56,518 nucleotides of DNA from Thermodesulfobacteriota bacterium. GTDB lineage: Bacteria; Desulfobacterota; Desulfomonilia; UBA1062. Numbering within the stretch: position 1 is the first letter of the stretch; each line of letters begins with the position of its first letter. A model generated the notes under the pieces. It was given only the letters and a program-made list of their open reading frames with translations. It did not search any database and had not been told where the DNA came from. This document shows, piece after piece, positions 1 to 56,518 of this stretch. The DNA is taken from contig JALOOZ010000012.1 in assembly GCA_025454155.1 (NCBI GenBank), positions 1-56,518 of the forward strand, given 5' to 3'. The position numbers and the translations under genes were made by a program.

Positions 1-950
1 CCGGCTATGCCCTCGCCGAGCTTGAGCTCCCTGACGGTCTGCATGACCTCGTCGGGTATGCCGTAGGAAAGGGCGCAACGCAGGGTATTTCTCTTTTCGT
101 CGACGAGATAGATCAGCCCCATCTCGATGTTCATGATCTGGAGCACCTGCTCCAGCGTGCTCTGCAGTACTTCCTCAAGCTCGATGGAGGACGAGAGGGT
201 CTTGGAGATGCTGTTGACCGCCGCCAGGTCCTGATTCTGGCGCAGCAGCCTCTTCTGGAGGAGCACCTTCTCCGTCACGTCACGGAGCATGGCGATGGAG
301 GTGCCGGGGCGGTCCTCGATGAAGTGGAAGTTGCCTTCCAGGATTTTCTGGCCGGCGCTGGTGTTCACGGTTATCTGGGAGAAGAATTTCTTCGCGGTCT
401 TCCTTCTCAGTGCAGCGAGATCCTCCTTGGCCTTTTCATCCACGAGTTCGAAGATGGCCTTGCCCAGGATTGCATCGGGGCTATTCTGCATGATGTCGAC
501 AAAGGCCGGATTCACGAAGGTGATGAAGCCGTGGTTCATGATGACGATGGCGTCGGGGGCGTCCTCGATGAGCTTGCGGTACCTTCCCTCGCGGGCCAGG
601 CTCCCGCTCAGGAAGTCTCCCATGAGCACATAGAGGGAATTCAGACGGTAACCGGTGATGTTGATGAAGCCCGAGACCTTCACCCTCGGGGAGCTCAGGG
701 TTTCCACAACAAGGGAGAACGGCTTGCTGGTGTCGATGAGCCGTTTGAGCTTCTTCTCGAGGCGATCGTCCACGAGGAAGGTATGGATGAGCTCATAGAG
801 AGACTTGCCGACGAAGGGCATGGCGGAAGGATCCAGGTTGGACTCCAGGAGCTTGTTGACGAAGATGACCGTGCCGCTCCTGTCGAAGGCGCACACCGCG
901 AAGGGGGCATTCTCAAAGACCGAGCGAACCTGTTCGAAATGGTCTTTCAT
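1..950 (-). CDS. PAS-PAS-GAF sensor protein, N-terminal portion (gene continues past the window start)
   Basis: Not in the ORF track because it is open at the window edge. Manual reverse translation from the ATG (plus-strand cat at 948-950) gives MKDHFEQVRSVFENAPFAVCAFDRSGTVIFVNK... and ...YRKLIEDAPDAIVIMNHGFITFVNPAFVDIMQ... (two PAS-like modules). It then gives ...LSSSIELEEVLQSTLEQVLQIMNIEMGLIYLVDE... (GAF-like). No in-frame stop was seen. The + ORFs 289-633 and 324-1097 are antisense shadows. Confidence 0.7.
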   Translation of the reverse strand, partial: MKDHFEQVRSVFENAPFAVCAFDRSGTVIFVNKLLESNLDPSAMPFVGKSLYELIHTFLVDDRLEKKLKRLIDTSKPFSLVVETLSSPRVKVSGFINITGYRLNSLYVLMGDFLSGSLAREGRYRKLIEDAPDAIVIMNHGFITFVNPAFVDIMQNSPDAILGKAIFELVDEKAKEDLAALRRKTAKKFFSQITVNTSAGQKILEGNFHFIEDRPGTSIAMLRDVTEKVLLQKRLLRQNQDLAAVNSISKTLSSSIELEEVLQSTLEQVLQIMNIEMGLIYLVDEKRNTLRCALSYGIPDEVMQTVRELKLGEGIA

Positions 951-954
951 GCCT

Positions 955-1572
955 TCAGCCGATGTCGATGGATTCGCCCGGATTCAGGATATGGACATCG
1001 CATGAACAGAGCCGGGAAAACTGCTCGGCATCCTTTCTGGATCCGACGATATCGCCGTAGTGGATCGGCACGACATGCCTGGCCCGGATCTCCTTGACGG
1101 CCTCGCCCGCCTCGCGGGCGTCCATGGTGTACGTCCCGCCGACAGGCATGAAGGCGGCATCAACCGAGATCCCTTTCATCTCGGGGATCCTGTCAGTGTC
1201 ACCCGGGTGGTAGATCTTCATGCAGTCAATGGTCACCACATATCCCAGCCATCCGTTCGCCCTGGGGTGGAAGGCCTTGTTCAGGTTGTAGGCAGGCACC
1301 GCCTCGATGAGGATGTTCCTGATGCTCAGCGATGTCTCCGGCTTCATGATGTCGGTCACGAGGGGGGTGGACATGGGCGCCACGACCCTGGTGGAGGCAT
1401 CCATGAGGGACTTGATGTCGGATTCCGAGTAGTGGTCGTAGTGGTCGTGGGTGAGCAGGACAATATCCGCAGGGCCCTTCTGGGTGATCTTCCAGGGATC
1501 GATGTACACCGTGGCGGATGAACCGTTTATCCTGACACTGGCATGGCCGAGCCACGTTAAGCGTACAGCCAT
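955..1572 (-). CDS. MBL-fold metallo-hydrolase
   Basis: ORF 955-1608 contains MAVRLTWLGHASVRING...VLLTHDHYDHY (HxHxDH-type motif). The start is placed at the internal ATG 1572, which gives the usual family N-terminus; 1608 is also possible. Confidence 0.8.
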   Translation of the reverse strand: MAVRLTWLGHASVRINGSSATVYIDPWKITQKGPADIVLLTHDHYDHYSESDIKSLMDASTRVVAPMSTPLVTDIMKPETSLSIRNILIEAVPAYNLNKAFHPRANGWLGYVVTIDCMKIYHPGDTDRIPEMKGISVDAAFMPVGGTYTMDAREAGEAVKEIRARHVVPIHYGDIVGSRKDAEQFSRLCSCDVHILNPGESIDIG

Positions 1573-1736
1573 AGGGCACCTCCAGGGGGGTGATGGATAC
1601 AGGGTCATGCTGCTGTCTATCTGAGGTCATAATACAAAAGCAAGGCAGGGGATTCAATGACAAAAGACAAAGAGCGGGCCTTACGATCGTGCGCCTGTTC
1701 AGGATGAAGTGAGGGATGTGCCGGGGTGTATGGTTT

Positions 1737-2132
1737 TCAGAACGCCCCGAGCTGGCAGGGGGAGACCTTGATACCCAGGGCATCGGCCGCGTTCCCTGCT
1801 TCGGCCCTCATGACGCCCGAGGCATGGGCGATCTCCCAGAGCCTCAGGCAGGGGATCTTTCCTCCCTGGGCGCCGGACTTGATGCTGTCGAGGACATCCT
1901 GGCCCACCTCGACTTTCCTGCCCACGATCTTGTAGGCGGACAGCCCTTTTCTTCCGTATCCGAAGAGGCCGAGCTGGCACTGGTCGAGCTTCACCCCGGC
2001 CTCAGTCGCGGCCTTTCCGACATCCAAGGGGTCAGCCTTCAGCTGGGCCGCGATGAAGTGGGCCACGGCACAGGGGAGAGTCCCCCTGCCGGGATAGACG
2101 GAGAGCAGTTCCTTGATCTTTTCAGAAGACAT
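1737..2132 (-). CDS. Hypothetical small protein with an internally duplicated PC...CQLG[LA]F module (4 Cys)
   Basis: 131-aa ORF lying 21 nt downstream of the acyl-CoA synthetase stop. Its two halves align: TLPCAVAHFIAAQL...GVKLDQCQLGLF and KIPCLRLWEIAHAS...GIKVSPCQLGAF. I recognise no family. Confidence 0.55.
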   Translation of the reverse strand: MSSEKIKELLSVYPGRGTLPCAVAHFIAAQLKADPLDVGKAATEAGVKLDQCQLGLFGYGRKGLSAYKIVGRKVEVGQDVLDSIKSGAQGGKIPCLRLWEIAHASGVMRAEAGNAADALGIKVSPCQLGAF

Positions 2133-2153
2133 GGTTCACCTCCACCAGGGTTG

Positions 2154-4280
2154 CTATACTACCACGAGCGCATCCGCCACGAAAGGCTTTCCCTCCCTCA
2201 CGATGATGGGATTCAGGTCGATCTCCCTGATCTGCGGGAAATGGATGGCGAGCCGACCCAGGGCCATGAGGATATCGCCCAGGGCTTCCCTGTCCACGCG
2301 ACGCATTCCCCTGTAGTCATCAAGGACGAGACGGGAGGCAATGCCGTCCATCATCTCGAGGGCGTCATGCCGCGTCAGGGGAGCCAGTCTCATGGAAATG
2401 TCATCGAGGGCCTCGGTGAACACGCCCCCCAGACCGAAGACCACGCAGGGAGGAAATCCCGGATGGCGCGTCATCCCCGCCATGAGCTCGCGGTCTCCCA
2501 CGAGCATCTCGGAAACCAGGAGCGGTGAATGCTGGTCCCTGGCGCGAATGGCTTGGTAGGCAGCCGCCAGCTCGTCCTGATCCTTCAGGTTCAGGTGAAC
2601 GAGGCCGAGCTCGGTCTTGTGTGCAATGGCCGGCGAGCAGACCTTGAGAACCACGGGAAAGCCGATCTCGCTGGCCTTGAGCCTGGTCTCTTCGAGGGTC
2701 CCGGCAAGGGCTTCGCGGGTTGAGGGTACGCCGTAAACCCTGAGGAGCTCTTTTGCGCCGAACTCGTCGATCCCGTCAAGGCGGGCCTTCTCGAGGATGC
2801 GCACTGCAGCCTCGAGGGGTTTGCCGTTATGCCTTGTTTCGACATGGCTCCGCTGCCTGATTCGCAGGTGACCGAGGAATGCACCCATCGCCCTGGCAGC
2901 CTTCTCCGGGGCATCGAAGGTGGGGATGTGGTTCTCATGGAAGGTCCGGATGCAGTGGTCTTCCTTGCCGAAGAAGGAAGAGATCAGCAGCGGCTTTCCA
3001 TAGTGATCCGGCATGGCAGGGAGCTTGTCAAGGCCGATGGTCATCATCTTGATGAAATCCTCCCTGGTTATGGATGCAACGCTGCTGATCAGCGGGTACA
3101 GCAGCTCCATGAATCCCGTATCCATGATGCCGTGGATGATGATGCCGTCCACTTCATCACAGGAGAAGAGCACCTTCGGTATCTCCTCGGTGAGGGCCTT
3201 CATGTCCACGTGGAAGGTCAGATCGATGGGATTGCGGGGGCTTGCGTGCCCGGGTAGAAACACGCTGACCTGCCTCTGCATCTCCATTGAAAACTCGGGG
3301 ACCTCCAGGCCGACCTTGTTGCAGGTGCTGGCGATGGCAGTCCCGGGTCCTCCCGAGTTGGTGAGTACGGCTATCCGCCTGCCCTTCAGCGGCGGCTGGG
3401 TGGCCAGTGCCCACCCGACCTTGTAGACTTCCTCGATGCTCTCCACGGGGATGATGCCCGCCTGTTCGAAGAGCGCCTCATAGAGGTGGGACGGACCTGC
3501 CATGGCCCCCGTATGGCTGGAGCTGGAGCGCGCCCCCGCCTCGGTACCTCCCACATACTGCGCCACGATGGGTTTGATGCGGCTCACCCGCGAGGCCACG
3601 TCGAGAAACCTTGACGCATCTCTGATCCCCTCGATGTAGAGGCCTATGGCCCGGGTATGATCGTCGGCACCCAGGTATTCGATGCAGTCGATGAGGTTGA
3701 TGTCCGCCTCGTTTCCCACACTGATGGCCTTGCTCAGGACGATGCCGTTCTTGTGGAGATAGGTGACCACCTGTGCGACGTAGGTGCCGCTCTGAGATGC
3801 AAGCCCGAGCTTTCCTCTGTGGTCTTGAATGGGTGCGACGGTTATGTTCAGGGGAAGGTGGGTGTTCACGATCCCCAGGCAGTTGGGACCGAGAAACCGT
3901 ATGCCGTGGTGCCGGGCGCGATCGATCAGGGCTTTCTCCATGAGCCCCCCCTGTACGCCGGTCTCCCGGAATCCGGCAGTGATGATGACCATGCGTCTTG
4001 TGCCCAGCTTTCCGAACTCCTCCACCATGTCGAGCACCAGAGGCGTGGGAACGACAAGCACCGCCAGGTCCGGGGCATAGGGGAGATCGGCGATGGCCCC
4101 ATATGCCTTTTTCCCGAGCACGGTGGATTCCCTCGGATGGACGGGAAGGATCTCGCCGGTGTAGCCGCACGTGGAGAGGTTCAGGCACTGGAGGGTGCCC
4201 ATGGTGGTGAAGTTGTTGCTGGCGCCGACAAAGGCGATCGAAGATGGATTCATGAGTGCCGTAATAGGATTTTCTGCCAT
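2154..4280 (-). CDS. Acetate/acyl--CoA ligase, ADP(NDP)-forming, fused alpha/beta subunits
   Basis: ORF 2154-4310. It has an N-terminal CoA-binding domain (IAFVGASNNFTTMG), a succinyl-CoA-synthetase-like ligase domain and a C-terminal ATP-grasp (EFGAKELLRVYGVP...GFPVVLKV). ATG 4280 (MAENP) is preceded by gggaga; the GTG at 4310 is an alternative start. Confidence 0.85.
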   Translation of the reverse strand: MAENPITALMNPSSIAFVGASNNFTTMGTLQCLNLSTCGYTGEILPVHPRESTVLGKKAYGAIADLPYAPDLAVLVVPTPLVLDMVEEFGKLGTRRMVIITAGFRETGVQGGLMEKALIDRARHHGIRFLGPNCLGIVNTHLPLNITVAPIQDHRGKLGLASQSGTYVAQVVTYLHKNGIVLSKAISVGNEADINLIDCIEYLGADDHTRAIGLYIEGIRDASRFLDVASRVSRIKPIVAQYVGGTEAGARSSSSHTGAMAGPSHLYEALFEQAGIIPVESIEEVYKVGWALATQPPLKGRRIAVLTNSGGPGTAIASTCNKVGLEVPEFSMEMQRQVSVFLPGHASPRNPIDLTFHVDMKALTEEIPKVLFSCDEVDGIIIHGIMDTGFMELLYPLISSVASITREDFIKMMTIGLDKLPAMPDHYGKPLLISSFFGKEDHCIRTFHENHIPTFDAPEKAARAMGAFLGHLRIRQRSHVETRHNGKPLEAAVRILEKARLDGIDEFGAKELLRVYGVPSTREALAGTLEETRLKASEIGFPVVLKVCSPAIAHKTELGLVHLNLKDQDELAAAYQAIRARDQHSPLLVSEMLVGDRELMAGMTRHPGFPPCVVFGLGGVFTEALDDISMRLAPLTRHDALEMMDGIASRLVLDDYRGMRRVDREALGDILMALGRLAIHFPQIREIDLNPIIVREGKPFVADALVVV

Positions 4281-4537
4281 TTCATCTCCCATTCCACTGA
4301 ACAGATTCACTCAGGTCAGATGGCTTCGCATAAACGTCCTGTGAATACCATACATTTGTTCTGAAAATCCAGGTAACTTCTTCAGTCTGTGCACGATGTC
4401 ATGGAGCTGTCCTGTGACAGGAGGCCATCGAAATAAAATAACGAATAAAAATAGAAAGATGGACCTTTAGAGATGGTGGATCATGCCGATGGGTAGAGTA
4501 GCAGGCAACACTACAAGATGAGGACATCCTTTCCACC

Positions 4538-5233
4538 ATGATCAGAATACCAGACACGATAGGAGACCATCCCCGGGCCATGAAAGGTATCGGCGTTACG
4601 CTCCTCTGTCTTGCCGGGTTCATAGTCGTTTTCGCAGTATTCCACTACCTGGACCCCTACCCCCTCAAGGACTGGATATACCTCCGCATAGCCCTCCACA
4701 AGATCGGTGTCTCAGGGCTGCTTATCTTCATCCTCTGCGTAGCCACCGTGCCCCTTGCCGCTCCGTTGAGCCTGCTCATCATGGCCGGTTCATCGGCATA
4801 CGGGGCTCCCCTGGGCATTGTCCTGTCATATGTGGGATGTCTTCTCAATGCCAACCTCACCTTCTTCCTGGTGAAGAACCTCGGCATCGAGCATTCCTGG
4901 GGCCATGGCACCAGAACGAGCAGGCTGAAGAGTTCCATACAGGGCAATGGTTATCTGCTGGTGCTCATCCTGCAGCTGCTCACCTTCATCCCGTTCACGC
5001 TCATCAATTCCGCAGCTGCCGCATCGGGCGTGTGCTGGAAGGATTTCATGAAGGCAACCCTGTTCGGCATCATCCCGAGCATTGCCATCTTTTCCCTGAT
5101 CGGCGAGGTGTTTGCATCGACGGTCTTCTCACCCCGGTTCTATTTCGCACTGGTCAGCTCAGTGGTATTCGTGATCACCCTGGCTGCACTCCTGAAGAAG
5201 AACGCCCGCGTGAGAAGCAAGGCACTCTCGTAG
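4538..5233 (+). CDS. TVP38/TMEM64 (DedA-superfamily, VTT domain) membrane protein
   Basis: 231 aa with multiple hydrophobic spans and the family-typical core ...APLSLLIMAGSSAYGAPLGIVLSYVGCLLNANLTFFLVKNLG... Confidence 0.7.
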   Translation: MIRIPDTIGDHPRAMKGIGVTLLCLAGFIVVFAVFHYLDPYPLKDWIYLRIALHKIGVSGLLIFILCVATVPLAAPLSLLIMAGSSAYGAPLGIVLSYVGCLLNANLTFFLVKNLGIEHSWGHGTRTSRLKSSIQGNGYLLVLILQLLTFIPFTLINSAAAASGVCWKDFMKATLFGIIPSIAIFSLIGEVFASTVFSPRFYFALVSSVVFVITLAALLKKNARVRSKALS

Positions 5234-5854
5234 GCGCACGAGAAAGAGCGCCGGGGAAAAATCAGGATACATTTCGAGGATGCCTCTGCATTCGGGCATA
5301 TCATGGTCACCGAACACACGTTCGGCCAGCACCCTGTCCACGCGCAACGGAATCACGCCCTGCGCAAGCATGAAACCGCCCTTCCTTGCAAGGGCAAGAC
5401 CCAAGATCTTGCTGCCGTCCGCAAGCAGCTCCGCAGGCGAGGGCCTGGCGAAACAGACCGGGGAGAACAGGTGCCTCCCGCCATTCATCCCTGCCTCGAC
5501 ACCGCACAGACCGAGGGCTGATGCAAAAATGCGGGAAATGCAGCCCGAGCATTCAGGAATTCCCGGGGGGAAGGCGGTGCCCAGCGGGGTGCAGATGCTG
5601 AAGGTGATGTCGTTCCCATGCAGGACCGCACCTCCTCCCGTGGGTCTGTGCAGGACAGGCAGAACGAGCTCCCTGTCGTGAAAGGCAAAGGATTTCTGGT
5701 GACAACCCGTGGTTACTGCAGGTTCGGTCCAGTTGTAGACGCGCAGGCTGCCTTCTATCGCGCCGGCCCTCACCGCCTCGAAGAGGTCGAGGTCGGTCTC
5801 CATGGTGAGTTCGGGAGGGCAGTTCCCTTCATGAAGGAACAGCCATGGGGTCAT
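5159..5854 (-). CDS. Biotin/lipoate A/B protein ligase family protein (LplA/LipB-like catalytic domain)
   Basis: 231 aa with ...LHRPTGGGAVLHGNDITFSI... and ...GSKILGLALARKGG... (the RxxGGGAVxH and Lys motifs of the BPL_LplA_LipB fold). Its ATG overlaps the accB stop (ATGA at 5851-5854). Confidence 0.7.
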   Translation of the reverse strand: MTPWLFLHEGNCPPELTMETDLDLFEAVRAGAIEGSLRVYNWTEPAVTTGCHQKSFAFHDRELVLPVLHRPTGGGAVLHGNDITFSICTPLGTAFPPGIPECSGCISRIFASALGLCGVEAGMNGGRHLFSPVCFARPSPAELLADGSKILGLALARKGGFMLAQGVIPLRVDRVLAERVFGDHDMPECRGILEMYPDFSPALFLVRLRECLASHAGVLLQECSQGDHEYH

Positions 5855-6264
5855 AGCTCCTCGACGATGAAGAGCTGGTCGCCGTACCCCACCCGCTCCC
5901 CGTCCTGCTTGAGGATCGCCGCCACGATGCCGTCCACATGGGACTCGATCTCATTCATGAGCTTCATGGCCTCGATCACGCACAGGACCTGATTCTTGGC
6001 TACCCTGTCTCCCACCTTGACATAGGGGGGAGTCTCGGGAGAGGGTGACCGATAGAAGGTTCCCACCAGGGGCGATGTCACGGTGACCGTGTGCTTCTCT
6101 TTCAAGCTCACGCTGGTGCGGTCGTTGTCGTGGGGCCGGGAGTAAGGTGGTTCATAGGGCCCGGATCTCCTGATGATATGGATCCTCTCGGGGGTCCACT
6201 CAAGCTCCACCACATCCGTATCCTTGATCAGCTCGATGAGATCTTTGACGACCTTGATATTCAT
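5851..6264 (-). CDS. accB: Biotin carboxyl carrier protein (acetyl-CoA carboxylase BCCP)
   Basis: 137 aa with a C-terminal biotinyl domain, including the EAMKLMNEIES biotinylation motif. It starts immediately after the efp stop (TGAATG). Confidence 0.85.
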   Translation of the reverse strand: MNIKVVKDLIELIKDTDVVELEWTPERIHIIRRSGPYEPPYSRPHDNDRTSVSLKEKHTVTVTSPLVGTFYRSPSPETPPYVKVGDRVAKNQVLCVIEAMKLMNEIESHVDGIVAAILKQDGERVGYGDQLFIVEEL

Positions 6265-6828
6265 TCAGCTCACTCGTTCGATATAGTCACCGGTCCTGGT
6301 GTCCACCTTGACCACCTCGCCGATGCTGATGAACAGGGGTACCTGGATGGTGACTCCGGTCTCCAGCTTGGCCGGCTTCGATCCACCCGATGCCGTGTTT
6401 CCCTTCAGACCGGGGTCGGTCTCCACGACCTTGAGTTCCATGAACATGGGGAGCTCGACGCCGATAGGGACACCGTTGTGGAGGAGCACCTCAACCTCGA
6501 CGTTCTCCTTGAGGTAACCCATCGCATCACCCATGTGGTCTTCGGTGAGGGTCATCTGGTCGTAGGTCTGGGTGTCCATGAAGCAATACCCGGCCTCGTC
6601 CTGGTAGAGGTAGGACATTCTCTTCTCTTCGAGGTCGGGGACGTCCACCTTTTCACCGGACCGGAAGGTCACGTCAAGGACCTTCCCTCTGATCAGGCTC
6701 TTGATCTTCGTCCTGACGAACGCACCGCCTTTGCCCGGCTTCACATGCTGAAAATCCACGATGGTATACGGCTCGCCGTCTATCTCGATCTTCAGGTTCT
6801 TCCTGAACTGTGCTGTTGAATACTGCAT
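6265..6828 (-). CDS. efp: Elongation factor P
   Basis: 187 aa: MQYSTAQFRKNLKIEIDGEPYTIVDFQHVKPGKGGAFVRTKIKSL... This is the canonical EF-P sequence, including the KPGKG loop. Confidence 0.95.
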   Translation of the reverse strand: MQYSTAQFRKNLKIEIDGEPYTIVDFQHVKPGKGGAFVRTKIKSLIRGKVLDVTFRSGEKVDVPDLEEKRMSYLYQDEAGYCFMDTQTYDQMTLTEDHMGDAMGYLKENVEVEVLLHNGVPIGVELPMFMELKVVETDPGLKGNTASGGSKPAKLETGVTIQVPLFISIGEVVKVDTRTGDYIERVS

Positions 6829-6834
6829 CCGGCT

Positions 6835-7902
6835 TCACCTCTGGCTGAGAATTCTGATGTTTTCCTTATCAAGATTTGTGAGACGCTTGCAAGAATTATC
6901 TGTCACCACCACCATGTCTTCCAGCCGTACGCCGTACAGTCCCGGGATGTAGACCCCGGGCTCGATGGTCATGACCATGCCTTCTTCCAGGATGTCTTCC
7001 GACAGGGGCGATACCGAAGGGGCCTCGTGGATCTCCATGCCCACACCGTGCCCGAGGCCATGGCCGAAGTAGGCGCCGAGGTCCGCAGAGGCCAGATATT
7101 CCCTGGCGACCCTGTCCACGTCCGATGCCCTCATCCCGGGTGCCACCGAGCCGATGGCCCTGGATTGGGCTTCATGAACCTTCCGGTAAGTCTCTGTAAA
7201 CCCGTTTTGCGGATTGCCGGTCAGCACCGTGATGGTCTGATCGGAGCAGTATCCTTTGTAAATGCAACCGAAATCGATGATCACCACCTCATCCCTGCCG
7301 ATCGTGCGCTCCGATGCCGCACCGTGGGGCATGGCGGACCTCTGCCCCGAGGCAACGAGCAGCTCGAAGGAGGCTGCGCTGGCACCCCTGGTTCTCATCT
7401 CCCATTCAAGGTCAAAGGCGACATCGATTTCCCTGCGGCCAGCAAGCCCTCTTCCCAGCACCGTCTCGAGCGCCTCTTCTGATATGCGGGCAGCCTCCCC
7501 CATGGAAGACATCTCCGATTCATCCTTGACGGTGCGGAGGTTCTTGAGCTGGGTGCCCAGGGGGGTCATCTCAATGTCCCGGTAGAGGTCCTTCATCCTG
7601 ATGAAGCTGTCGACATCGAGGATGTTCGATTCCAGCCCCAGTGTCCTGACCCCTTCCTCCTGGAGCGCGGCGTAGATCTCCTCCCAGCGCTTCCTGATTT
7701 CGCGCACCTCCCCCATGGTCTCACTGCGAGCCTGGAGGGTGTTCCGCGAGTCCACGAAGAGGAGGCTCTTTCCCTCGGTGAACAGGTACACCGCATCCGA
7801 GCCGGTGTATCCGGTCAGATAGGTAATGCTCTGTCGGGAAAGCAGGAGGATGGCGTCCAGCCCCTTGAGAAAGGAGCGGGCCCTGCTAAGCCTTCTTTCC
7901 AT
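6835..7902 (-). CDS. pepP: Xaa-Pro aminopeptidase (M24 family)
   Basis: ORF 6835-7929. It has a creatinase-like N-domain plus the M24 core (...DFGCIYKGYCSDQTIT..., ...HGLGHGVGMEIHE..., ...TIEPGVY...LEDMVV). The ATG at 7902 is preferred over the TTG at 7929. Confidence 0.85.
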   Translation of the reverse strand: MERRLSRARSFLKGLDAILLLSRQSITYLTGYTGSDAVYLFTEGKSLLFVDSRNTLQARSETMGEVREIRKRWEEIYAALQEEGVRTLGLESNILDVDSFIRMKDLYRDIEMTPLGTQLKNLRTVKDESEMSSMGEAARISEEALETVLGRGLAGRREIDVAFDLEWEMRTRGASAASFELLVASGQRSAMPHGAASERTIGRDEVVIIDFGCIYKGYCSDQTITVLTGNPQNGFTETYRKVHEAQSRAIGSVAPGMRASDVDRVAREYLASADLGAYFGHGLGHGVGMEIHEAPSVSPLSEDILEEGMVMTIEPGVYIPGLYGVRLEDMVVVTDNSCKRLTNLDKENIRILSQR

Positions 7903-8329
7903 AAAGCCCCCAGACGGCCTCCAGGGCAAGAATATAGCCCAGCGGGCCGAACCCGGAGATGGACCCGGCAGCGATATCGGAAAAGAGGTTGATCTGTCTG
8001 AACGGCTCCCGGGCGGAGACCTTGCTCAGGTGCACCTCGATGAAGGGAAGCTCCACCGCGATAAGGGCATCACGCAGGGCAACCGAGGTGTGGGTATAGC
8101 CCCCGGGATTGATGACGAAGGCACGAAAGCCCTGGGCCGGGGCCTTCTGGATCCTTTCGATGAGTTCACCCTCGATGTTGGACTGGTAGAAGTCCACCTC
8201 GACCCCGATGCTCAAGGCCTTCCGCCTGAGGGAGGATTCGATCTCCTCCAGGGTCGTGGCCCCGTAGATGGCCGGCTCCCTGTTCCCGAGCATGTTCAGA
8301 TTGGGCCCGTTGATCACGAGTATCTTCAT
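7886..8329 (-). CDS. aroQ: Type II 3-dehydroquinate dehydratase
   Basis: 147 aa: MKILVINGPNLNMLGNREPAIYG...INPGGYTHTSVALRDA... It has an ATGA overlap with the upstream TPR gene. Confidence 0.95.
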   Translation of the reverse strand: MKILVINGPNLNMLGNREPAIYGATTLEEIESSLRRKALSIGVEVDFYQSNIEGELIERIQKAPAQGFRAFVINPGGYTHTSVALRDALIAVELPFIEVHLSKVSAREPFRQINLFSDIAAGSISGFGPLGYILALEAVWGLYGKKA

Positions 8330-8865
8330 TTTTTCAGCCTCACAAGCCAGCTTTCCAGGGTCTTCATGAGGTAGTGGTTCTGGACGTTCATGGCATCCCG
8401 GCGGGCTGCCTCGTCAAGGACTCCCAGGTGGTCTACCTGGGTATAGATGTCGAGGGCCTGTTCGAAGTGGCCCTGCTGCGCGTAGACCCTGGCCAGGTCC
8501 ACGGAGGGTTCCTTCATGAGCTCTTCGCGGACCGCCTTCCGTGCCTCCAGGAGGTCCTTTGCCTCGTCGTCATCGGGGTAGAAGGCGAGGTACTTCTCGA
8601 GACAGGCCATGGCGAGGTCATCGTCCCCGTGCTGGCGGTGGATGAGGGCGAGGTAAAACATCGACTTGACGAGGCTATGGGCCTGATCCGAAACCTTTCC
8701 CAGCACCTCGAGGGCCTCGCCGTTCCTTCCGAGCTTGTACAGGGAGATCCCCGAGAGAAGCTTGTCTTCAGGGTTCTTGCGGGTCTTGGCCGCCCGGACG
8801 ACGTCCAGGAGCCTGCCTTCATCGAAGGCAACCCTCACTTTCTCTGATGAACCGGCCATACGCAC
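8326..8865 (-). CDS. TPR-repeat protein, function unknown
   Basis: 179 aa, helical, with TPR-like repeats (LYKLGRNGEALEVLGKV, YLALIHRQHGDDDLAMACLEKYLAFYPDD, ARVYAQQGHFEQALDIYTQV). The start is uncertain because the ORF overlaps the aroK-aroB 3' end by up to 47 nt. Confidence 0.55.
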   Translation of the reverse strand: MRMAGSSEKVRVAFDEGRLLDVVRAAKTRKNPEDKLLSGISLYKLGRNGEALEVLGKVSDQAHSLVKSMFYLALIHRQHGDDDLAMACLEKYLAFYPDDDEAKDLLEARKAVREELMKEPSVDLARVYAQQGHFEQALDIYTQVDHLGVLDEAARRDAMNVQNHYLMKTLESWLVRLKK

Positions 8866-10381
8866 CTAATATTTGAGAACTAGTAAGCTTTTTTACGGTA
8901 GCATCCCCGACACCCGGAGTCAACACAAAGTGAATGCCCCCGAGCGCGGATTTCTTGTCCGTGGCCAGTGCGCTGTCGATCATGTCAGGCCGGGGATAGC
9001 AGAGTTCTTCCTGAGGGTAGGTCCATTTCCTGATCACCCGGAAGATCCTGTCAACCTCCTTGAGCTGAATGAGACCGAGCTCGCGGGAGAGCCAGGCGGC
9101 GAAGTACATGCCTGCGGAGACCGCCTTCCCGTGGCTCGTATTGTAGCCATGGGCATGCTCTATGGCATGGCCCAGGGTATGGCCGAAGTTCAGGATCCGG
9201 CGCAGGCCCCCTTCCCTGTCGTCCTGGCCCACCACCGATGCCTTGTCGCGGGTGCACAGGGTGACGATCTTCTCGAAGTCGTGACCGTCAGCGGTTTCCA
9301 GGTATTCGAACAGGGGCCCGTCCATGATCACGCCGTACTTGACGACCTCGGCCATGGCGTCCCTTATCTGAGAGCTTTCCAGGGAAGAGAGGAACTGCAC
9401 ATCGCTGAGCACCATGAGGGGCTGGTGGAAGGTGCCGACCAGGTTCTTGCCCTGCCTCAAGTCGATGCCGGTCTTGCCCCCGATGCTCGAGTCCACCTGG
9501 GCCAGCAGCGTCGTCGGGACGTGGACCACCGGTATGCCCCGCATGAAGATGCTCGATGCAAAGGCGGCCAGGTCACCGGTGACACCCCCGCCGACGGCCA
9601 TGGTCATCCACTGCCGGTTCACTTGGGCGGCGAACATCTCGTCAAGGGTCTTCAGCAGAAAATCGAAGGACTTGGAAGTCTCTCCCGAGGGCACGGTCAC
9701 CATGGCGTTCCTCACCCCTGTCAGGCAGGATTGGATGCTGTCCCCGTGGTGGGCCAGGACCTGTTCATCAACCATGAGGAACATGCCTTCGGGCCGGAGG
9801 TGGCGGGTCGTGTATTTCAGGATATCAGAAAAGATACCCTCCCCGATGTAGACCGGGTAAGGGGAGGAAGGGACCAGTACCGGCACCGGGGGGCGGAGGG
9901 AACGGACCAGGCCTGCCGCTGTGTCGACAACTTCCTGGACGGAGAGACCGTCCGTGGGTACGGTGAAGTCGGCGTCTTCATAGGCAGGGGTCCTCTCCAG
10001 GAGAAGGGTGCGGGCATGCTCGTTCCACAGGGGCCTGCTGGAGTCTTCAGGAACTCGTGTGGCCAGTGTCTCGAAGTCCGCGCGGAGGTGGACTACATGC
10101 CCGCAGGCCTTCATGATGGACCGGTTGACAGGATCGACAGGCAGGCCGCCGCCGGTGGCCACCACGGCATCGGTGTCCCTGCCGGCGATGTCTAGCAGGG
10201 CGCTGCGTTCCAGGGCCCTGAAGGCCTCCTCTCCGGAGCAGGCGAAGATCTCCCCGACCGAGCTCTGGGTCTTGGAAGAGATGACTTCGTCGATGTCTAT
10301 GAAGGGACGGCCGAGCCGTTCGGCAAGCCTCCTGCCCACGGAGGTCTTCCCTGCGCCCATGAAGCCGGTGAGGAAGATCAT
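8819..10381 (-). CDS. aroK-aroB: Bifunctional shikimate kinase / 3-dehydroquinate synthase (fusion)
   Basis: ORF 8819-10393. The N-terminus, MIFLTGFMGAGKTSVGRRLAERLGRPFIDIDE, is a shikimate kinase P-loop. The C-terminal ~350 aa match DHQ synthase (...GGGVTGDLAAFASSIFMRGIPVVHVPTTLLAQVDSSIGGKTGI...NFGHTLGHAIE). ATG 10381 overlaps the aroC stop (ATGA). Confidence 0.9.
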   Translation of the reverse strand: MIFLTGFMGAGKTSVGRRLAERLGRPFIDIDEVISSKTQSSVGEIFACSGEEAFRALERSALLDIAGRDTDAVVATGGGLPVDPVNRSIMKACGHVVHLRADFETLATRVPEDSSRPLWNEHARTLLLERTPAYEDADFTVPTDGLSVQEVVDTAAGLVRSLRPPVPVLVPSSPYPVYIGEGIFSDILKYTTRHLRPEGMFLMVDEQVLAHHGDSIQSCLTGVRNAMVTVPSGETSKSFDFLLKTLDEMFAAQVNRQWMTMAVGGGVTGDLAAFASSIFMRGIPVVHVPTTLLAQVDSSIGGKTGIDLRQGKNLVGTFHQPLMVLSDVQFLSSLESSQIRDAMAEVVKYGVIMDGPLFEYLETADGHDFEKIVTLCTRDKASVVGQDDREGGLRRILNFGHTLGHAIEHAHGYNTSHGKAVSAGMYFAAWLSRELGLIQLKEVDRIFRVIRKWTYPQEELCYPRPDMIDSALATDKKSALGGIHFVLTPGVGDATVKKLTSSQILGAYGRFIRESEGCLR

Positions 10382-11511
10382 AGGCCCTCCCAATACCTCC
10401 GGTGCCCTTCGAAGGCGGCGGTGAGGGCCTCCATGCTGGGCTGAGCGAACCCGGCCAGGATGGCGCTCGAGACGGCAATGATGGCCATGGCTTCACCCAC
10501 GACCGATGCCGCGGGAACTGCGCAGACATCGGAGCGCTCATAGGTTGCCTGAACAGCGGAGCCGTCCCGCATGTCAATCGTGGGAAGCCCCCTGGTCAGC
10601 GTGGGGATCGGTTTCATGGTGCATCTGAGAAGGACGGGTTCGCCGTTGGTCATGCCTCCCTCCAGTCCGCCTGCATTGTTGGACGGCCTGGACCTGGGCC
10701 TGGAGGGCAGGATGGGGTCGTGGACCCTTGATCCTGGGAGCTCCGCGCATGCGATGCCGGCGCCGATCTGAACAGACTTGACGGCAGGGATGGACATGAG
10801 GTGCATGGACAGCAGCCCATCGAGACGCTGATCCCACTGGGTGTAAGAACCGATGCCCGCAGGGAGCCCGTGGAGGACCACGGCGAATCCGCCGCCCAGG
10901 GAGTCCCCCTCGTGAGCGGCACGGTCGATGGACCGCTCCATCTCCCGGGTTGACACGTCATCCGGGCAGAAGACGCTGGAGGCATCGCGTGCCTGCATGG
11001 CAAAGGTGCCGTCATATGCGATGGGGCCGATTCTCGTGACCCAGGAATGCACATGGATACGCAGGGAGCCGAGAAAGGATCTCAGCAGCCCCCCTGCAGC
11101 CACCCTGCCGGCGGTTTCGCGGGCGCTGGCGCGTTCCAGGACGTTTCTCAGGTCCGTGTGCCTGAATCTGGCTGCGCCTCCCAGGTCGGCATGGCCGGGC
11201 CTGGGTGTGTGAAGTTCCCTGCCCTCGACGATCTCCCAGGGATCAAGATACTGCTTCCAGTTCTCGAAGTCATTGTTCCACACGGCCAGAAGGACCGGGC
11301 TCCCGAGGGTGATTCCTCCCCGGATGCCGGAGAGGACATCGACCCGGTCCTTCTCGATGGACATCCTTGAGCCCCTTCCGTGGCCCCGCTGCCGTCGAGC
11401 CAGGTCGGCGTCGATCACGCCACGATCGACCCTGAGTCCTGCAGGAAGACCGTCCAGGAAAGAAAAGACACCCCGGCCATGAGACTCACCCGCGGTGGAG
11501 AAGACAAGCAT
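10378..11511 (-). CDS. aroC: Chorismate synthase
   Basis: 377 aa: MLVFSTAGESHGRGVFSFLDGLPAG...RPGHADL...GGLEGGMTNGEP... An SD ggagg lies 5 nt upstream of the start. Confidence 0.95.
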   Translation of the reverse strand: MLVFSTAGESHGRGVFSFLDGLPAGLRVDRGVIDADLARRQRGHGRGSRMSIEKDRVDVLSGIRGGITLGSPVLLAVWNNDFENWKQYLDPWEIVEGRELHTPRPGHADLGGAARFRHTDLRNVLERASARETAGRVAAGGLLRSFLGSLRIHVHSWVTRIGPIAYDGTFAMQARDASSVFCPDDVSTREMERSIDRAAHEGDSLGGGFAVVLHGLPAGIGSYTQWDQRLDGLLSMHLMSIPAVKSVQIGAGIACAELPGSRVHDPILPSRPRSRPSNNAGGLEGGMTNGEPVLLRCTMKPIPTLTRGLPTIDMRDGSAVQATYERSDVCAVPAASVVGEAMAIIAVSSAILAGFAQPSMEALTAAFEGHRRYWEGL

Positions 11512-11542
11512 GAAACCTCCATACAGCGTTCAATGGGGTGTG

Positions 11543-11572
11543 ATTATGGTCGATGGGCGCGGTGTTTGTCAA
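11543..11572 (-). promoter_or_regulatory. Candidate sigma70 promoter of the aroC operon (TTGACA-18-CATAAT)
   Basis: On the minus strand, TTGACA (11567-11572), an 18-nt spacer and CATAAT (11543-11548). This lies about 30 nt upstream of the aroC ATG. Confidence 0.4.
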
Positions 11573-11652
11573 CAGAGAGGGGGATCGGTAACGTCGCAAA
11601 ATGGGTGCACTGGGTGAGCAGGCCAGGGTATGACCCGGACCCAGTGCTGTTC

Positions 11653-13554
11653 TCAGAAGCTCATCTTCGCCGCGAACCTGTATGTCCTTCCGGCCACCGG
11701 GTAATAGAACGTTCCCCACTGCGTCTTGCTCACGTACTCGGGGGTCTGGTCGTCAAAGAGGTTGTCCACCTTGAAGGACACGTTGACATTGAGCCCCAAA
11801 TCGTACAGGACCGCGGCATTGAGGAGGTACCGGCTGTCGGTCCTGGCCGTGTTCGCCTCGTCTTGGTACGATCTTCCCCTGAGCTGGTAGGATACCGTCA
11901 GCGTGGCGGCCCTGTCCAGGATCTCCGGGTAGAAGTCAGCCTGGAGGTTGAGCACCTGGGAGGGCTTCTGCCCCAGTTCATTCCCTTCGTACGGACCGCT
12001 CTCATAGGTGTATCTGCTCAGGATGTAGTTGGCGGAGAGCATGACCTTCTCGGCAGGTGCAGCCCAGGCATGTGCCTCGATGCCCTGCGCCAGGACCTTG
12101 TCCACGTTGATGTAGGTAAAGGCCTCTGGCTCGGGGAAGTCCATCTTGATGAGGTCCCGGTAGGTGGTGCGGAAGTAGTTCACTCCGGCCCCTACGGCGT
12201 TCAGGGCAATGACCGGTCCTATGTCGTAGCTCAACGATTTTTCCGGCTCGAGCTCGGGGTTGCGGATGAAGGTGTACCAGGTCGAAGGTGCGTAGAGCTG
12301 GCCCATGGTGGGCTCCCGGTACCCGGTGCCGACATTGGCCTTGATCTGGACCTGCTCGAGTAGCTTCCAGGCTGCACCTGCGTGGTAGGACCATCGGTCA
12401 TCGAACTCCGAGCTGTTGTCAAACCTGCCGCTTAGCTCGAGGCATACTGGACTCACGTCGATGCCGGCTGACAGGACACCGCTGCCCGTGCCGCGCTCGT
12501 GGGTCCCGTACTCGTCGCTGTCCATGCGCTCATGCAGGTATTCGAGGGAGGGGCTGAGCTCGATGGCCCCCATCGTTCTCGTATAGGCGAGCACAAGGGC
12601 CTTGTCCACGAGCTTTTGCCTGCCATCACCGAATACGCTTTCGGTGTGCGTCCTGTTGACCAGCATCCAGGTGCGCAGCTTCATCGATGCGTTGTCGGCA
12701 AGATCCCGGAAGGCCTCGACCAGGTAGGTGTCCTGAACGGTGCTCACCGCGTCATCCGGGGTGATGACCCCTGCGGAGCCTTCACCCCCGGGTGAACCGT
12801 TCTCTTGGTTGATACGGTTTCCCATGAGCGAGGTTTTCCACCCCTGGACATCGAAGGCCGCCTTGAACAGGCCGGTGGTGTTCACATAGCCGTTGTTGTC
12901 CCTTCTCGCAGTGGTTCCGTCATCCCGCTGATAGCGGAAGTCGTTGTCTGCAAAGGAGTGCGTCAGATTTGCAAGGATGCCGACCTCCCCCGCAGTGATG
13001 CTCACGTGGCCGTGGTATAGGCCGTACCCGTAGGTCCCCTGGGATGCGGTGAGGTCGTATTCGTCGCTCAGGGATGGCCCGGCGGTGACGAGGTTCACGA
13101 CCCCGCCCATGGCTGCCTTTCCGAAGGAGGCGCTGTTGCTGCCCCTGATCACTTCGATCTGCTCGATGTCGGGCATCACGTACTGCGAAAGGTCCACGAT
13201 ATCGCCGGTGACCTGGTTCAGCGGGATGCCGTCGATCATGACGAGGGTCTGCTGGAAGTTCGATCCGCGCACCGACAGGGGTGACGGCGTAGCGCCGCCG
13301 TAGTCGGAGAGGTCTACAGACGAGGCATGCCTGAGCGTCTCTTCCGTGTCGATGAGCCCTGTGGATTCGCGGCCTGTGGTGATGATGTCTGAAAAGGAAG
13401 TTGGAGCCTTCCCGGACACGGAGCCCTGCAAAGCTTCTCCCGACGTGGGGGTCACGACGATGAGGATGTCGGAGGCCGCGGACAGGAGTACGGGGGAAGC
13501 GGGATGAAACAGAAGAAGACAGGTGAAAAGCGCTGCTGGAAGCCGGTGCGACAT
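11653..13554 (-). CDS. btuB: TonB-dependent outer-membrane receptor, BtuB-like (cobalamin/corrinoid uptake inferred from the riboswitch)
   Basis: ORF 11653-13617. The ATG at 13554 is preceded by ggagg. It has a signal peptide (MSHRLPAALFTCLLLFHPASPVLLSAAS), a TonB-box-like DILIVVTPT, a plug domain and a beta-barrel ending ...RTYRFAAKMSF (terminal Phe). A cobalamin riboswitch lies directly upstream. Confidence 0.85.
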   Translation of the reverse strand: MSHRLPAALFTCLLLFHPASPVLLSAASDILIVVTPTSGEALQGSVSGKAPTSFSDIITTGRESTGLIDTEETLRHASSVDLSDYGGATPSPLSVRGSNFQQTLVMIDGIPLNQVTGDIVDLSQYVMPDIEQIEVIRGSNSASFGKAAMGGVVNLVTAGPSLSDEYDLTASQGTYGYGLYHGHVSITAGEVGILANLTHSFADNDFRYQRDDGTTARRDNNGYVNTTGLFKAAFDVQGWKTSLMGNRINQENGSPGGEGSAGVITPDDAVSTVQDTYLVEAFRDLADNASMKLRTWMLVNRTHTESVFGDGRQKLVDKALVLAYTRTMGAIELSPSLEYLHERMDSDEYGTHERGTGSGVLSAGIDVSPVCLELSGRFDNSSEFDDRWSYHAGAAWKLLEQVQIKANVGTGYREPTMGQLYAPSTWYTFIRNPELEPEKSLSYDIGPVIALNAVGAGVNYFRTTYRDLIKMDFPEPEAFTYINVDKVLAQGIEAHAWAAPAEKVMLSANYILSRYTYESGPYEGNELGQKPSQVLNLQADFYPEILDRAATLTVSYQLRGRSYQDEANTARTDSRYLLNAAVLYDLGLNVNVSFKVDNLFDDQTPEYVSKTQWGTFYYPVAGRTYRFAAKMSF

Positions 13555-13616
13555 GGGGACACCTCCATGGAGTTTTCCCTTGGAGTCTCCACCCGGGTAC
13601 GCGGGTGTAGTCCGCA

Positions 13617-13753
13617 CTGCGGATAGGTCTTCTGACTCACGGTTTTCAGCAGTCCCGCCTTCCCGCTCGCGCAGTGGCCTAAAATGGGCTGCCCCGTCCG
13701 TTTACAGCGGCGTCCCCGTCCCGGATTTTCACCGGGTTCCCTTGAATCCGCAG
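13617..13753 (-). promoter_or_regulatory. Cobalamin (AdoCbl) riboswitch aptamer
   Basis: The minus-strand RNA reads CUGCGGAuucAAGGGAAcccGGUGAAAAUCCgggaCGGggaCGCCGCUGUAAacgg...GCCACUGcgcgagcGGGAAGGCggg...gAGUCAGAAGACCUaUCCGCAG. It carries the conserved core (AAGGGAA, GGUGAAAAUCC, CGCxGCUGUAA, GCCACUG, GGGAAGGC) and the B12 box (AGUCAGAAGACCU). P1 closes with CUGCGGA/UCCGCAG. The downstream SD sits inside the palindromic cuccauggag. Confidence 0.88.
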
Positions 13754-13766
13754 CAGGGTGATGTTT

Positions 13767-13796
13767 TTGATACCAGATGCGGCATCAGTGTGTCAA
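13767..13796 (-). promoter_or_regulatory. Candidate sigma70 promoter for the riboswitch-btuB transcript (TTGACA-18-TATCAA)
   Basis: On the minus strand, TTGACA (13791-13796), an 18-nt spacer and TATCAA (13767-13772). This lies about 14 nt upstream of riboswitch P1. Confidence 0.45.
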
Positions 13797-13856
13797 TAAA
13801 CCCGGCGGCTCCACATTCCCCTTGCAATGTCCCATAATCTCTGGCATATATGATCC

Positions 13857-13931
13857 ATGAAAACAGCATCAGCACCCACATATGCCGGCTATTATTTCTG
13901 GTTTTACGGGGCGTGGCCGCCTGTGGGCTGA
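13857..13931 (+). CDS. Candidate aromatic-rich leader peptide of aroF (24 aa: MKTASAPTYAGYYFWFYGAWPPVG)
   Basis: Too short for the ORF track. Read directly: atg aaa aca gca tca gca ccc aca tat gcc ggc tat tat ttc tgg ttt tac ggg gcg tgg ccg cct gtg ggc tga. It has six consecutive aromatic codons at 13890-13907, and 8 of 24 residues are aromatic. It is followed by a terminator hairpin before aroF. No strong SD is present. Confidence 0.5.
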   Translation: MKTASAPTYAGYYFWFYGAWPPVG

Positions 13932-13954
13932 GCTGTTCGGACACGAACACACCA

Positions 13955-13990
13955 GGCCGTGGGTGGTCACCTCCCACGGCCTTTTCCTTT
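13955..13990 (+). terminator. Intrinsic-terminator-like hairpin (candidate attenuator) in the aroF leader
   Basis: ggccgtggg (13955-13963), loop tggtcacct, cccacggcc (13973-13981), then ttttccttt (13982-13990). It lies 24 nt after the leader-ORF stop and about 50 nt before the aroF GTG. Confidence 0.55.
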
Positions 13991-14043
13991 GAGGCCCGGG
14001 AAGTGATCATCATGGCCGGAAGCAGAATAGAAAGGAGGCCAGT

Positions 14044-15063
14044 GTGATCATATCCATGAAAAAGGGTGCATCTCAGGAACAGATCGATCATGTCAAGACG
14101 CTCATCGAGTCCTTCGGATACCGGATCCACGAGAGTGTAGGAGCGGAGCGGGTCCTTCTTGGGGCTGTCGGCGACGAGCGCGGCAAAGAGAGGCTCACCT
14201 GTCTGGAGGCCCAGCCCGGGGTCGAGAGGGTTATCCGCATCCTGAGCCCGTACAAGCTTGCATCCAGGGAGACCAAGGCCGAATCCACCGTGGTGGACCT
14301 GGGGATGGGCGTGAAGGTGGGCGACAGCCGTATCGCGGTCATGGCCGGGCCCTGTGCCGTGGAGTCCAAGGAGCAGATCATGGAGGTTGCCAGGGTAATC
14401 AAGGAGAGCGGCGGACATGTGCTCCGCGGCGGCGCCTTCAAGCCGAGGACCTCTCCGTATGCCTTTCAGGGCCTGAAGAACGACGGTCTCCTGCTCCTTT
14501 CCATGGCCCGGGAGGAGTTCGGCCTCCCGGTGGTCACGGAGGTCATGGACATCGCCAGCATCGAGGTGATCCTTGAAAACGCCGACTGCCTCCAGGTAGG
14601 AGCGCGCAACATCCAGAACTTCCAGCTCCTCAAGGAGGTGGGCAGGGTCAACAAACCGGTCCTGCTCAAGCGCGGCATGTCCACCACCATCGAGGAGTTC
14701 CTCATGTCCGCCGAGTACGTGCTCGCGGGAGGAAACAGCCAGGTCATCCTGTGCGAGCGGGGTATCCGGACCTTCGAAACCGCCACCCGGAACACCCTCG
14801 ATCTCTCCGCCGTGCCCGTGCTCAAGGAGAAGACCCACCTCCCCGTCATCGTGGATCCCTCCCACGGCACCGGACACGCCCGCTACGTGGAGGCCATGTC
14901 CTATGCCGCCATTGCCGCAGGTGCGGACGGACTCATGATCGAGGTCCATCCCAAGCCGGAAGAAGCGCTCTCCGACGGGCCGCAATCATTGAGGCCGGCC
15001 GAGTTCGGACGGATCATGGAGGGGATTAAGCGTATAGCCCTGGCAGTGGGGAGGGATGTATGA
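14044..15063 (+). CDS. aroF: 3-deoxy-7-phosphoheptulonate (DAHP) synthase, type I-beta with an N-terminal ferredoxin-like regulatory domain
   Basis: 339 aa. The GTG start lies 5 nt after aaaggagg. The sequence is collinear with the Thermotoga-type enzyme as I recall it ([26 protein letters not shown]..., ...AGPCAVES..., ...[18 protein letters not shown]..., ...[17 protein letters not shown]..., ...VDPSHGTG...). Confidence 0.92.
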
Positions 15064-15634
15064 AAGGCTTGATTTCTCCCCCGCACGTTTCTACAATAGG
15101 ATTGTCATGGGATATTTCCGGCCTGAGCACAGGATAGCCGTCCGGTATGGCTCATCCCTGGCAGAGAGGGTTGTCTGCAAGGAGCTGAGCTGGAGCGTGC
15201 ACGGCATGTATGACGTTAAGACCCTGGCGGAATTCAATGCAGAGGAGCCCCGGGGGCGGGTCTTTGCGCAGCTACTGCGCGTGGAGCCGGTGCAGACCGC
15301 ACTGCCCTTCCACTACCGGGTCTGTCTGCGGGACCGAGAGATCCTCGAATTCATGGGTGAGAATACGGATATCGACCTTGTTTCCTTCATAACCTTCATC
15401 ATGACCCACGAGCTGCTCCATATTCACCGCTTTTCCACGGGCAAGGCCGATTTTTTCGGCGAGAGCCGGGAGGAGGAGGTCGTGGTTGATGCTCTGACCC
15501 GGGTGTTCCTGGCCAAGAACCCGGTCATAGGGCTGAAAAAGGTTCTGTCGCTTCTTGACAAGATCGCTGCTGCGCCACTATATAACGACCACATTCTGAA
15601 AAACGACCAGAGGTGCGTGAATGCCCATTTATGA
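15056..15634 (+). CDS. Hypothetical protein with an HExxH motif (possible metallopeptidase-like)
   Basis: 192 aa with ...[16 protein letters not shown]... (HELLH). No further family is recognised. It overlaps the aroF stop and the next gene start by a few nt, so the start could be a downstream ATG. Confidence 0.45.
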
Positions 15635-15896
15635 ATACAGATGTATGAAATGCCGGAATGAATTCGAAGAGATGCAGAAGTTCAGCGATACCCCTGTGAG
15701 CAGGTGTCCATCCTGCGGGGGGAAGGCGAAGAGGCTCATTTCCCGTTCGTCCTTTCAGCTCAAGGGATCGGGCTGGTATCTGACGGACTATGTCAAGAAG
15801 GGCTCGCCCAGAGACTCCAGGGAGAGCACGGGCTCTTCCGAGTCCACCACTGACCCGACCCCACCCGCATCCACTGCGTCGTCGAGTGACGACTGA
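15621..15896 (+). CDS. FmdB-family zinc-ribbon protein
   Basis: 91 aa: [34 protein letters not shown]... This is the CxxC...CxxC_SSSS ribbon, followed by a low-complexity Ser/Thr/Pro tail. Confidence 0.8.
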   Translation: MPIYEYRCMKCRNEFEEMQKFSDTPVSRCPSCGGKAKRLISRSSFQLKGSGWYLTDYVKKGSPRDSRESTGSSESTTDPTPPASTASSSDD

Positions 15897-15904
15897 ATCC
15901 TGCA

Positions 15905-16378
15905 ATGGCATTGACCCATCTCGACAAGAAAGGCCAGGTCGCCATGGTGGACGTGGGCGAGAAGTCCATAACCCGACGGATCGCCAGGGCAGGCGGCAGG
16001 ATAAGGATGGGCAGCGACGCCTTTGAAGCGATCATGTCCGACTCGGTCAAGAAGGGGAATGTCTTGGCCACGGCGAAGATCGCAGGGATCATGGCTGCAA
16101 AGAACACCGGTGCGATCATACCCCTGTGCCACCCGCTTGCCATAGAACACGTTGCCGTGGAGTTCTATCCCGATGGGGACACCTTCACCATCGAGGCCGA
16201 GGCCACGGTGAAGGTCAGCGGCCGGACCGGCGTCGAGATGGAGGCGCTGCACGCCGTGAGCGTGGCCCTGCTCACCATCTACGACATGGTGAAGGCCATG
16301 GACAAGTCCATGACCATCAGTGATATCCGGCTCGAAGAGAAATCCGGCGGCAGAAGCGGCCGCTACCTGAAACGGTAG
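15905..16378 (+). CDS. moaC: Cyclic pyranopterin monophosphate synthase
   Basis: 157 aa: MALTHLDKKGQVAMVDVGEKSITRRIARA...KGNVLATAKIAGIMAAKNTGAIIPLCHPL...GVEMEALHAVSVALLTIYDM... Confidence 0.95.
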   Translation: MALTHLDKKGQVAMVDVGEKSITRRIARAGGRIRMGSDAFEAIMSDSVKKGNVLATAKIAGIMAAKNTGAIIPLCHPLAIEHVAVEFYPDGDTFTIEAEATVKVSGRTGVEMEALHAVSVALLTIYDMVKAMDKSMTISDIRLEEKSGGRSGRYLKR

Positions 16379-16404
16379 GGCCGGCTTCCCATGCCGTGCT
16401 GTTC

Positions 16405-17067
16405 CTACTGCGTGAGGGGCGTTAGCTGAAGCTCGACGCGCCGGTTCTGCTGCCGGCCCGACTCGGTGTCGTTGCCGGCAATGGGCCTGGATTCTCCGAA
16501 TCCCTGGGTGGCGACCCTCCTCCCGTCGACCCCCTGGCTCATGAGGTACTGCCCCACACTTGCGGCGCGTCGCTCGGAAAGGGTCTGGTTGTAGCTGTCG
16601 CTGCCCACACTGTCCGTATGACCGTACACGTCGATGAGGGTCTTGTCGAACTCCTTGAGCACCAGGACGACCGAGTTCAGGACATCGTAGAATCCGGCGT
16701 TGATATCAGCACTGTCGGTCTTGAAGGTGACGTTGCCGGGCATGTTGAGGATGAGGTTGTCACCCTGGCGGGTCACACTCACACCGGTGCCCTGGAGCCT
16801 CTGGCGGAGCTTCTCCTCCTGCCGGTCCATGTAGTACCCCACCCCGGCCCCGGTGAGACCGCCCACGCCGGCACCGATGAGGGCGCCCTTCCGCTTGTCC
16901 TTGCTCACGGCGGCCCCGATGGCAGCCCCGCCCACGGCACCAAGCATTCCACCAATGGCCGCCTTGCTCATCTTCTGCTCCCCGGTGTATGGATCAGTGG
17001 TGCACCCGTTTCCGAGGAGAAACAGAGCCGCCACAGTGAATATGAGACCATAGCTGACAATGCGCAT
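16405..17067 (-). CDS. OmpA-family lipoprotein (glycine-zipper plus OmpA C-terminal domain)
   Basis: ORF 16405-17175. The start is set at MRIVSYGLIFTVAALFLLGNGC (lipobox). It has a Gly-zipper (GGMLGAVGGAAIGAAV...GAGVGGLTGAGVG) and an OmpA_C motif (...GHTDSVGSDSYNQTLSERRAASV...NRRVELQL). Confidence 0.85.
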   Translation of the reverse strand: MRIVSYGLIFTVAALFLLGNGCTTDPYTGEQKMSKAAIGGMLGAVGGAAIGAAVSKDKRKGALIGAGVGGLTGAGVGYYMDRQEEKLRQRLQGTGVSVTRQGDNLILNMPGNVTFKTDSADINAGFYDVLNSVVLVLKEFDKTLIDVYGHTDSVGSDSYNQTLSERRAASVGQYLMSQGVDGRRVATQGFGESRPIAGNDTESGRQQNRRVELQLTPLTQ

Positions 17068-17146
17068 CGTATAACCCCTTTCCCGTTCTGATTTTTTTGG
17101 TGAAGACCGGTTATGGCAAGGATTATCCCCTCCAAGTACTGTGTGT

Positions 17147-17175
17147 ATAATAAGGTTGAACGTGCAGGCTTTCAA
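17147..17175 (-). promoter_or_regulatory. Candidate sigma70 promoter of the OmpA-lipoprotein gene (TTGAAA-17-TATTAT)
   Basis: On the minus strand, TTGAAA (17170-17175), a 17-nt spacer and TATTAT (17147-17152). This lies about 80 nt upstream of ATG 17067. Confidence 0.45.
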
Positions 17176-17198
17176 GAGGTTTTCTCTTTATCACCCCT

Positions 17199-17795
17199 TC
17201 AGGAACCCGGCAAGGAAAAGGATGAAAATTCCCTGATGATGTCCCCCTGCACCTCATGACGCTCCCTGCTCGTGTCTATGATGCGATGACGCCCGTCGCC
17301 GGCAATGCTGAGGAATGCGTCCCTCAGTCTCCTGTGGTAGTCGATACCCCTCAGCTCGAAACGATCCCCCGGTTTTATCCTGCTCAATGCAAGCTCGGGA
17401 ATCACGTCCATGACAAAGGTCAGGTCGGGTTGGATCCAGGTCCCGCTCATTTCCATGATCGACCTGACCTTTTCCAGCCCAAGCCCTCCCACGATACCCT
17501 GGTAGACGAGGGTTGAGTCGATGAACCGGTCGATGATGATGATCATGCCGGAAGCGAGACCCGGCTCGATGATCTCGCTGATGTTCTGCCGCCTGGATGC
17601 CAGGACCATCATGAGCTCGGTCATGACATCCATCTCTCTGTTCAGAAAGAGACCGCGTATCTCCTCGGAAAGGGAGGAGCCGCCGGGCTCCCTGAAGGAG
17701 AGCCACGGCAGCCCCTTGCTTGTCAGAAAGGAACCGAGGTGGGCTGCATTGGTCGTCTTGCCCGCCCCCTCACCCCCTTCGAAGGTTATAATCAC
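17199..17795 (-). CDS. tmk: dTMP (thymidylate) kinase
   Basis: ORF 17199-17939. The conserved N-terminus begins at GTG 17795 (VIITFEGGEGAGKTT...), which overlaps the ppdK TGA stop (GTGA). It also has ...REPGGS... and ...DRFIDSTLVYQG... Confidence 0.88.
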   Translation of the reverse strand: MIITFEGGEGAGKTTNAAHLGSFLTSKGLPWLSFREPGGSSLSEEIRGLFLNREMDVMTELMMVLASRRQNISEIIEPGLASGMIIIIDRFIDSTLVYQGIVGGLGLEKVRSIMEMSGTWIQPDLTFVMDVIPELALSRIKPGDRFELRGIDYHRRLRDAFLSIAGDGRHRIIDTSRERHEVQGDIIREFSSFSLPGS

Positions 17796-20420
17796 TTCTT
17801 TTTCTTCTCGTCTTTGAGGGCTGCATGGGCGGCGGCCAGCCGGGCTATGGGCACACGGAAGGGTGAGCAGCTCACGTAGTTCATCCCCGCCTGGTGGCAG
17901 AACTCGATGGAGGAAGGCTCGCCTCCGTGCTCCCCGCAAATGCCGACCTTGAGTTTCTTCCGGGTCTTTCTGCCCTTTTCTATGCCGATGCGCACCAGTT
18001 CACCCACTCCCTCGGTGTCCAGGGCCATGAAGGGGTCCTTGGGAAGGATCTTCTTCTCCACATAGTCCGGGAGGAACTTGCCCGCGTCGTCTCGGGACAG
18101 GCCGAAGGTAGTCTGGGTCAGGTCGTTGGTGCCGAACGAGAAGAACTCGGCCTGCTCGGCGATCTTGTCCGCGGTTACGGCCGCCCTGGGAAGCTCGATC
18201 ATGGTCCCGACCATGTAGCTCAGCTTCACGCCGGAGGCCTTGATGATCTCATCCGCCACCTCGACGGTCATTCTCCTCAGCGCGGCGAGCTCGTTCACAT
18301 GACCCACGAGCGGGATCATGATCTCCGGCTCCACATCAACCTTTTCCTTCTTTACCTCGCAGGCGGCCTCGACAATGGCGCGCACCTGCATCTCATAGAT
18401 CTCCGGGAAGGTGATGCCCAGCCTGCAGCCGCGGTGGCCCAGCATGGGGTTGGCCTCGTGCAGCGCATTCCTCTTGGCCCTGACCTCTGCCACGGGTGTC
18501 TTGAGGGCCTTCGCCACATCGGCGAGCTCGGCCTCGGTGTGGGGCAGGAACTCGTGCAGCGGGGGGTCCAGGAGACGGATGGTGACCGGCAGCCCGTTCA
18601 TGACCCTGAAGATCTCCTTGAAATCGCCCTTCTGCATGGGCTTGATCTTGTCCAAGGCCCTCCTGCGGCCCTTCTCGTCGTTGGCCAGGATCATTTCGCG
18701 CACCGCCAGGATGCGGTCGGCCTCGAAGAACATGTGCTCGGTGCGGCACAAACCGATGCCTTCGGCGCCGAACTCTCGGGCGACCTGAGCGTCCTTGGGC
18801 GTATCCGCATTGGTGCGGACCCCCAGCCTGCGGTATTCGTCAGCCCATTTCATGAGCGTGCCGAAGGCACCCGAAAGCGAGGGCGGTGTGGTCCTGCACT
18901 CGCCCAGGATCACCTCTCCCCTGGTTCCGTCCAGGGAGATGAAGTCTCCCCTCTTGACGGTCTGGCCGCCCAGGGTGAACTTCTGCCTGGCATAGTCCAC
19001 GGTGAGGTCCTGAACACCGGAAACGCAGCACTTGCCCATGCCCCGGGCCACGACTGCCGCGTGGGACGTCATGCCGCCTCTGGCCGTGAGGATTCCCTGT
19101 GCCACGTTCATGCCGTGGATGTCTTCCGGCGAGGTCTCGACGCGGACCAGGATCACCTTCATGCCCTTCTTCGCCTCGACCTCGGCGTCCTCTGCGGAGA
19201 AGACCACCCTGCCCACGCTTGGCCTTGGGGTCGATCTGCGGGTGGAGGAGCTGGTCGATCTGGTCCGGGTTGACCCGCTGCACCGCCTCCTTCTTGGTGA
19301 TGAGGCCTTCGTTCACCATGTCCACCGCGATGTGGACGGCTGCAGCCGCGGTACGCTTGCCGGTCCTGGTCTGGAGCATCCAGAGGTTACCCTCCTGGAC
19401 GGTGAATTCGATGTCCTGCATGTCGCGGTAGTGCTCCTCGAGGTTTTCATAGATCTCCACGAGCTGGTCATACTGCTCGGGCAGGGCCTCCTCCATGGAG
19501 ACGTCGGTCTTGCTCCTCTTTCCCTTGATGTTGATGGGCTGCGGGGTGCGTATGCCGGCGACTACGTCTTCACCCTGTGCGTTCTTGAGGTACTCGCCGT
19601 AGAAGACATGCTCTCCGGTGGCAGGGTCGCGGGTGAAGGCAACGCCGGTGGCGGAACCTTCTCCCATGTTGCCGAAGACCATGGCCTGGACGTTCACGGC
19701 GGTGCCCCATTCGTCGGGGATGGAGTTCAGCTTGCGGTAGGTTATGGCTCGCGGGGTATTCCATGACTTGAAGACCGCCTCGATGCCTCCCCAGATCTGC
19801 TCCATGGGATCGGTGGGCAGGGCGGTGCCGGTGAGCTTCTTGACCTTGTCCTTCATGGTCGCCACCAGCTTCTTCAGGTCCTTGGCATCCAACTCGGTAT
19901 CGAGCTTCACACCCTTTCTTTTCTTCGCCTTCTCGAGCTCCTCCTCGAGTTCGTCATAATCGGCTCCCATGACCACCTCTCCGTACATCTGGATGAAGCG
20001 GCGGTAGCAGTCCCATGCAAAGCGCTCGTTGCCGCTCATCTTGATGAGCCCTTGCACGGTCTCGTCATTGATGCCCAGGTTCAGCACCGTATCCATCATG
20101 CCCGGCATGGATGCCCTTGCGCCCGACCGCACGGAAAAGAGAAGCGGCGCCTCGGCATCCCCGAAACCGAGACCCATGGCCCGCTCCACCTTCTTGATGG
20201 CCTCTTTCACCTGGGTCATCAGATCTTTGGACAGTCCCCTTGTCTCGTAATAAACCGAACACACCTCGGTAGAGATGGTAAACCCCGGAGGTACCGGGAT
20301 CCCCAGGTTGGTCATTTCCGCGAGGTTTGCCCCCTTTCCTCCCAGGATGGCCTTCATGTCTGCGTTGCCCTCAGCCTTGGTGCCCCTGCCCCCAAAGAGA
20401 TACACGAATTTTTTTGCCAT
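17792..20420 (-). pseudogene. ppdK: Pyruvate, phosphate dikinase, with the reading frame broken near 19216/19217
   Basis: Two overlapping ORFs in different frames. ORF 18840-20420 ([11 protein letters not shown]...[12 protein letters not shown]...) reads as PPDK up to ...[11 protein letters not shown] and then becomes non-homologous. ORF 17792-19216 starts at (V)[11 protein letters not shown]...[25 protein letters not shown] (catalytic His loop) and runs to the C-terminus. The conserved linker (about 16 aa, ...GLPASPGAA...) expected between the two parts is absent. Confidence 0.8.
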
Positions 20421-20563
20421 TCTATTCTCCCTCTTCTCAGATACTGGTGATCAGGTTGAAGCTGGCAAACGATAGTATAAAGGCGGAGTTCTGTTCAAGA
20501 GAAAAATGGCGCTCCCGGCTTGTCCGTACCTGGTGCCACCATCAAAGGGGCGACCGGTGCGGA

Positions 20564-21904
20564 CTAGTGCTCGGCGTTCAGGACGGACCTCGCCGCAATG
20601 ATGCCTGAGCAGCTTGCCTGGATGAGGCCCCGGGTGATGCCTGCGCCGTCTCCGATGACGTAGAGCCCCTCGATCTGCGAGCCCAGGTGCCTGTCGAGCC
20701 TGATCCTGTTGGAGTAGAACTTGACCTCGATGCCATACAGGAGCGTGTGGGCAGAATTCACACCTGGGGCAATACGGTCGAGCCCCGCGAGCATCTCCAC
20801 GATATCGGTGAGAATCCGGTACGGGAGGCAGTAGCTGAGGTCGCCAGGGGTCGCATGCCTCAGGGTGGAGCGGGTGGTGCATTTCTGGAGCCTGCCGTGG
20901 GTGGTTCTCCTGCCGCTCAGGAGGTCTCCCAGCCTCTGCACGATGACGCCCTTGCCCAGCATGTTGGCTAGTCTCGCCACCGATTCCCCATATCCGATGG
21001 GATCATCGAAGGGTTCGGTGAAGTTCGCGCTTACCAGGAGGGCAAAATTGGTGTTCTCCGTACGTTTGTTGGCCCAGGAGTGGCCGTTGACCGTGACGAT
21101 GTCTCCCAGGGTCTCGATGACCACCTCGCCATAGGGATTCATGCAGAAGGTCCTCACCTTATCGTCGAAGGTCCTCGAATAGTGGATGTATTTGGTCTCG
21201 TAAGCCTTGCTGGTGAGGTGTTCCATGACAGCGGCGGGGAGTTCCACCCGCACCCCCAGGTCCACCGGGTTCGGGTGGGTCTCGAGGCCGAGCTTTTTCG
21301 CCTGGGAGGACATCCATGCAGACCCCACCCGGCCAGGAGCGGCGATGACGCAGGGTGCGCCGATGACGGTTCCGTCACCCAGCTCCACCCCCTTGACCTT
21401 CCCTCCTTCGTGGAGGATTTCCCTCACCTGCATGTTGCAGACCACGCGCACCTTGTCATCGAGTTCGTGCCTGAGCTTTTCGAGCATGACCAGGAGATTC
21501 TCGGTGCCGATGTGACGGACCTTGGTGGGCACATAGACCAGGCCTGCCAGCCGTGCCTGGGCTGTCATGGATTCGGCGTCATCGCTCTCGACGGAGAAGA
21601 GGTCGCCCGCCGGGGCATAACGGGTATAGAGCTCGTCCACGTGTTCCAGGAGCCGGAGCAGCTCTTCATCGGGTATCAAGCTCGACAGCTGTCCGCCCAC
21701 ATCGGTGGAGATGGTGAGCTTGCCGTCGCTGTATGCGCCTGCACCCCCCCAGCCGATGAGCATCTCCTTGCCGGTCCTCGATCTGGCATGGATGTCGTTG
21801 CCCTGTTCGACCAGGACGATCTCGAGGGATGGATCGCTCCCGGCAAGCTCCCGGGCCGCGAAGATGCCTGCAGGGCCCGCGCCGATGATGATGATATCAG
21901 CCAT
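20564..21904 (-). CDS. FAD-dependent oxidoreductase (COG2509-like uncharacterised FAD protein)
   Basis: 446 aa with the N-terminal dinucleotide fold MADIIIIGAGPAGIFAARELAG and the C-terminal ...GLYVIGDGAGITRGLIQASCSG... Confidence 0.75.
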   Translation of the reverse strand: MADIIIIGAGPAGIFAARELAGSDPSLEIVLVEQGNDIHARSRTGKEMLIGWGGAGAYSDGKLTISTDVGGQLSSLIPDEELLRLLEHVDELYTRYAPAGDLFSVESDDAESMTAQARLAGLVYVPTKVRHIGTENLLVMLEKLRHELDDKVRVVCNMQVREILHEGGKVKGVELGDGTVIGAPCVIAAPGRVGSAWMSSQAKKLGLETHPNPVDLGVRVELPAAVMEHLTSKAYETKYIHYSRTFDDKVRTFCMNPYGEVVIETLGDIVTVNGHSWANKRTENTNFALLVSANFTEPFDDPIGYGESVARLANMLGKGVIVQRLGDLLSGRRTTHGRLQKCTTRSTLRHATPGDLSYCLPYRILTDIVEMLAGLDRIAPGVNSAHTLLYGIEVKFYSNRIRLDRHLGSQIEGLYVIGDGAGITRGLIQASCSGIIAARSVLNAEH

Positions 21905-23021
21905 ACGTGGATCTCCTCCGTGTTATAAGGATGAGGCCTGCTCCAAGGGCCGCGAGGTCTGTCGACCAGGCGGCAAGGGCTGGAGGGATATACCCGGACA
22001 TCCCTGCGCCCGCCATGGCCGAATGGACGGCCCAGTAAGCCAGGCCAAGGATCAATCCGATGGATATGCCGCGTGCTATCCCGCCTGCCCTGGGGAACCG
22101 GAGACCGAAGGGCAGCACCAGCAGGGTCATGATGAGAGGTGCCAAGGCAAAACTGATGCGGCTGTGGATCTGGGTATCGAGGTTGACTGACCTTATCCCG
22201 CTCTCAAGCAGGTGCCTGCGGTATTCCATGAGTTCGGCCAGGGTGAGAATGTCGGCGCCTGGCTGGGCTATGGCCAGGTCGGAAGGGGGGTGTGTGAGAG
22301 GCAGGCTTGATCCGCCGCGTTCCACAGCGATACCTCCGGCTGCGAAACGCATGGTATCCATGTCCCTGGAATACCATTCATGCCCGTTCCATGCTGCAGC
22401 TTGGGCTCGCAGGATGGTCGCGATCCTTCCACCGCTGATCCTGTAGCAGACGATATCACGCATGATCCCGTGTGCGATGTCGATATGCTGTATGTGATAG
22501 ATGTCGCCTCCGATCTTGAACCTCCCGCCATGTACGGAAAAGGACCCCTGGACACCCCTCTTCTTGATGGACACCTGCTCGATCTTCTCCGCCTGCCTCT
22601 GCGCCAGGGGGTAGATCGAAAAGGAAAGGGCGGACATGATCACGACTGCGGCAAGGCCGACGGCCACATAGGGTATCGAAAGCCTCCAGAATGAGACCGA
22701 GCAGGCCTGCATGGCAATGGTCTCTACATGACGGGAGAAAGAGGCCTGGGCGGCTATGATGCCCACACACACGGAAAAGGGGAGCACCCAGTGGATTATC
22801 TGGGGCGTGGAATAGAGCATATAGAGGGCTACGACCGATCCGCCGGCATCGTATTCGGTGAAGAGGCCGAGATTTCCCAGGAACACCGAGGCGAAGACCA
22901 GCAGGGAAAGGCTGATCCATGCAGCGGTGCACATGACGGCGGCCTTGGTGAAGATGTATCTGCTTAAGGTGTCCGTACCCGGCCTCCCCTTCTCTGCGCT
23001 CCCCAGGAGCGCCAACCCCAC
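21897..23021 (-). CDS. lptG: LPS export ABC permease LptG (YjgP/YjgQ family)
   Basis: ORF 21897-23063. It has ...LSRYIFTKAAVM... near the N-terminus, six TM segments and a periplasmic beta-jellyroll insert. The start is uncertain: GTG 23021, TTG 23015 or ATG 23063. It overlaps the lptF 3' end. Confidence 0.72.
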   Translation of the reverse strand: MGLALLGSAEKGRPGTDTLSRYIFTKAAVMCTAAWISLSLLVFASVFLGNLGLFTEYDAGGSVVALYMLYSTPQIIHWVLPFSVCVGIIAAQASFSRHVETIAMQACSVSFWRLSIPYVAVGLAAVVIMSALSFSIYPLAQRQAEKIEQVSIKKRGVQGSFSVHGGRFKIGGDIYHIQHIDIAHGIMRDIVCYRISGGRIATILRAQAAAWNGHEWYSRDMDTMRFAAGGIAVERGGSSLPLTHPPSDLAIAQPGADILTLAELMEYRRHLLESGIRSVNLDTQIHSRISFALAPLIMTLLVLPFGLRFPRAGGIARGISIGLILGLAYWAVHSAMAGAGMSGYIPPALAAWSTDLAALGAGLILITRRRSTYG

Positions 23022-24034
23022 ACGAGTGCGAGCGATGCGGCAAAGACCATGTTCGGGAGCCATGCCCCGAGGACAGGCTCCATGGCCCCCACCTTGACCA
23101 GACGATCTGCGAAGACGAAGGTCAAGTAGTATCCGAGAACCGTGCCTATTCCGATGATGAAGCCGGTGAACCGGGGAGATCGGGGCTTCTGGATGCCGAA
23201 GGTCATGCCGATCAATCCCAGGACCAGGTTGAAGACCGGAAAGGAAAGACGGTTGTGATATTCCTTGATCCTCTTCGGGGTGGGTTTGTCCTGGATGAGC
23301 CTCCTGAATTCAGGCTGGGTGGCCGTGTCGTAGGACTTGATGCGGAGCTGGGATGTTAAATCGGCCTCGAGGGTGAAGACGTACTCGTCGAAGGTGAGAA
23401 AGCGGTCCGTCTGCCTCGTGCTCATGAAAACGCTGCCGTTCTTCAGCCGCATGGTGATGGCCCCTCTCGCAGCGTCTATGGTCCCGCTCTCGGAGGTTAT
23501 CACCGCATCTTCCCGGCCGGAGGTCTCGATATAGATCCCTTTCATCTGCCTTTGTTTCTGGTTCACGGCCTCCACATACACGACGATATCCTTGAAGGTG
23601 TCGTTGAACTCTCTTTCCTCCAGGAATGCAAGGATCTTCTTGGGAGCCTCTTTCACCAGGTCGGACTGGATCTTCTTCATGGAGAGGGGCCCGAGATAGG
23701 TGGAAACCGAGGCATGCACGAGGAGACAGGCCACAGCGAGCAGAAGGATCGGCGTGTAGATCGTTGCTGATCGAACGCCGCATGCCTTCATGGCAATGAT
23801 CTCGGACTCCACGGAGAGCCTTTCCAGGACGAGGAGGATGGAAAAGAGCAGGCTCATGGGGATTACGAAGGCCGACATGGGAACCATGGCCAGCAGCAGG
23901 ATGTCGATGTCCCTGAAGGAAACCGCCCGGCCGATGCGGATCCACTGTACGATGAACATAACGGAGTAGAGCACGGCAAGGGTGCCGGAAAAGACCTCCA
24001 TGAGATGTGCGAAGATATAGCCCCTGATCCTCAT
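22964..24034 (-). CDS. lptF: LPS export ABC permease LptF (YjgP/YjgQ family)
   Basis: ORF 22964-24100. The start is set at MRIRGYIFAHLMEVFSGTLAVLY (typical family N-terminus) and the TM/periplasmic-domain architecture fits. Confidence 0.75.
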   Translation of the reverse strand: MRIRGYIFAHLMEVFSGTLAVLYSVMFIVQWIRIGRAVSFRDIDILLLAMVPMSAFVIPMSLLFSILLVLERLSVESEIIAMKACGVRSATIYTPILLLAVACLLVHASVSTYLGPLSMKKIQSDLVKEAPKKILAFLEEREFNDTFKDIVVYVEAVNQKQRQMKGIYIETSGREDAVITSESGTIDAARGAITMRLKNGSVFMSTRQTDRFLTFDEYVFTLEADLTSQLRIKSYDTATQPEFRRLIQDKPTPKRIKEYHNRLSFPVFNLVLGLIGMTFGIQKPRSPRFTGFIIGIGTVLGYYLTFVFADRLVKVGAMEPVLGAWLPNMVFAASLALVWGWRSWGAQRRGGRVRTP

Positions 24035-24140
24035 AGTCGCGGTGATTATAGACAGGTGTACGGAAATTTGTCCACACCGGCCGTTTCCGTGCGGGGGCAA
24101 CCGTCTTCGCTCACGATTGACACTACCCCGAGAAGGCGCT

Positions 24141-24953
24141 ATGGTGTCATCTCAAATGAAGAGAATAGTTGCCTTTTTTCTCATTGCAGCCCTGGTTCTC
24201 ATCATGGGTGGCTGCGCCCACCGTTACACCGAAGAGGAGTTCATGGCTGTCAAGTCCGAGCTGGATGCGAACAGGCGGATGCATGAAGAATGCGGCGCCG
24301 AAAAGGCCCGGCTAGAAAACGACCTCAAGGATGCGCTCAGGAAGATTGAAAAGGCCTCTGACGACATCACAGCCGGTTATTCCAGCAAGCAGGATCTGCT
24401 GGACAGGAACATCGAGTGCATGGAAGAGAACAGGGCTCTCCTGAAGCAGGTCTCCAGGTTCAAGGTCATCACTCAGGAGCGCAAGGACGCCCAGTGGAGA
24501 TTGGACAAGGCCAACGACTATCTCGTCGGCTTCCTCAAGGCAGAGCGTATGAGCGATCAGCTCTACATCGTCAGGGTGGAGGATGCCGTCAAGGTCATCA
24601 TCCCGCAGCGGTCGCTTTTCCCCGTGCCCTCCAGTGCCTGGCTCATGCCCGGTGGGTCGACCCTGATAAAGAAGCTGGCCAAGGGGCTCAATGAACTCAA
24701 GCCGCTGGCCGTTGCAGTGGCCGGCCACACGGAGGGTCTCCCGATTACCAGGCAGATCATGAAGACATACCCCACGCAGTGGGATCTTGCCATGGCCCGG
24801 GCGTTGACGGTCCTCCTCTCCCTCGAGCATTCCGGGATCAACAGGGACAAGCTCTCGGCCGTTTCCTATGGGGACACGCGGCCCATAGCCGACACGAAAA
24901 CCGAGGAAGGCAGGGCCATGAACCGACGGGTGGAAATAGTCATCACCCCGTAA
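24141..24953 (+). CDS. OmpA/MotB-like lipoprotein with a coiled-coil N-region
   Basis: ORF 24042-24953. ATG 24141 follows gagaagg. It has a lipobox (FFLIAALVLIMGGC), a charged coiled-coil region and an OmpA_C-like end (...VAGHTEGLPI...MARALTVLLSL...NRRVEIVITP). Confidence 0.75.
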   Translation: MVSSQMKRIVAFFLIAALVLIMGGCAHRYTEEEFMAVKSELDANRRMHEECGAEKARLENDLKDALRKIEKASDDITAGYSSKQDLLDRNIECMEENRALLKQVSRFKVITQERKDAQWRLDKANDYLVGFLKAERMSDQLYIVRVEDAVKVIIPQRSLFPVPSSAWLMPGGSTLIKKLAKGLNELKPLAVAVAGHTEGLPITRQIMKTYPTQWDLAMARALTVLLSLEHSGINRDKLSAVSYGDTRPIADTKTEEGRAMNRRVEIVITP

Positions 24954-24968
24954 GCTACGGGGAGATTT

Positions 24969-25883
24969 TCAGCCGCTCCGGTCAGGCCTGCACGAGGAAA
25001 GGAAGCACCCGCCGCCGGTGGATCCCGGCGAAGTTTCTTGATCCTGCCCCCCGGCCGGGGGCTCCCCCTGGTTTTCAATCCACTCACTTCGGCCGGAGGA
25101 CCTGTTTCCCTGGGCGAGTCCTGTCTGTGCCTCCCTGAGAGAGAATACCCTGAAGCGGCCGAGCGTATATGTCGAGAAGCAGACGGTGCGGTCCATGGAC
25201 TGCACATCCTCGACAGGGAGCCACCGGTGACTTGTCTCGTCATAGCGCTCCACCGCCGGACAGGCCCCGTCGAAAGGCACCGATATGAGGGCAGGCCTCA
25301 TGAGGGTGAGGCCTCCGGGAACGACTTCGAAGGCAACCGGGGCGGACACGACCTGGGCAGATGATCGGTCGACATCGGTTCCGCCGGAACCGATCCCCAT
25401 GGGTAAAGAGCGTGTGGTGGCTCCCGGGGGGATCTCCACCAGGATGCCCAGGACGCTGTCCTCCAGGAGAAGCGAAGATCCGGGATTGTACGTCGTGATT
25501 TCGTAGAGGAGGTCGCCAAGGGAGAGGAAAAGCTCTCTGAACAGATCCAGGAGGAAGAACCCGCTCTCGGGTATGGTGGCGGCGACCTCCCGGGAGAAGG
25601 GACTCTCGTTTCCGGACAGGTCATAGGCGGTCACGGCGAAATGATAGGTGGCACCCTCCTCCAGACCGCTCACGTAGACCTGGGTTTTGCCGCCAACATT
25701 CAGGGAATAGTCGTATTCGCCGCGGGCGAGGCCGAAGTATACCTTATAACCCGACAGGTCCTGCTCGGAGTTCTGATCCCACCGGATGGACACCACGGCG
25801 GCGCATGGATCGTCCACGTGCACGCAGAGTGAGAACATGCATGCAAGTACAGCGGTATGGAGGCGGAACATGGAGATCCTCAT
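24969..25883 (-). CDS. Secreted fibronectin type III domain protein
   Basis: ORF 24969-25916. The start is set at MRISMFRLHTAVLACMFSLCVHV (signal peptide). An FN3 domain is present (IRWDQNSEQDLSGYKVYFGLARGEYDYSLNVGGKTQVYVSGLEEGATYHFAVTAYDLSGNESPFS). The remainder is unassigned. Confidence 0.6.
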   Translation of the reverse strand: MRISMFRLHTAVLACMFSLCVHVDDPCAAVVSIRWDQNSEQDLSGYKVYFGLARGEYDYSLNVGGKTQVYVSGLEEGATYHFAVTAYDLSGNESPFSREVAATIPESGFFLLDLFRELFLSLGDLLYEITTYNPGSSLLLEDSVLGILVEIPPGATTRSLPMGIGSGGTDVDRSSAQVVSAPVAFEVVPGGLTLMRPALISVPFDGACPAVERYDETSHRWLPVEDVQSMDRTVCFSTYTLGRFRVFSLREAQTGLAQGNRSSGRSEWIENQGEPPAGGQDQETSPGSTGGGCFLSSCRPDRSG

Positions 25884-26001
25884 AGTGCAATAGTAATGAA
25901 GTTTCACTACCAACAACAGCGAACATTATCCACCTGCAGGTCAACAGTCAACAGAGAATTGAAATCTCTCATCATTAGAAAGGGTTGCATGCCTCGGGCA
26001 G

Positions 26002-27885
26002 CTACGGAACGTGTTTCAGCGCTTCCTTGGTCTTTTGTGCCTTTCTGATGCGCGCCAGCATGTACCTGGTCCGGGCACGGATATCAGTCCCTCTGCCCCC
26101 GAACCTCCAGGACAGGTATACCTTGAGGTATTCCCGGAAATCATCGCTCAGGTGGGGGTGTCGTCCAGCAACGATGGCCAGGTGCTCCTCGTGGGAAAGA
26201 TTCACGGGCAGATGGATTCCTTTGCGGCCGAACGCCCTGCGCACCTTCTCGTAAGGAGGAAGCAGCATGCCCCTGATGAAAATGATGAGGAAGAGGACCG
26301 TGGCACCTGACCCGAGGAGCACCAGTGCATGGGAGGTCATGTTCTCCACCTGCCTTGCAATCCGGGGGGCTGAGGTGAAGATGCGGCCGGCGGCATGGAT
26401 CTGATCGTCCAGGGAATACTCGATCACCCATCTGATCCAGCGGAAACGAAATTCGTCGAGAAGGTGGAAACGCGACCGCGTGGATGAAAGCCCAGGGGGT
26501 GTCGCATCGATGGTGTGCCATGTCACATCCCAGTATTCCACCCACGCGTGGGCATCCGAGACCCGGACGATGTAGTATTGGCCGTTCTTATTGAACTCGG
26601 TCACGAGGAAGCCTGTGACTACCCGGGAGGGAATCCCGCAACCCCTTATCATGGTGGCCAGGGCCGCGGCGAAGTGTTCGCAGGAACCCTTCCTGCCGGA
26701 GAGAACGAACCATTCGATGCCGTATCTCCCGGGAGGGATGTCCTGGCGGTCGAGGGAATAGCCGTACTGCGTCATCAGGAACCGGGCTATCCTCTCGACG
26801 CGCTTCCGGGGCATACCCTCCCCTGCAACACGAAGCCCGAGAGCGGCGACAGGGGAAAGGACCCGGGGGATGTCCGTCCTTCCCGGACCGGAGGGCCCGG
26901 CGACCCGGCTCACCCAGAGGTCATACCTGGGGGGAGGCTCTGCAACCCAGTAGAGGTTTGCCCCTCTGAACAGGCCGAGTCTGGGGGAGATGTCATGGAA
27001 CAAGTAGGGGTAAAAGACATTCTCCGATCGGAGAGATGTGGTATAGATGGTCAGCCGGTCGGTGACCCTGTTGGAGACCGGAGCCACCGAGCCCCTCGTC
27101 TCCTGCTTGAAAAATCCGTCCGGCGCTATCCCTTCGAGACGCGCCCCGGAGAGGTAGAAGCTTTCTGGAGGGTTGCCCGAAGTCCAGAGGACCCTCATGA
27201 CAATGGCATCATTGTCGCTGGCCCTCCCGGAGGATTTCAGGTCCACACCCTCGGAGAAGGCAAAACGGTTCTGCCGGGCAACGGTCTGCTGGAATAGCGA
27301 CGAGGCGGGCCTGGGGAGCACATAGAAGAGCATGCTCGCGGTCAGGATGATCCCGAGGAATACGGCGGCCCAGTGCTGGGAAGGTACCCCGTGCCGCGAT
27401 GATGGGGGGGAGAAGGAATGGGCATCGAGGGCGTGCAGGGTCATGGGGACGAGGAAAACCATCAGGGAAAGGCCAACGAGGAACAGCGGACTTACGGTGA
27501 AGATGGTGGCGAGCATGCACTGCGAGAAAGATATCCCGACGATCTGATACATCTCCCGCGGTGTTTTCCTCATGAAAAGCCTGGTCAAGGCAAGCATCAG
27601 GATGAAGTCCCTCAGGGCGGGCACCACGCCATCGCTTCCGGACTGGGAGATCCGCCAGGCCTCAAAGGCCACAGCCGCGGCAAGGATGCCCAGCGCAGGC
27701 AGCTTTCCGATGAGTTCACGGTCGAAATATCTCAGCCATACGATAAGGTGAAGGGCTGCGAGCACGAGGAAGATGCCCCAGTGGAGAAGATTCGAGAGGC
27801 TCAGGCAGAGCATCCCGGCTGCGGAGGTGCACACGCTCAGCAGCTTCAGCCTATCCGGCATGTCAGATGGAGATGATCTGGGCAT
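26002..27885 (-). CDS. Transglutaminase-like membrane protein (TgpA-like: multi-TM N-domain plus transglutaminase core)
   Basis: 627 aa with several N-terminal TM helices and a Cys-His-Asp core (...GSCEHFAAALATMIRGCGIPSRVVTGF...VSDAHAWVEYWD...). An alternative ATG at 27861 lies 1 nt after the DUF58 stop. Confidence 0.8.
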   Translation of the reverse strand: MPRSSPSDMPDRLKLLSVCTSAAGMLCLSLSNLLHWGIFLVLAALHLIVWLRYFDRELIGKLPALGILAAAVAFEAWRISQSGSDGVVPALRDFILMLALTRLFMRKTPREMYQIVGISFSQCMLATIFTVSPLFLVGLSLMVFLVPMTLHALDAHSFSPPSSRHGVPSQHWAAVFLGIILTASMLFYVLPRPASSLFQQTVARQNRFAFSEGVDLKSSGRASDNDAIVMRVLWTSGNPPESFYLSGARLEGIAPDGFFKQETRGSVAPVSNRVTDRLTIYTTSLRSENVFYPYLFHDISPRLGLFRGANLYWVAEPPPRYDLWVSRVAGPSGPGRTDIPRVLSPVAALGLRVAGEGMPRKRVERIARFLMTQYGYSLDRQDIPPGRYGIEWFVLSGRKGSCEHFAAALATMIRGCGIPSRVVTGFLVTEFNKNGQYYIVRVSDAHAWVEYWDVTWHTIDATPPGLSSTRSRFHLLDEFRFRWIRWVIEYSLDDQIHAAGRIFTSAPRIARQVENMTSHALVLLGSGATVLFLIIFIRGMLLPPYEKVRRAFGRKGIHLPVNLSHEEHLAIVAGRHPHLSDDFREYLKVYLSWRFGGRGTDIRARTRYMLARIRKAQKTKEALKHVP

Positions 27886-28786
27886 CTTGGGGTATGGCCT
27901 CCATGGAGGGCTGGCCTATCCGTTCGGCTTGGGCCAGTTGCGTGAGGATCCGGATCTTGTGCTCCCGGGAAAGCGCTATGCCGCTGTAGTACCCGGAGAG
28001 GAGAAGTCCGAAGGGTCTTCCCAGGCGGTGAAGTTCCGCAATGGTGTAGGTCGCATATGACAGCTTCGTCTCCATGTCGGGGCCGGGGAGAACGACCACC
28101 AGACCGCTCATGCCCGCGCCTCCTTCGAATACGCGCGAGATGAGGCCCAGGTGCTGCTTTTTCCACACGACCGAGGAAAGCGGATCGCCCGGGACATAGG
28201 GGCGGACGTGGGAGATGGAGTCCTGCGCTTTCCCGCCACCCGAATCCTGCGAGCCCGATGAGGGCGGCGGTGCGTAGGCCAGCGGGCATGGGAACACGAT
28301 GAACTCTGTTCCGGCAGAAAAGGTGATGGATTTCTCGAAGAGGCCATACGGATAGGTCGTGGACACGATGATATCACCGAGGGTTTCCCTTCCCCTCCTG
28401 GGAAAGGAGATGTCAGCATGCAGAAGGAGGGGATCTCCCCGAGGCAGCGCAACGATCTTCATGACCGACCGGTCGTTGAGCAGGAGCCGTGAAGAAGCCG
28501 TACGCCTGTTCCTCACGAGATAGCCGATCCTGGCAGGGATTCCTGCATGGATCTCAGATGGGAGGAGCCTGTCGAGTTCGAGGTATCGCAGGTTCAGCTC
28601 GGATTCGATGCCCGAGACGATCATGAATGCCAGCATGCCCGCGAGGATCAGGTAGAGGAGGTTGTTCCCGGTTGCCAGTGAGATGACGATGATGCAGATG
28701 AGGAAAGAGAAGAAGATCCTTCCCGCCCTGGTGAGACGGAAACCCCGGGGGGGCTTGAGGTATTTAAAGAGGGAGCTCAACCTCAT
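27863..28786 (-). CDS. DUF58 domain protein
   Basis: ORF 27863-28819 with two N-terminal TM helices and the DUF58 signature ...HVRPYVPGDPLSSVVWKK... The start is at 28786 or 28819; both overlap the moxR 3' end. Confidence 0.8.
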   Translation of the reverse strand: MRLSSLFKYLKPPRGFRLTRAGRIFFSFLICIIVISLATGNNLLYLILAGMLAFMIVSGIESELNLRYLELDRLLPSEIHAGIPARIGYLVRNRRTASSRLLLNDRSVMKIVALPRGDPLLLHADISFPRRGRETLGDIIVSTTYPYGLFEKSITFSAGTEFIVFPCPLAYAPPPSSGSQDSGGGKAQDSISHVRPYVPGDPLSSVVWKKQHLGLISRVFEGGAGMSGLVVVLPGPDMETKLSYATYTIAELHRLGRPFGLLLSGYYSGIALSREHKIRILTQLAQAERIGQPSMEAIPQDAQIISI

Positions 28787-29690
28787 CGAGTATGGTCTCA
28801 AGAATGCCGCCGGAGGCACCGTTCTTGGAGATGATCCGATGGTCCAGCACGGATGGTGCCATGTTCCTGATATCTCCGGGGGTTACGAAATCCCTGCCTT
28901 CAAGAAACGCCCAGGCCTGAGAGGCCCTCTTCAAGGCGAGGCCTCCACGGGGAGACACGCCGAGCTCTATGTGGGGATGTACCCTGGTTGCACGCACGAT
29001 CCGGGCGATGTAGGAGAGGATCTCAGGGTGGACCTTGACCGCCGAGGCGGCCTCGATGAGGGAAAGAAGTTCTTGACGGTCCATGATCGGGGTGAGCTTC
29101 AGTGCATCGGAATGATCGATATCCTTTCTGAGGATTTCGGTCTCCTCATCCAGGGGAGGATAGCCCACCTTCACCTTGAAAAGAAAGCGGTCGAGCTGGC
29201 TTTCCGGAAGGGGAAAAGTCCCCACCACCTCGGCCGGATTCTGCGTGGCTATCACCATGAATGGTTCGGGCAGCCTGTAGGTGATCCCGTCTATGGTGAC
29301 CTGGGCCTCCTCCATGGCCTCGAGCAGGGCGGACTGGGTCTTGGGGGACGTCCTGTTGATCTCGTCCGCCAGGACGATGCTTGCGAAGACGGGGCCCTTC
29401 ACCATATCCAGAGAAGCCGAACCGCTCCTGAAGGTGTGGAAGCCTGTCACGTCGGATGGCAGCATGTCGTTGGTGAACTGTATCCGCTTGAAGCTCAGAT
29501 GCAGGAGCTGGGCAAGGGAGATGGCGATCAGCGTCTTGCCGACACCCGGGACACCTTCGAGGAGTACATGGCCGCCCGACAGGAGAGCTGCCAGGACGCA
29601 CTTGAGCACGTCGTCCTGACCGAGGTAGACATCATGCATTCTGATTATGATGTCGCGGATCTTTTGCGAGCTGTCCATGACGCTGCTCAT
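28764..29690 (-). CDS. MoxR-family AAA+ ATPase
   Basis: ORF 28764-29762 with Walker A (GHVLLEGVPGVGKT), Walker B and sensor (...VLADEINRTSPKTQSALLEAMEEAQVTIDG...) and the AAA_lid (...GVSPRGGLAL...). The start is probably MSSVMDSS (29690 or 29678). Confidence 0.9.
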   Translation of the reverse strand: MSSVMDSSQKIRDIIIRMHDVYLGQDDVLKCVLAALLSGGHVLLEGVPGVGKTLIAISLAQLLHLSFKRIQFTNDMLPSDVTGFHTFRSGSASLDMVKGPVFASIVLADEINRTSPKTQSALLEAMEEAQVTIDGITYRLPEPFMVIATQNPAEVVGTFPLPESQLDRFLFKVKVGYPPLDEETEILRKDIDHSDALKLTPIMDRQELLSLIEAASAVKVHPEILSYIARIVRATRVHPHIELGVSPRGGLALKRASQAWAFLEGRDFVTPGDIRNMAPSVLDHRIISKNGASGGILETILDEVELPL

Positions 29691-29821
29691 CCTTTCAGAT
29701 GCCCTATCGGTATTCCCGGTATCTTTGTATGAGACGGGGGCATTTTTTTCAAGGTATAGCATGAACGGACCGGATTCAAGTATTCACTTGTATTTTCCGA
29801 TGTTCACCGTGAAGGTTGATC

Positions 29822-32077
29822 ATGGCTGACATGCGCTATAGGCAGATCCTTGAAGACATGGAAGAGGGATATTATGAAATTGACCTCAACGGGACCTTCA
29901 CCTTTGTCAACAAGATCGTCTGTGACATAGCCGAGGCAGCCAGAGAAGAACTCATCGGGATGAACTACGGTGATTACACCAGCAAGGCGACGGCGAGGCG
30001 TGTGTTCAAGACCTTCAATAAGGTGTTCGAGACGGGCTTCCCCCAGAGGATCGAGTATGAGATCATCCTGAAGAGCACCAAACGCAAGATCTTAGAGAAT
30101 TCCGTCAGTCTCCTTCGGGATAACGAAAACAACATCAAGGGATTCTGTGGGCTCGTAAGCGACATCACCAGGCGCAAGCGCCTGCAGGAACAGCTCAGGG
30201 AAAACCGGGAGCGTTTCGAGGCGCTCTTCGAAAATGCCAACGAGCTCATCATCACCACCGATGCCTATGGATACATCCGGAGAATGAACAAGAAGGTGGA
30301 GGAGATTTCCGGCTACAGCAGGAGTTTCCTCATAGGGAAGAGCATCCTGGTCATAGCCCACCCGGACGACCGGCCCCTCTATATCGACTTCTGGAAGCAG
30401 CTTCTGGAGGGGAACACACCTCGACTCGAACTCAGGGCCGTGGCAAAAGACGGTTCCGTCGTCTGGCTTCTTGCGAGCGGAAGTGCCATCAGCAAGGGCG
30501 GCACCATCATCGAGGTGCAGTATAACGCCCAGGAGATATCATCCCTGAAAAAGGCCCAGCAGACCATTGTGGACCTGAAGAACCACCTGAGCAGCATCTT
30601 TGAGTCGAGTCCCAACATGATCGTATGCATGGACAGGGACGGGAAGGTCCTCATGGCCAATCCCGTCACCGAGCGCATATTCCACAAGCCTGCAGCCGTC
30701 ATTGTGGGCAGGGACCTCTCCTCATTGAGCCCCCCAATGGCGTCGTACCGGAAGATAATACAGCATGTCCAGCGGGAGGGGGTCCCGCAGTTCATCCACG
30801 AGGCAATTCTCTCCGATCTGAACGATCATGTATTCGACGTGCACATCTATCCCCTCATGGATGCGACCCTCGGCGGGGTCGTGTTCACGGCCGTGGACAT
30901 CTCTGAAAAGAAGCATATGGAGCTCCAGCTCATCCATGCGCAGAAGATGGAGACCATTGGCGAGCTCGCGGGGGGTGTCGCCCATGACTTCAACAACATC
31001 CTCACCGGCATCACGGGCAACATCTCCATGCTCAGGTACACCACCGACGAGGACAAGAGGGAGCGATATCTCAGCACCCTTGAGAGCATAACGGAGCGCG
31101 CAAGGGATCTCACCCGTCAGATGCTCGCCTTCACCAAGAGGAACGAGGGAAAACCCGAGTCCATTTCCATCCGGGAGGCCATCGGGGAGGTCATAGACAT
31201 ATCTGTCAAATCGATCCCCAAGAAGATCAAGATCAACTACAATACATCGGGGAAGGACTACCGGGTATTCATCGACCATACGCACCTCATCCAGGTGCTG
31301 CTGAACCTCATCGTCAACGCCAAGGACGCCATCGGCGACAAGCTCGATGGTCTCATATCGGTCTCCGTCAACCCCTTTGTCATAGACAAGGACACCAGGA
31401 GGCAGTACCTTCTCGGTTCCATCGGGAGATATGTGCGTATCGATGTCTCTGACAACGGTGCAGGCATGAGGATGGACATCCTGCCCAAGATATTCGACCC
31501 CTTCTACAGCACCAAGCAGAAGGGTCCGGACAAGGGTACCGGTCTCGGCCTTTCCATTGCCTACAACATCGTCAAGAACGCGGGCGGGAGCATACAGGTC
31601 AGCTCCGTGGAGGGGAAAGGGTCGATCTTCAGCGTATTTCTTCCCCTGTCCAAATCAAAGGCGAAGGCAAGGGACGCCATCGGGAGAATCACCCGGAGCA
31701 CAGCCAGGAACAGGGCGCGTATCCTGATAGTCGATGACGAGGCCATGCTCAGAGATATCGGAAAGGAAATGCTCTGCCTGCTGGGCCACACGGTGGAAAC
31801 GGCATCCAACGGCCATGAATGCATTGAGATACTCAAGAACAACCAGAAAGGCTTCGATCTCATCATCCTGGACATGATCATGCCTGAAATGGACGGGTAC
31901 CACACCCTCCTGGAGATGCAGAAACTGGGCATAGACGCCCGTGTTGTCATTTCGTCGGGATTTTCCTTTGAGCACGAAAAGGATGATTTTCTCTCCAACC
32001 CTCTCATTGTTGCCCGCCTGAACAAACCCTTCAATCTCAATGAACTGTCCCAGATCATCGATGAATCCCTCCTGTAG
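29822..32077 (+). CDS. Hybrid sensor histidine kinase/response regulator with multiple PAS domains
   Basis: ORF 29816-32077 with three PAS-like modules, an H-box (ELAGGVAHDFNNILTGITGNISML), HATPase_c (...DNGAGM...GTGLGLSIAYNIVKNAGG...) and a C-terminal REC (RILIVDDEAMLR...DLIILDMIMPEMDG). Confidence 0.85.
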   Translation: MADMRYRQILEDMEEGYYEIDLNGTFTFVNKIVCDIAEAAREELIGMNYGDYTSKATARRVFKTFNKVFETGFPQRIEYEIILKSTKRKILENSVSLLRDNENNIKGFCGLVSDITRRKRLQEQLRENRERFEALFENANELIITTDAYGYIRRMNKKVEEISGYSRSFLIGKSILVIAHPDDRPLYIDFWKQLLEGNTPRLELRAVAKDGSVVWLLASGSAISKGGTIIEVQYNAQEISSLKKAQQTIVDLKNHLSSIFESSPNMIVCMDRDGKVLMANPVTERIFHKPAAVIVGRDLSSLSPPMASYRKIIQHVQREGVPQFIHEAILSDLNDHVFDVHIYPLMDATLGGVVFTAVDISEKKHMELQLIHAQKMETIGELAGGVAHDFNNILTGITGNISMLRYTTDEDKRERYLSTLESITERARDLTRQMLAFTKRNEGKPESISIREAIGEVIDISVKSIPKKIKINYNTSGKDYRVFIDHTHLIQVLLNLIVNAKDAIGDKLDGLISVSVNPFVIDKDTRRQYLLGSIGRYVRIDVSDNGAGMRMDILPKIFDPFYSTKQKGPDKGTGLGLSIAYNIVKNAGGSIQVSSVEGKGSIFSVFLPLSKSKAKARDAIGRITRSTARNRARILIVDDEAMLRDIGKEMLCLLGHTVETASNGHECIEILKNNQKGFDLIILDMIMPEMDGYHTLLEMQKLGIDARVVISSGFSFEHEKDDFLSNPLIVARLNKPFNLNELSQIIDESLL

Positions 32078-32089
32078 GGGACTGCACGG

Positions 32090-33544
32090 ATGCGGGGAAG
32101 AAAGGGCCGGGCCCTTATTCCTCCGCTCAATTTCATTCTCCTTCCTGCCGATACTATCCTTGTTCAGGCAGTACACCCTGTCCGGAAGGGCAGTGAATTC
32201 ATCCATGCCGACGACAGGGCAAAGGTCATCGAGCGGTGGAAGGAGAGCCTCAAGGAACAGAAGGAGGTGAACTACGACCTCCGCATGTCATCCTCCAGCG
32301 GTCATGTCATGTATTTCCTCATCAGCGGCAGGCCCATAATCAGGGAAGGCAGGGTCGTCCTGTTCCATTACCAGGCCCTTGACATCATCGACCATAAGGT
32401 ACAGGAGCAGAATCTCATAGCAACGGCGAGCGCCGAGGTCCTCGCCCAGATAGCCGGTGGTTTCGCCCATGACTTCAACAACCTGCTCACGGTCATCAAC
32501 GGATATTCGGAGATCCTGAAGATGTCCATCGAGGAGAACAACCCCCTTCGCCACAAGGTGAATCAGATATGTGAAGCCGGGAAACAGGCCTCTGTCATCA
32601 CCAGGAGGATGCTCGAGTTCAGCAGGAAGAACAGGGCCGAGGCGAAACTAGTTGATTTCAATGTAGAAATATCCAACCAGGAAGGCATCATCAGGCACAT
32701 CATCGGTGAAAACGTCGCGATCAGCTTCGCGAAGTCCCCGGCGGTGGGGAAGGTCATGATCGAACCGTCCCGTCTTGCCACGCTCCTGGTCAACCTCACG
32801 GTCAACGCCAAGGAAGCGATGCCCAGGGGCGGTGAGATAACCATCGGCACCGAAGTGCATGACGTCAATGCAACCAACGAGCAGGCCCATGCGCAGGTAC
32901 CCCATGGCAGGTACGTACATCTGACCGTACAGGATAACGGCGAAGGCATGCCGGAGGACGTGCGCAGGCAGATCTTCGATCCCTTTTTCACCACCCGAGA
33001 GGGCGGCAAAGGGATCGGTCTGTGGACGGTGCAGAACATCGTCCATGCGGCCCATGGACACATCTTCGTCACATCCGCACCGGGATCCGGTTCGACCTTT
33101 TCGATCCTGTTTCCCATGGCGGCCGCCGCGGCGGCGGGTGAATCCGCCGCCATGAAGGGGACCGCTGCAGGTGGGGAATCCGCAGGGTCAATTACCATCC
33201 TCATCGTCGAGGATGACGATGTCGTCCGTGACCTGGTCAACGAGGTGCTCAGGAAGCAGGGCCACGTGACCCTTTCTGCCCGGAACGGAGGGGACGCACT
33301 CCAGATGGCCCGTCAGTTCGAGGGGCATGTAGATCTCCTTATCACCGACATGGTCATGCGGAGGATAGACGGCAAGATGCTCTCGAGGAAGATGAAATCA
33401 ATCTGGCCGCATATCAAGGTGATGTTCATGTCGGGCTACGGGGGGGAGATTCTGGACGGGGATCTCAAGGGGAGCGTTTTCCTCCAGAAACCGTTCCTGC
33501 CCCAGGACCTCATCGACAAGGTCAGGGACGTATTCCTGGGATGA
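32090..33544 (+). CDS. Hybrid sensor histidine kinase/response regulator (PAS-HisKA-HATPase-REC)
   Basis: 484 aa with an H-box (QIAGGFAHDFNNLLTVINGYSEIL), HATPase_c (...DNGEGMPED...GIGLWTVQNIV...) and REC (ILIVEDDDVVRD...DLLITDMVMRRIDG). The start is uncertain. Confidence 0.8.
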   Translation: MRGRKGRALIPPLNFILLPADTILVQAVHPVRKGSEFIHADDRAKVIERWKESLKEQKEVNYDLRMSSSSGHVMYFLISGRPIIREGRVVLFHYQALDIIDHKVQEQNLIATASAEVLAQIAGGFAHDFNNLLTVINGYSEILKMSIEENNPLRHKVNQICEAGKQASVITRRMLEFSRKNRAEAKLVDFNVEISNQEGIIRHIIGENVAISFAKSPAVGKVMIEPSRLATLLVNLTVNAKEAMPRGGEITIGTEVHDVNATNEQAHAQVPHGRYVHLTVQDNGEGMPEDVRRQIFDPFFTTREGGKGIGLWTVQNIVHAAHGHIFVTSAPGSGSTFSILFPMAAAAAAGESAAMKGTAAGGESAGSITILIVEDDDVVRDLVNEVLRKQGHVTLSARNGGDALQMARQFEGHVDLLITDMVMRRIDGKMLSRKMKSIWPHIKVMFMSGYGGEILDGDLKGSVFLQKPFLPQDLIDKVRDVFLG

Positions 33545-33553
33545 AAGAAAATC

Positions 33554-34243
33554 CTATCGGGTTATGCACCTGGACACAAGAGCGTGGAGATCCGTCACGA
33601 GCCTTTTGATCACTTCGTCCGGCAGGGTTTTTTTCATCGTGTAGTCCTTGTCCACGTGCTTCGAGGGAACAAACTTCTGCAGCACATACAGCGAAGCACC
33701 CTCGATCATCCTGCCTATGCTCAGCACGTCGTCGGGCTCCAGGAGAGAACCCGCCAGGGTGGTGCGGAACTCATGGAGGATGCCGGATTTCCTGACGAGA
33801 TCGATGCTGTCCTTTATGTGGGTTATGTTCACCAGTGACCCTGCGACAAGGGAGTACTTGTCCCAGGGTGCCTTGATGTCCATGGCGATATAATCGAGCA
33901 GGCCCTTGTCGAGGGCCTCACGCAGAAACTGTGGCCGGGATCCGTTGGAATCGAGCTTCAGGGCATACCCCATGGCCTTGATGCGCTGCATGAACGGTAT
34001 GAGCTTTGCCTGGAGGGTTGGCTCCCCCCCGGTGATGACCACGGCATCGAGCTTGCCCCTTCTCTTGTCGAGGAAGGAGAACACGTCTTCCACCCGGATG
34101 GTCCCGCAGTAGCGTTCGGGGATGACGAGTTCGGGATTGTGGCAATAGGGGCAGCGGAAATTGCAGCCCTGGGTGAATACGATGGCACTGATCTTGCCCG
34201 GATAGTCTATAAAGGATGTCTTCTGGACATAGGCTATCTTCAC
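33554..34243 (-). CDS. nrdG: Anaerobic ribonucleoside-triphosphate reductase activating protein (radical SAM)
   Basis: 229 aa: MKIAYVQKTSFIDYPGKISAIVFTQGCNFRCPYCHNPELV... (CxxxCxxC) and ...VVITGGEPTLQ... Confidence 0.88.
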   Translation of the reverse strand: MKIAYVQKTSFIDYPGKISAIVFTQGCNFRCPYCHNPELVIPERYCGTIRVEDVFSFLDKRRGKLDAVVITGGEPTLQAKLIPFMQRIKAMGYALKLDSNGSRPQFLREALDKGLLDYIAMDIKAPWDKYSLVAGSLVNITHIKDSIDLVRKSGILHEFRTTLAGSLLEPDDVLSIGRMIEGASLYVLQKFVPSKHVDKDYTMKKTLPDEVIKRLVTDLHALVSRCITR

Positions 34244-34477
34244 GACGCGTCCGTTCCCATCATGCCGTCATCTGAGAGCTCGTCATGCATGATGGGAGAA
34301 AATGCCCTACGGGGAAGACCCCTGTCAATGAAATCCTTGGCCACGGCGCATGATCGGCTTGATTTGTCAGGAGATACCATACATAATGCCGACGTATATG
34401 AAGACGGCGATGTGTTCATCAACCAGGACATGGGGCGGCAGCAGGTTGCACGTGAGAAAGGAGCGAGAGTACCCATC

Positions 34478-34861
34478 ATGGCAAAGACACGGATTCTGAT
34501 AATGGATGACGAGGAGTTGATCCTCGATGTCGTGAGCAGCATGCTGGAATACCTCGGTTACGAGGTCGAGCTTTCCAAGAACGGCCAGGAGGCGCTTGAA
34601 AAATACCAGGCATCCATGCAGGCAGGCACCCCCATAGGAGTGGTGATCATGGACCTCACCATCCCCGGAGGGCGGGGAGGCAAAGATGTGATCAAGGATC
34701 TCATGGCCCTGGATCCGAAGGTTCGTGCCATTGTCTCGAGCGGATACTCCAATGACCCCATCATGGCGAACTGCACGGAATATGGATTCAAGGGGGTCGT
34801 GAACAAGCCCTTCAAGATGGACGACCTTCGCGACGCCCTGGAACAGGCATTGAAGGCCTGA
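34478..34861 (+). CDS. Single-domain (CheY-like) response regulator
   Basis: Lies within ORF 34139-34861. ATG 34478 is preceded by gagaaaggag. It reads MAKTRILIMDDEELILDVV...VVIMDLTIPGGRGG...SSGYS...KPF... Confidence 0.85.
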   Translation: MAKTRILIMDDEELILDVVSSMLEYLGYEVELSKNGQEALEKYQASMQAGTPIGVVIMDLTIPGGRGGKDVIKDLMALDPKVRAIVSSGYSNDPIMANCTEYGFKGVVNKPFKMDDLRDALEQALKA

Positions 34862-34930
34862 AGGCCAACCCCTTTACCGCTTCCCGGCACCAGGCCGCGG
34901 TCACGTACCCGCCCCCGGTGTACCTGTCTC

Positions 34931-37144
34931 TCAAACCTGACTCGGCATGCCCTCCCGGACATCCCCCTTCACGGGAAGGCCGTCCTCGGCGCTGGGCGCA
35001 TGGGCGGCACGAACCCTGAACACCTGGTCCGCCACGAGTTCTTCGTCCGGAACCGCCTTTTCGACCCGGAAGGATTTTCTCTGGAGGAACTCCTCCTTCT
35101 TGCCGTTGTTCCACTGCGCCACAGGCCTCAGGTAGCCGACCACACGGGAATACACCTCGGTGATCTCGCTGCATTCAGGGCACTGGGGGTGGTTGCCGGT
35201 GAGATACCCATGGCCCGGGCAGACGCTGAAGGTCGGGCTGAAGGTGAAGTAGGGGATCTTGTATCCATTGCAGATCTTCATGACGAGGCGCTTGATGACC
35301 ACGGGATCGTCCACGCGCTCCCCGGCAAAGAGGTGCAGGACCGTGCCGCCGGTGTACTTGGCCTGGATGTCGTCCTGCAGGTCCAGGGCCTCGAAGATGT
35401 CGTCCGTATAGTTCACCGGGAGCTGCGAGGAGTTGGTGTAGTAGGGCTCATGGCTCTGGCGGTACGCCTCCTCGTTGGCGCAGATGATCTCCGGATAGCG
35501 TTTCTTGTCGAGGCGGGCCATGCGGTATGAGGTGCCTTCGGCCGGCGTTGCCTCGAAGTTGTAGTTGTTGCCGGTCTTTTCCTGGAGGATGACAAGCTTG
35601 TCACGGATGAAATCCGCCACCTTCAGGGCAAAGAGACGGCCCTGTTCGGTGCCGATGTCCCTGCCGAAGAGATTCACGCAGGCCTCGTTCATGCCCACGA
35701 TGCCGATGGTGGAGAAGTGGTTCTTCCAGTATTCCCCGAACTTCTGCTTCATTCCGGCCAGATAGTACTTGGTGTAGGGGTAGAGGTTGTGGTCGGTGAA
35801 GCTCTCAAGGACCTTGCGCTTGATCTCGAGGCTCGTGCTCGCGATGTCGATGAGGTCCTCGAGCCGCTGCATGAAATCCCCCTCCGAAGAGCTCAGGTGC
35901 CCCAGCCTCGGCAGGTTGATGGTTACGACCCCGATGGATCCGGTCAGCGGATTGGAGCCGAACAGCCCGCCTCCCCTCTTGACCAGCTCCCGGTTGTCGA
36001 TCCTGAGCCTGCAGCACATGCTCCTGGCATCTTCAGGGTCCATGTCCGAGTTGATGAAGTTCGAGAAATAGGGCACCCCGTATTTTGCGGTCATCTCCCA
36101 CAGGCCTTCCAGATTCGGATTATCCCAGTTGAAGTCGGAGGTGATGTTGTAGGTGGGGATGGGGAACGTGAAAACCCTGCCCTTCGCGTCGCCGTTGGCC
36201 ATGACCTCGACGAAGGCCCTGTTGAACAGGTCCATCTCGTGCTGGAATTCGCCATAGGTCGCATCCTGGATCTTCCCGCCGATGACCACGCCCTGGTCGG
36301 CATAGTGCGAAGGCACGTCCAGGTCCAGCGTCACGTTGGTGAACGGGGTCTGGAAGCCGACCCTGGTCGGCACATTGATGTTGAAGATGAATTCCTGCAG
36401 GGCCTGCTTCACCTGGAGATAGTCGAGATTGTCATAGCGGATGAATGGCGCCAGCAGGGTGTCGAAGTTGGAAAAGGCCTGTGCGCCGGCGGCCTCGCCC
36501 TGGAGGGTGTAGAAGAAGTTCACGATCTGGCCCAGGGCGGTGCGGAAATGCTTGGCAGGTTTGCTTTCGACCTTGCCGGGAGCCCCCTTGAACCCCTGGA
36601 GCAGGAGGTCGTAGAGGTCCCACCCCACGCAGTAGACCGAGATGATGTTGAGGTCATGGATATGGAAGTCGCCGCCGGAATGGGCATTGCGCACCTCGGG
36701 CGGATAGATCTTGTTGAGCCAGTAGATCTTGCTGATCTCCGACGAGAGATAGTTGTTCAGTCCCTGGAGCGAGAACGCCATGTTGCTGTTCTCGTTGACC
36801 TGCCAGTCGAGCTTTTCGAGATACTGGTCGATGAGGTCCACGCCCATGCCCGCCTTGATGTCGCGGATCTTGGCATGCTGGTCCCGGTAGATTATGTAGG
36901 CCTTGGCGGTCTTCCGGTACATCGACTGCAGAAGCACCTCCTCAACGATGTCCTGTACGGACTCCACCGACGGTATGTCCTCTACGGTCTGCTGTGATAT
37001 GGAGAGCACCTTGACCATGAGCTTATGGGCCATGGCATCGTCGAATTCCTCAGTGGCTCTGCCTGCCTTGGCAATGGCTGCCGTGATCTTGGATGCATCG
37101 AAAGGGACAACGCGGCCGTCCCTCTTCCTGATGGTGGTGAACAT
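34931..37144 (-). CDS. nrdD: Anaerobic ribonucleoside-triphosphate reductase (class III)
   Basis: 737 aa with an ATP-cone (MFTTIRKRDGRVVPFDASKITAAIAKAG), a Zn site (...CPGHGYLTGNHPQCPEC...) and a glycyl-radical motif (...YSRVVGYLRPVAQWNNGKKEEF...). About 45 extra C-terminal residues are present. Confidence 0.95.
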   Translation of the reverse strand: MFTTIRKRDGRVVPFDASKITAAIAKAGRATEEFDDAMAHKLMVKVLSISQQTVEDIPSVESVQDIVEEVLLQSMYRKTAKAYIIYRDQHAKIRDIKAGMGVDLIDQYLEKLDWQVNENSNMAFSLQGLNNYLSSEISKIYWLNKIYPPEVRNAHSGGDFHIHDLNIISVYCVGWDLYDLLLQGFKGAPGKVESKPAKHFRTALGQIVNFFYTLQGEAAGAQAFSNFDTLLAPFIRYDNLDYLQVKQALQEFIFNINVPTRVGFQTPFTNVTLDLDVPSHYADQGVVIGGKIQDATYGEFQHEMDLFNRAFVEVMANGDAKGRVFTFPIPTYNITSDFNWDNPNLEGLWEMTAKYGVPYFSNFINSDMDPEDARSMCCRLRIDNRELVKRGGGLFGSNPLTGSIGVVTINLPRLGHLSSSEGDFMQRLEDLIDIASTSLEIKRKVLESFTDHNLYPYTKYYLAGMKQKFGEYWKNHFSTIGIVGMNEACVNLFGRDIGTEQGRLFALKVADFIRDKLVILQEKTGNNYNFEATPAEGTSYRMARLDKKRYPEIICANEEAYRQSHEPYYTNSSQLPVNYTDDIFEALDLQDDIQAKYTGGTVLHLFAGERVDDPVVIKRLVMKICNGYKIPYFTFSPTFSVCPGHGYLTGNHPQCPECSEITEVYSRVVGYLRPVAQWNNGKKEEFLQRKSFRVEKAVPDEELVADQVFRVRAAHAPSAEDGLPVKGDVREGMPSQV

Positions 37145-37218
37145 ACGATTCCTCCTCTAAGAATCAATCATCATAGGTTGTTCTGTTTACGACACCTTCC
37201 GCCTCAGTTCACCTAAAA

Positions 37219-37264
37219 ATACTATATATAGTGTACTAAACAAACCGTCATACTATATATGGCC
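37219..37264 (-). promoter_or_regulatory. Tandem NrdR boxes overlapping the nrdD promoter
   Basis: Two AT-rich palindromes, atACTATATATAGTgt (37219-37234, tail to ~37236) and catACTATATATGGcc (37249-37264), with cores 31 nt apart. On the minus strand, TTGCAA (37277-37282), a 17-nt spacer and TATATA (37254-37259) place the -10 element inside the upstream box. Confidence 0.7.
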
Positions 37265-37346
37265 TTTCATACCGGATTGCAAGGGGAAAAATGAAAACGA
37301 TTCTTACATGGGTTCCGGCACAGGATCATGGTGATTCCGACATGGA

Positions 37347-37367
37347 GCAGGGCGACCCGTGCCCTGC
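37347..37367 (-). terminator. Weak hairpin downstream of the acyl-CoA synthetase gene
   Basis: gcagggc-N7-gccctgc (7-bp stem) lies about 50 nt after the stop at 37418. There is no clear U-tract, so termination is uncertain. Confidence 0.25.
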
Positions 37368-37417
37368 ACCATGTTCATGAAATCTCTGTGATCATTGAAG
37401 TTTTCGCAGGGGTTGGA

Positions 37418-39223
37418 TCATTCCCCTTCTCTGTACATCCCGTCGATCTCGGCGGCATAATTCATGTTGACGATCTTGCGCTTGATCTTGAGGGTCGGTG
37501 TGAGCTCGCCGGTATCGATGCTGAACTCCCTGGGCAGGATGCAGAATCTGCGTATCTGCTCGACCCGGGCATAATCCTTCATGAGATCTTTGATCCTTGC
37601 CTCGTAAAAGGCGATGATCTCGGGTTTTTTCACCAGGTCTTCGTTGGAGTTGAAGGACACTCCCTGTTTCTTGACATAATCGGTAAGCTCCTTGAAGTTG
37701 GGAACGATGAGTGCGCTCAGGAATTTCTTGCCTTCGCCGATGACCACGCACTGCTCGATGAAAAGGTCGGAGACCAGGCTGTTCTCGATGTTCTGTGGGG
37801 CGATGTTCTTTCCGCCTGCCGTGACGATGATGTCCTTTTTCCTGTCCGTGATGTACAGGCAGCCGCGGTCGTCTATCCTGCCGATGTCCCCGGTCATGAA
37901 CCACCCGTCATCCGTGAAGACGGCCTTCGTGTCGTCGGGTTTGTTGAAATAGCCCTTCATGACCTGGGGGCCTTTGATGAGGATCTCTCCATCCTGGGCC
38001 AACCTGACCTGGGTGTCGGGTAGCGCCGGTCCCACCGAACCGAATTCAAATACATCAAAACGGTTCACGTTGGTCACCGTGCACGTCTCAGTGAGGCCGT
38101 AGCCGTTGTGCACCGCCACACCGATGCCGTTGAAGAACCGATCGATTTCAGTGGCCAGCGGGCCGCCGCCGCTGATGAAGATCCTTATCCGGTCGAGCCC
38201 CAGGGTATATCTCAGTTTGCTGAAGACCAGCATCTCGGCCAGGTCGTACTGCATCCTGATGGTCCCGGGCATGGGCTTCTTCTGCACGAGGTAGTCCACT
38301 GCCCGGTCGGATACGGCCACAGCCCACTCAAAGAGCTTTTTCTTCAGGGGCGGGGCCTTGTCTGCCTTGGACATGATGCCCGAGTGGAGCTTTTCAAAGA
38401 GCCTGGGCACACTCACGACCAGGGTCGGCCGGATCTCCTGCATGTTTTCCAGGACCGTGGAAAAGGATTCGGCAAGATTGATGGTGGCCCCGATCTGGAT
38501 CATGAGATACAGAGACACCGTCCTTCCGAGTGAATGGCTCCAGGGGAGGAGGGCCAATGACTCGTCCCGGTGTCCGATGATGGAGTGCGAGGCATAGGCC
38601 TGCATGACATTGGTCACGAAGTTGTCGTGGCTGAGCATGACGCCCTTGGGCTGGCCCGTGGTCCCGGAGGTGTAGATGAGGGTGGCGAGACCCTCGGGCA
38701 GGATGCCCTGAAGGCGGCTATCGAAGACGGACTTGTCCACGGAGGCATCGCCTCGCCTCATGAGCTCATCGAAGCTGATGACATGATCGCCGGGCACATC
38801 GATCTCGTCGAAGGTGACGATGAATTGCAGCGGGGAAAGCCTCGCCTTCACCGAGAGTATCCTGTCCAGGTGGTCCTTGTCGGAGACGAAGAGCACCTTG
38901 GTCAGGGAGTCGTTGACGATGTATGCGGCCTCGGCAGCCGAATTGGTGGCATAGATGGGGGCATCCGTGGCCCCGATAGACAGTGCTGCCAGATCGGCGA
39001 CCAGCCACTGCCAGCAGTTTTCGGAAAAGATGCCGACCATGTCGGCAGGCTCGACCCCGAGCGATATGAGGCCGAGTCCCGCCCGGGTGACCATGCTCTG
39101 CATCTCCTTCCAGCTGATGGGCACATACCTGCCATCCTTCTTGTACCGTATACAGGTCTCATACTGGTACTTTTCCGCCCTGTTGTGAAAGATGCCGGCA
39201 ATGTTTTTCTCGGAATACGCCAT
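37418..39223 (-). CDS. Long-chain fatty-acid--CoA ligase (AMP-forming)
   Basis: ORF 37418-39352. ATG 39223 follows gagaaggaggg. It reads MAYSEKNIAGIFHNRAEKY..., with AMP-binding motifs (...LIYTSGTTGQPKGVMLSH..., ...GYGLTET..., ...GWFMTGDIG..., ...GGKNIAPQ...). Confidence 0.85.
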   Translation of the reverse strand: MAYSEKNIAGIFHNRAEKYQYETCIRYKKDGRYVPISWKEMQSMVTRAGLGLISLGVEPADMVGIFSENCWQWLVADLAALSIGATDAPIYATNSAAEAAYIVNDSLTKVLFVSDKDHLDRILSVKARLSPLQFIVTFDEIDVPGDHVISFDELMRRGDASVDKSVFDSRLQGILPEGLATLIYTSGTTGQPKGVMLSHDNFVTNVMQAYASHSIIGHRDESLALLPWSHSLGRTVSLYLMIQIGATINLAESFSTVLENMQEIRPTLVVSVPRLFEKLHSGIMSKADKAPPLKKKLFEWAVAVSDRAVDYLVQKKPMPGTIRMQYDLAEMLVFSKLRYTLGLDRIRIFISGGGPLATEIDRFFNGIGVAVHNGYGLTETCTVTNVNRFDVFEFGSVGPALPDTQVRLAQDGEILIKGPQVMKGYFNKPDDTKAVFTDDGWFMTGDIGRIDDRGCLYITDRKKDIIVTAGGKNIAPQNIENSLVSDLFIEQCVVIGEGKKFLSALIVPNFKELTDYVKKQGVSFNSNEDLVKKPEIIAFYEARIKDLMKDYARVEQIRRFCILPREFSIDTGELTPTLKIKRKIVNMNYAAEIDGMYREGE

Positions 39224-39487
39224 GATCCCCTCCTTCTCAGGTTCTTCGGATGACTTCAAACATCTCGTGTTGTCCGGAAGTATGTTCTGGGGCCGGATCA
39301 GGGACTGCTCAGGAAGGAAGCGGTGGCCGGCGGCGAGGGTGTCCAAGGGCACCGACCCCTCCCTTTCTCCCCGTGTTTCCGGTGATCCGGGCGCACCTGT
39401 ATGTATACCATTTCATCGGGTTGAACAACCACTTTCTCCGAGGTGCCCGAGCCTGGATCATTGCTAAGAACCGGGTAATTCATTATA

Positions 39488-40330
39488 GTGTCCACAATGA
39501 ACAATGCCCTGACCATCGACCTCGAAGAGTACTTCCAGATCCACGTTCTCGCCGGTCATATCAACCCGGACACATGGCATACGTTCCCCTCCTTCGTGCA
39601 GGAGAACACCCAGAGGATCCTCGACATGCTCGACGAGAAAGGGATCAGGGCGACCTTTTTCTGCCTCGGATGGATCGCCGAGCGCCATGGAGATCTTGTC
39701 CGCCGGATCCATCGGATGGGACACGAGGTTGCCTGTCATGGGTATGCCCACCAGGTCATCTATCAGCAGGACCCCGCACGGTTCCGCGAGGATGTGACCA
39801 GGGCCAGGCAGGTCCTCGAGGATGCCACGGGTCAACCCGTCATCGGCTACCGGGCCCCCACCTACTCCATCACGGAAAAGACCATGTGGGCACTGCAGAT
39901 TCTGGAAGAGGTGGGTTTCCGTTACGACTCGAGCATCTTCCCGATCTACCACGACAATTACGGTATCCCGGATGCACCCAGGTTTCCCTTCAGGGTGCCG
40001 GGGAAAACCCTTGTGGAGTTTCCCATCTCAACGCTCCGCATGGGTCCCGTCAACCTCCCCATCTCGGGGGGGGGATACTTCCGGCTGCTGCCCTACCCCC
40101 TCACGAAGATGGGGCTCAGGGTCCTGGCTTCGAGCAGGAGGCCCTTTGTCTTCTACATCCACCCCTGGGAGTTGAATCCCGATACACCGAAGGTGCCGGG
40201 GATGTCGGCGATCTCGCGGTTCAGGACCTATACAGGCATAGGTACGGCCAGGGCCAGGTTCGAGCGCCTGCTCGCGGATTTCCGGTTCGCCCCGGCCAGG
40301 GACGTGCTGACGGAGCTCGGCCTCCTGTGA
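39488..40330 (+). CDS. Polysaccharide deacetylase family protein (DUF3473 / PEP-CTERM-locus-type)
   Basis: 280 aa: ...NALTIDLEEYFQIHVLAG..., NodB-like ...GIRATFFCLGWIAERHGDLVRRIHRMGHEVACHGYAH..., and a C-terminal ...SGGGYFRLLPY... Confidence 0.78.
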   Translation: MSTMNNALTIDLEEYFQIHVLAGHINPDTWHTFPSFVQENTQRILDMLDEKGIRATFFCLGWIAERHGDLVRRIHRMGHEVACHGYAHQVIYQQDPARFREDVTRARQVLEDATGQPVIGYRAPTYSITEKTMWALQILEEVGFRYDSSIFPIYHDNYGIPDAPRFPFRVPGKTLVEFPISTLRMGPVNLPISGGGYFRLLPYPLTKMGLRVLASSRRPFVFYIHPWELNPDTPKVPGMSAISRFRTYTGIGTARARFERLLADFRFAPARDVLTELGLL

Positions 40331-40340
40331 TCCGCTTCCA

Positions 40341-42329
40341 TCAGGTCCTTCTCAGCGCCTGCCGGGCCTCTTCCCCGGTCTCATAGATGTGCGGCGCGAG
40401 CCTTCTCTTGTTCAAGGCCTCGCCCAGCTTCATCCGGAGAAAGGTGTTGGTTGTGTATCTGGTCACCCCTGAATAATATTTCTTCACCACCCTGCGCACC
40501 ATGGCCGTGTAATCGTCCACGAGTTCGGGCAGGATGTCGAAGTTGTCGTAGTTCACGATGGTGTAGACCTTCCTCTGCAGGGGGGAGCATATCCTGGTGA
40601 CCATGTTCTCGATCTCTTGTATGTCCTGTATGTTTCTGACCTTGTACCCCTCGAAGTTCACGAAGAAGAGGTTCTCCACCGGGTCGTAGGTGAGCCGCTC
40701 CGTCAGGCTCAGCTCGGTCATGTCATCGAGCAGAGCCATGCGGATGGGCCGGAAGATCCGTTCGTCCATGGTCAGCGGCCGGGCTCTGATGACCGGGGTG
40801 AAGCCCATGTGGGCCAGGATGTCGCGCTCGATGTCGATGCCGGGGGCCACCTCGATGAGTTCGAGGCCGTCCCTTCCAAGCGAGAACACGCACCGCTCGG
40901 TGATGTAGAAGACCGGCTGACCTTTCATCAGGGCATAGCGCCCACTGAAGGTGACCTGTTCCACCTGGTCGAGGAATTTCCTTTCGGTCCCCTCCTGGTC
41001 TATGACGAGCATTCGCTCCTTGACCGAGACCTTGAGCCCCCCTGCAGTGAACGTGCCCACGAAGACGACCTTCCGGGCGTTCTGGCTGATGTTGATGAAT
41101 CCGCCGCAGCCGGCCAGACGGTCTCCGAACCGGCTCACGTTGGTGTTCCCCTCACGGTCAGCCTGCGCCAGTCCGAGGAAGCAGCAGTCCAGCCCCCCGC
41201 CGTCATAGAAGTCGAACTGGTTGGGCTGGTCGATGATGGCCTCAGGATTCGTGGAGGCGCCGAAGCTGAGTCCGCCGGCAGGCATGCCGCCGATGGTGCC
41301 GGGCTCGGCAGTCAGGGTGATGTACTCGAGGATCTTCTCCTCGTTGGCCACCCTGGAGACGCCCTCGGGCATGCCGATGCCCAGGTTGATGATGCTGTTG
41401 CCCTTGAGTTCCATAGCCGCTCTGCGTGCAATGATCTTCCTTGCGCCCATCTCCATGGGAGGCAGCGACTGCATGGGTATCTTCACCTCGGCGCTGTATG
41501 CGGGGTTGGATCGTTCTGCAAAGGTGGTCCAGTGGTTCTCGGGCCGGGAAACCACTACGCAGTCCACCATCATGCCCGGAATCCTCACCTGGCGGGCATT
41601 GAGCGTACCGCGTTCGGCAACGCGTTCCACCTGGGCGATGACAAACCCCCCCGAGTTCTTGGCGGCCATGGCCATGGAGAGCATTTCAACGGTGAGCGCC
41701 TCCTTCTCCATGGAGATGTTCCCGTCGGTGTCCGCGGTGGTTCCCCGGATGATGGCAACGTTGACGGGGAACGTCCGGTACGCCAGGTATTCCCTGCCGT
41801 CGAAGGTGACGATCTCCACCAGATCCTCCTTCGTCACCTCGTTGACCTTTCCGCCGCCGAACCGGGGATCGATGTAGGTCCACATGCCCACGGTGGTGAT
41901 GGTCCGGGGCTTGCGGGCCGCTATGTCCCGGAACATGTGCGAGATCACGCCCTGGGGGAGGTTGTAGGCCTCGATCCTGTTCCCTATGGCGAGCGCCCCC
42001 AGCTTGGGCGCCAGGCCCCAGTGCCCGCCCACGACCCTCCTGACGAGTCCCTCGTGGGCCAGGTGGTTGAGGCCCCTTTCCTTGCCGTCTCCCTGGCCGG
42101 CTGCATAGACCAGGGTGAGGTTCCGCGGCCTGCCCGTGGCCAGAAAGTACTCCTCGATCTTGAGCAGGATCTCCTCGGGGACGCCAATGCCGACGAACCC
42201 CCCGGTCGCCACGGTGTCTCCGTCATGGATGGCCTGGATCGCCTCCTCTGCCGAAACCACCTTGCCCCTGCGCATCCGGGATGGAGGCCAGGTGGAGAGC
42301 ATGGGGTGCTGGGAACCGCGTTTTGCCAT
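40341..42329 (-). CDS. Acyl-CoA:acetate/3-ketoacid CoA-transferase (propionate CoA-transferase family) with a C-terminal extension
   Basis: 662 aa: ...[31 protein letters not shown]...[10 protein letters not shown]...[16 protein letters not shown]...[13 protein letters not shown]... The family-typical end (...[20 protein letters not shown]...) is followed by about 125 more residues. An alternative start is at ATG 42275. Confidence 0.8.
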
Positions 42330-42461
42330 AAAACCCCTCCTTTACACCGTCGATGGGACAGTACTAGGTCTTCCTATATCAGATAATCGACCCCCAGGCA
42401 TGGAGGATTCCGGATTCGATCACCCGCGTTCCTGTGGTATGATGACCTTCCAGGAGGAACC

Positions 42462-44069
42462 ATGCCCACCAACCGGGTGCCCCTCGAAGAGGTTCTGTTG
42501 CCCGACGAACACCGGGGCATCGAGGAGTTCTGCATGAAACGCGTGGGCGCGACCGGCCTGTCCGATCTTGCCGCATTCCTTCACGGAGAATTTTCCGTCC
42601 GGATCGAGCTCGACCAGGACATCGTCGCCGGTTATGCAACCGATCAGTCCAATCTCCCCGGTCATGCCGTGGGGCTGGCACGCCCGGAGAGCGAACGCGA
42701 ATGCGCCGTCATCCTGTGCGCCCTCAGCGCATCCGGCATCCCCGTCACCGTCTCGGCAGGGCGCACGAACCTGACCGGCAGTGCCACCCCCGAGGGCGGC
42801 ATCGTGCTTTCCCTGGAAAGGATGCATGTCCCGGAGATCGAGGTCGACCGTCAAGCGAAGACCGTCACATCGCCCGTGGGAATCATCCTCGAGGACATGA
42901 GAAGGCTCGTGCTGGAGCGGAGCGCGGGCAGGCTTTTCTTCCCTGTGGACCCGACGAGCCGTTGCGATGCCATGGTGGGAGGGGCCCTGTCCTGCAACGC
43001 CTCGGGGTTTACCCCCGGGGAGGCAGGGGCCATGAGGCCCTGGGTGAGGAACCTCCGCATCATCACCCCAGGCGGGTTTCTGGTGAGGGCGGAGCGCGGG
43101 CAGTATGTCTCCCGGGACGGGATCTTCCTGTTCACCCGGGGAACCCGGGAAAAACCTGTTCCCGTACCCAGGTATGCGAGACCCGCCATCAAGAACGCGA
43201 GCGGACCCTATTCAAGTCCGGATGGCACCATGGACCTCGTGGATCTCATGGTGGGGAGCGAGGGCGTCTTTGCCCTGATCACGGGGTGCTGCCTGGCCCT
43301 CTCGGAGCGGCCTGAAGAATATCTCGACCTCTTCGTCTCGCTCTCCGGCGAGCAGGATGCGCTCCTGCTCCTGCACCATCTCAGGGACGATCTTCCACGG
43401 CGATTCTCCGCGCTGTCGGCATGCGAGTATTTCGGCCCGCACTGCAGGGAGTTCATGGATCACGAGCACAGGTTCTTCAGGGCGGACCACCAGGTGGGGG
43501 TATACCTGCAGGTGGCCCTGGCAGGGAAGACCTTGGATGAGGGGGCCGGTGAATGGCTGAAGATCATGGCGGATGCGCCCTATTCCATAGACGAAAACGC
43601 CGTCATGGTTCTCCTGACCGATCGTGACAGGGCCATATTCTTCGAGGCGCGGCATTCGCTGCCGGCCAACTCTCTGGAGCTCGTCAAGAAGAGGGGCACC
43701 CACACCATCATGACGGACACCGTGGTCCCTCCCCCGTGCTTCGAACCATTCCTCGTTTTCGCGCATGACCTGCTCCGTTCCTCGGGGCTCGATCACCTGG
43801 TTTTCGGCCATCTGGGAGACTGCCACCTCCACTTCATGATCATGCCCGGGAAGGAACAGATGGACAGCGCTCTCTCTGTGTATGACCGTATCGTCGAAAA
43901 GTCGGCCGAGCTGGGCGGCGTTTACTCGGGCGAGCACGGCACGGGGAAGAGGAAGCGTGGTGATTTCCTGAAATGCTATGGGGGAAAGGCCGCTGAACAG
44001 ATCCTCCTGACGAAAAGCGCCCTGGACCCGAACCTGATCCTCAACCCGGGGAACGTGGTGGTGCCGTAA
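42462..44069 (+). CDS. FAD-linked oxidase (GlcD / D-lactate dehydrogenase-like)
   Basis: 535 aa with a PCMH FAD-binding domain (...IPVTVSAGRTNLTGSATPEGGIVLSLERM...) and a C-terminal ...GVYSGEHGTGKRKR... Confidence 0.8.
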   Translation: MPTNRVPLEEVLLPDEHRGIEEFCMKRVGATGLSDLAAFLHGEFSVRIELDQDIVAGYATDQSNLPGHAVGLARPESERECAVILCALSASGIPVTVSAGRTNLTGSATPEGGIVLSLERMHVPEIEVDRQAKTVTSPVGIILEDMRRLVLERSAGRLFFPVDPTSRCDAMVGGALSCNASGFTPGEAGAMRPWVRNLRIITPGGFLVRAERGQYVSRDGIFLFTRGTREKPVPVPRYARPAIKNASGPYSSPDGTMDLVDLMVGSEGVFALITGCCLALSERPEEYLDLFVSLSGEQDALLLLHHLRDDLPRRFSALSACEYFGPHCREFMDHEHRFFRADHQVGVYLQVALAGKTLDEGAGEWLKIMADAPYSIDENAVMVLLTDRDRAIFFEARHSLPANSLELVKKRGTHTIMTDTVVPPPCFEPFLVFAHDLLRSSGLDHLVFGHLGDCHLHFMIMPGKEQMDSALSVYDRIVEKSAELGGVYSGEHGTGKRKRGDFLKCYGGKAAEQILLTKSALDPNLILNPGNVVVP

Positions 44070-44086
44070 CTGCTAAAGGGTCCCCT

Positions 44087-45649
44087 TCATGTCCCGGGAT
44101 TGATCTGAAAGATGTAGTACGTTGTTCTCTGCGTACCGATCGTTTCAAGAAGACGGAGCTTCTCTGGATGTTCTGACCTCGCTTTATCCGTCATGAGGAC
44201 GAAGGTGGTCCCCGTATCGGTCAAGGTCATCAGCTGTTGTTCGTTCAGCGATCGAATCGTCCTGCCCGAGGCCCAGATGATCTCGGGTGGGAGGTCACCC
44301 AGGGAGAAGAAATCCTTCCCGCGGTATTGAGTCTCATCCCGCAAGTGCAGAAACGGCCTGGCTTCGTCCTGTCCGAGGTGACTGGTGAAAACGGGCGTGA
44401 GGAAGACAAGGCACAGGCAGAGGCCGGCCATGGCGATCAGGGGCGTCTGATCCATACGGTTCTTCGTATAGAGGTATATGAGCACTGCCCCGGTATACGC
44501 CAGCATGGGAACACCCAACAGGAGCAGCAACCTGCCTTGGGAGAACCAGGCCAGAGTTCCGGCAGCAGCGAAATAGGCCGCCCCTGTCACCACGCAGAAG
44601 ATCCCGTACACGATCTTACGGGCATGTCCCGATTCCTTCTGCAGATATCCCGTCGAAACGGCCGAGACAACGGCGGCGGGGACCACTGCTGGAAGGAGGT
44701 AACGCAGCTTCTTTTCCGGGAAGACCGTTATGGAGACGATTGAGAGGATGAACCAGAAGACGAAGAATTTCTCCTGGGGCCTCCAGTCTTTTTTGATACA
44801 TGCCGCTGCGAGGCCATACAAGAGGAAAAACACCCAGATGCCAACGATCTCCTGGAAGTGGAGCAGGTAGTACCACAGGGGCTCGGTGTGATTGGTGAAC
44901 CACCCGGTGGATTCCTTCGATGCCACCGCAACTGCCGCATGGGGTGTGTTCAGGTATACGTAGAAGGGCCAAGCGGCTGAAAGGACTGCACAGAGGAGAA
45001 AGGCCCACAGGAGCCCCCACCTGCTTTCCCGCAGATCTTTCAGGCCAAAGGCAAGGGCGTAGCTTATGAGGAACGGCACCAGCATGACCCAGAAGGGTAC
45101 CGGGCCCTTGCTGTAGAAGGCACAGGCCATGAGGACGGAAAACAGGACGAGAAAGAGCGGTCTGCCTTTCGTGCGCATGATGGCCTCGGCCAAGGTCCAT
45201 ACAGCACCTGTCATGAACGTGATGGAGAAGATGTCCCAGGCATTCTTGCGAGCGGAGAGCATGAACAGATAGCTCGTGGACAGGACGAGCATGGATAGAA
45301 GGGCAAGCGCACTGTCCCCGGTGATCCGCCTGACGAGAAGGTAGGTGAACAGTGCGAGCAAGAGGGCGGACATGCCCGCCGGGATCCTGTTGGCAACGAG
45401 ATTGGCGTCGGACCCGGCCCACAGCATGAATGCTGCAGTGATCCATGTGGGCAGGGGCGGCTTGGCGATACGGAGTTCTCCGTTCATGGTTGGCAGAAGC
45501 CAGGACCCCCCTGCAGCCATCTCCCGGGCCGTGATGAAGTTCCTGGCCTCCATGACGTTCACGGGCACGAGGTCGCAGTAGAGGAAGATGGATATGAAGA
45601 GGACGACCGGGATGAATATGATAATAAAGATCTTCTTCAGGTCATTCAT
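44087..45649 (-). CDS. GT-C glycosyltransferase, family 39/83 (ArnT/PMT-like)
   Basis: ORF 44087-45676, polytopic membrane protein. The N-region reads ...EARNFITAREMAAGGSWLLPTMNGELRIAKPPLPTWI... (ArnT-type first periplasmic loop). The start is at ATG 45649 or 45676. Confidence 0.8.
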   Translation of the reverse strand: MNDLKKIFIIIFIPVVLFISIFLYCDLVPVNVMEARNFITAREMAAGGSWLLPTMNGELRIAKPPLPTWITAAFMLWAGSDANLVANRIPAGMSALLLALFTYLLVRRITGDSALALLSMLVLSTSYLFMLSARKNAWDIFSITFMTGAVWTLAEAIMRTKGRPLFLVLFSVLMACAFYSKGPVPFWVMLVPFLISYALAFGLKDLRESRWGLLWAFLLCAVLSAAWPFYVYLNTPHAAVAVASKESTGWFTNHTEPLWYYLLHFQEIVGIWVFFLLYGLAAACIKKDWRPQEKFFVFWFILSIVSITVFPEKKLRYLLPAVVPAAVVSAVSTGYLQKESGHARKIVYGIFCVVTGAAYFAAAGTLAWFSQGRLLLLLGVPMLAYTGAVLIYLYTKNRMDQTPLIAMAGLCLCLVFLTPVFTSHLGQDEARPFLHLRDETQYRGKDFFSLGDLPPEIIWASGRTIRSLNEQQLMTLTDTGTTFVLMTDKARSEHPEKLRLLETIGTQRTTYYIFQINPGT

Positions 45650-45660
45650 GCCGTACTTTG

Positions 45661-46089
45661 TTATTCCATTGCCCATTCTTCCAGGATCTTAAGTTCATCG
45701 GGTGTCACTTCAGACCCTGCATGCATCCATGTATAGGGCAGTGGCGGCATTTCACCGTCCCTGATGATATCTATCACGTCCGAGATCAGCACATGTTGTT
45801 TGTCTTTGGTGTAGCGGGACCATGCGGAGAAGTTCAGGCGCTCCCGGGACTCTGCTGCGTCGTGGGCAATGAGCCAGGATAGGGGCGCTACCTTGCTGTA
45901 CCAGGGCCAGATGGTCTCATGGGAGTGGCAGTCATAGCAGGATGTCTTGAGGATCGCCTTTATCTCTGCAGGAACTTGGATGTCTGCTTCAACTGGCGGA
46001 TTGATGCGGTTGACAGGGATGAATTGAATGATCACGAAAATGGCAACAAAGCCTGCGGCAATGACCGGTGCGTGCTGTTTACTCTTCAT
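45661..46089 (-). CDS. Haem-binding-domain protein (CxxCH), membrane-anchored
   Basis: 142 aa with an N-terminal TM (VIAAGFVAIFVIIQFI), then ...LKTSCYDCHSHETIWPWYSKVAPLSWLIAHD... and ...MPPLPY... This is a Haem_bd-type domain. Confidence 0.7.
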   Translation of the reverse strand: MKSKQHAPVIAAGFVAIFVIIQFIPVNRINPPVEADIQVPAEIKAILKTSCYDCHSHETIWPWYSKVAPLSWLIAHDAAESRERLNFSAWSRYTKDKQHVLISDVIDIIRDGEMPPLPYTWMHAGSEVTPDELKILEEWAME

Positions 46090-46107
46090 CTGTAAAGGTT
46101 GAGGCGA

Positions 46108-46728
46108 TCAGCCCGTTTTCATAAAAAGTGCCACGGTCTGCGCATGAATCACGGGCAATACCCTGTGGCTCTCGACGAGCTTCCACCCGGCATGGCCGGC
46201 CTCATCCAAGATTCTGGCAGAATCGAGGAAGGCCTTCCTGCCGTTGCGGACAGATCCATTCCTGTTGAGTTTTCGCGAGAATTCGTGGAGAGAGCTGCTC
46301 CTGTAATAGGATATCAAGAAGAATCTCCGGGAAACCCGAGCCGCCTCCTTGAAGACCGCCTTCCTGGTTTCTTCAGTTACCAGATGGTGGAAGAGACGGA
46401 AAGTCACCATGCCATCGAAAGCCCAATTCCTGAATGGAAGCCGAGTGACGTCGCAGGCGGTGTCCGAATACCGCTCCATTCTGTTTTTGAAATAATGGTT
46501 GTGTGCGGCCACCGTGCCTGTGCTCAGATCACTTGAAACGAGAAGACCGCTCCTCCTGGCAAGGATGTCTGTCAGCCGCCCATACCCGCTGGGACAGTCG
46601 AGGAGGCTCTCGAACAGCCCACCTGCCCTTTCCAGAAGCCTCTCCAGCAGGTTCATCTCACGCGAATGGATTATAGACTGACCCCCGGCTGGGTATCTCC
46701 GTGCCATATAGTCATCAAGGCTCTTCAT
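46108..46728 (-). CDS. Class I SAM-dependent methyltransferase (putative)
   Basis: ORF 46108-46842. The start is set at MKSLDDYMARRYP (46728). A motif-I-like LLDCPSGYGRLTDIL is present and the size fits, but the assignment is moderate. Confidence 0.6.
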   Translation of the reverse strand: MKSLDDYMARRYPAGGQSIIHSREMNLLERLLERAGGLFESLLDCPSGYGRLTDILARRSGLLVSSDLSTGTVAAHNHYFKNRMERYSDTACDVTRLPFRNWAFDGMVTFRLFHHLVTEETRKAVFKEAARVSRRFFLISYYRSSSLHEFSRKLNRNGSVRNGRKAFLDSARILDEAGHAGWKLVESHRVLPVIHAQTVALFMKTG

Positions 46729-46756
46729 GGTGCACTGTTTCCTTTTATAAAAATGG

Positions 46757-47455
46757 TTAGTGGGAGTTTCTGACGGTAGCTGGAAACCATTTGCCAAACA
46801 GCTTGCGGGAAAAAACGGACAAGACCATGAGCACCGTGGCAACAGTGATCTGCCACAGGTTGCCCTTTACCCCGCCGCTCCCATAGGTGGCGAAGACCAC
46901 TGCCAGAGGGATGAATCCCAACAGGGAACCGAGCATGAACCCCCTGTAGGAAACCCTGCAGCTTCCGCAGAGCAGGCTCATGAGCGTTGAATTGGAAAAG
47001 GGGAAGAGTCTCCCGTAGAGCACCCACCAGAAAGCGTTCTCCTGAAACCGTCTCCGCCACATTCTCAGGTTGTCACCCATTCTCCTTTCCACCATGCCTG
47101 CAAAAATGGAGTGTCCTGCCTCATAGAGTATCGAGGCGCCGATGAGGGACGCGAGGATGGACAGGAGTGTACCCATGAGCGCGCCGTAGATGATCCCGCC
47201 AACTGCACTGGCCCAGAGCCGGGGAACGCCGGCAGTAATGAGACCTGCCCAGAGCAGGATGAACAGGAATGCGGATAGGAGCTGGCCCGATCCCCCGTGC
47301 CCGCCCTGGAGGATCTCCCTCATGCCCTGGAAATCGAGAAGATAATCCCTTACCCCGGGCCTTCCGAGGAGGACTGCCATGGAAGCGAACAGAACCACCA
47401 GCATGACGACTCGGCCCGTATCCGAGGCCAGGTGCCTATCGATCTTCAGGTCCAT
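46757..47455 (-). CDS. TVP38/TMEM64 (DedA-superfamily) membrane protein
   Basis: 232 aa, polytopic, with ...LFILLWAGLITAGVPRLWASAVGGIIYGALMGTLLSILASLIGASILYEAGH... It overlaps the GT2 3' end by 20 nt. Confidence 0.7.
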   Translation of the reverse strand: MDLKIDRHLASDTGRVVMLVVLFASMAVLLGRPGVRDYLLDFQGMREILQGGHGGSGQLLSAFLFILLWAGLITAGVPRLWASAVGGIIYGALMGTLLSILASLIGASILYEAGHSIFAGMVERRMGDNLRMWRRRFQENAFWWVLYGRLFPFSNSTLMSLLCGSCRVSYRGFMLGSLLGFIPLAVVFATYGSGGVKGNLWQITVATVLMVLSVFSRKLFGKWFPATVRNSH

Positions 47456-48203
47456 GTCCCTCCGTTACCGAGTACCTCAGTGCCCTCTTTCTGAGCCAGA
47501 AGACCCCTGCCAGGTCGGCAAGTCCCACCCAGAGCCTGCTGTTAATCCCACCGCCGTACTTGCTCGTACCGTGTTTCCGTGCCCGGTGGTTGACCGGGGT
47601 TTCTGCCACGGTGAATCCAGCCATGATGAACAGCGCCGGAAAGAACCGGTGGGCGTTCCTGAAGAACCGGACGCGGTCAAGGCATGCACGGCGGAAGACG
47701 CGCACGGAGCAGCCCACATCCGTGATGTCGTCCTTGAGCACCGAGGAACGCACCGTGTTGGCTATCGTGCTGGACAATCGGCGTATGAAACTGTCTGCAC
47801 GCCTCTGCCTGATCCCGCACATCATGTCCACACCCCGTCTCTTCATCTCATCGAAGAGGCGGAAGATATCGCTGGGGTCGTTCTGACCGTCGCCGTCCAG
47901 GGTTGCGATATATTCGCCACGTGCAGTGCGGAACCCTGCTTCCAATGCCGCGGACTGGCCGCTGTTGGGATGCAGGTGGACGGCCCGAAGGTTTTCGTGC
48001 GTTTGTGCAAGCCTGTCCATGATCGCTGATGTCCCATCCGTGGAGCCGTCGTCCACCATGACGAACTCCCATGAGATTTCCCTGTGCGCAGAAAGGGCAT
48101 CCATGACCTCCCTGTACACCATGTCCAGGGATTCCGCCTCATTATAGAACGGGATGACCACACTCATCGTTACCATTTTCCCGCCATTTGTATTATTGCC
48201 CAA
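47436..48203 (-). CDS. GT2 polyprenyl-phosphate glycosyltransferase (ArnC/GtrB/DPM1-like)
   Basis: 255 aa: ...MSVVIPFYNEAESL...FVMVDDGSTDGT...ATLDGDGQNDP... plus C-terminal TM helices. Confidence 0.85.
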   Translation of the reverse strand: MGNNTNGGKMVTMSVVIPFYNEAESLDMVYREVMDALSAHREISWEFVMVDDGSTDGTSAIMDRLAQTHENLRAVHLHPNSGQSAALEAGFRTARGEYIATLDGDGQNDPSDIFRLFDEMKRRGVDMMCGIRQRRADSFIRRLSSTIANTVRSSVLKDDITDVGCSVRVFRRACLDRVRFFRNAHRFFPALFIMAGFTVAETPVNHRARKHGTSKYGGGINSRLWVGLADLAGVFWLRKRALRYSVTEGHGPEDR

Positions 48204-48305
48204 TGAGTATAGGAAGTACTGGTTACGTCAAGATTACCGGCAGATTATCTTTTGGTAATGTTCTATGATTGCGGGGCGAGTAGAAAGATCGATGAGGGCC
48301 GGCGG

Positions 48306-49688
48306 TCACCGTGCGGCGGGAAGGATTACAGTGAAGGAGGTTCCTTCCCCCGGGTCGCTCTTCACGGAGACTTCACCGTTGTGGGCCTTCACGATGGATC
48401 GCACAAGGCTGAGCCCGAGGCCGTTTCCCGGTGTCGATCGGCTCTTGTCTGAACGGTAGAACTTTTCGAAGATGTGCGGGAGATCCTTCTCTTCGATGCC
48501 TTCGCCGGTGTCGGACACGAGGATTTCCACGTGACCTGAGCGTTCCCTTCCTGCTATGACCACCCTCCCTCCCGCATGGGTGAATTTGAGGGCATTGTCC
48601 AGGAGATTGGAGATGCACCTCTGCAGGCGGGCCGTGTCGCCCTGTATGAAAAGATCCGATGAAGGCATGTCGAGCTCGAAGGATATCCCCTTTTCATCGG
48701 CCACTGCGAGGAAAAGGTCATGCGCCCTTCCAACGAGCCCGGTGAGGTTGACCTTTTCCCTGGCAAGGCGGATGACCCCGGCATCCGTTTCCGCTATTTC
48801 CAGCATGGTGTTGATGATGCCGCTCAGGGTGTCGCATTCCTCGAGGACAAGGGCAGCCATTTCCTGAGACCTGTTCTCTATGAGGGCAGACTCGGCGACG
48901 ACGCGTATTCTTGTCAAGGGGCTCCGGAGTTCATGGGCGATGTTGTTGCTCACCTCTTTCAGGTCGGATATGAGCACATCGATCCTGTCGAGCATGGAAT
49001 TGAAGGTTGTCGCAAGAGACTGGATCTCTTCACCTTCTTCACCAAGAGGCACCCTGGACGAGGTGTCGCCCCTGCCGATGCTGGAGGCCGTCAGGCGGAC
49101 CCTTTCCACACCGAGCATGGCCTTTTTCGAGATATACCACCCCGTGATACTCCCTATGAGCACGGCAAGGACCATGACCGTCAGAGACATCTCGATGAAC
49201 GCACTCAGGAAGGCCTTGTCACCTTCTGTGTTCATCCCTATGGTGATGACGTTCCCGTCTCCCAGCATCTGATGCGCCATCCTGATGCCATGGGGGTGGC
49301 GCCTGGAGGAAAAGGTCTCGAACTGCACCCCTTTCCAGGGTATTCCAGCACCCGAAGAGAGGGGGACATCCTCCCAGTTCCTCATGTCTGATGCAGCCAC
49401 GACCATATTGTCACGGTTGGTTATCCTGATGAACACCCGGTTGACACCTTCGGACTCGGCCTCATGGATGATGACGGGCCTGAGCATCTCCATTCCGCTG
49501 GCATGGTAGAGCATCCCGAATTCCCTGAGTTCGGCGACAAGTTCATCGTTCTCCCGCTCCATGAGAATCGAGGAGAGCATGAAATAGATCGCCATGAAGC
49601 TGAACAAACTTGCAGTGGTGAACAGCACGGCGTACCAGAGGGCAAGGCGTGAGGATACCGTCTTGAACAGTCTAATCTCTCTCTTCAA
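48306..49688 (-). CDS. Sensor histidine kinase (two TM, HAMP, HisKA, HATPase_c)
   Basis: 460 aa: ...NNIAHELRSPLTRI... (H-box), ...DNALKFTHAGG..., ...DTGEGIEEKDLPHIFEKFYRSD..., ...GNGLGLSLVRSIVKAHNG... Confidence 0.9.
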   Translation of the reverse strand: MKREIRLFKTVSSRLALWYAVLFTTASLFSFMAIYFMLSSILMERENDELVAELREFGMLYHASGMEMLRPVIIHEAESEGVNRVFIRITNRDNMVVAASDMRNWEDVPLSSGAGIPWKGVQFETFSSRRHPHGIRMAHQMLGDGNVITIGMNTEGDKAFLSAFIEMSLTVMVLAVLIGSITGWYISKKAMLGVERVRLTASSIGRGDTSSRVPLGEEGEEIQSLATTFNSMLDRIDVLISDLKEVSNNIAHELRSPLTRIRVVAESALIENRSQEMAALVLEECDTLSGIINTMLEIAETDAGVIRLAREKVNLTGLVGRAHDLFLAVADEKGISFELDMPSSDLFIQGDTARLQRCISNLLDNALKFTHAGGRVVIAGRERSGHVEILVSDTGEGIEEKDLPHIFEKFYRSDKSRSTPGNGLGLSLVRSIVKAHNGEVSVKSDPGEGTSFTVILPAAR

Positions 49689-50349
49689 GGATGTACCCTA
49701 CCCCGCGGATGGTATGGATCAGCTTGTTGTCGAACGGGCGGTCGATCTTGTCCCTGAGGTGGCAGATGCGGGCCTCCACGACATTGGTGTGGGGGTCGAA
49801 ACTGTAGTCCCAGACATGCTCGATGATCATGGTCTTGGACACAACCCGTCCCGCATTCCGCATGAGGTATTCAAGAAGCGAGAACTCGAGATGCTGGAGA
49901 TCAATTCTCATGCCGGACCGGGTAATCCTTCTTGACAGGAGATCCATGGAGAGGTCTCCAACCGTGAGGGCTGTCGGTTCGGTCACGGATGTTGCCCGGC
50001 GTATAAGGGCCTGGATGCGTGTAAGAAGCTCGGAGAGGGCGAAAGGTTTCACCATATAGTCATCGCCCCCCGATTGCAGCCCCTGGATCCGGTCGTCCAC
50101 CGTGCTCCGTGCGCTGAGAAAAATGACCGGCAGGGAGATGCCGTTTTTTCTGATTCGTTCGATGAGCTGAAATCCGTCCAGCTTGGGGAGCATGACATCA
50201 AAGACGGCTGCGTCAAAGGTCTCGTTGAGCGCCATGATGAGGCCCTCTTCCCCGTCCTTTGCATGCTCCACGGTATACCCCCCCTGGCTGAGCATCTTCC
50301 GGATAATGTCGGCTGTCCGGATGTCGTCTTCAACCAGGAGTATCCTCAT
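49672..50349 (-). CDS. OmpR/PhoB-family response regulator
   Basis: 225 aa: MRILLVEDDIRTADIIRKML...DAAVFDVMLPKLDG... plus a winged-helix domain (...LEFSLLEYLMRNAGRVVSKTMIIEHVW...IHTIRGVGYIL). Confidence 0.92.
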   Translation of the reverse strand: MRILLVEDDIRTADIIRKMLSQGGYTVEHAKDGEEGLIMALNETFDAAVFDVMLPKLDGFQLIERIRKNGISLPVIFLSARSTVDDRIQGLQSGGDDYMVKPFALSELLTRIQALIRRATSVTEPTALTVGDLSMDLLSRRITRSGMRIDLQHLEFSLLEYLMRNAGRVVSKTMIIEHVWDYSFDPHTNVVEARICHLRDKIDRPFDNKLIHTIRGVGYILEERD

Positions 50350-51317
50350 GCCGGCTCCATGCAGTACGGCATGACCCGCAGGTGCGCCGTGGCCCTGCTC
50401 TTGGCCGTGAAGTCCGTGAAGGCCCTCTTCACCGCGTCTTCAGACAGGCCCAGGGCCGAGGCGGTCTCCGGTATGCCGATCCCGTGCTCCCAAGCATAGA
50501 GGAGATGGTCGAGCTTCTCGAAGGGGATGCGGAAGAAGAACTCCTGGTCCGTGACCGGTAGGCTGAAGGTGTCCGGGCTGGGCGAGCGGTCGATGATCTC
50601 GGGGATGACCCCCAGGCAGTCCGCCAGCTGATAGATCTGGTTCTTGTAGAGGTGCGACAGTGCCTCGATGTCCGTGCCGCCGTCGCCGTACTTGCAGAAG
50701 TCACCCAGGAGGAACTCGGTGCGGTTCGTGGTGCCTGCCACCACGTACCCGCGACGCTCCGCCTCGCTGTAGAGGTGAAGCATGCGCGCCCTGATCTTGA
50801 TGTTGGCAAAGGAGGTGATGGCCCTGAACGCCTCGAATCCCAGCCGTTTCTTTTTCATGGTGCCGTCGGCGAGCTGCACCTGGATCACGTAGAAGCTGAA
50901 CGATTCGCGTTCGAGCAGGTCAGTGGGCAGCGATATGTTATACCTGCACCCGGGACCGTACTCGGGGACCAGGGAGCGGATATACTCATCCCTGAGGGCG
51001 TAGGGCATGACGCTGTCCACGGTGGCCGTGATGTCGACCTCGCGGCAGGAGATGCCCATCTTTTCCGCATGGGCCCGGGCATAGGAGCTGCTCACCGGGT
51101 TCGACTCCCCCTCCGGAAGCACGAGGCCCACGACCGCCTCCCTGCCCAGGGCCCTCACGGCGAGCTCGCTCATGACCGCCGAGTCGATGCCGCCGCTGAG
51201 CCCCACCACGATGCCCGACCTCCGGTACACGGTCTTGACCTGCTCCTGGAGGAACGCCGCAATCCTCCGGGTTTCATGCTCCGGGTCGATCTTGAGTATG
51301 TCAGGGCCGAACGCCAT
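50346..51317 (-). CDS. nadE: NAD+ synthetase-like PP-loop ATP pyrophosphatase
   Basis: 323 aa: ...VVGLSGGIDSAV... (SGGxDS) and ...VVAGTTNRTEFLLGDFCKYGDGGTDIEALSHLYKNQIY... Its stop overlaps the response-regulator ATG (ATGA). It is longer than the classic NadE by my recollection, so the specific function is less certain than the fold. Confidence 0.7.
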   Translation of the reverse strand: MAFGPDILKIDPEHETRRIAAFLQEQVKTVYRRSGIVVGLSGGIDSAVMSELAVRALGREAVVGLVLPEGESNPVSSSYARAHAEKMGISCREVDITATVDSVMPYALRDEYIRSLVPEYGPGCRYNISLPTDLLERESFSFYVIQVQLADGTMKKKRLGFEAFRAITSFANIKIRARMLHLYSEAERRGYVVAGTTNRTEFLLGDFCKYGDGGTDIEALSHLYKNQIYQLADCLGVIPEIIDRSPSPDTFSLPVTDQEFFFRIPFEKLDHLLYAWEHGIGIPETASALGLSEDAVKRAFTDFTAKSRATAHLRVMPYCMEPA

Positions 51318-51496
51318 GGGGCCTCCTGTCTGTCATGGGATGGGAAACGTCTGAAGGAAATAGTACCACCGGTGAGATTCCCATACAAGGTGCAAGGTCC
51401 TGCCCTGAAGGATTTCCCATTGATGGAACCGTCATATTTGCAGTACAAGTTGCCGATAGAGAGAACGAATCCAAAGAATGAATCAAGGGGTTTTGC

Positions 51497-51751
51497 ATGC
51501 CAGATGTGATTGCCATTGTCACCGGATTTATTCGTGAAAACTTCATCGCCGGCCGCAGCGATGTGACGGTCGACCCCGCTGTATCGCTCATCGAGAGCGG
51601 GATCATGGACTCCACCGGTGTCCTCGAGCTCGTGGAGTACCTCGAATCCACCTTCGACATCAAGGTGGATGATGAGGAACTCGTGCCTGAAAACCTGGAA
51701 ACCGTGAACAACATCATAAAGTTCCTCAAGGCTAAGGGCGTAGCTTCGTGA
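51497..51751 (+). CDS. Acyl/peptidyl carrier protein
   Basis: 84 aa with the phosphopantetheine attachment motif ...ESGIMDSTGVLELVEYLE... (DS). Confidence 0.75.
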   Translation: MPDVIAIVTGFIRENFIAGRSDVTVDPAVSLIESGIMDSTGVLELVEYLESTFDIKVDDEELVPENLETVNNIIKFLKAKGVAS

Positions 51752-53283
51752 TGAGGCTCGTCCACGATTTCCTGGCAGAGACTGCCAGGAGACATCCCAG
51801 CAAGGCGGCAATCCTGCACGGGGACCGCTCGGCGACCTATGCCGAGATCGAGGAGCTCTCCAACAGGCTTGCACACCTGCTCTTGAGTGCAGGCCTGTCC
51901 AAGGGGGACCGGGTTCTCACGGTCATGGAGAACTCCATCGAGAACGTGGTGTCCTACTACGGCGTCCTGAAGGCGGGCGGGGTGTGCGTGGAGATCCATG
52001 ACAGGTCAACCCCTGCCGAGACCGGGTACTACGTCCGGAATTCCGGGGCCGGGGTGTGCATCCTCTCGAAGGCGGCGGCCCCCAGGCTTGAGGGCGTGGA
52101 AGTCCCTGTCATCATCAGCGCGGAGGCCGTGCGGAAAGGGCCCGGGCAGAGGGTATTCCGGTGGGACGAACTCGATGCCATGCCCGGTGCCTCGCCCCCG
52201 GTCTCCATTGAAGAGCATGACCTGGCGGCCATTGTCTACACCTCGGGCAGTACGGGGAGCCCCAAGGGTGTCGTGCTGACGCACCGGAACATCTGTTCGA
52301 ACACGCAGGCCATCGTGTCGTATCTCGGCCTGCATGAATCCGATCGCATCATGGCGGTCCTGCCCTTCTACTATGTCTACGGCAAGACCCTGCTGAACAC
52401 CCACTTCATGGCAGGGGGCTCGGTGGTCGTCAACAACCGCTTCGCCTTCCCCAATGCCGTTGTCAAGGAGATGGTGGACAGGGAGGTGACCGGCTTCGCC
52501 GGGGTGCCCTCCACCTTTGCCATACTCATGAACCGGTCCATCTTCTCGAAGACCGCCATGCCGTCACTCCGATATGTCACCCAGGCCGGGGGGGCCATGG
52601 CACCGGCGCTGACGCGTCGCCTCATCGACCATCTCAAGGGTGTCCCCCTCTTTGTCATGTACGGCGCCACGGAGGCCTCTGCCAGGCTCACCTACCTGCC
52701 GCCCGAGCGCCTCGTGAGGGACAAGCTCGGATCCATAGGCATCCCCATACCGGGGGTCGAGGTCACGGTCAGGGATGATGCGGGCAAGGAGCTTGTCACC
52801 GGAGAGGTCGGCAACATCTGCGCCACGGGCCCCAACATCATGCAGGGTTACTGGCAGGACCCGGAAGAGACGGCCAGGGCCCTGAAGCCCTGGGGGCTCG
52901 TCACCGGAGACCTCGGCCAGAAGGACGAGGAGGGGTTCATCTACCTCACGGGCAGGAAGAAGGACATGCTCAAGATCGGTGGGGAGCGGGTCTCCCCCAA
53001 GGAGATCGAGGATGCCATCATTGCATCGGGCCTGGTCCACGAGACCGCAGTGATCGGGCAGCCCGACGAGCTCCTTTCCGAGGTCCCTGCGGCGTATGTG
53101 GTGCCCATCGAAGCCGGCACCTTCGACCTGGAATCCCTCAAAGGGTATCTCGCCGAGCGGCTTGCAGGACACAAGCACCCGAAGTTCTGGCATGTCCTGA
53201 AGGCGATGCCCAAGAAACCGTCCGGCAAGATCGACAAGGAGGCCTTGAAAAATGATGTACTGCACGAAGTGCGTGTTGCCTGA
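51751..53283 (+). CDS. AMP-dependent synthetase/ligase (carrier-protein or CoA ligase)
   Basis: ORF 51748-53283. ATG 51751 overlaps the ACP stop (TGATG). It has ...IVYTSGSTGSPKGVVLTHRN..., ...YGATEA..., ...LVTGDLG..., ...GGERVSPKEIE... and ...PKKPSGKIDK... Confidence 0.85.
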   Translation: MRLVHDFLAETARRHPSKAAILHGDRSATYAEIEELSNRLAHLLLSAGLSKGDRVLTVMENSIENVVSYYGVLKAGGVCVEIHDRSTPAETGYYVRNSGAGVCILSKAAAPRLEGVEVPVIISAEAVRKGPGQRVFRWDELDAMPGASPPVSIEEHDLAAIVYTSGSTGSPKGVVLTHRNICSNTQAIVSYLGLHESDRIMAVLPFYYVYGKTLLNTHFMAGGSVVVNNRFAFPNAVVKEMVDREVTGFAGVPSTFAILMNRSIFSKTAMPSLRYVTQAGGAMAPALTRRLIDHLKGVPLFVMYGATEASARLTYLPPERLVRDKLGSIGIPIPGVEVTVRDDAGKELVTGEVGNICATGPNIMQGYWQDPEETARALKPWGLVTGDLGQKDEEGFIYLTGRKKDMLKIGGERVSPKEIEDAIIASGLVHETAVIGQPDELLSEVPAAYVVPIEAGTFDLESLKGYLAERLAGHKHPKFWHVLKAMPKKPSGKIDKEALKNDVLHEVRVA

Positions 53284-54253
53284 GACCTTCCCGGGCATCG
53301 GGTTCGACGGGAACGGGGTGTGCAATTACTGCAGGAACACGCCCATCCCTACCCCGGGAGAGAAGCATGAGCACCTGGTACGTTTCGAGGAGCTGCTGGA
53401 AAGGAAGCGGGGCGGGGGCGGGTTCGACTGCCTTCTGGCCTACAGCGGGGGCAAGGATTCCACCTACACGCTCATGATGCTCACGCAGAAGTACAACCTC
53501 AAGGTCCTGGCCTATACCTTTGACAACGGGTTCATCTCGGAACAGGCCAAGGTGAACATCATCAAGATGACGGACACGCTGGGCGCCACCAGCATCTTCT
53601 TCAGGCCGGCCTTTCCCCTCATGCGCCGGACCTTCGGACTGGCAGCGGAGAAGATGATCTACAGTCCCAAGACACTGGACAGGGCGAGCTCCATCTGCAC
53701 CACCTGCATCGGGATCGTCAAGGCCATGATCCTCAAGACCGCGCTGGCCTACGGCATCCCCCTGGTGGCCTACGGTTGGTCTCCCGGACAGGCCCCCATC
53801 GCGTCGGCCGTGATGCAGACCAACCCGCGGCTCCAGCGCATCTCCCAGCGCACCGTGAGGGACCCGCTCCTGGAGTCGGGCGGGGAGGAACTGAGGCCCT
53901 TCTTCCTGACCGAGCAGGACCTCGCCACGGACCCGGCCAGGTGGCCGGTGAACATACACCCCCTGGCCTTCACCGAATACAACGAGGAAGAGATCCTGAA
54001 GAAGATCGAGGCCATAGGCTGGGTGAAACCCGGAGACACCGACCCGAACTCCACCAACTGCCTGCTGAACGCCCTGGCCAACTACATCCACAGGAAGAGA
54101 TTCTCATTCCACCCCTATGCCTGGGAGATCGCCGGCATCGTCCGCTCCGGCTCCATGGACCGGGGGGAAGGACTGGACAAGGTGTGCCAGGACGAGGACA
54201 TGACCATGGTCCGCTATGCAGCGGATATGCTGGGGATTGCCGTTCCGAAATGA
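53252..54253 (+). CDS. PP-loop ATPase of the N-acetyl-sugar amidotransferase type (WbuX/WbpG-like)
   Basis: 333 aa with an N-terminal Cys ribbon (MMYCTKCVLPETFPGIGFDGNGVCNYC) and a PP-loop (LLAYSGGKDSTYTL). It overlaps the ligase 3' end by 32 nt. The family call is from memory of motif architecture. Confidence 0.55.
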   Translation: MMYCTKCVLPETFPGIGFDGNGVCNYCRNTPIPTPGEKHEHLVRFEELLERKRGGGGFDCLLAYSGGKDSTYTLMMLTQKYNLKVLAYTFDNGFISEQAKVNIIKMTDTLGATSIFFRPAFPLMRRTFGLAAEKMIYSPKTLDRASSICTTCIGIVKAMILKTALAYGIPLVAYGWSPGQAPIASAVMQTNPRLQRISQRTVRDPLLESGGEELRPFFLTEQDLATDPARWPVNIHPLAFTEYNEEEILKKIEAIGWVKPGDTDPNSTNCLLNALANYIHRKRFSFHPYAWEIAGIVRSGSMDRGEGLDKVCQDEDMTMVRYAADMLGIAVPK

Positions 54254-54263
54254 GGGGGTCTCA

Positions 54264-54296
54264 GGCTGAGGTGAGGAAGAACCCCCCACCTCAGCC
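54264..54296 (+). terminator. Hairpin after the amidotransferase gene
   Basis: ggctgaggtg (54264-54273), a 13-nt loop and cacctcagcc (54287-54296). This is a perfect 10-bp stem 10 nt after the stop, but the downstream tract is only weakly T-rich. Confidence 0.4.
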
Positions 54297-54702
54297 GGTT
54301 CCCTGTATTCTTAGTTTATCGAGAGGGGGATACTCCCGTCCCAGGGACAAGATCACAGATCTTTTGAGAGTCGAAGGAATTTTTTCATGATATCGTCTTC
54401 AAGATAAGGCTTGTATGATTCAGGATGGATGAAGCGGGGGAATCGAACAACCTTATCATATAGTCCAGGCCAAGTTCTACAGGCATTACGAAGCAGTTAT
54501 GAGGTAGATAGATAAGCCTAGTAGAGGATTAGGACAAAGATCTCTGGTAGAAGTCCAGACAACAAGATTAATGATTTATCGCCTGACTGTCGAAAAAGTC
54601 CGGGTTGTCATTTAGGGAACATCATAATAAATTTTCTATAAACATCATTATTGTCTTTATTATCAATTGGTTAAGTGCTATTATGCGATTAATATCAAGG
54701 GG

Positions 54703-56468
54703 GTATGATAATCTCACCATCTCCCCCATTTCAGGAAAAAGGAAGGTCTGATGGCACGATACAAGCCGAACGAATTTGCACAGAACCTACTGATGCCGAT
54801 TTCCCTGCAGGAACAGATCATGCCTGGGAGTCTGGAGTATGCGATTCATACGCTGGTGGACGAGCGGATGGACATGAGCCTGTTCGATGAGAAGTACCGC
54901 AATGACGATATGGGTCGCCGAGCATATGACCCCCGGATCCTGCTGAAGGTCGTGCTGCTGGGGTATTCACGGGGACTGATATCATCGAGGAAGATCGAGC
55001 AGGCATGCAGGGAGAACGTGGTGTTCATGGCACTGAGCAGCGGGCAGTACCCTGACCACAGCACGATAGCGACGTTTGTATCATCTATGAAGGGCGAGAT
55101 TCTGCCCTTGTTCCGGGATGTGCTGCTGGTATGCGAGGAGATGGATCTGCTTGGCGGGACGCTCTTTGCACTTGACGGGTGCAAGCTCCCGGGCAACGCA
55201 TCCAAGCAGTGGAGCGGATCGGTAGATGATCTGAAGAGGAAGCATACAAAGCTGGAGGAGAAGGTGAAGGAACTCCTGGCCGAGCAGGAGAATGAGGACC
55301 GGGAGGATGGGGATGACCCCCCTGACCCTGATAACCGGACTCACCGGCAGAAGCAGGTGGAGAAGCTGCGGAAGCAGGCCGACCGGATACAGGCATGGCT
55401 GAAGGAGAACGGTCAGCGGATCGGGATGAGGGGTAAGGAGATCAAGAGCAACATCACGGACAACGATTCCACGAAGATGCAGACCTCCCATGGGACCATC
55501 CAGGGATACAACAGCCAGGCGCTGGTGGATTCCCGGAAACAGGTGATCGTCCATGCGGAGGCGTTTGGAAACGGTCAGGATCACCACCATGTGCCTCCCA
55601 TGCTGGACGGGGCCAAGGACAACATGGAGGGCATTGGTCAATCACCGGATTACTTCAAGGGCAAGACCTTCACAGCGGATAGCAACTATCATAGCAAGGT
55701 GAACATGCAGAAATGTATCGAAGAGGATCTGGATGCCTATATTCCAGACAGGGCATTCCGTACGAGGGACCCACGGTTCGCAGGCCAGGAGCGCTATGGG
55801 CACCAGATGAGGACGCATTACGCATTAGAAGACTTCCATTATGATGAGGAGAAGGACCAGTATATATGCCCCAACGGGAAGAGACTAGCTCTTAAAGAGA
55901 AGTGCCATCGGTCAACGGGCAATCTCTACCGACTATATCGTCCCCAGGATCATGACTGTAGTGATTGTAAGGTAAAGGGGAAATGCATCTATGGGAACGG
56001 TCGTGGTCCCAAAAACCTGATGGTACCCATTGGGCCTGACGGAGTCAACCTCACCAAACTGATGATTGAAAAGATCGAGAGCGAAGAAGGCCGCAAGATC
56101 TATCAGAAGAGGATGTCTATCGTTGAGCCTGTCTTCGCCAACCTCCGCATTCACAAGCGCCTGGACCGATTCACCTTGCGGGGCAGGATCAAGGTGAACA
56201 TTCAGTGGATGCTGTACTGCATGGTTCACAACATCGAGAAGATAGCGAACTATGGCTTTGCCTGAACAAAACTATGTGGGCGAGAGGGAGAAAGATAAGA
56301 GAAGATGAGATAAAAAAGAAGATACCGGCCAGGTGAATCTGAAATCTTCCGGCAACGGAATTGGATCTCGATAAATGCCGGGGCTACCTCAATTCAGAAA
56401 ACATATTTTCAACAGTCTCTTCCATAATCATCGAAAAAGAGGGGCATGGAAAAGTGATGATATCATGC
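54703..56468 (+). mobile_element. Putative IS element (boundaries tentative)
   Basis: Imperfect terminal inverted repeat candidates gtatgataatctcac (54703-54717) and gtgatgatatcatgc (56454-56468), matching at 11/15 positions when reverse-complemented. They would give about 1.77 kb, within the IS1182 size range. No target-site duplication was identified. Confidence 0.3.
54751..56265 (+). CDS. IS1182-family (IS5-like, DUF772 N-domain plus DDE) transposase
   Basis: 504 aa: ...GRRAYDPRILLKVVLLGYSRGLISSRKIEQACRENVVFMALSSGQYPDHSTIATFV... It has a central charged coiled-coil, a DDE region and a C-terminal ...VEPVFANLRIHKRLDRFTLRGRIKVNIQWMLYCMVHNIEKI. GC is lower than in the flanking genes. Confidence 0.8.
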   Translation: MARYKPNEFAQNLLMPISLQEQIMPGSLEYAIHTLVDERMDMSLFDEKYRNDDMGRRAYDPRILLKVVLLGYSRGLISSRKIEQACRENVVFMALSSGQYPDHSTIATFVSSMKGEILPLFRDVLLVCEEMDLLGGTLFALDGCKLPGNASKQWSGSVDDLKRKHTKLEEKVKELLAEQENEDREDGDDPPDPDNRTHRQKQVEKLRKQADRIQAWLKENGQRIGMRGKEIKSNITDNDSTKMQTSHGTIQGYNSQALVDSRKQVIVHAEAFGNGQDHHHVPPMLDGAKDNMEGIGQSPDYFKGKTFTADSNYHSKVNMQKCIEEDLDAYIPDRAFRTRDPRFAGQERYGHQMRTHYALEDFHYDEEKDQYICPNGKRLALKEKCHRSTGNLYRLYRPQDHDCSDCKVKGKCIYGNGRGPKNLMVPIGPDGVNLTKLMIEKIESEEGRKIYQKRMSIVEPVFANLRIHKRLDRFTLRGRIKVNIQWMLYCMVHNIEKIANYGFA

Positions 56469-56518
56469 CAGTTATGACGGGTTGGTATGAAGTGAGAGAC
56501 TTCGTATGTTTCAACACC

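Follow-up and report, generated by a model that had tools for sequence, protein, structure and literature searches.

The pheL-pheA and trpL-trpEDCBA attenuators of Escherichia coli each respond to a single amino acid and regulate a terminal branch of aromatic biosynthesis. In the Yanofsky model, their leaders comprise regions 1 to 4 and an intrinsic terminator: a ribosome standing at the stop codon of the leader peptide masks region 2, and a ribosome stalled earlier leaves it free. We describe here a leader with the same four regions and terminator, in which ribosome position would act in the same way, located upstream of a DAHP synthase gene in a 56 518-nt stretch of DNA from a Thermodesulfobacteriota bacterium (the window; all features given below are on the + strand). 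It differs from the E. coli pair in that it lies ahead of the first common step instead of a terminal branch, mixes codons for three amino acids, has no Shine–Dalgarno (SD) sequence before its ORF, the mRNA being probably leaderless, and has a G·U-rich antiterminator whose region 2 resembles a copy of region 3.

Attenuation at a DAHP synthase gene has been studied experimentally in Corynebacterium glutamicum, where ribosome stalling on the aroR leader peptide raises transcription of aroF (Neshat et al. 2014, as summarized in PMC11802643). AroR carries Phe-Tyr-Phe and, in the same summary, responded to Phe limitation only (PMC11802643); detection of the aroR leader peptide by RNA-seq is mentioned in PMC3890552. 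The resemblance is a functional analogy: in both cases a short leader peptide with aromatic codons is found upstream of a DAHP synthase gene, but the window has a six-codon Tyr/Phe/Trp run instead of Phe-Tyr-Phe, belongs to the Thermodesulfobacteriota and not to the Actinomycetota, and specifies a type I-beta enzyme with a ferredoxin-like domain. Because both phylum and peptide differ, the two leaders are likely of independent origin, with aroR taken as it is described in print.

Leader peptides on leaderless mRNAs also have precedents, with 14 predicted in Deinococcus deserti (PMC4007540) and poly-Cys upstream ORFs in mycobacteria (bioRxiv 10.1101/834739). As outlined in these sources, the leader ORFs, like that of the window, lie upstream of amino-acid biosynthesis genes and lack an SD, and the transcript begins with the ORF, as it probably does in the window; there, the start sites were mapped, whereas the leaderless start of the window is deduced from promoter spacing alone, and in Thermodesulfobacteriota of a kind which otherwise uses strong SD sequences, as the DAHP synthase gene illustrates.

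No description of an attenuator of the window class emerged from a literature search that had most subscription journals outside its coverage. In Rodionov et al. 2004, devoted to delta-proteobacterial regulons, no mention of an aromatic attenuator was found, and in Song et al. 2005 only generic predicted attenuators. The sole match above the gathering score in an Rfam scan of the window was a cobalamin riboswitch on the opposite strand; when E-values up to 10 were accepted for the 13780-14060 segment, no match of the Phe_leader, Trp_leader or His_leader type appeared, only two implausible eukaryotic models. Rfam gave no match on the sister-class loci presented below. Very probably, the mechanism is a classical one and not new; the element itself is covered by none of the Rfam families or publications found.

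A short ORF with six consecutive aromatic codons

The leader ORF (13857..13931; ATG at 13857, TGA at 13929-13931) has 24 codons and the product MKTASAPTYAGYYFWFYGAWPPVG, of which 8/24 residues are aromatic. Codons 12-17 (tat tat ttc tgg ttt tac, 13890-13907) form region 1, the putative regulatory run Tyr-Tyr-Phe-Trp-Phe-Tyr, and an extra Tyr codon precedes them at 13881-13883. The positions given in the original prediction for this ORF, for the hairpin with its U tract, and for the SD and GTG of the gene all matched the window sequence. When all six frames of the 56.5-kb window were searched for runs of at least five aromatic codons, YYFWFY was the only one; the expected number of six-codon runs is ~0.03 [(5/64)^6 x ~113 000 start positions]. 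The rarity of the run and its recurrence in relatives exclude a chance origin.

The ORF, the run and the hairpin were found together upstream of the orthologous gene at all of the 21 genome loci where the DAHP synthase is at least 68% identical (21/21), and also at 16 metagenome loci, including three duplicates. The data set of 35 distinct sequences used throughout consists of the window and 34 further Desulfomonilia-like sequences; the association of run and hairpin, first noticed in the window, recurs in each of these 34 when the aroF upstream regions are aligned. Given this conservation across dozens of relatives, it is very probable that the element is a real attenuator. Two sister versions exist upstream of DAHP synthase, one in Geobacterales, the other in Syntrophobacterales/Desulfobacteria-type genomes and others. 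Their leader peptides and stem sequences differ from those of the window class, and they retain an aromatic run, a terminator and an ORF tail that can form canonical pairs with the terminator's left arm. The tails of the three peptide classes are unrelated, and what the classes have in common is the aromatic run and the RNA logic only.

Simple features emerge when the ORF is compared across the 35 sequences. It is intact in all of them (22-26 codons, 35/35), every indel is a multiple of 3, and its start and stop codons are kept. The run follows the pattern [FY][FY]G[FY]YFW[FY], with Trp inside its core in 33/35 sequences, and is written with synonymous codons (TTT 63/TTC 46, TAT 102/TAC 16); outside the run, the peptide sequence is not conserved. 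On account of the frame-keeping indels, of the conserved start and stop, of the synonymous aromatic codons and of the preserved amino-acid class, we read the ORF as translated, which agrees with the translated leader bearing Tyr, Phe and Trp codons that had been proposed. The pattern supports the view that the ORF evolves as coding sequence, the run being apparently selected at the level of amino acids and not of bases.

These observations also bear on the possibility that the ORF is not translated and belongs to a ligand- or protein-binding RNA where aromatic codons are incidental, or that it specifies a small protein which has a role of its own. Such an RNA would need no SD and could well lack an Rfam family, as is the case here, and the full-length leader does fold better than its shuffled versions (z = -3.5); but neither a binding RNA nor a functional small protein accounts for indels that keep the frame together with synonymous variation confined to the aromatic codons, for a run that conserves amino-acid class and not bases, or for a peptide so variable beyond the run that three classes share nothing else but the RNA logic. 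Both versions of this explanation are highly improbable.

The putative promoter and the DAHP synthase gene

The putative promoter (13822..13850) is composed of a TTGCAA -35 element (13822-13827), a 17-nt spacer and an extended -10 element, TGg-CATATA (13842-13850). The cTTGc/a - 17 nt - (tg)gCATAta arrangement is kept in relatives, and the distance between the -35 TTG and the leader ATG is 35-36 nt in 30/35 sequences. This spacing predicts a transcription start at A13857 or at the adjoining nucleotide; judging from promoter spacing only, the leader mRNA is probably leaderless, as had been guessed for a transcript initiated from TTGCAA-17-CATATA. A start at the AUG would account for the missing SD of the leader ORF: none was found in the window or in relatives, where the DAHP synthase gene always has AGGAGG. 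The other promoter considered at the outset, TCCACA-17-CATAAT, was the choice of a consensus scan, yet it is not conserved.

The SD of the gene, AAAGGAGG (aaaggagg, 14031-14038), is conserved in all relatives and the coding sequence runs from the GTG at 14044 to 15063 (339 aa; 14031..15063 with the SD). The ORF matches NF006421 (495 bits for a cut-off of 335) and contains the PF00793 and PF18152 domains, the latter being a ferredoxin-like regulatory domain. By these matches, the downstream gene encodes a DAHP synthase of type I-beta with a ferredoxin-like regulatory domain at its N-terminus. In the Thermotoga enzyme, feedback inhibition by Tyr and Phe goes through the ferredoxin-like domain. 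Since the attenuator would govern an enzyme carrying this domain, allosteric control and a tRNA-charging signal would then act at the same step.

The predicted terminator and its surroundings

Region 3 (13954..13972) includes the left arm of the terminator, A-GGCCGUGGG (13954-13963), and the loop; its 13957-13970 portion doubles as the 3' strand of the predicted antiterminator. Region 4 (13973..13990) includes the right arm, CCCACGGCC-U (13973-13982), and the U tract, UUUUCCUUU (13982-13990). The hairpin thus reads ggccgtggg (13955-13963), N9, cccacggcc (13973-13981), then ttttccttt (13982-13990), with a ΔG of -21.3 kcal/mol in the window. The stem is located 18-24 nt after the stop codon in 35/35 sequences and is 99.7% paired across them, with compensatory changes from U-A to C-G in 3 sequences and from A-U to G-C at the closing pair in 2, which upholds the proposal of an intrinsic terminator between the mini-ORF and aroF.

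A spacer hairpin, UGUUCG-GACA-CGAACA (13934..13949), begins 2 nt past the stop codon and would become the apical part of the antiterminator. Such a hairpin is present in 34/35 relatives with stems that differ (UGUUCA/UGAACA, GUUCUC/GAGAAC, UCUGCU/AGCAGA, GUCAU/AUGAC).

Directly past the U tract, region 5, GGCCCGGG (13993..14000), is predicted to pair with the right arm of the terminator; at the equivalent place, a region 5-like pairing at or below -9 kcal/mol was found in 32/35 relatives. The minimum free energy (MFE) structure of the full-length window leader is not the terminator but a long hairpin made by the pairing of region 3 with 14000-14019 and, at its tip, of region 4 with 13993-14000. 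This conserved complementarity, and the CC which breaks the U tract of the window, would fit a leader where the aromatic ORF does the same sensing and the output is translational or passes through mRNA stability, the hairpin and the complementary segments beyond it (regions 5 and 6) serving to remodel the 5' UTR of a full-length transcript. However, the predicted structures leave the SD free, regions 5 and 6 would be made only once termination is decided, and a GC-rich 9-10 bp stem with a U-rich tail is present in 35/35 sequences, and twice in the sister classes. We consider an output at the level of translation or stability unlikely and retain transcription termination.

The proposed antiterminator and its modelled response to ribosome position

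Region 2 (13910..13926) spans the Ala-Trp-Pro-Pro-Val-Gly codons, and its core, GUGGCCGCCUGUGG (13913-13926), can pair with 13957-13970. The 11-bp core of this 2:3 helix was 97.4% paired in register across the 35 sequences, against 38-55% for slid controls, and in the window the RNA from region 2 to region 3 has a folding energy of -36.2 kcal/mol versus -21.3 kcal/mol for the terminator. The bases of region 2 are near-fixed even at synonymous sites (CCG 26/CCA 7, CCT 34, GTG 29/GTA 4), and the only third bases observed in the PPVG tail are those preserving the 2:3 pairing. Scoring how many bases of the left arm pair with the ORF tail in the absence of region 4 was dropped as a test: although such pairing occurred in 35/35, 17/17 and 17/17 sequences, shuffled tails reached 56-68%. 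Duplex-energy z-scores were substituted for it, and the helix joining ORF tail and left arm proved more stable than those of shuffled tails (median z -3.6, p ≤ 0.05 in 97% of sequences). Double-sided covariation is scarce in the antiterminator because both strands are so conserved, and shuffling controls for the 2:3 pairing were not significant over the 35 sequences; the support therefore comes from in-register pairing, from energy and from the sister classes. Together, they support a modelled antiterminator consisting of the G·U-rich helix 13913-13926:13957-13970, whose formation would exclude the terminator.

The original prediction had attributed a potential EF-P-sensitive stall to the W-P-P end of the peptide. 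The idea is unneeded because the Pro codons end only in bases that preserve the 2:3 pairs. RNA pairing accounts for the Pro-Pro codons, and two relatives devoid of PP, L021 (…VLSVG) and L088 (…MLPAG), are nevertheless paired, so that an EF-P stall was discarded as the cause of PP conservation; it may exist as an additional effect.

Two other antiterminators had been envisaged. In the first, cacccac (13873-13879) pairs with gtgggtg, which lies at 13959-13965 and not, as first reported, at 13960-13966. The pairing is feasible in the window but is not conserved: 60% of cells pair among relatives, a value no better than that of slid controls, and the segment would be located under or behind a stalled ribosome. 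In the second, G-rich near-copies of the left arm compete for the right arm. What stands of this is the potential of region 2 to pair with region 4, which is conserved (88.6% of cells paired); what does not is the target, the pairing of region 2 with the left arm (2:3) being most likely. A 2:4 capture would form a bulged helix of 5+4 bp over a 45-nt loop against a perfect local hairpin of 9-10 bp with a nearer left arm, stalled-ribosome folding picks 2:3, and the canonical 2:3 pairs of the sister classes are unable to pair with region 4. That the leader is a real attenuator using either of these helices is quite unlikely, and the 2:3 helix remains our candidate antiterminator.

The effect of the ribosome on this helix was simulated by masked folding of the window leader. 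With a ribosome stalled on Tyr12, the MFE structure flips from terminator to antiterminator; with the ribosome on the stop codon, the terminator is restored (P = 1.00). When all RNA 5' of the ribosome was masked as well, the probability of the terminator was 0.00 with Tyr12 or Tyr13 in the A site, 0.16 for Trp15 and 0.78 for Phe14. In silico, terminator and antiterminator alternate with ribosome position in the window, in line with the mutually exclusive structures anticipated by the original prediction. The window and its closest relatives switch in this manner, but about half of the relatives retain the terminator in equilibrium folding with a stalled ribosome; the switch must therefore be kinetic, and equilibrium folding cannot stand alone as a test of it. 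The trp terminator of E. coli, too, exceeds the trp antiterminator in stability. The stop codon follows the run at a distance of 21-24 nt in 20/21 sequences measured, and of 33 nt in L016. As to a protector or pause hairpin between regions 1 and 2, the 13863-13936 segment folds at -33.9 kcal/mol in the window, and the 1:2 pairing of the family consensus amounts to 8 weak, mostly G·U, pairs.

Proposed mechanism

We consider it highly likely that this leader is a classical ribosome-mediated transcription attenuator that makes transcription of the gene for DAHP synthase depend on how much charged tRNA-Tyr, tRNA-Phe and tRNA-Trp is available. Coding conservation, codon selection, compensatory changes in the terminator and the geometry of the antiterminator all back this reading, which was that of the original prediction. 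Transcription from the TTGCAA/CATATA promoter would start at or beside the AUG, allowing leaderless translation of the 24-codon ORF. When aromatic aminoacyl-tRNAs are plentiful, the ribosome would reach the UGA at 13929 and mask region 2 (13910-13926) as well as the 5' half of the spacer hairpin; with region 2 masked, the 3:4 hairpin and its U tract would form and cause termination ahead of the gene. If charging of even one of the three tRNAs is poor, the ribosome would stall within YYFWFY (13890-13907), and region 2, left free, would pair with 13957-13970 before region 4 is synthesized. The antiterminator, capped by the spacer hairpin, would then sequester the left arm and let RNA polymerase read into the gene.

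With such an attenuator, translation would directly control the shikimate pathway at its committed step, one short peptide integrating all three aromatic amino acids; the attenuator would also explain a leader of ~190 nt which gene callers leave empty. For annotators, it provides a recognisable small ORF and RNA element, unannotated in many uncultured Thermodesulfobacteriota and in cultured Geobacterales; for engineering, it could provide a compact sensor of aromatic amino acids. Nothing is overturned, the mechanism being textbook since trpL and a DAHP synthase example being known from Corynebacterium.

Tandem hairpins with U tracts in the sister classes

The his operon attenuator is a multi-hairpin relay, with A:B, C:D and E:F opposed to B:C and D:E, and has one terminator. 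The sister-class leaders resemble it in that an alternating chain of hairpins could relay the position of the ribosome to a distal terminator. They differ from it, and from the single element of the window leader, by two tandem hairpin-plus-U-tract elements, found in both the Geobacterales-type and the Syntrophobacterales-type leaders. To a broader reading we give an even chance: the window leader would belong to a large family, uncatalogued to date, of three-input (Tyr/Phe/Trp) attenuators that are probably leaderless and that co-evolved with the type I-beta DAHP synthase in Desulfomonilia, Geobacterales, Syntrophobacterales/Desulfobacteria and in some Nitrospirota and Methylomirabilota; the sister lineages would use a two-terminator relay, where pairing with the right arm of terminator 1 can put the left arm of terminator 2 out of action, and the Pro-Pro tail of the window class would perhaps park the ribosome on region 2. 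In the sister classes, two alternative sets of pairings, 2:3 and 4:5 versus 3:4 and 5:6, are possible.

An aromatic leader ORF upstream of the DAHP synthase gene

The 339-aa ORF that starts with GTG at 14044 (+ strand) encodes a DAHP synthase: it matches NF006421 with 495 bits (cut-off 335) and contains PF00793 and the N-terminal ferredoxin-like domain PF18152. All the elements of the putative attenuator sit, on the same strand, in the intergenic region between two divergent genes. A 24-codon ORF (ATG 13857 to TGA 13929-13931) encodes MKTASAPTYAGYYFWFYGAWPPVG; its codons 12-17 (tat tat ttc tgg ttt tac, 13890-13907; region 1) form a run of F, W or Y codons, and no other run of at least five such codons occurs in any frame on either strand of the window. 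Further down come the hairpin ggccgtggg-N9-cccacggcc (13955-13981), the U tract ttttccttt directly 3' of it (13982-13990) and the SD aaaggagg (14031-14038). Inspection of the sequence found these features, GTG included, exactly where the original prediction had located them. We concluded that this is very probably a leader-peptide transcription attenuator responding to the supply of aromatic aminoacyl-tRNAs, with one or more of Tyr, Phe and Trp as the amino acid sensed.

Conservation of the leader ORF

Conservation was assessed on 80 genome and 80 metagenome loci (L-numbers below) encoding relatives of the DAHP synthase, the nearest being those of uncultured Desulfomonilia-like Thermodesulfobacteriota. 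About 100-120 nt before the DAHP synthase gene, the mini-ORF is kept in 16 metagenome loci and in all genome loci whose protein identity is 68% or more (L001-L021). No aromatic-rich leader ORF is present at more distant loci (about 58-60% identity: Dadabacteria, Omnitrophota and many small-genome Thermodesulfobacteriota). After removal of three metagenome loci that repeat other sequences, 35 distinct sequences were left, window included (alignment A2).

Throughout this alignment the ORF is intact, with 22-26 codons and indels in multiples of three only, and the peptide follows the pattern x(6-8)-[FY][FY]-G-[FY]-Y-F-W-[FY]-x(3-5)-P-P-V-G-stop. In the aromatic codons, amino-acid class is preserved amid synonymous variation (TTT 63, TTC 46; TAT 102, TAC 16). 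The final four codons are nearly frozen in nucleotides, third positions too (CCG 26, CCA 7; CCT 34 of 35; GTG 29, GTA 4; GGC 31), and the stop codon is TGA in 34 sequences. A run that is translated and a tail that acts through RNA pairing would be expected to leave just such a pattern. The Trp codon of the run is kept in 33 of the 35 members.

A few variants were seen. No Trp codon is present in the run of L090 (1310-1503; …FYFYC…) and L091 (302-492; …YYFGFY…). The Pro-Pro tail is missing from L021 and L088, in which the pairing of the ORF tail with the terminator left arm is nevertheless kept.

Predicted terminator and antiterminator

The terminator stem (13955-13963 with 13973-13981; -21.3 kcal/mol for the hairpin in the window) is 99.7% paired over the 35 sequences, all of which have a U-rich tail after it, and RNAalifold returns the hairpin as the dominant consensus structure. 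One internal position shows a compensatory change (U-A to C-G, three sequences), the closing pair 13954:13982 goes from A-U to G-C in two sequences, and G-C to G·U changes occur at several stem positions.

The competing structure involves the ORF tail (region 2, 13910-13926) and the left arm plus loop (region 3, 13954-13972). In it, GUGGCCGCCUGUGG (13913-13926) pairs with CCGUGGGUGGUCAC (13957-13970), i.e. most of the left arm and part of the loop, over an unbroken helix of 14 pairs that includes five G·U; the fold of 13908-13972 reaches -36.2 kcal/mol, with a small hairpin (13934-13949) as its tip. The attenuator reading of the original prediction is essentially right, and this pairing replaces the antiterminator proposed there, which used gtgggtg (in fact at 13959-13965). 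The duplex energy of ORF tail and left arm was -29.0 in the window versus -17.1 ± 3.2 for shuffled tails, a value reached by 0.1% of the shuffles; across the family the median z was -3.6, with p ≤0.05 in 97% of sequences. In register, 97.4% of the 11-bp core is paired; shifting the partner by 1-3 columns lowers this to 38-55%. The variable positions switch only among G·U, A-U and G-C. Double-sided covariation is rare because both strands are so conserved, and the column-shuffling control for the 2:3 pairing was not significant on the 35 sequences. Two sister classes make up for this weakness: their stems differ in sequence, yet maintain the tail-to-left-arm complementarity with canonical pairs.

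In these two other groups, aromatic-rich leader ORFs also precede DAHP synthase. The leader peptides of Geobacterales-type genomes, including those of the cultured Oryzomonas japonica and Pelotalea chapellei, end in …SFYFWFGFYFRPSARVEV; those of Syntrophobacterales-, Desulfobacteria-, Nitrospirota- and Methylomirabilota-type contigs include …FYFYFF..VCPFGG and …YYYWFFGPVGP…. Where the conserved tails (RPSA, VCP) are encoded, the RNA is complementary to the first terminator's left arm (e.g. CCGUCUGCCCGG with CCGGGCAGACGG, and GGUCUGCCCA with UGGGCAGACC), the median z of the duplex being -4.6 and -4.1, respectively.

Sister-class leaders have two tandem hairpin-plus-U-tract terminators between leader stop and DAHP synthase start (class C: L030, L050, L099, L121, L130, L128, L129; class B: L029, L034, L039, L042, L048). 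The first terminator's right arm (e.g. CCCACGGC) and the second's left arm (GCCGUGGA/G) are complementary, and therefore a single ribosome-sensing event could be relayed to both, as 2:3 and 4:5 versus 3:4 and 5:6.

Predicted operation of the switch

Constrained folds, with the ribosome footprint masked, were run to the end of region 4 (right arm and U tract, 13973-13990). The terminator had P = 1.00 without ribosome or with the A site on the stop codon (mask 13914-13944); a stall on Tyr12 (mask 13875-13905) flipped the fold to the antiterminator, with P(terminator) around 0. When all RNA 5' of the ribosome front edge was masked too, P(terminator) was 0.00 for Tyr12 and Tyr13, 0.78 for Phe14 and 0.16 for Trp15. 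At Phe16 and Tyr17 it was 0.99-1.00, owing to overlap of the ribosome with region 2. Spacing is well kept: of 21 sequences measured, 20 have 21-24 nt from run end to stop codon (L016 has 33 nt), and there are 18-24 nt from stop codon to terminator stem in 35 of 35. For about half of the relatives the terminator still prevails at equilibrium when a ribosome is stalled, so that the switch must be kinetic: 2:3 has to form before RNA polymerase has made region 4. A kinetic switch is also how the trp attenuator of E. coli is understood.

The small hairpin 13934-13949 starts 2 nt past the stop codon and is found in 34 of the 35 sequences, with at least six different stem sequences; it would cap the antiterminator and would be melted by a terminating ribosome. 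Region 2 is also predicted to pair with the aromatic codons (1:2), but weakly.

Just past the U tract, 13993-14000 (GGCCCGGG) can pair with the terminator right arm, a pairing that recurs in 32 of 35 relatives, and 14000-14019 is able to pair with left arm and loop. The two pairings make a long hairpin, the minimum-energy fold of the full window leader, with no second U tract downstream. We speculate that it may hold the C-rich right arm off the SD in read-through transcripts.

Promoter and probable translation start

The conserved promoter comprises an A/T-rich stretch, cTTGc/a, a 17-nt spacer and (TG)nCATAta (TTGCAA 13822-13827 and CATATA 13845-13850, + strand, in the window). The first in-frame ATG lies 35-36 nt from the TTG in 30 of the 35 sequences, and 37-39 nt from it in the others, which puts the expected transcription start at the A of the AUG. 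No family member has an SD independent of the -10 element before the leader ATG; AGGAGG is always present before the DAHP synthase gene. Together, these two features make leaderless translation of the leader the likeliest mode, and we consider it reasonably probable. Leaderless leader peptides are documented in Deinococcus deserti (PMC4007540) and mycobacteria (bioRxiv 10.1101/834739).

Relation to known systems

Experimental features aside, the anatomy as read from sequence is that by which ribosome-mediated transcription attenuators are defined. It is a well-conserved new example of a long-known kind of regulator; the mechanism itself is not new. Rfam leader families gave no match in the window or the sister-class loci. 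No description of the element was found in the literature, the coverage of which was incomplete, so that absence is no proof; a 2004 reconstruction of delta-proteobacterial regulons and a 2005 survey of aromatic-pathway gene context were among the sources covered. The nearest known system, by functional likeness, is aroR-aroF of Corynebacterium glutamicum, where the aroR leader peptide (Phe-Tyr-Phe) lies upstream of the DAHP synthase gene aroF and Phe limitation causes ribosome stalling and more aroF transcription (PMC11802643; PMC3890552). Here, by contrast, the phylum is different, the six-codon run spans all three aromatic amino acids, the enzyme is of type I-beta with a regulatory domain, and the antiterminator is G·U-rich, its 5' strand resembling a copy of the terminator left arm.

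Neighbouring features

The divergent gene encodes a BtuB-like TonB-dependent receptor (11653-13617, - strand) led by a cobalamin riboswitch (RF00174, 13605-13766, - strand, 88.5 bits), and therefore its promoter and that of the attenuator must be arranged back to back. L010 shares this synteny, with the riboswitch at 2469-2644 on the minus strand. Downstream, on the + strand, a 192-aa ORF (15056-15634; no match in Pfam or NCBIfam) shares 8 nt with the end of the DAHP synthase gene and is followed by genes for a Zn_ribbon_8 protein (15621-15896) and MoaC (15905-16378). A 418-aa ORF antisense to the DAHP synthase gene and leader (13729-14985, - strand) most likely exists only because the coding strand opposite it is GC-rich.
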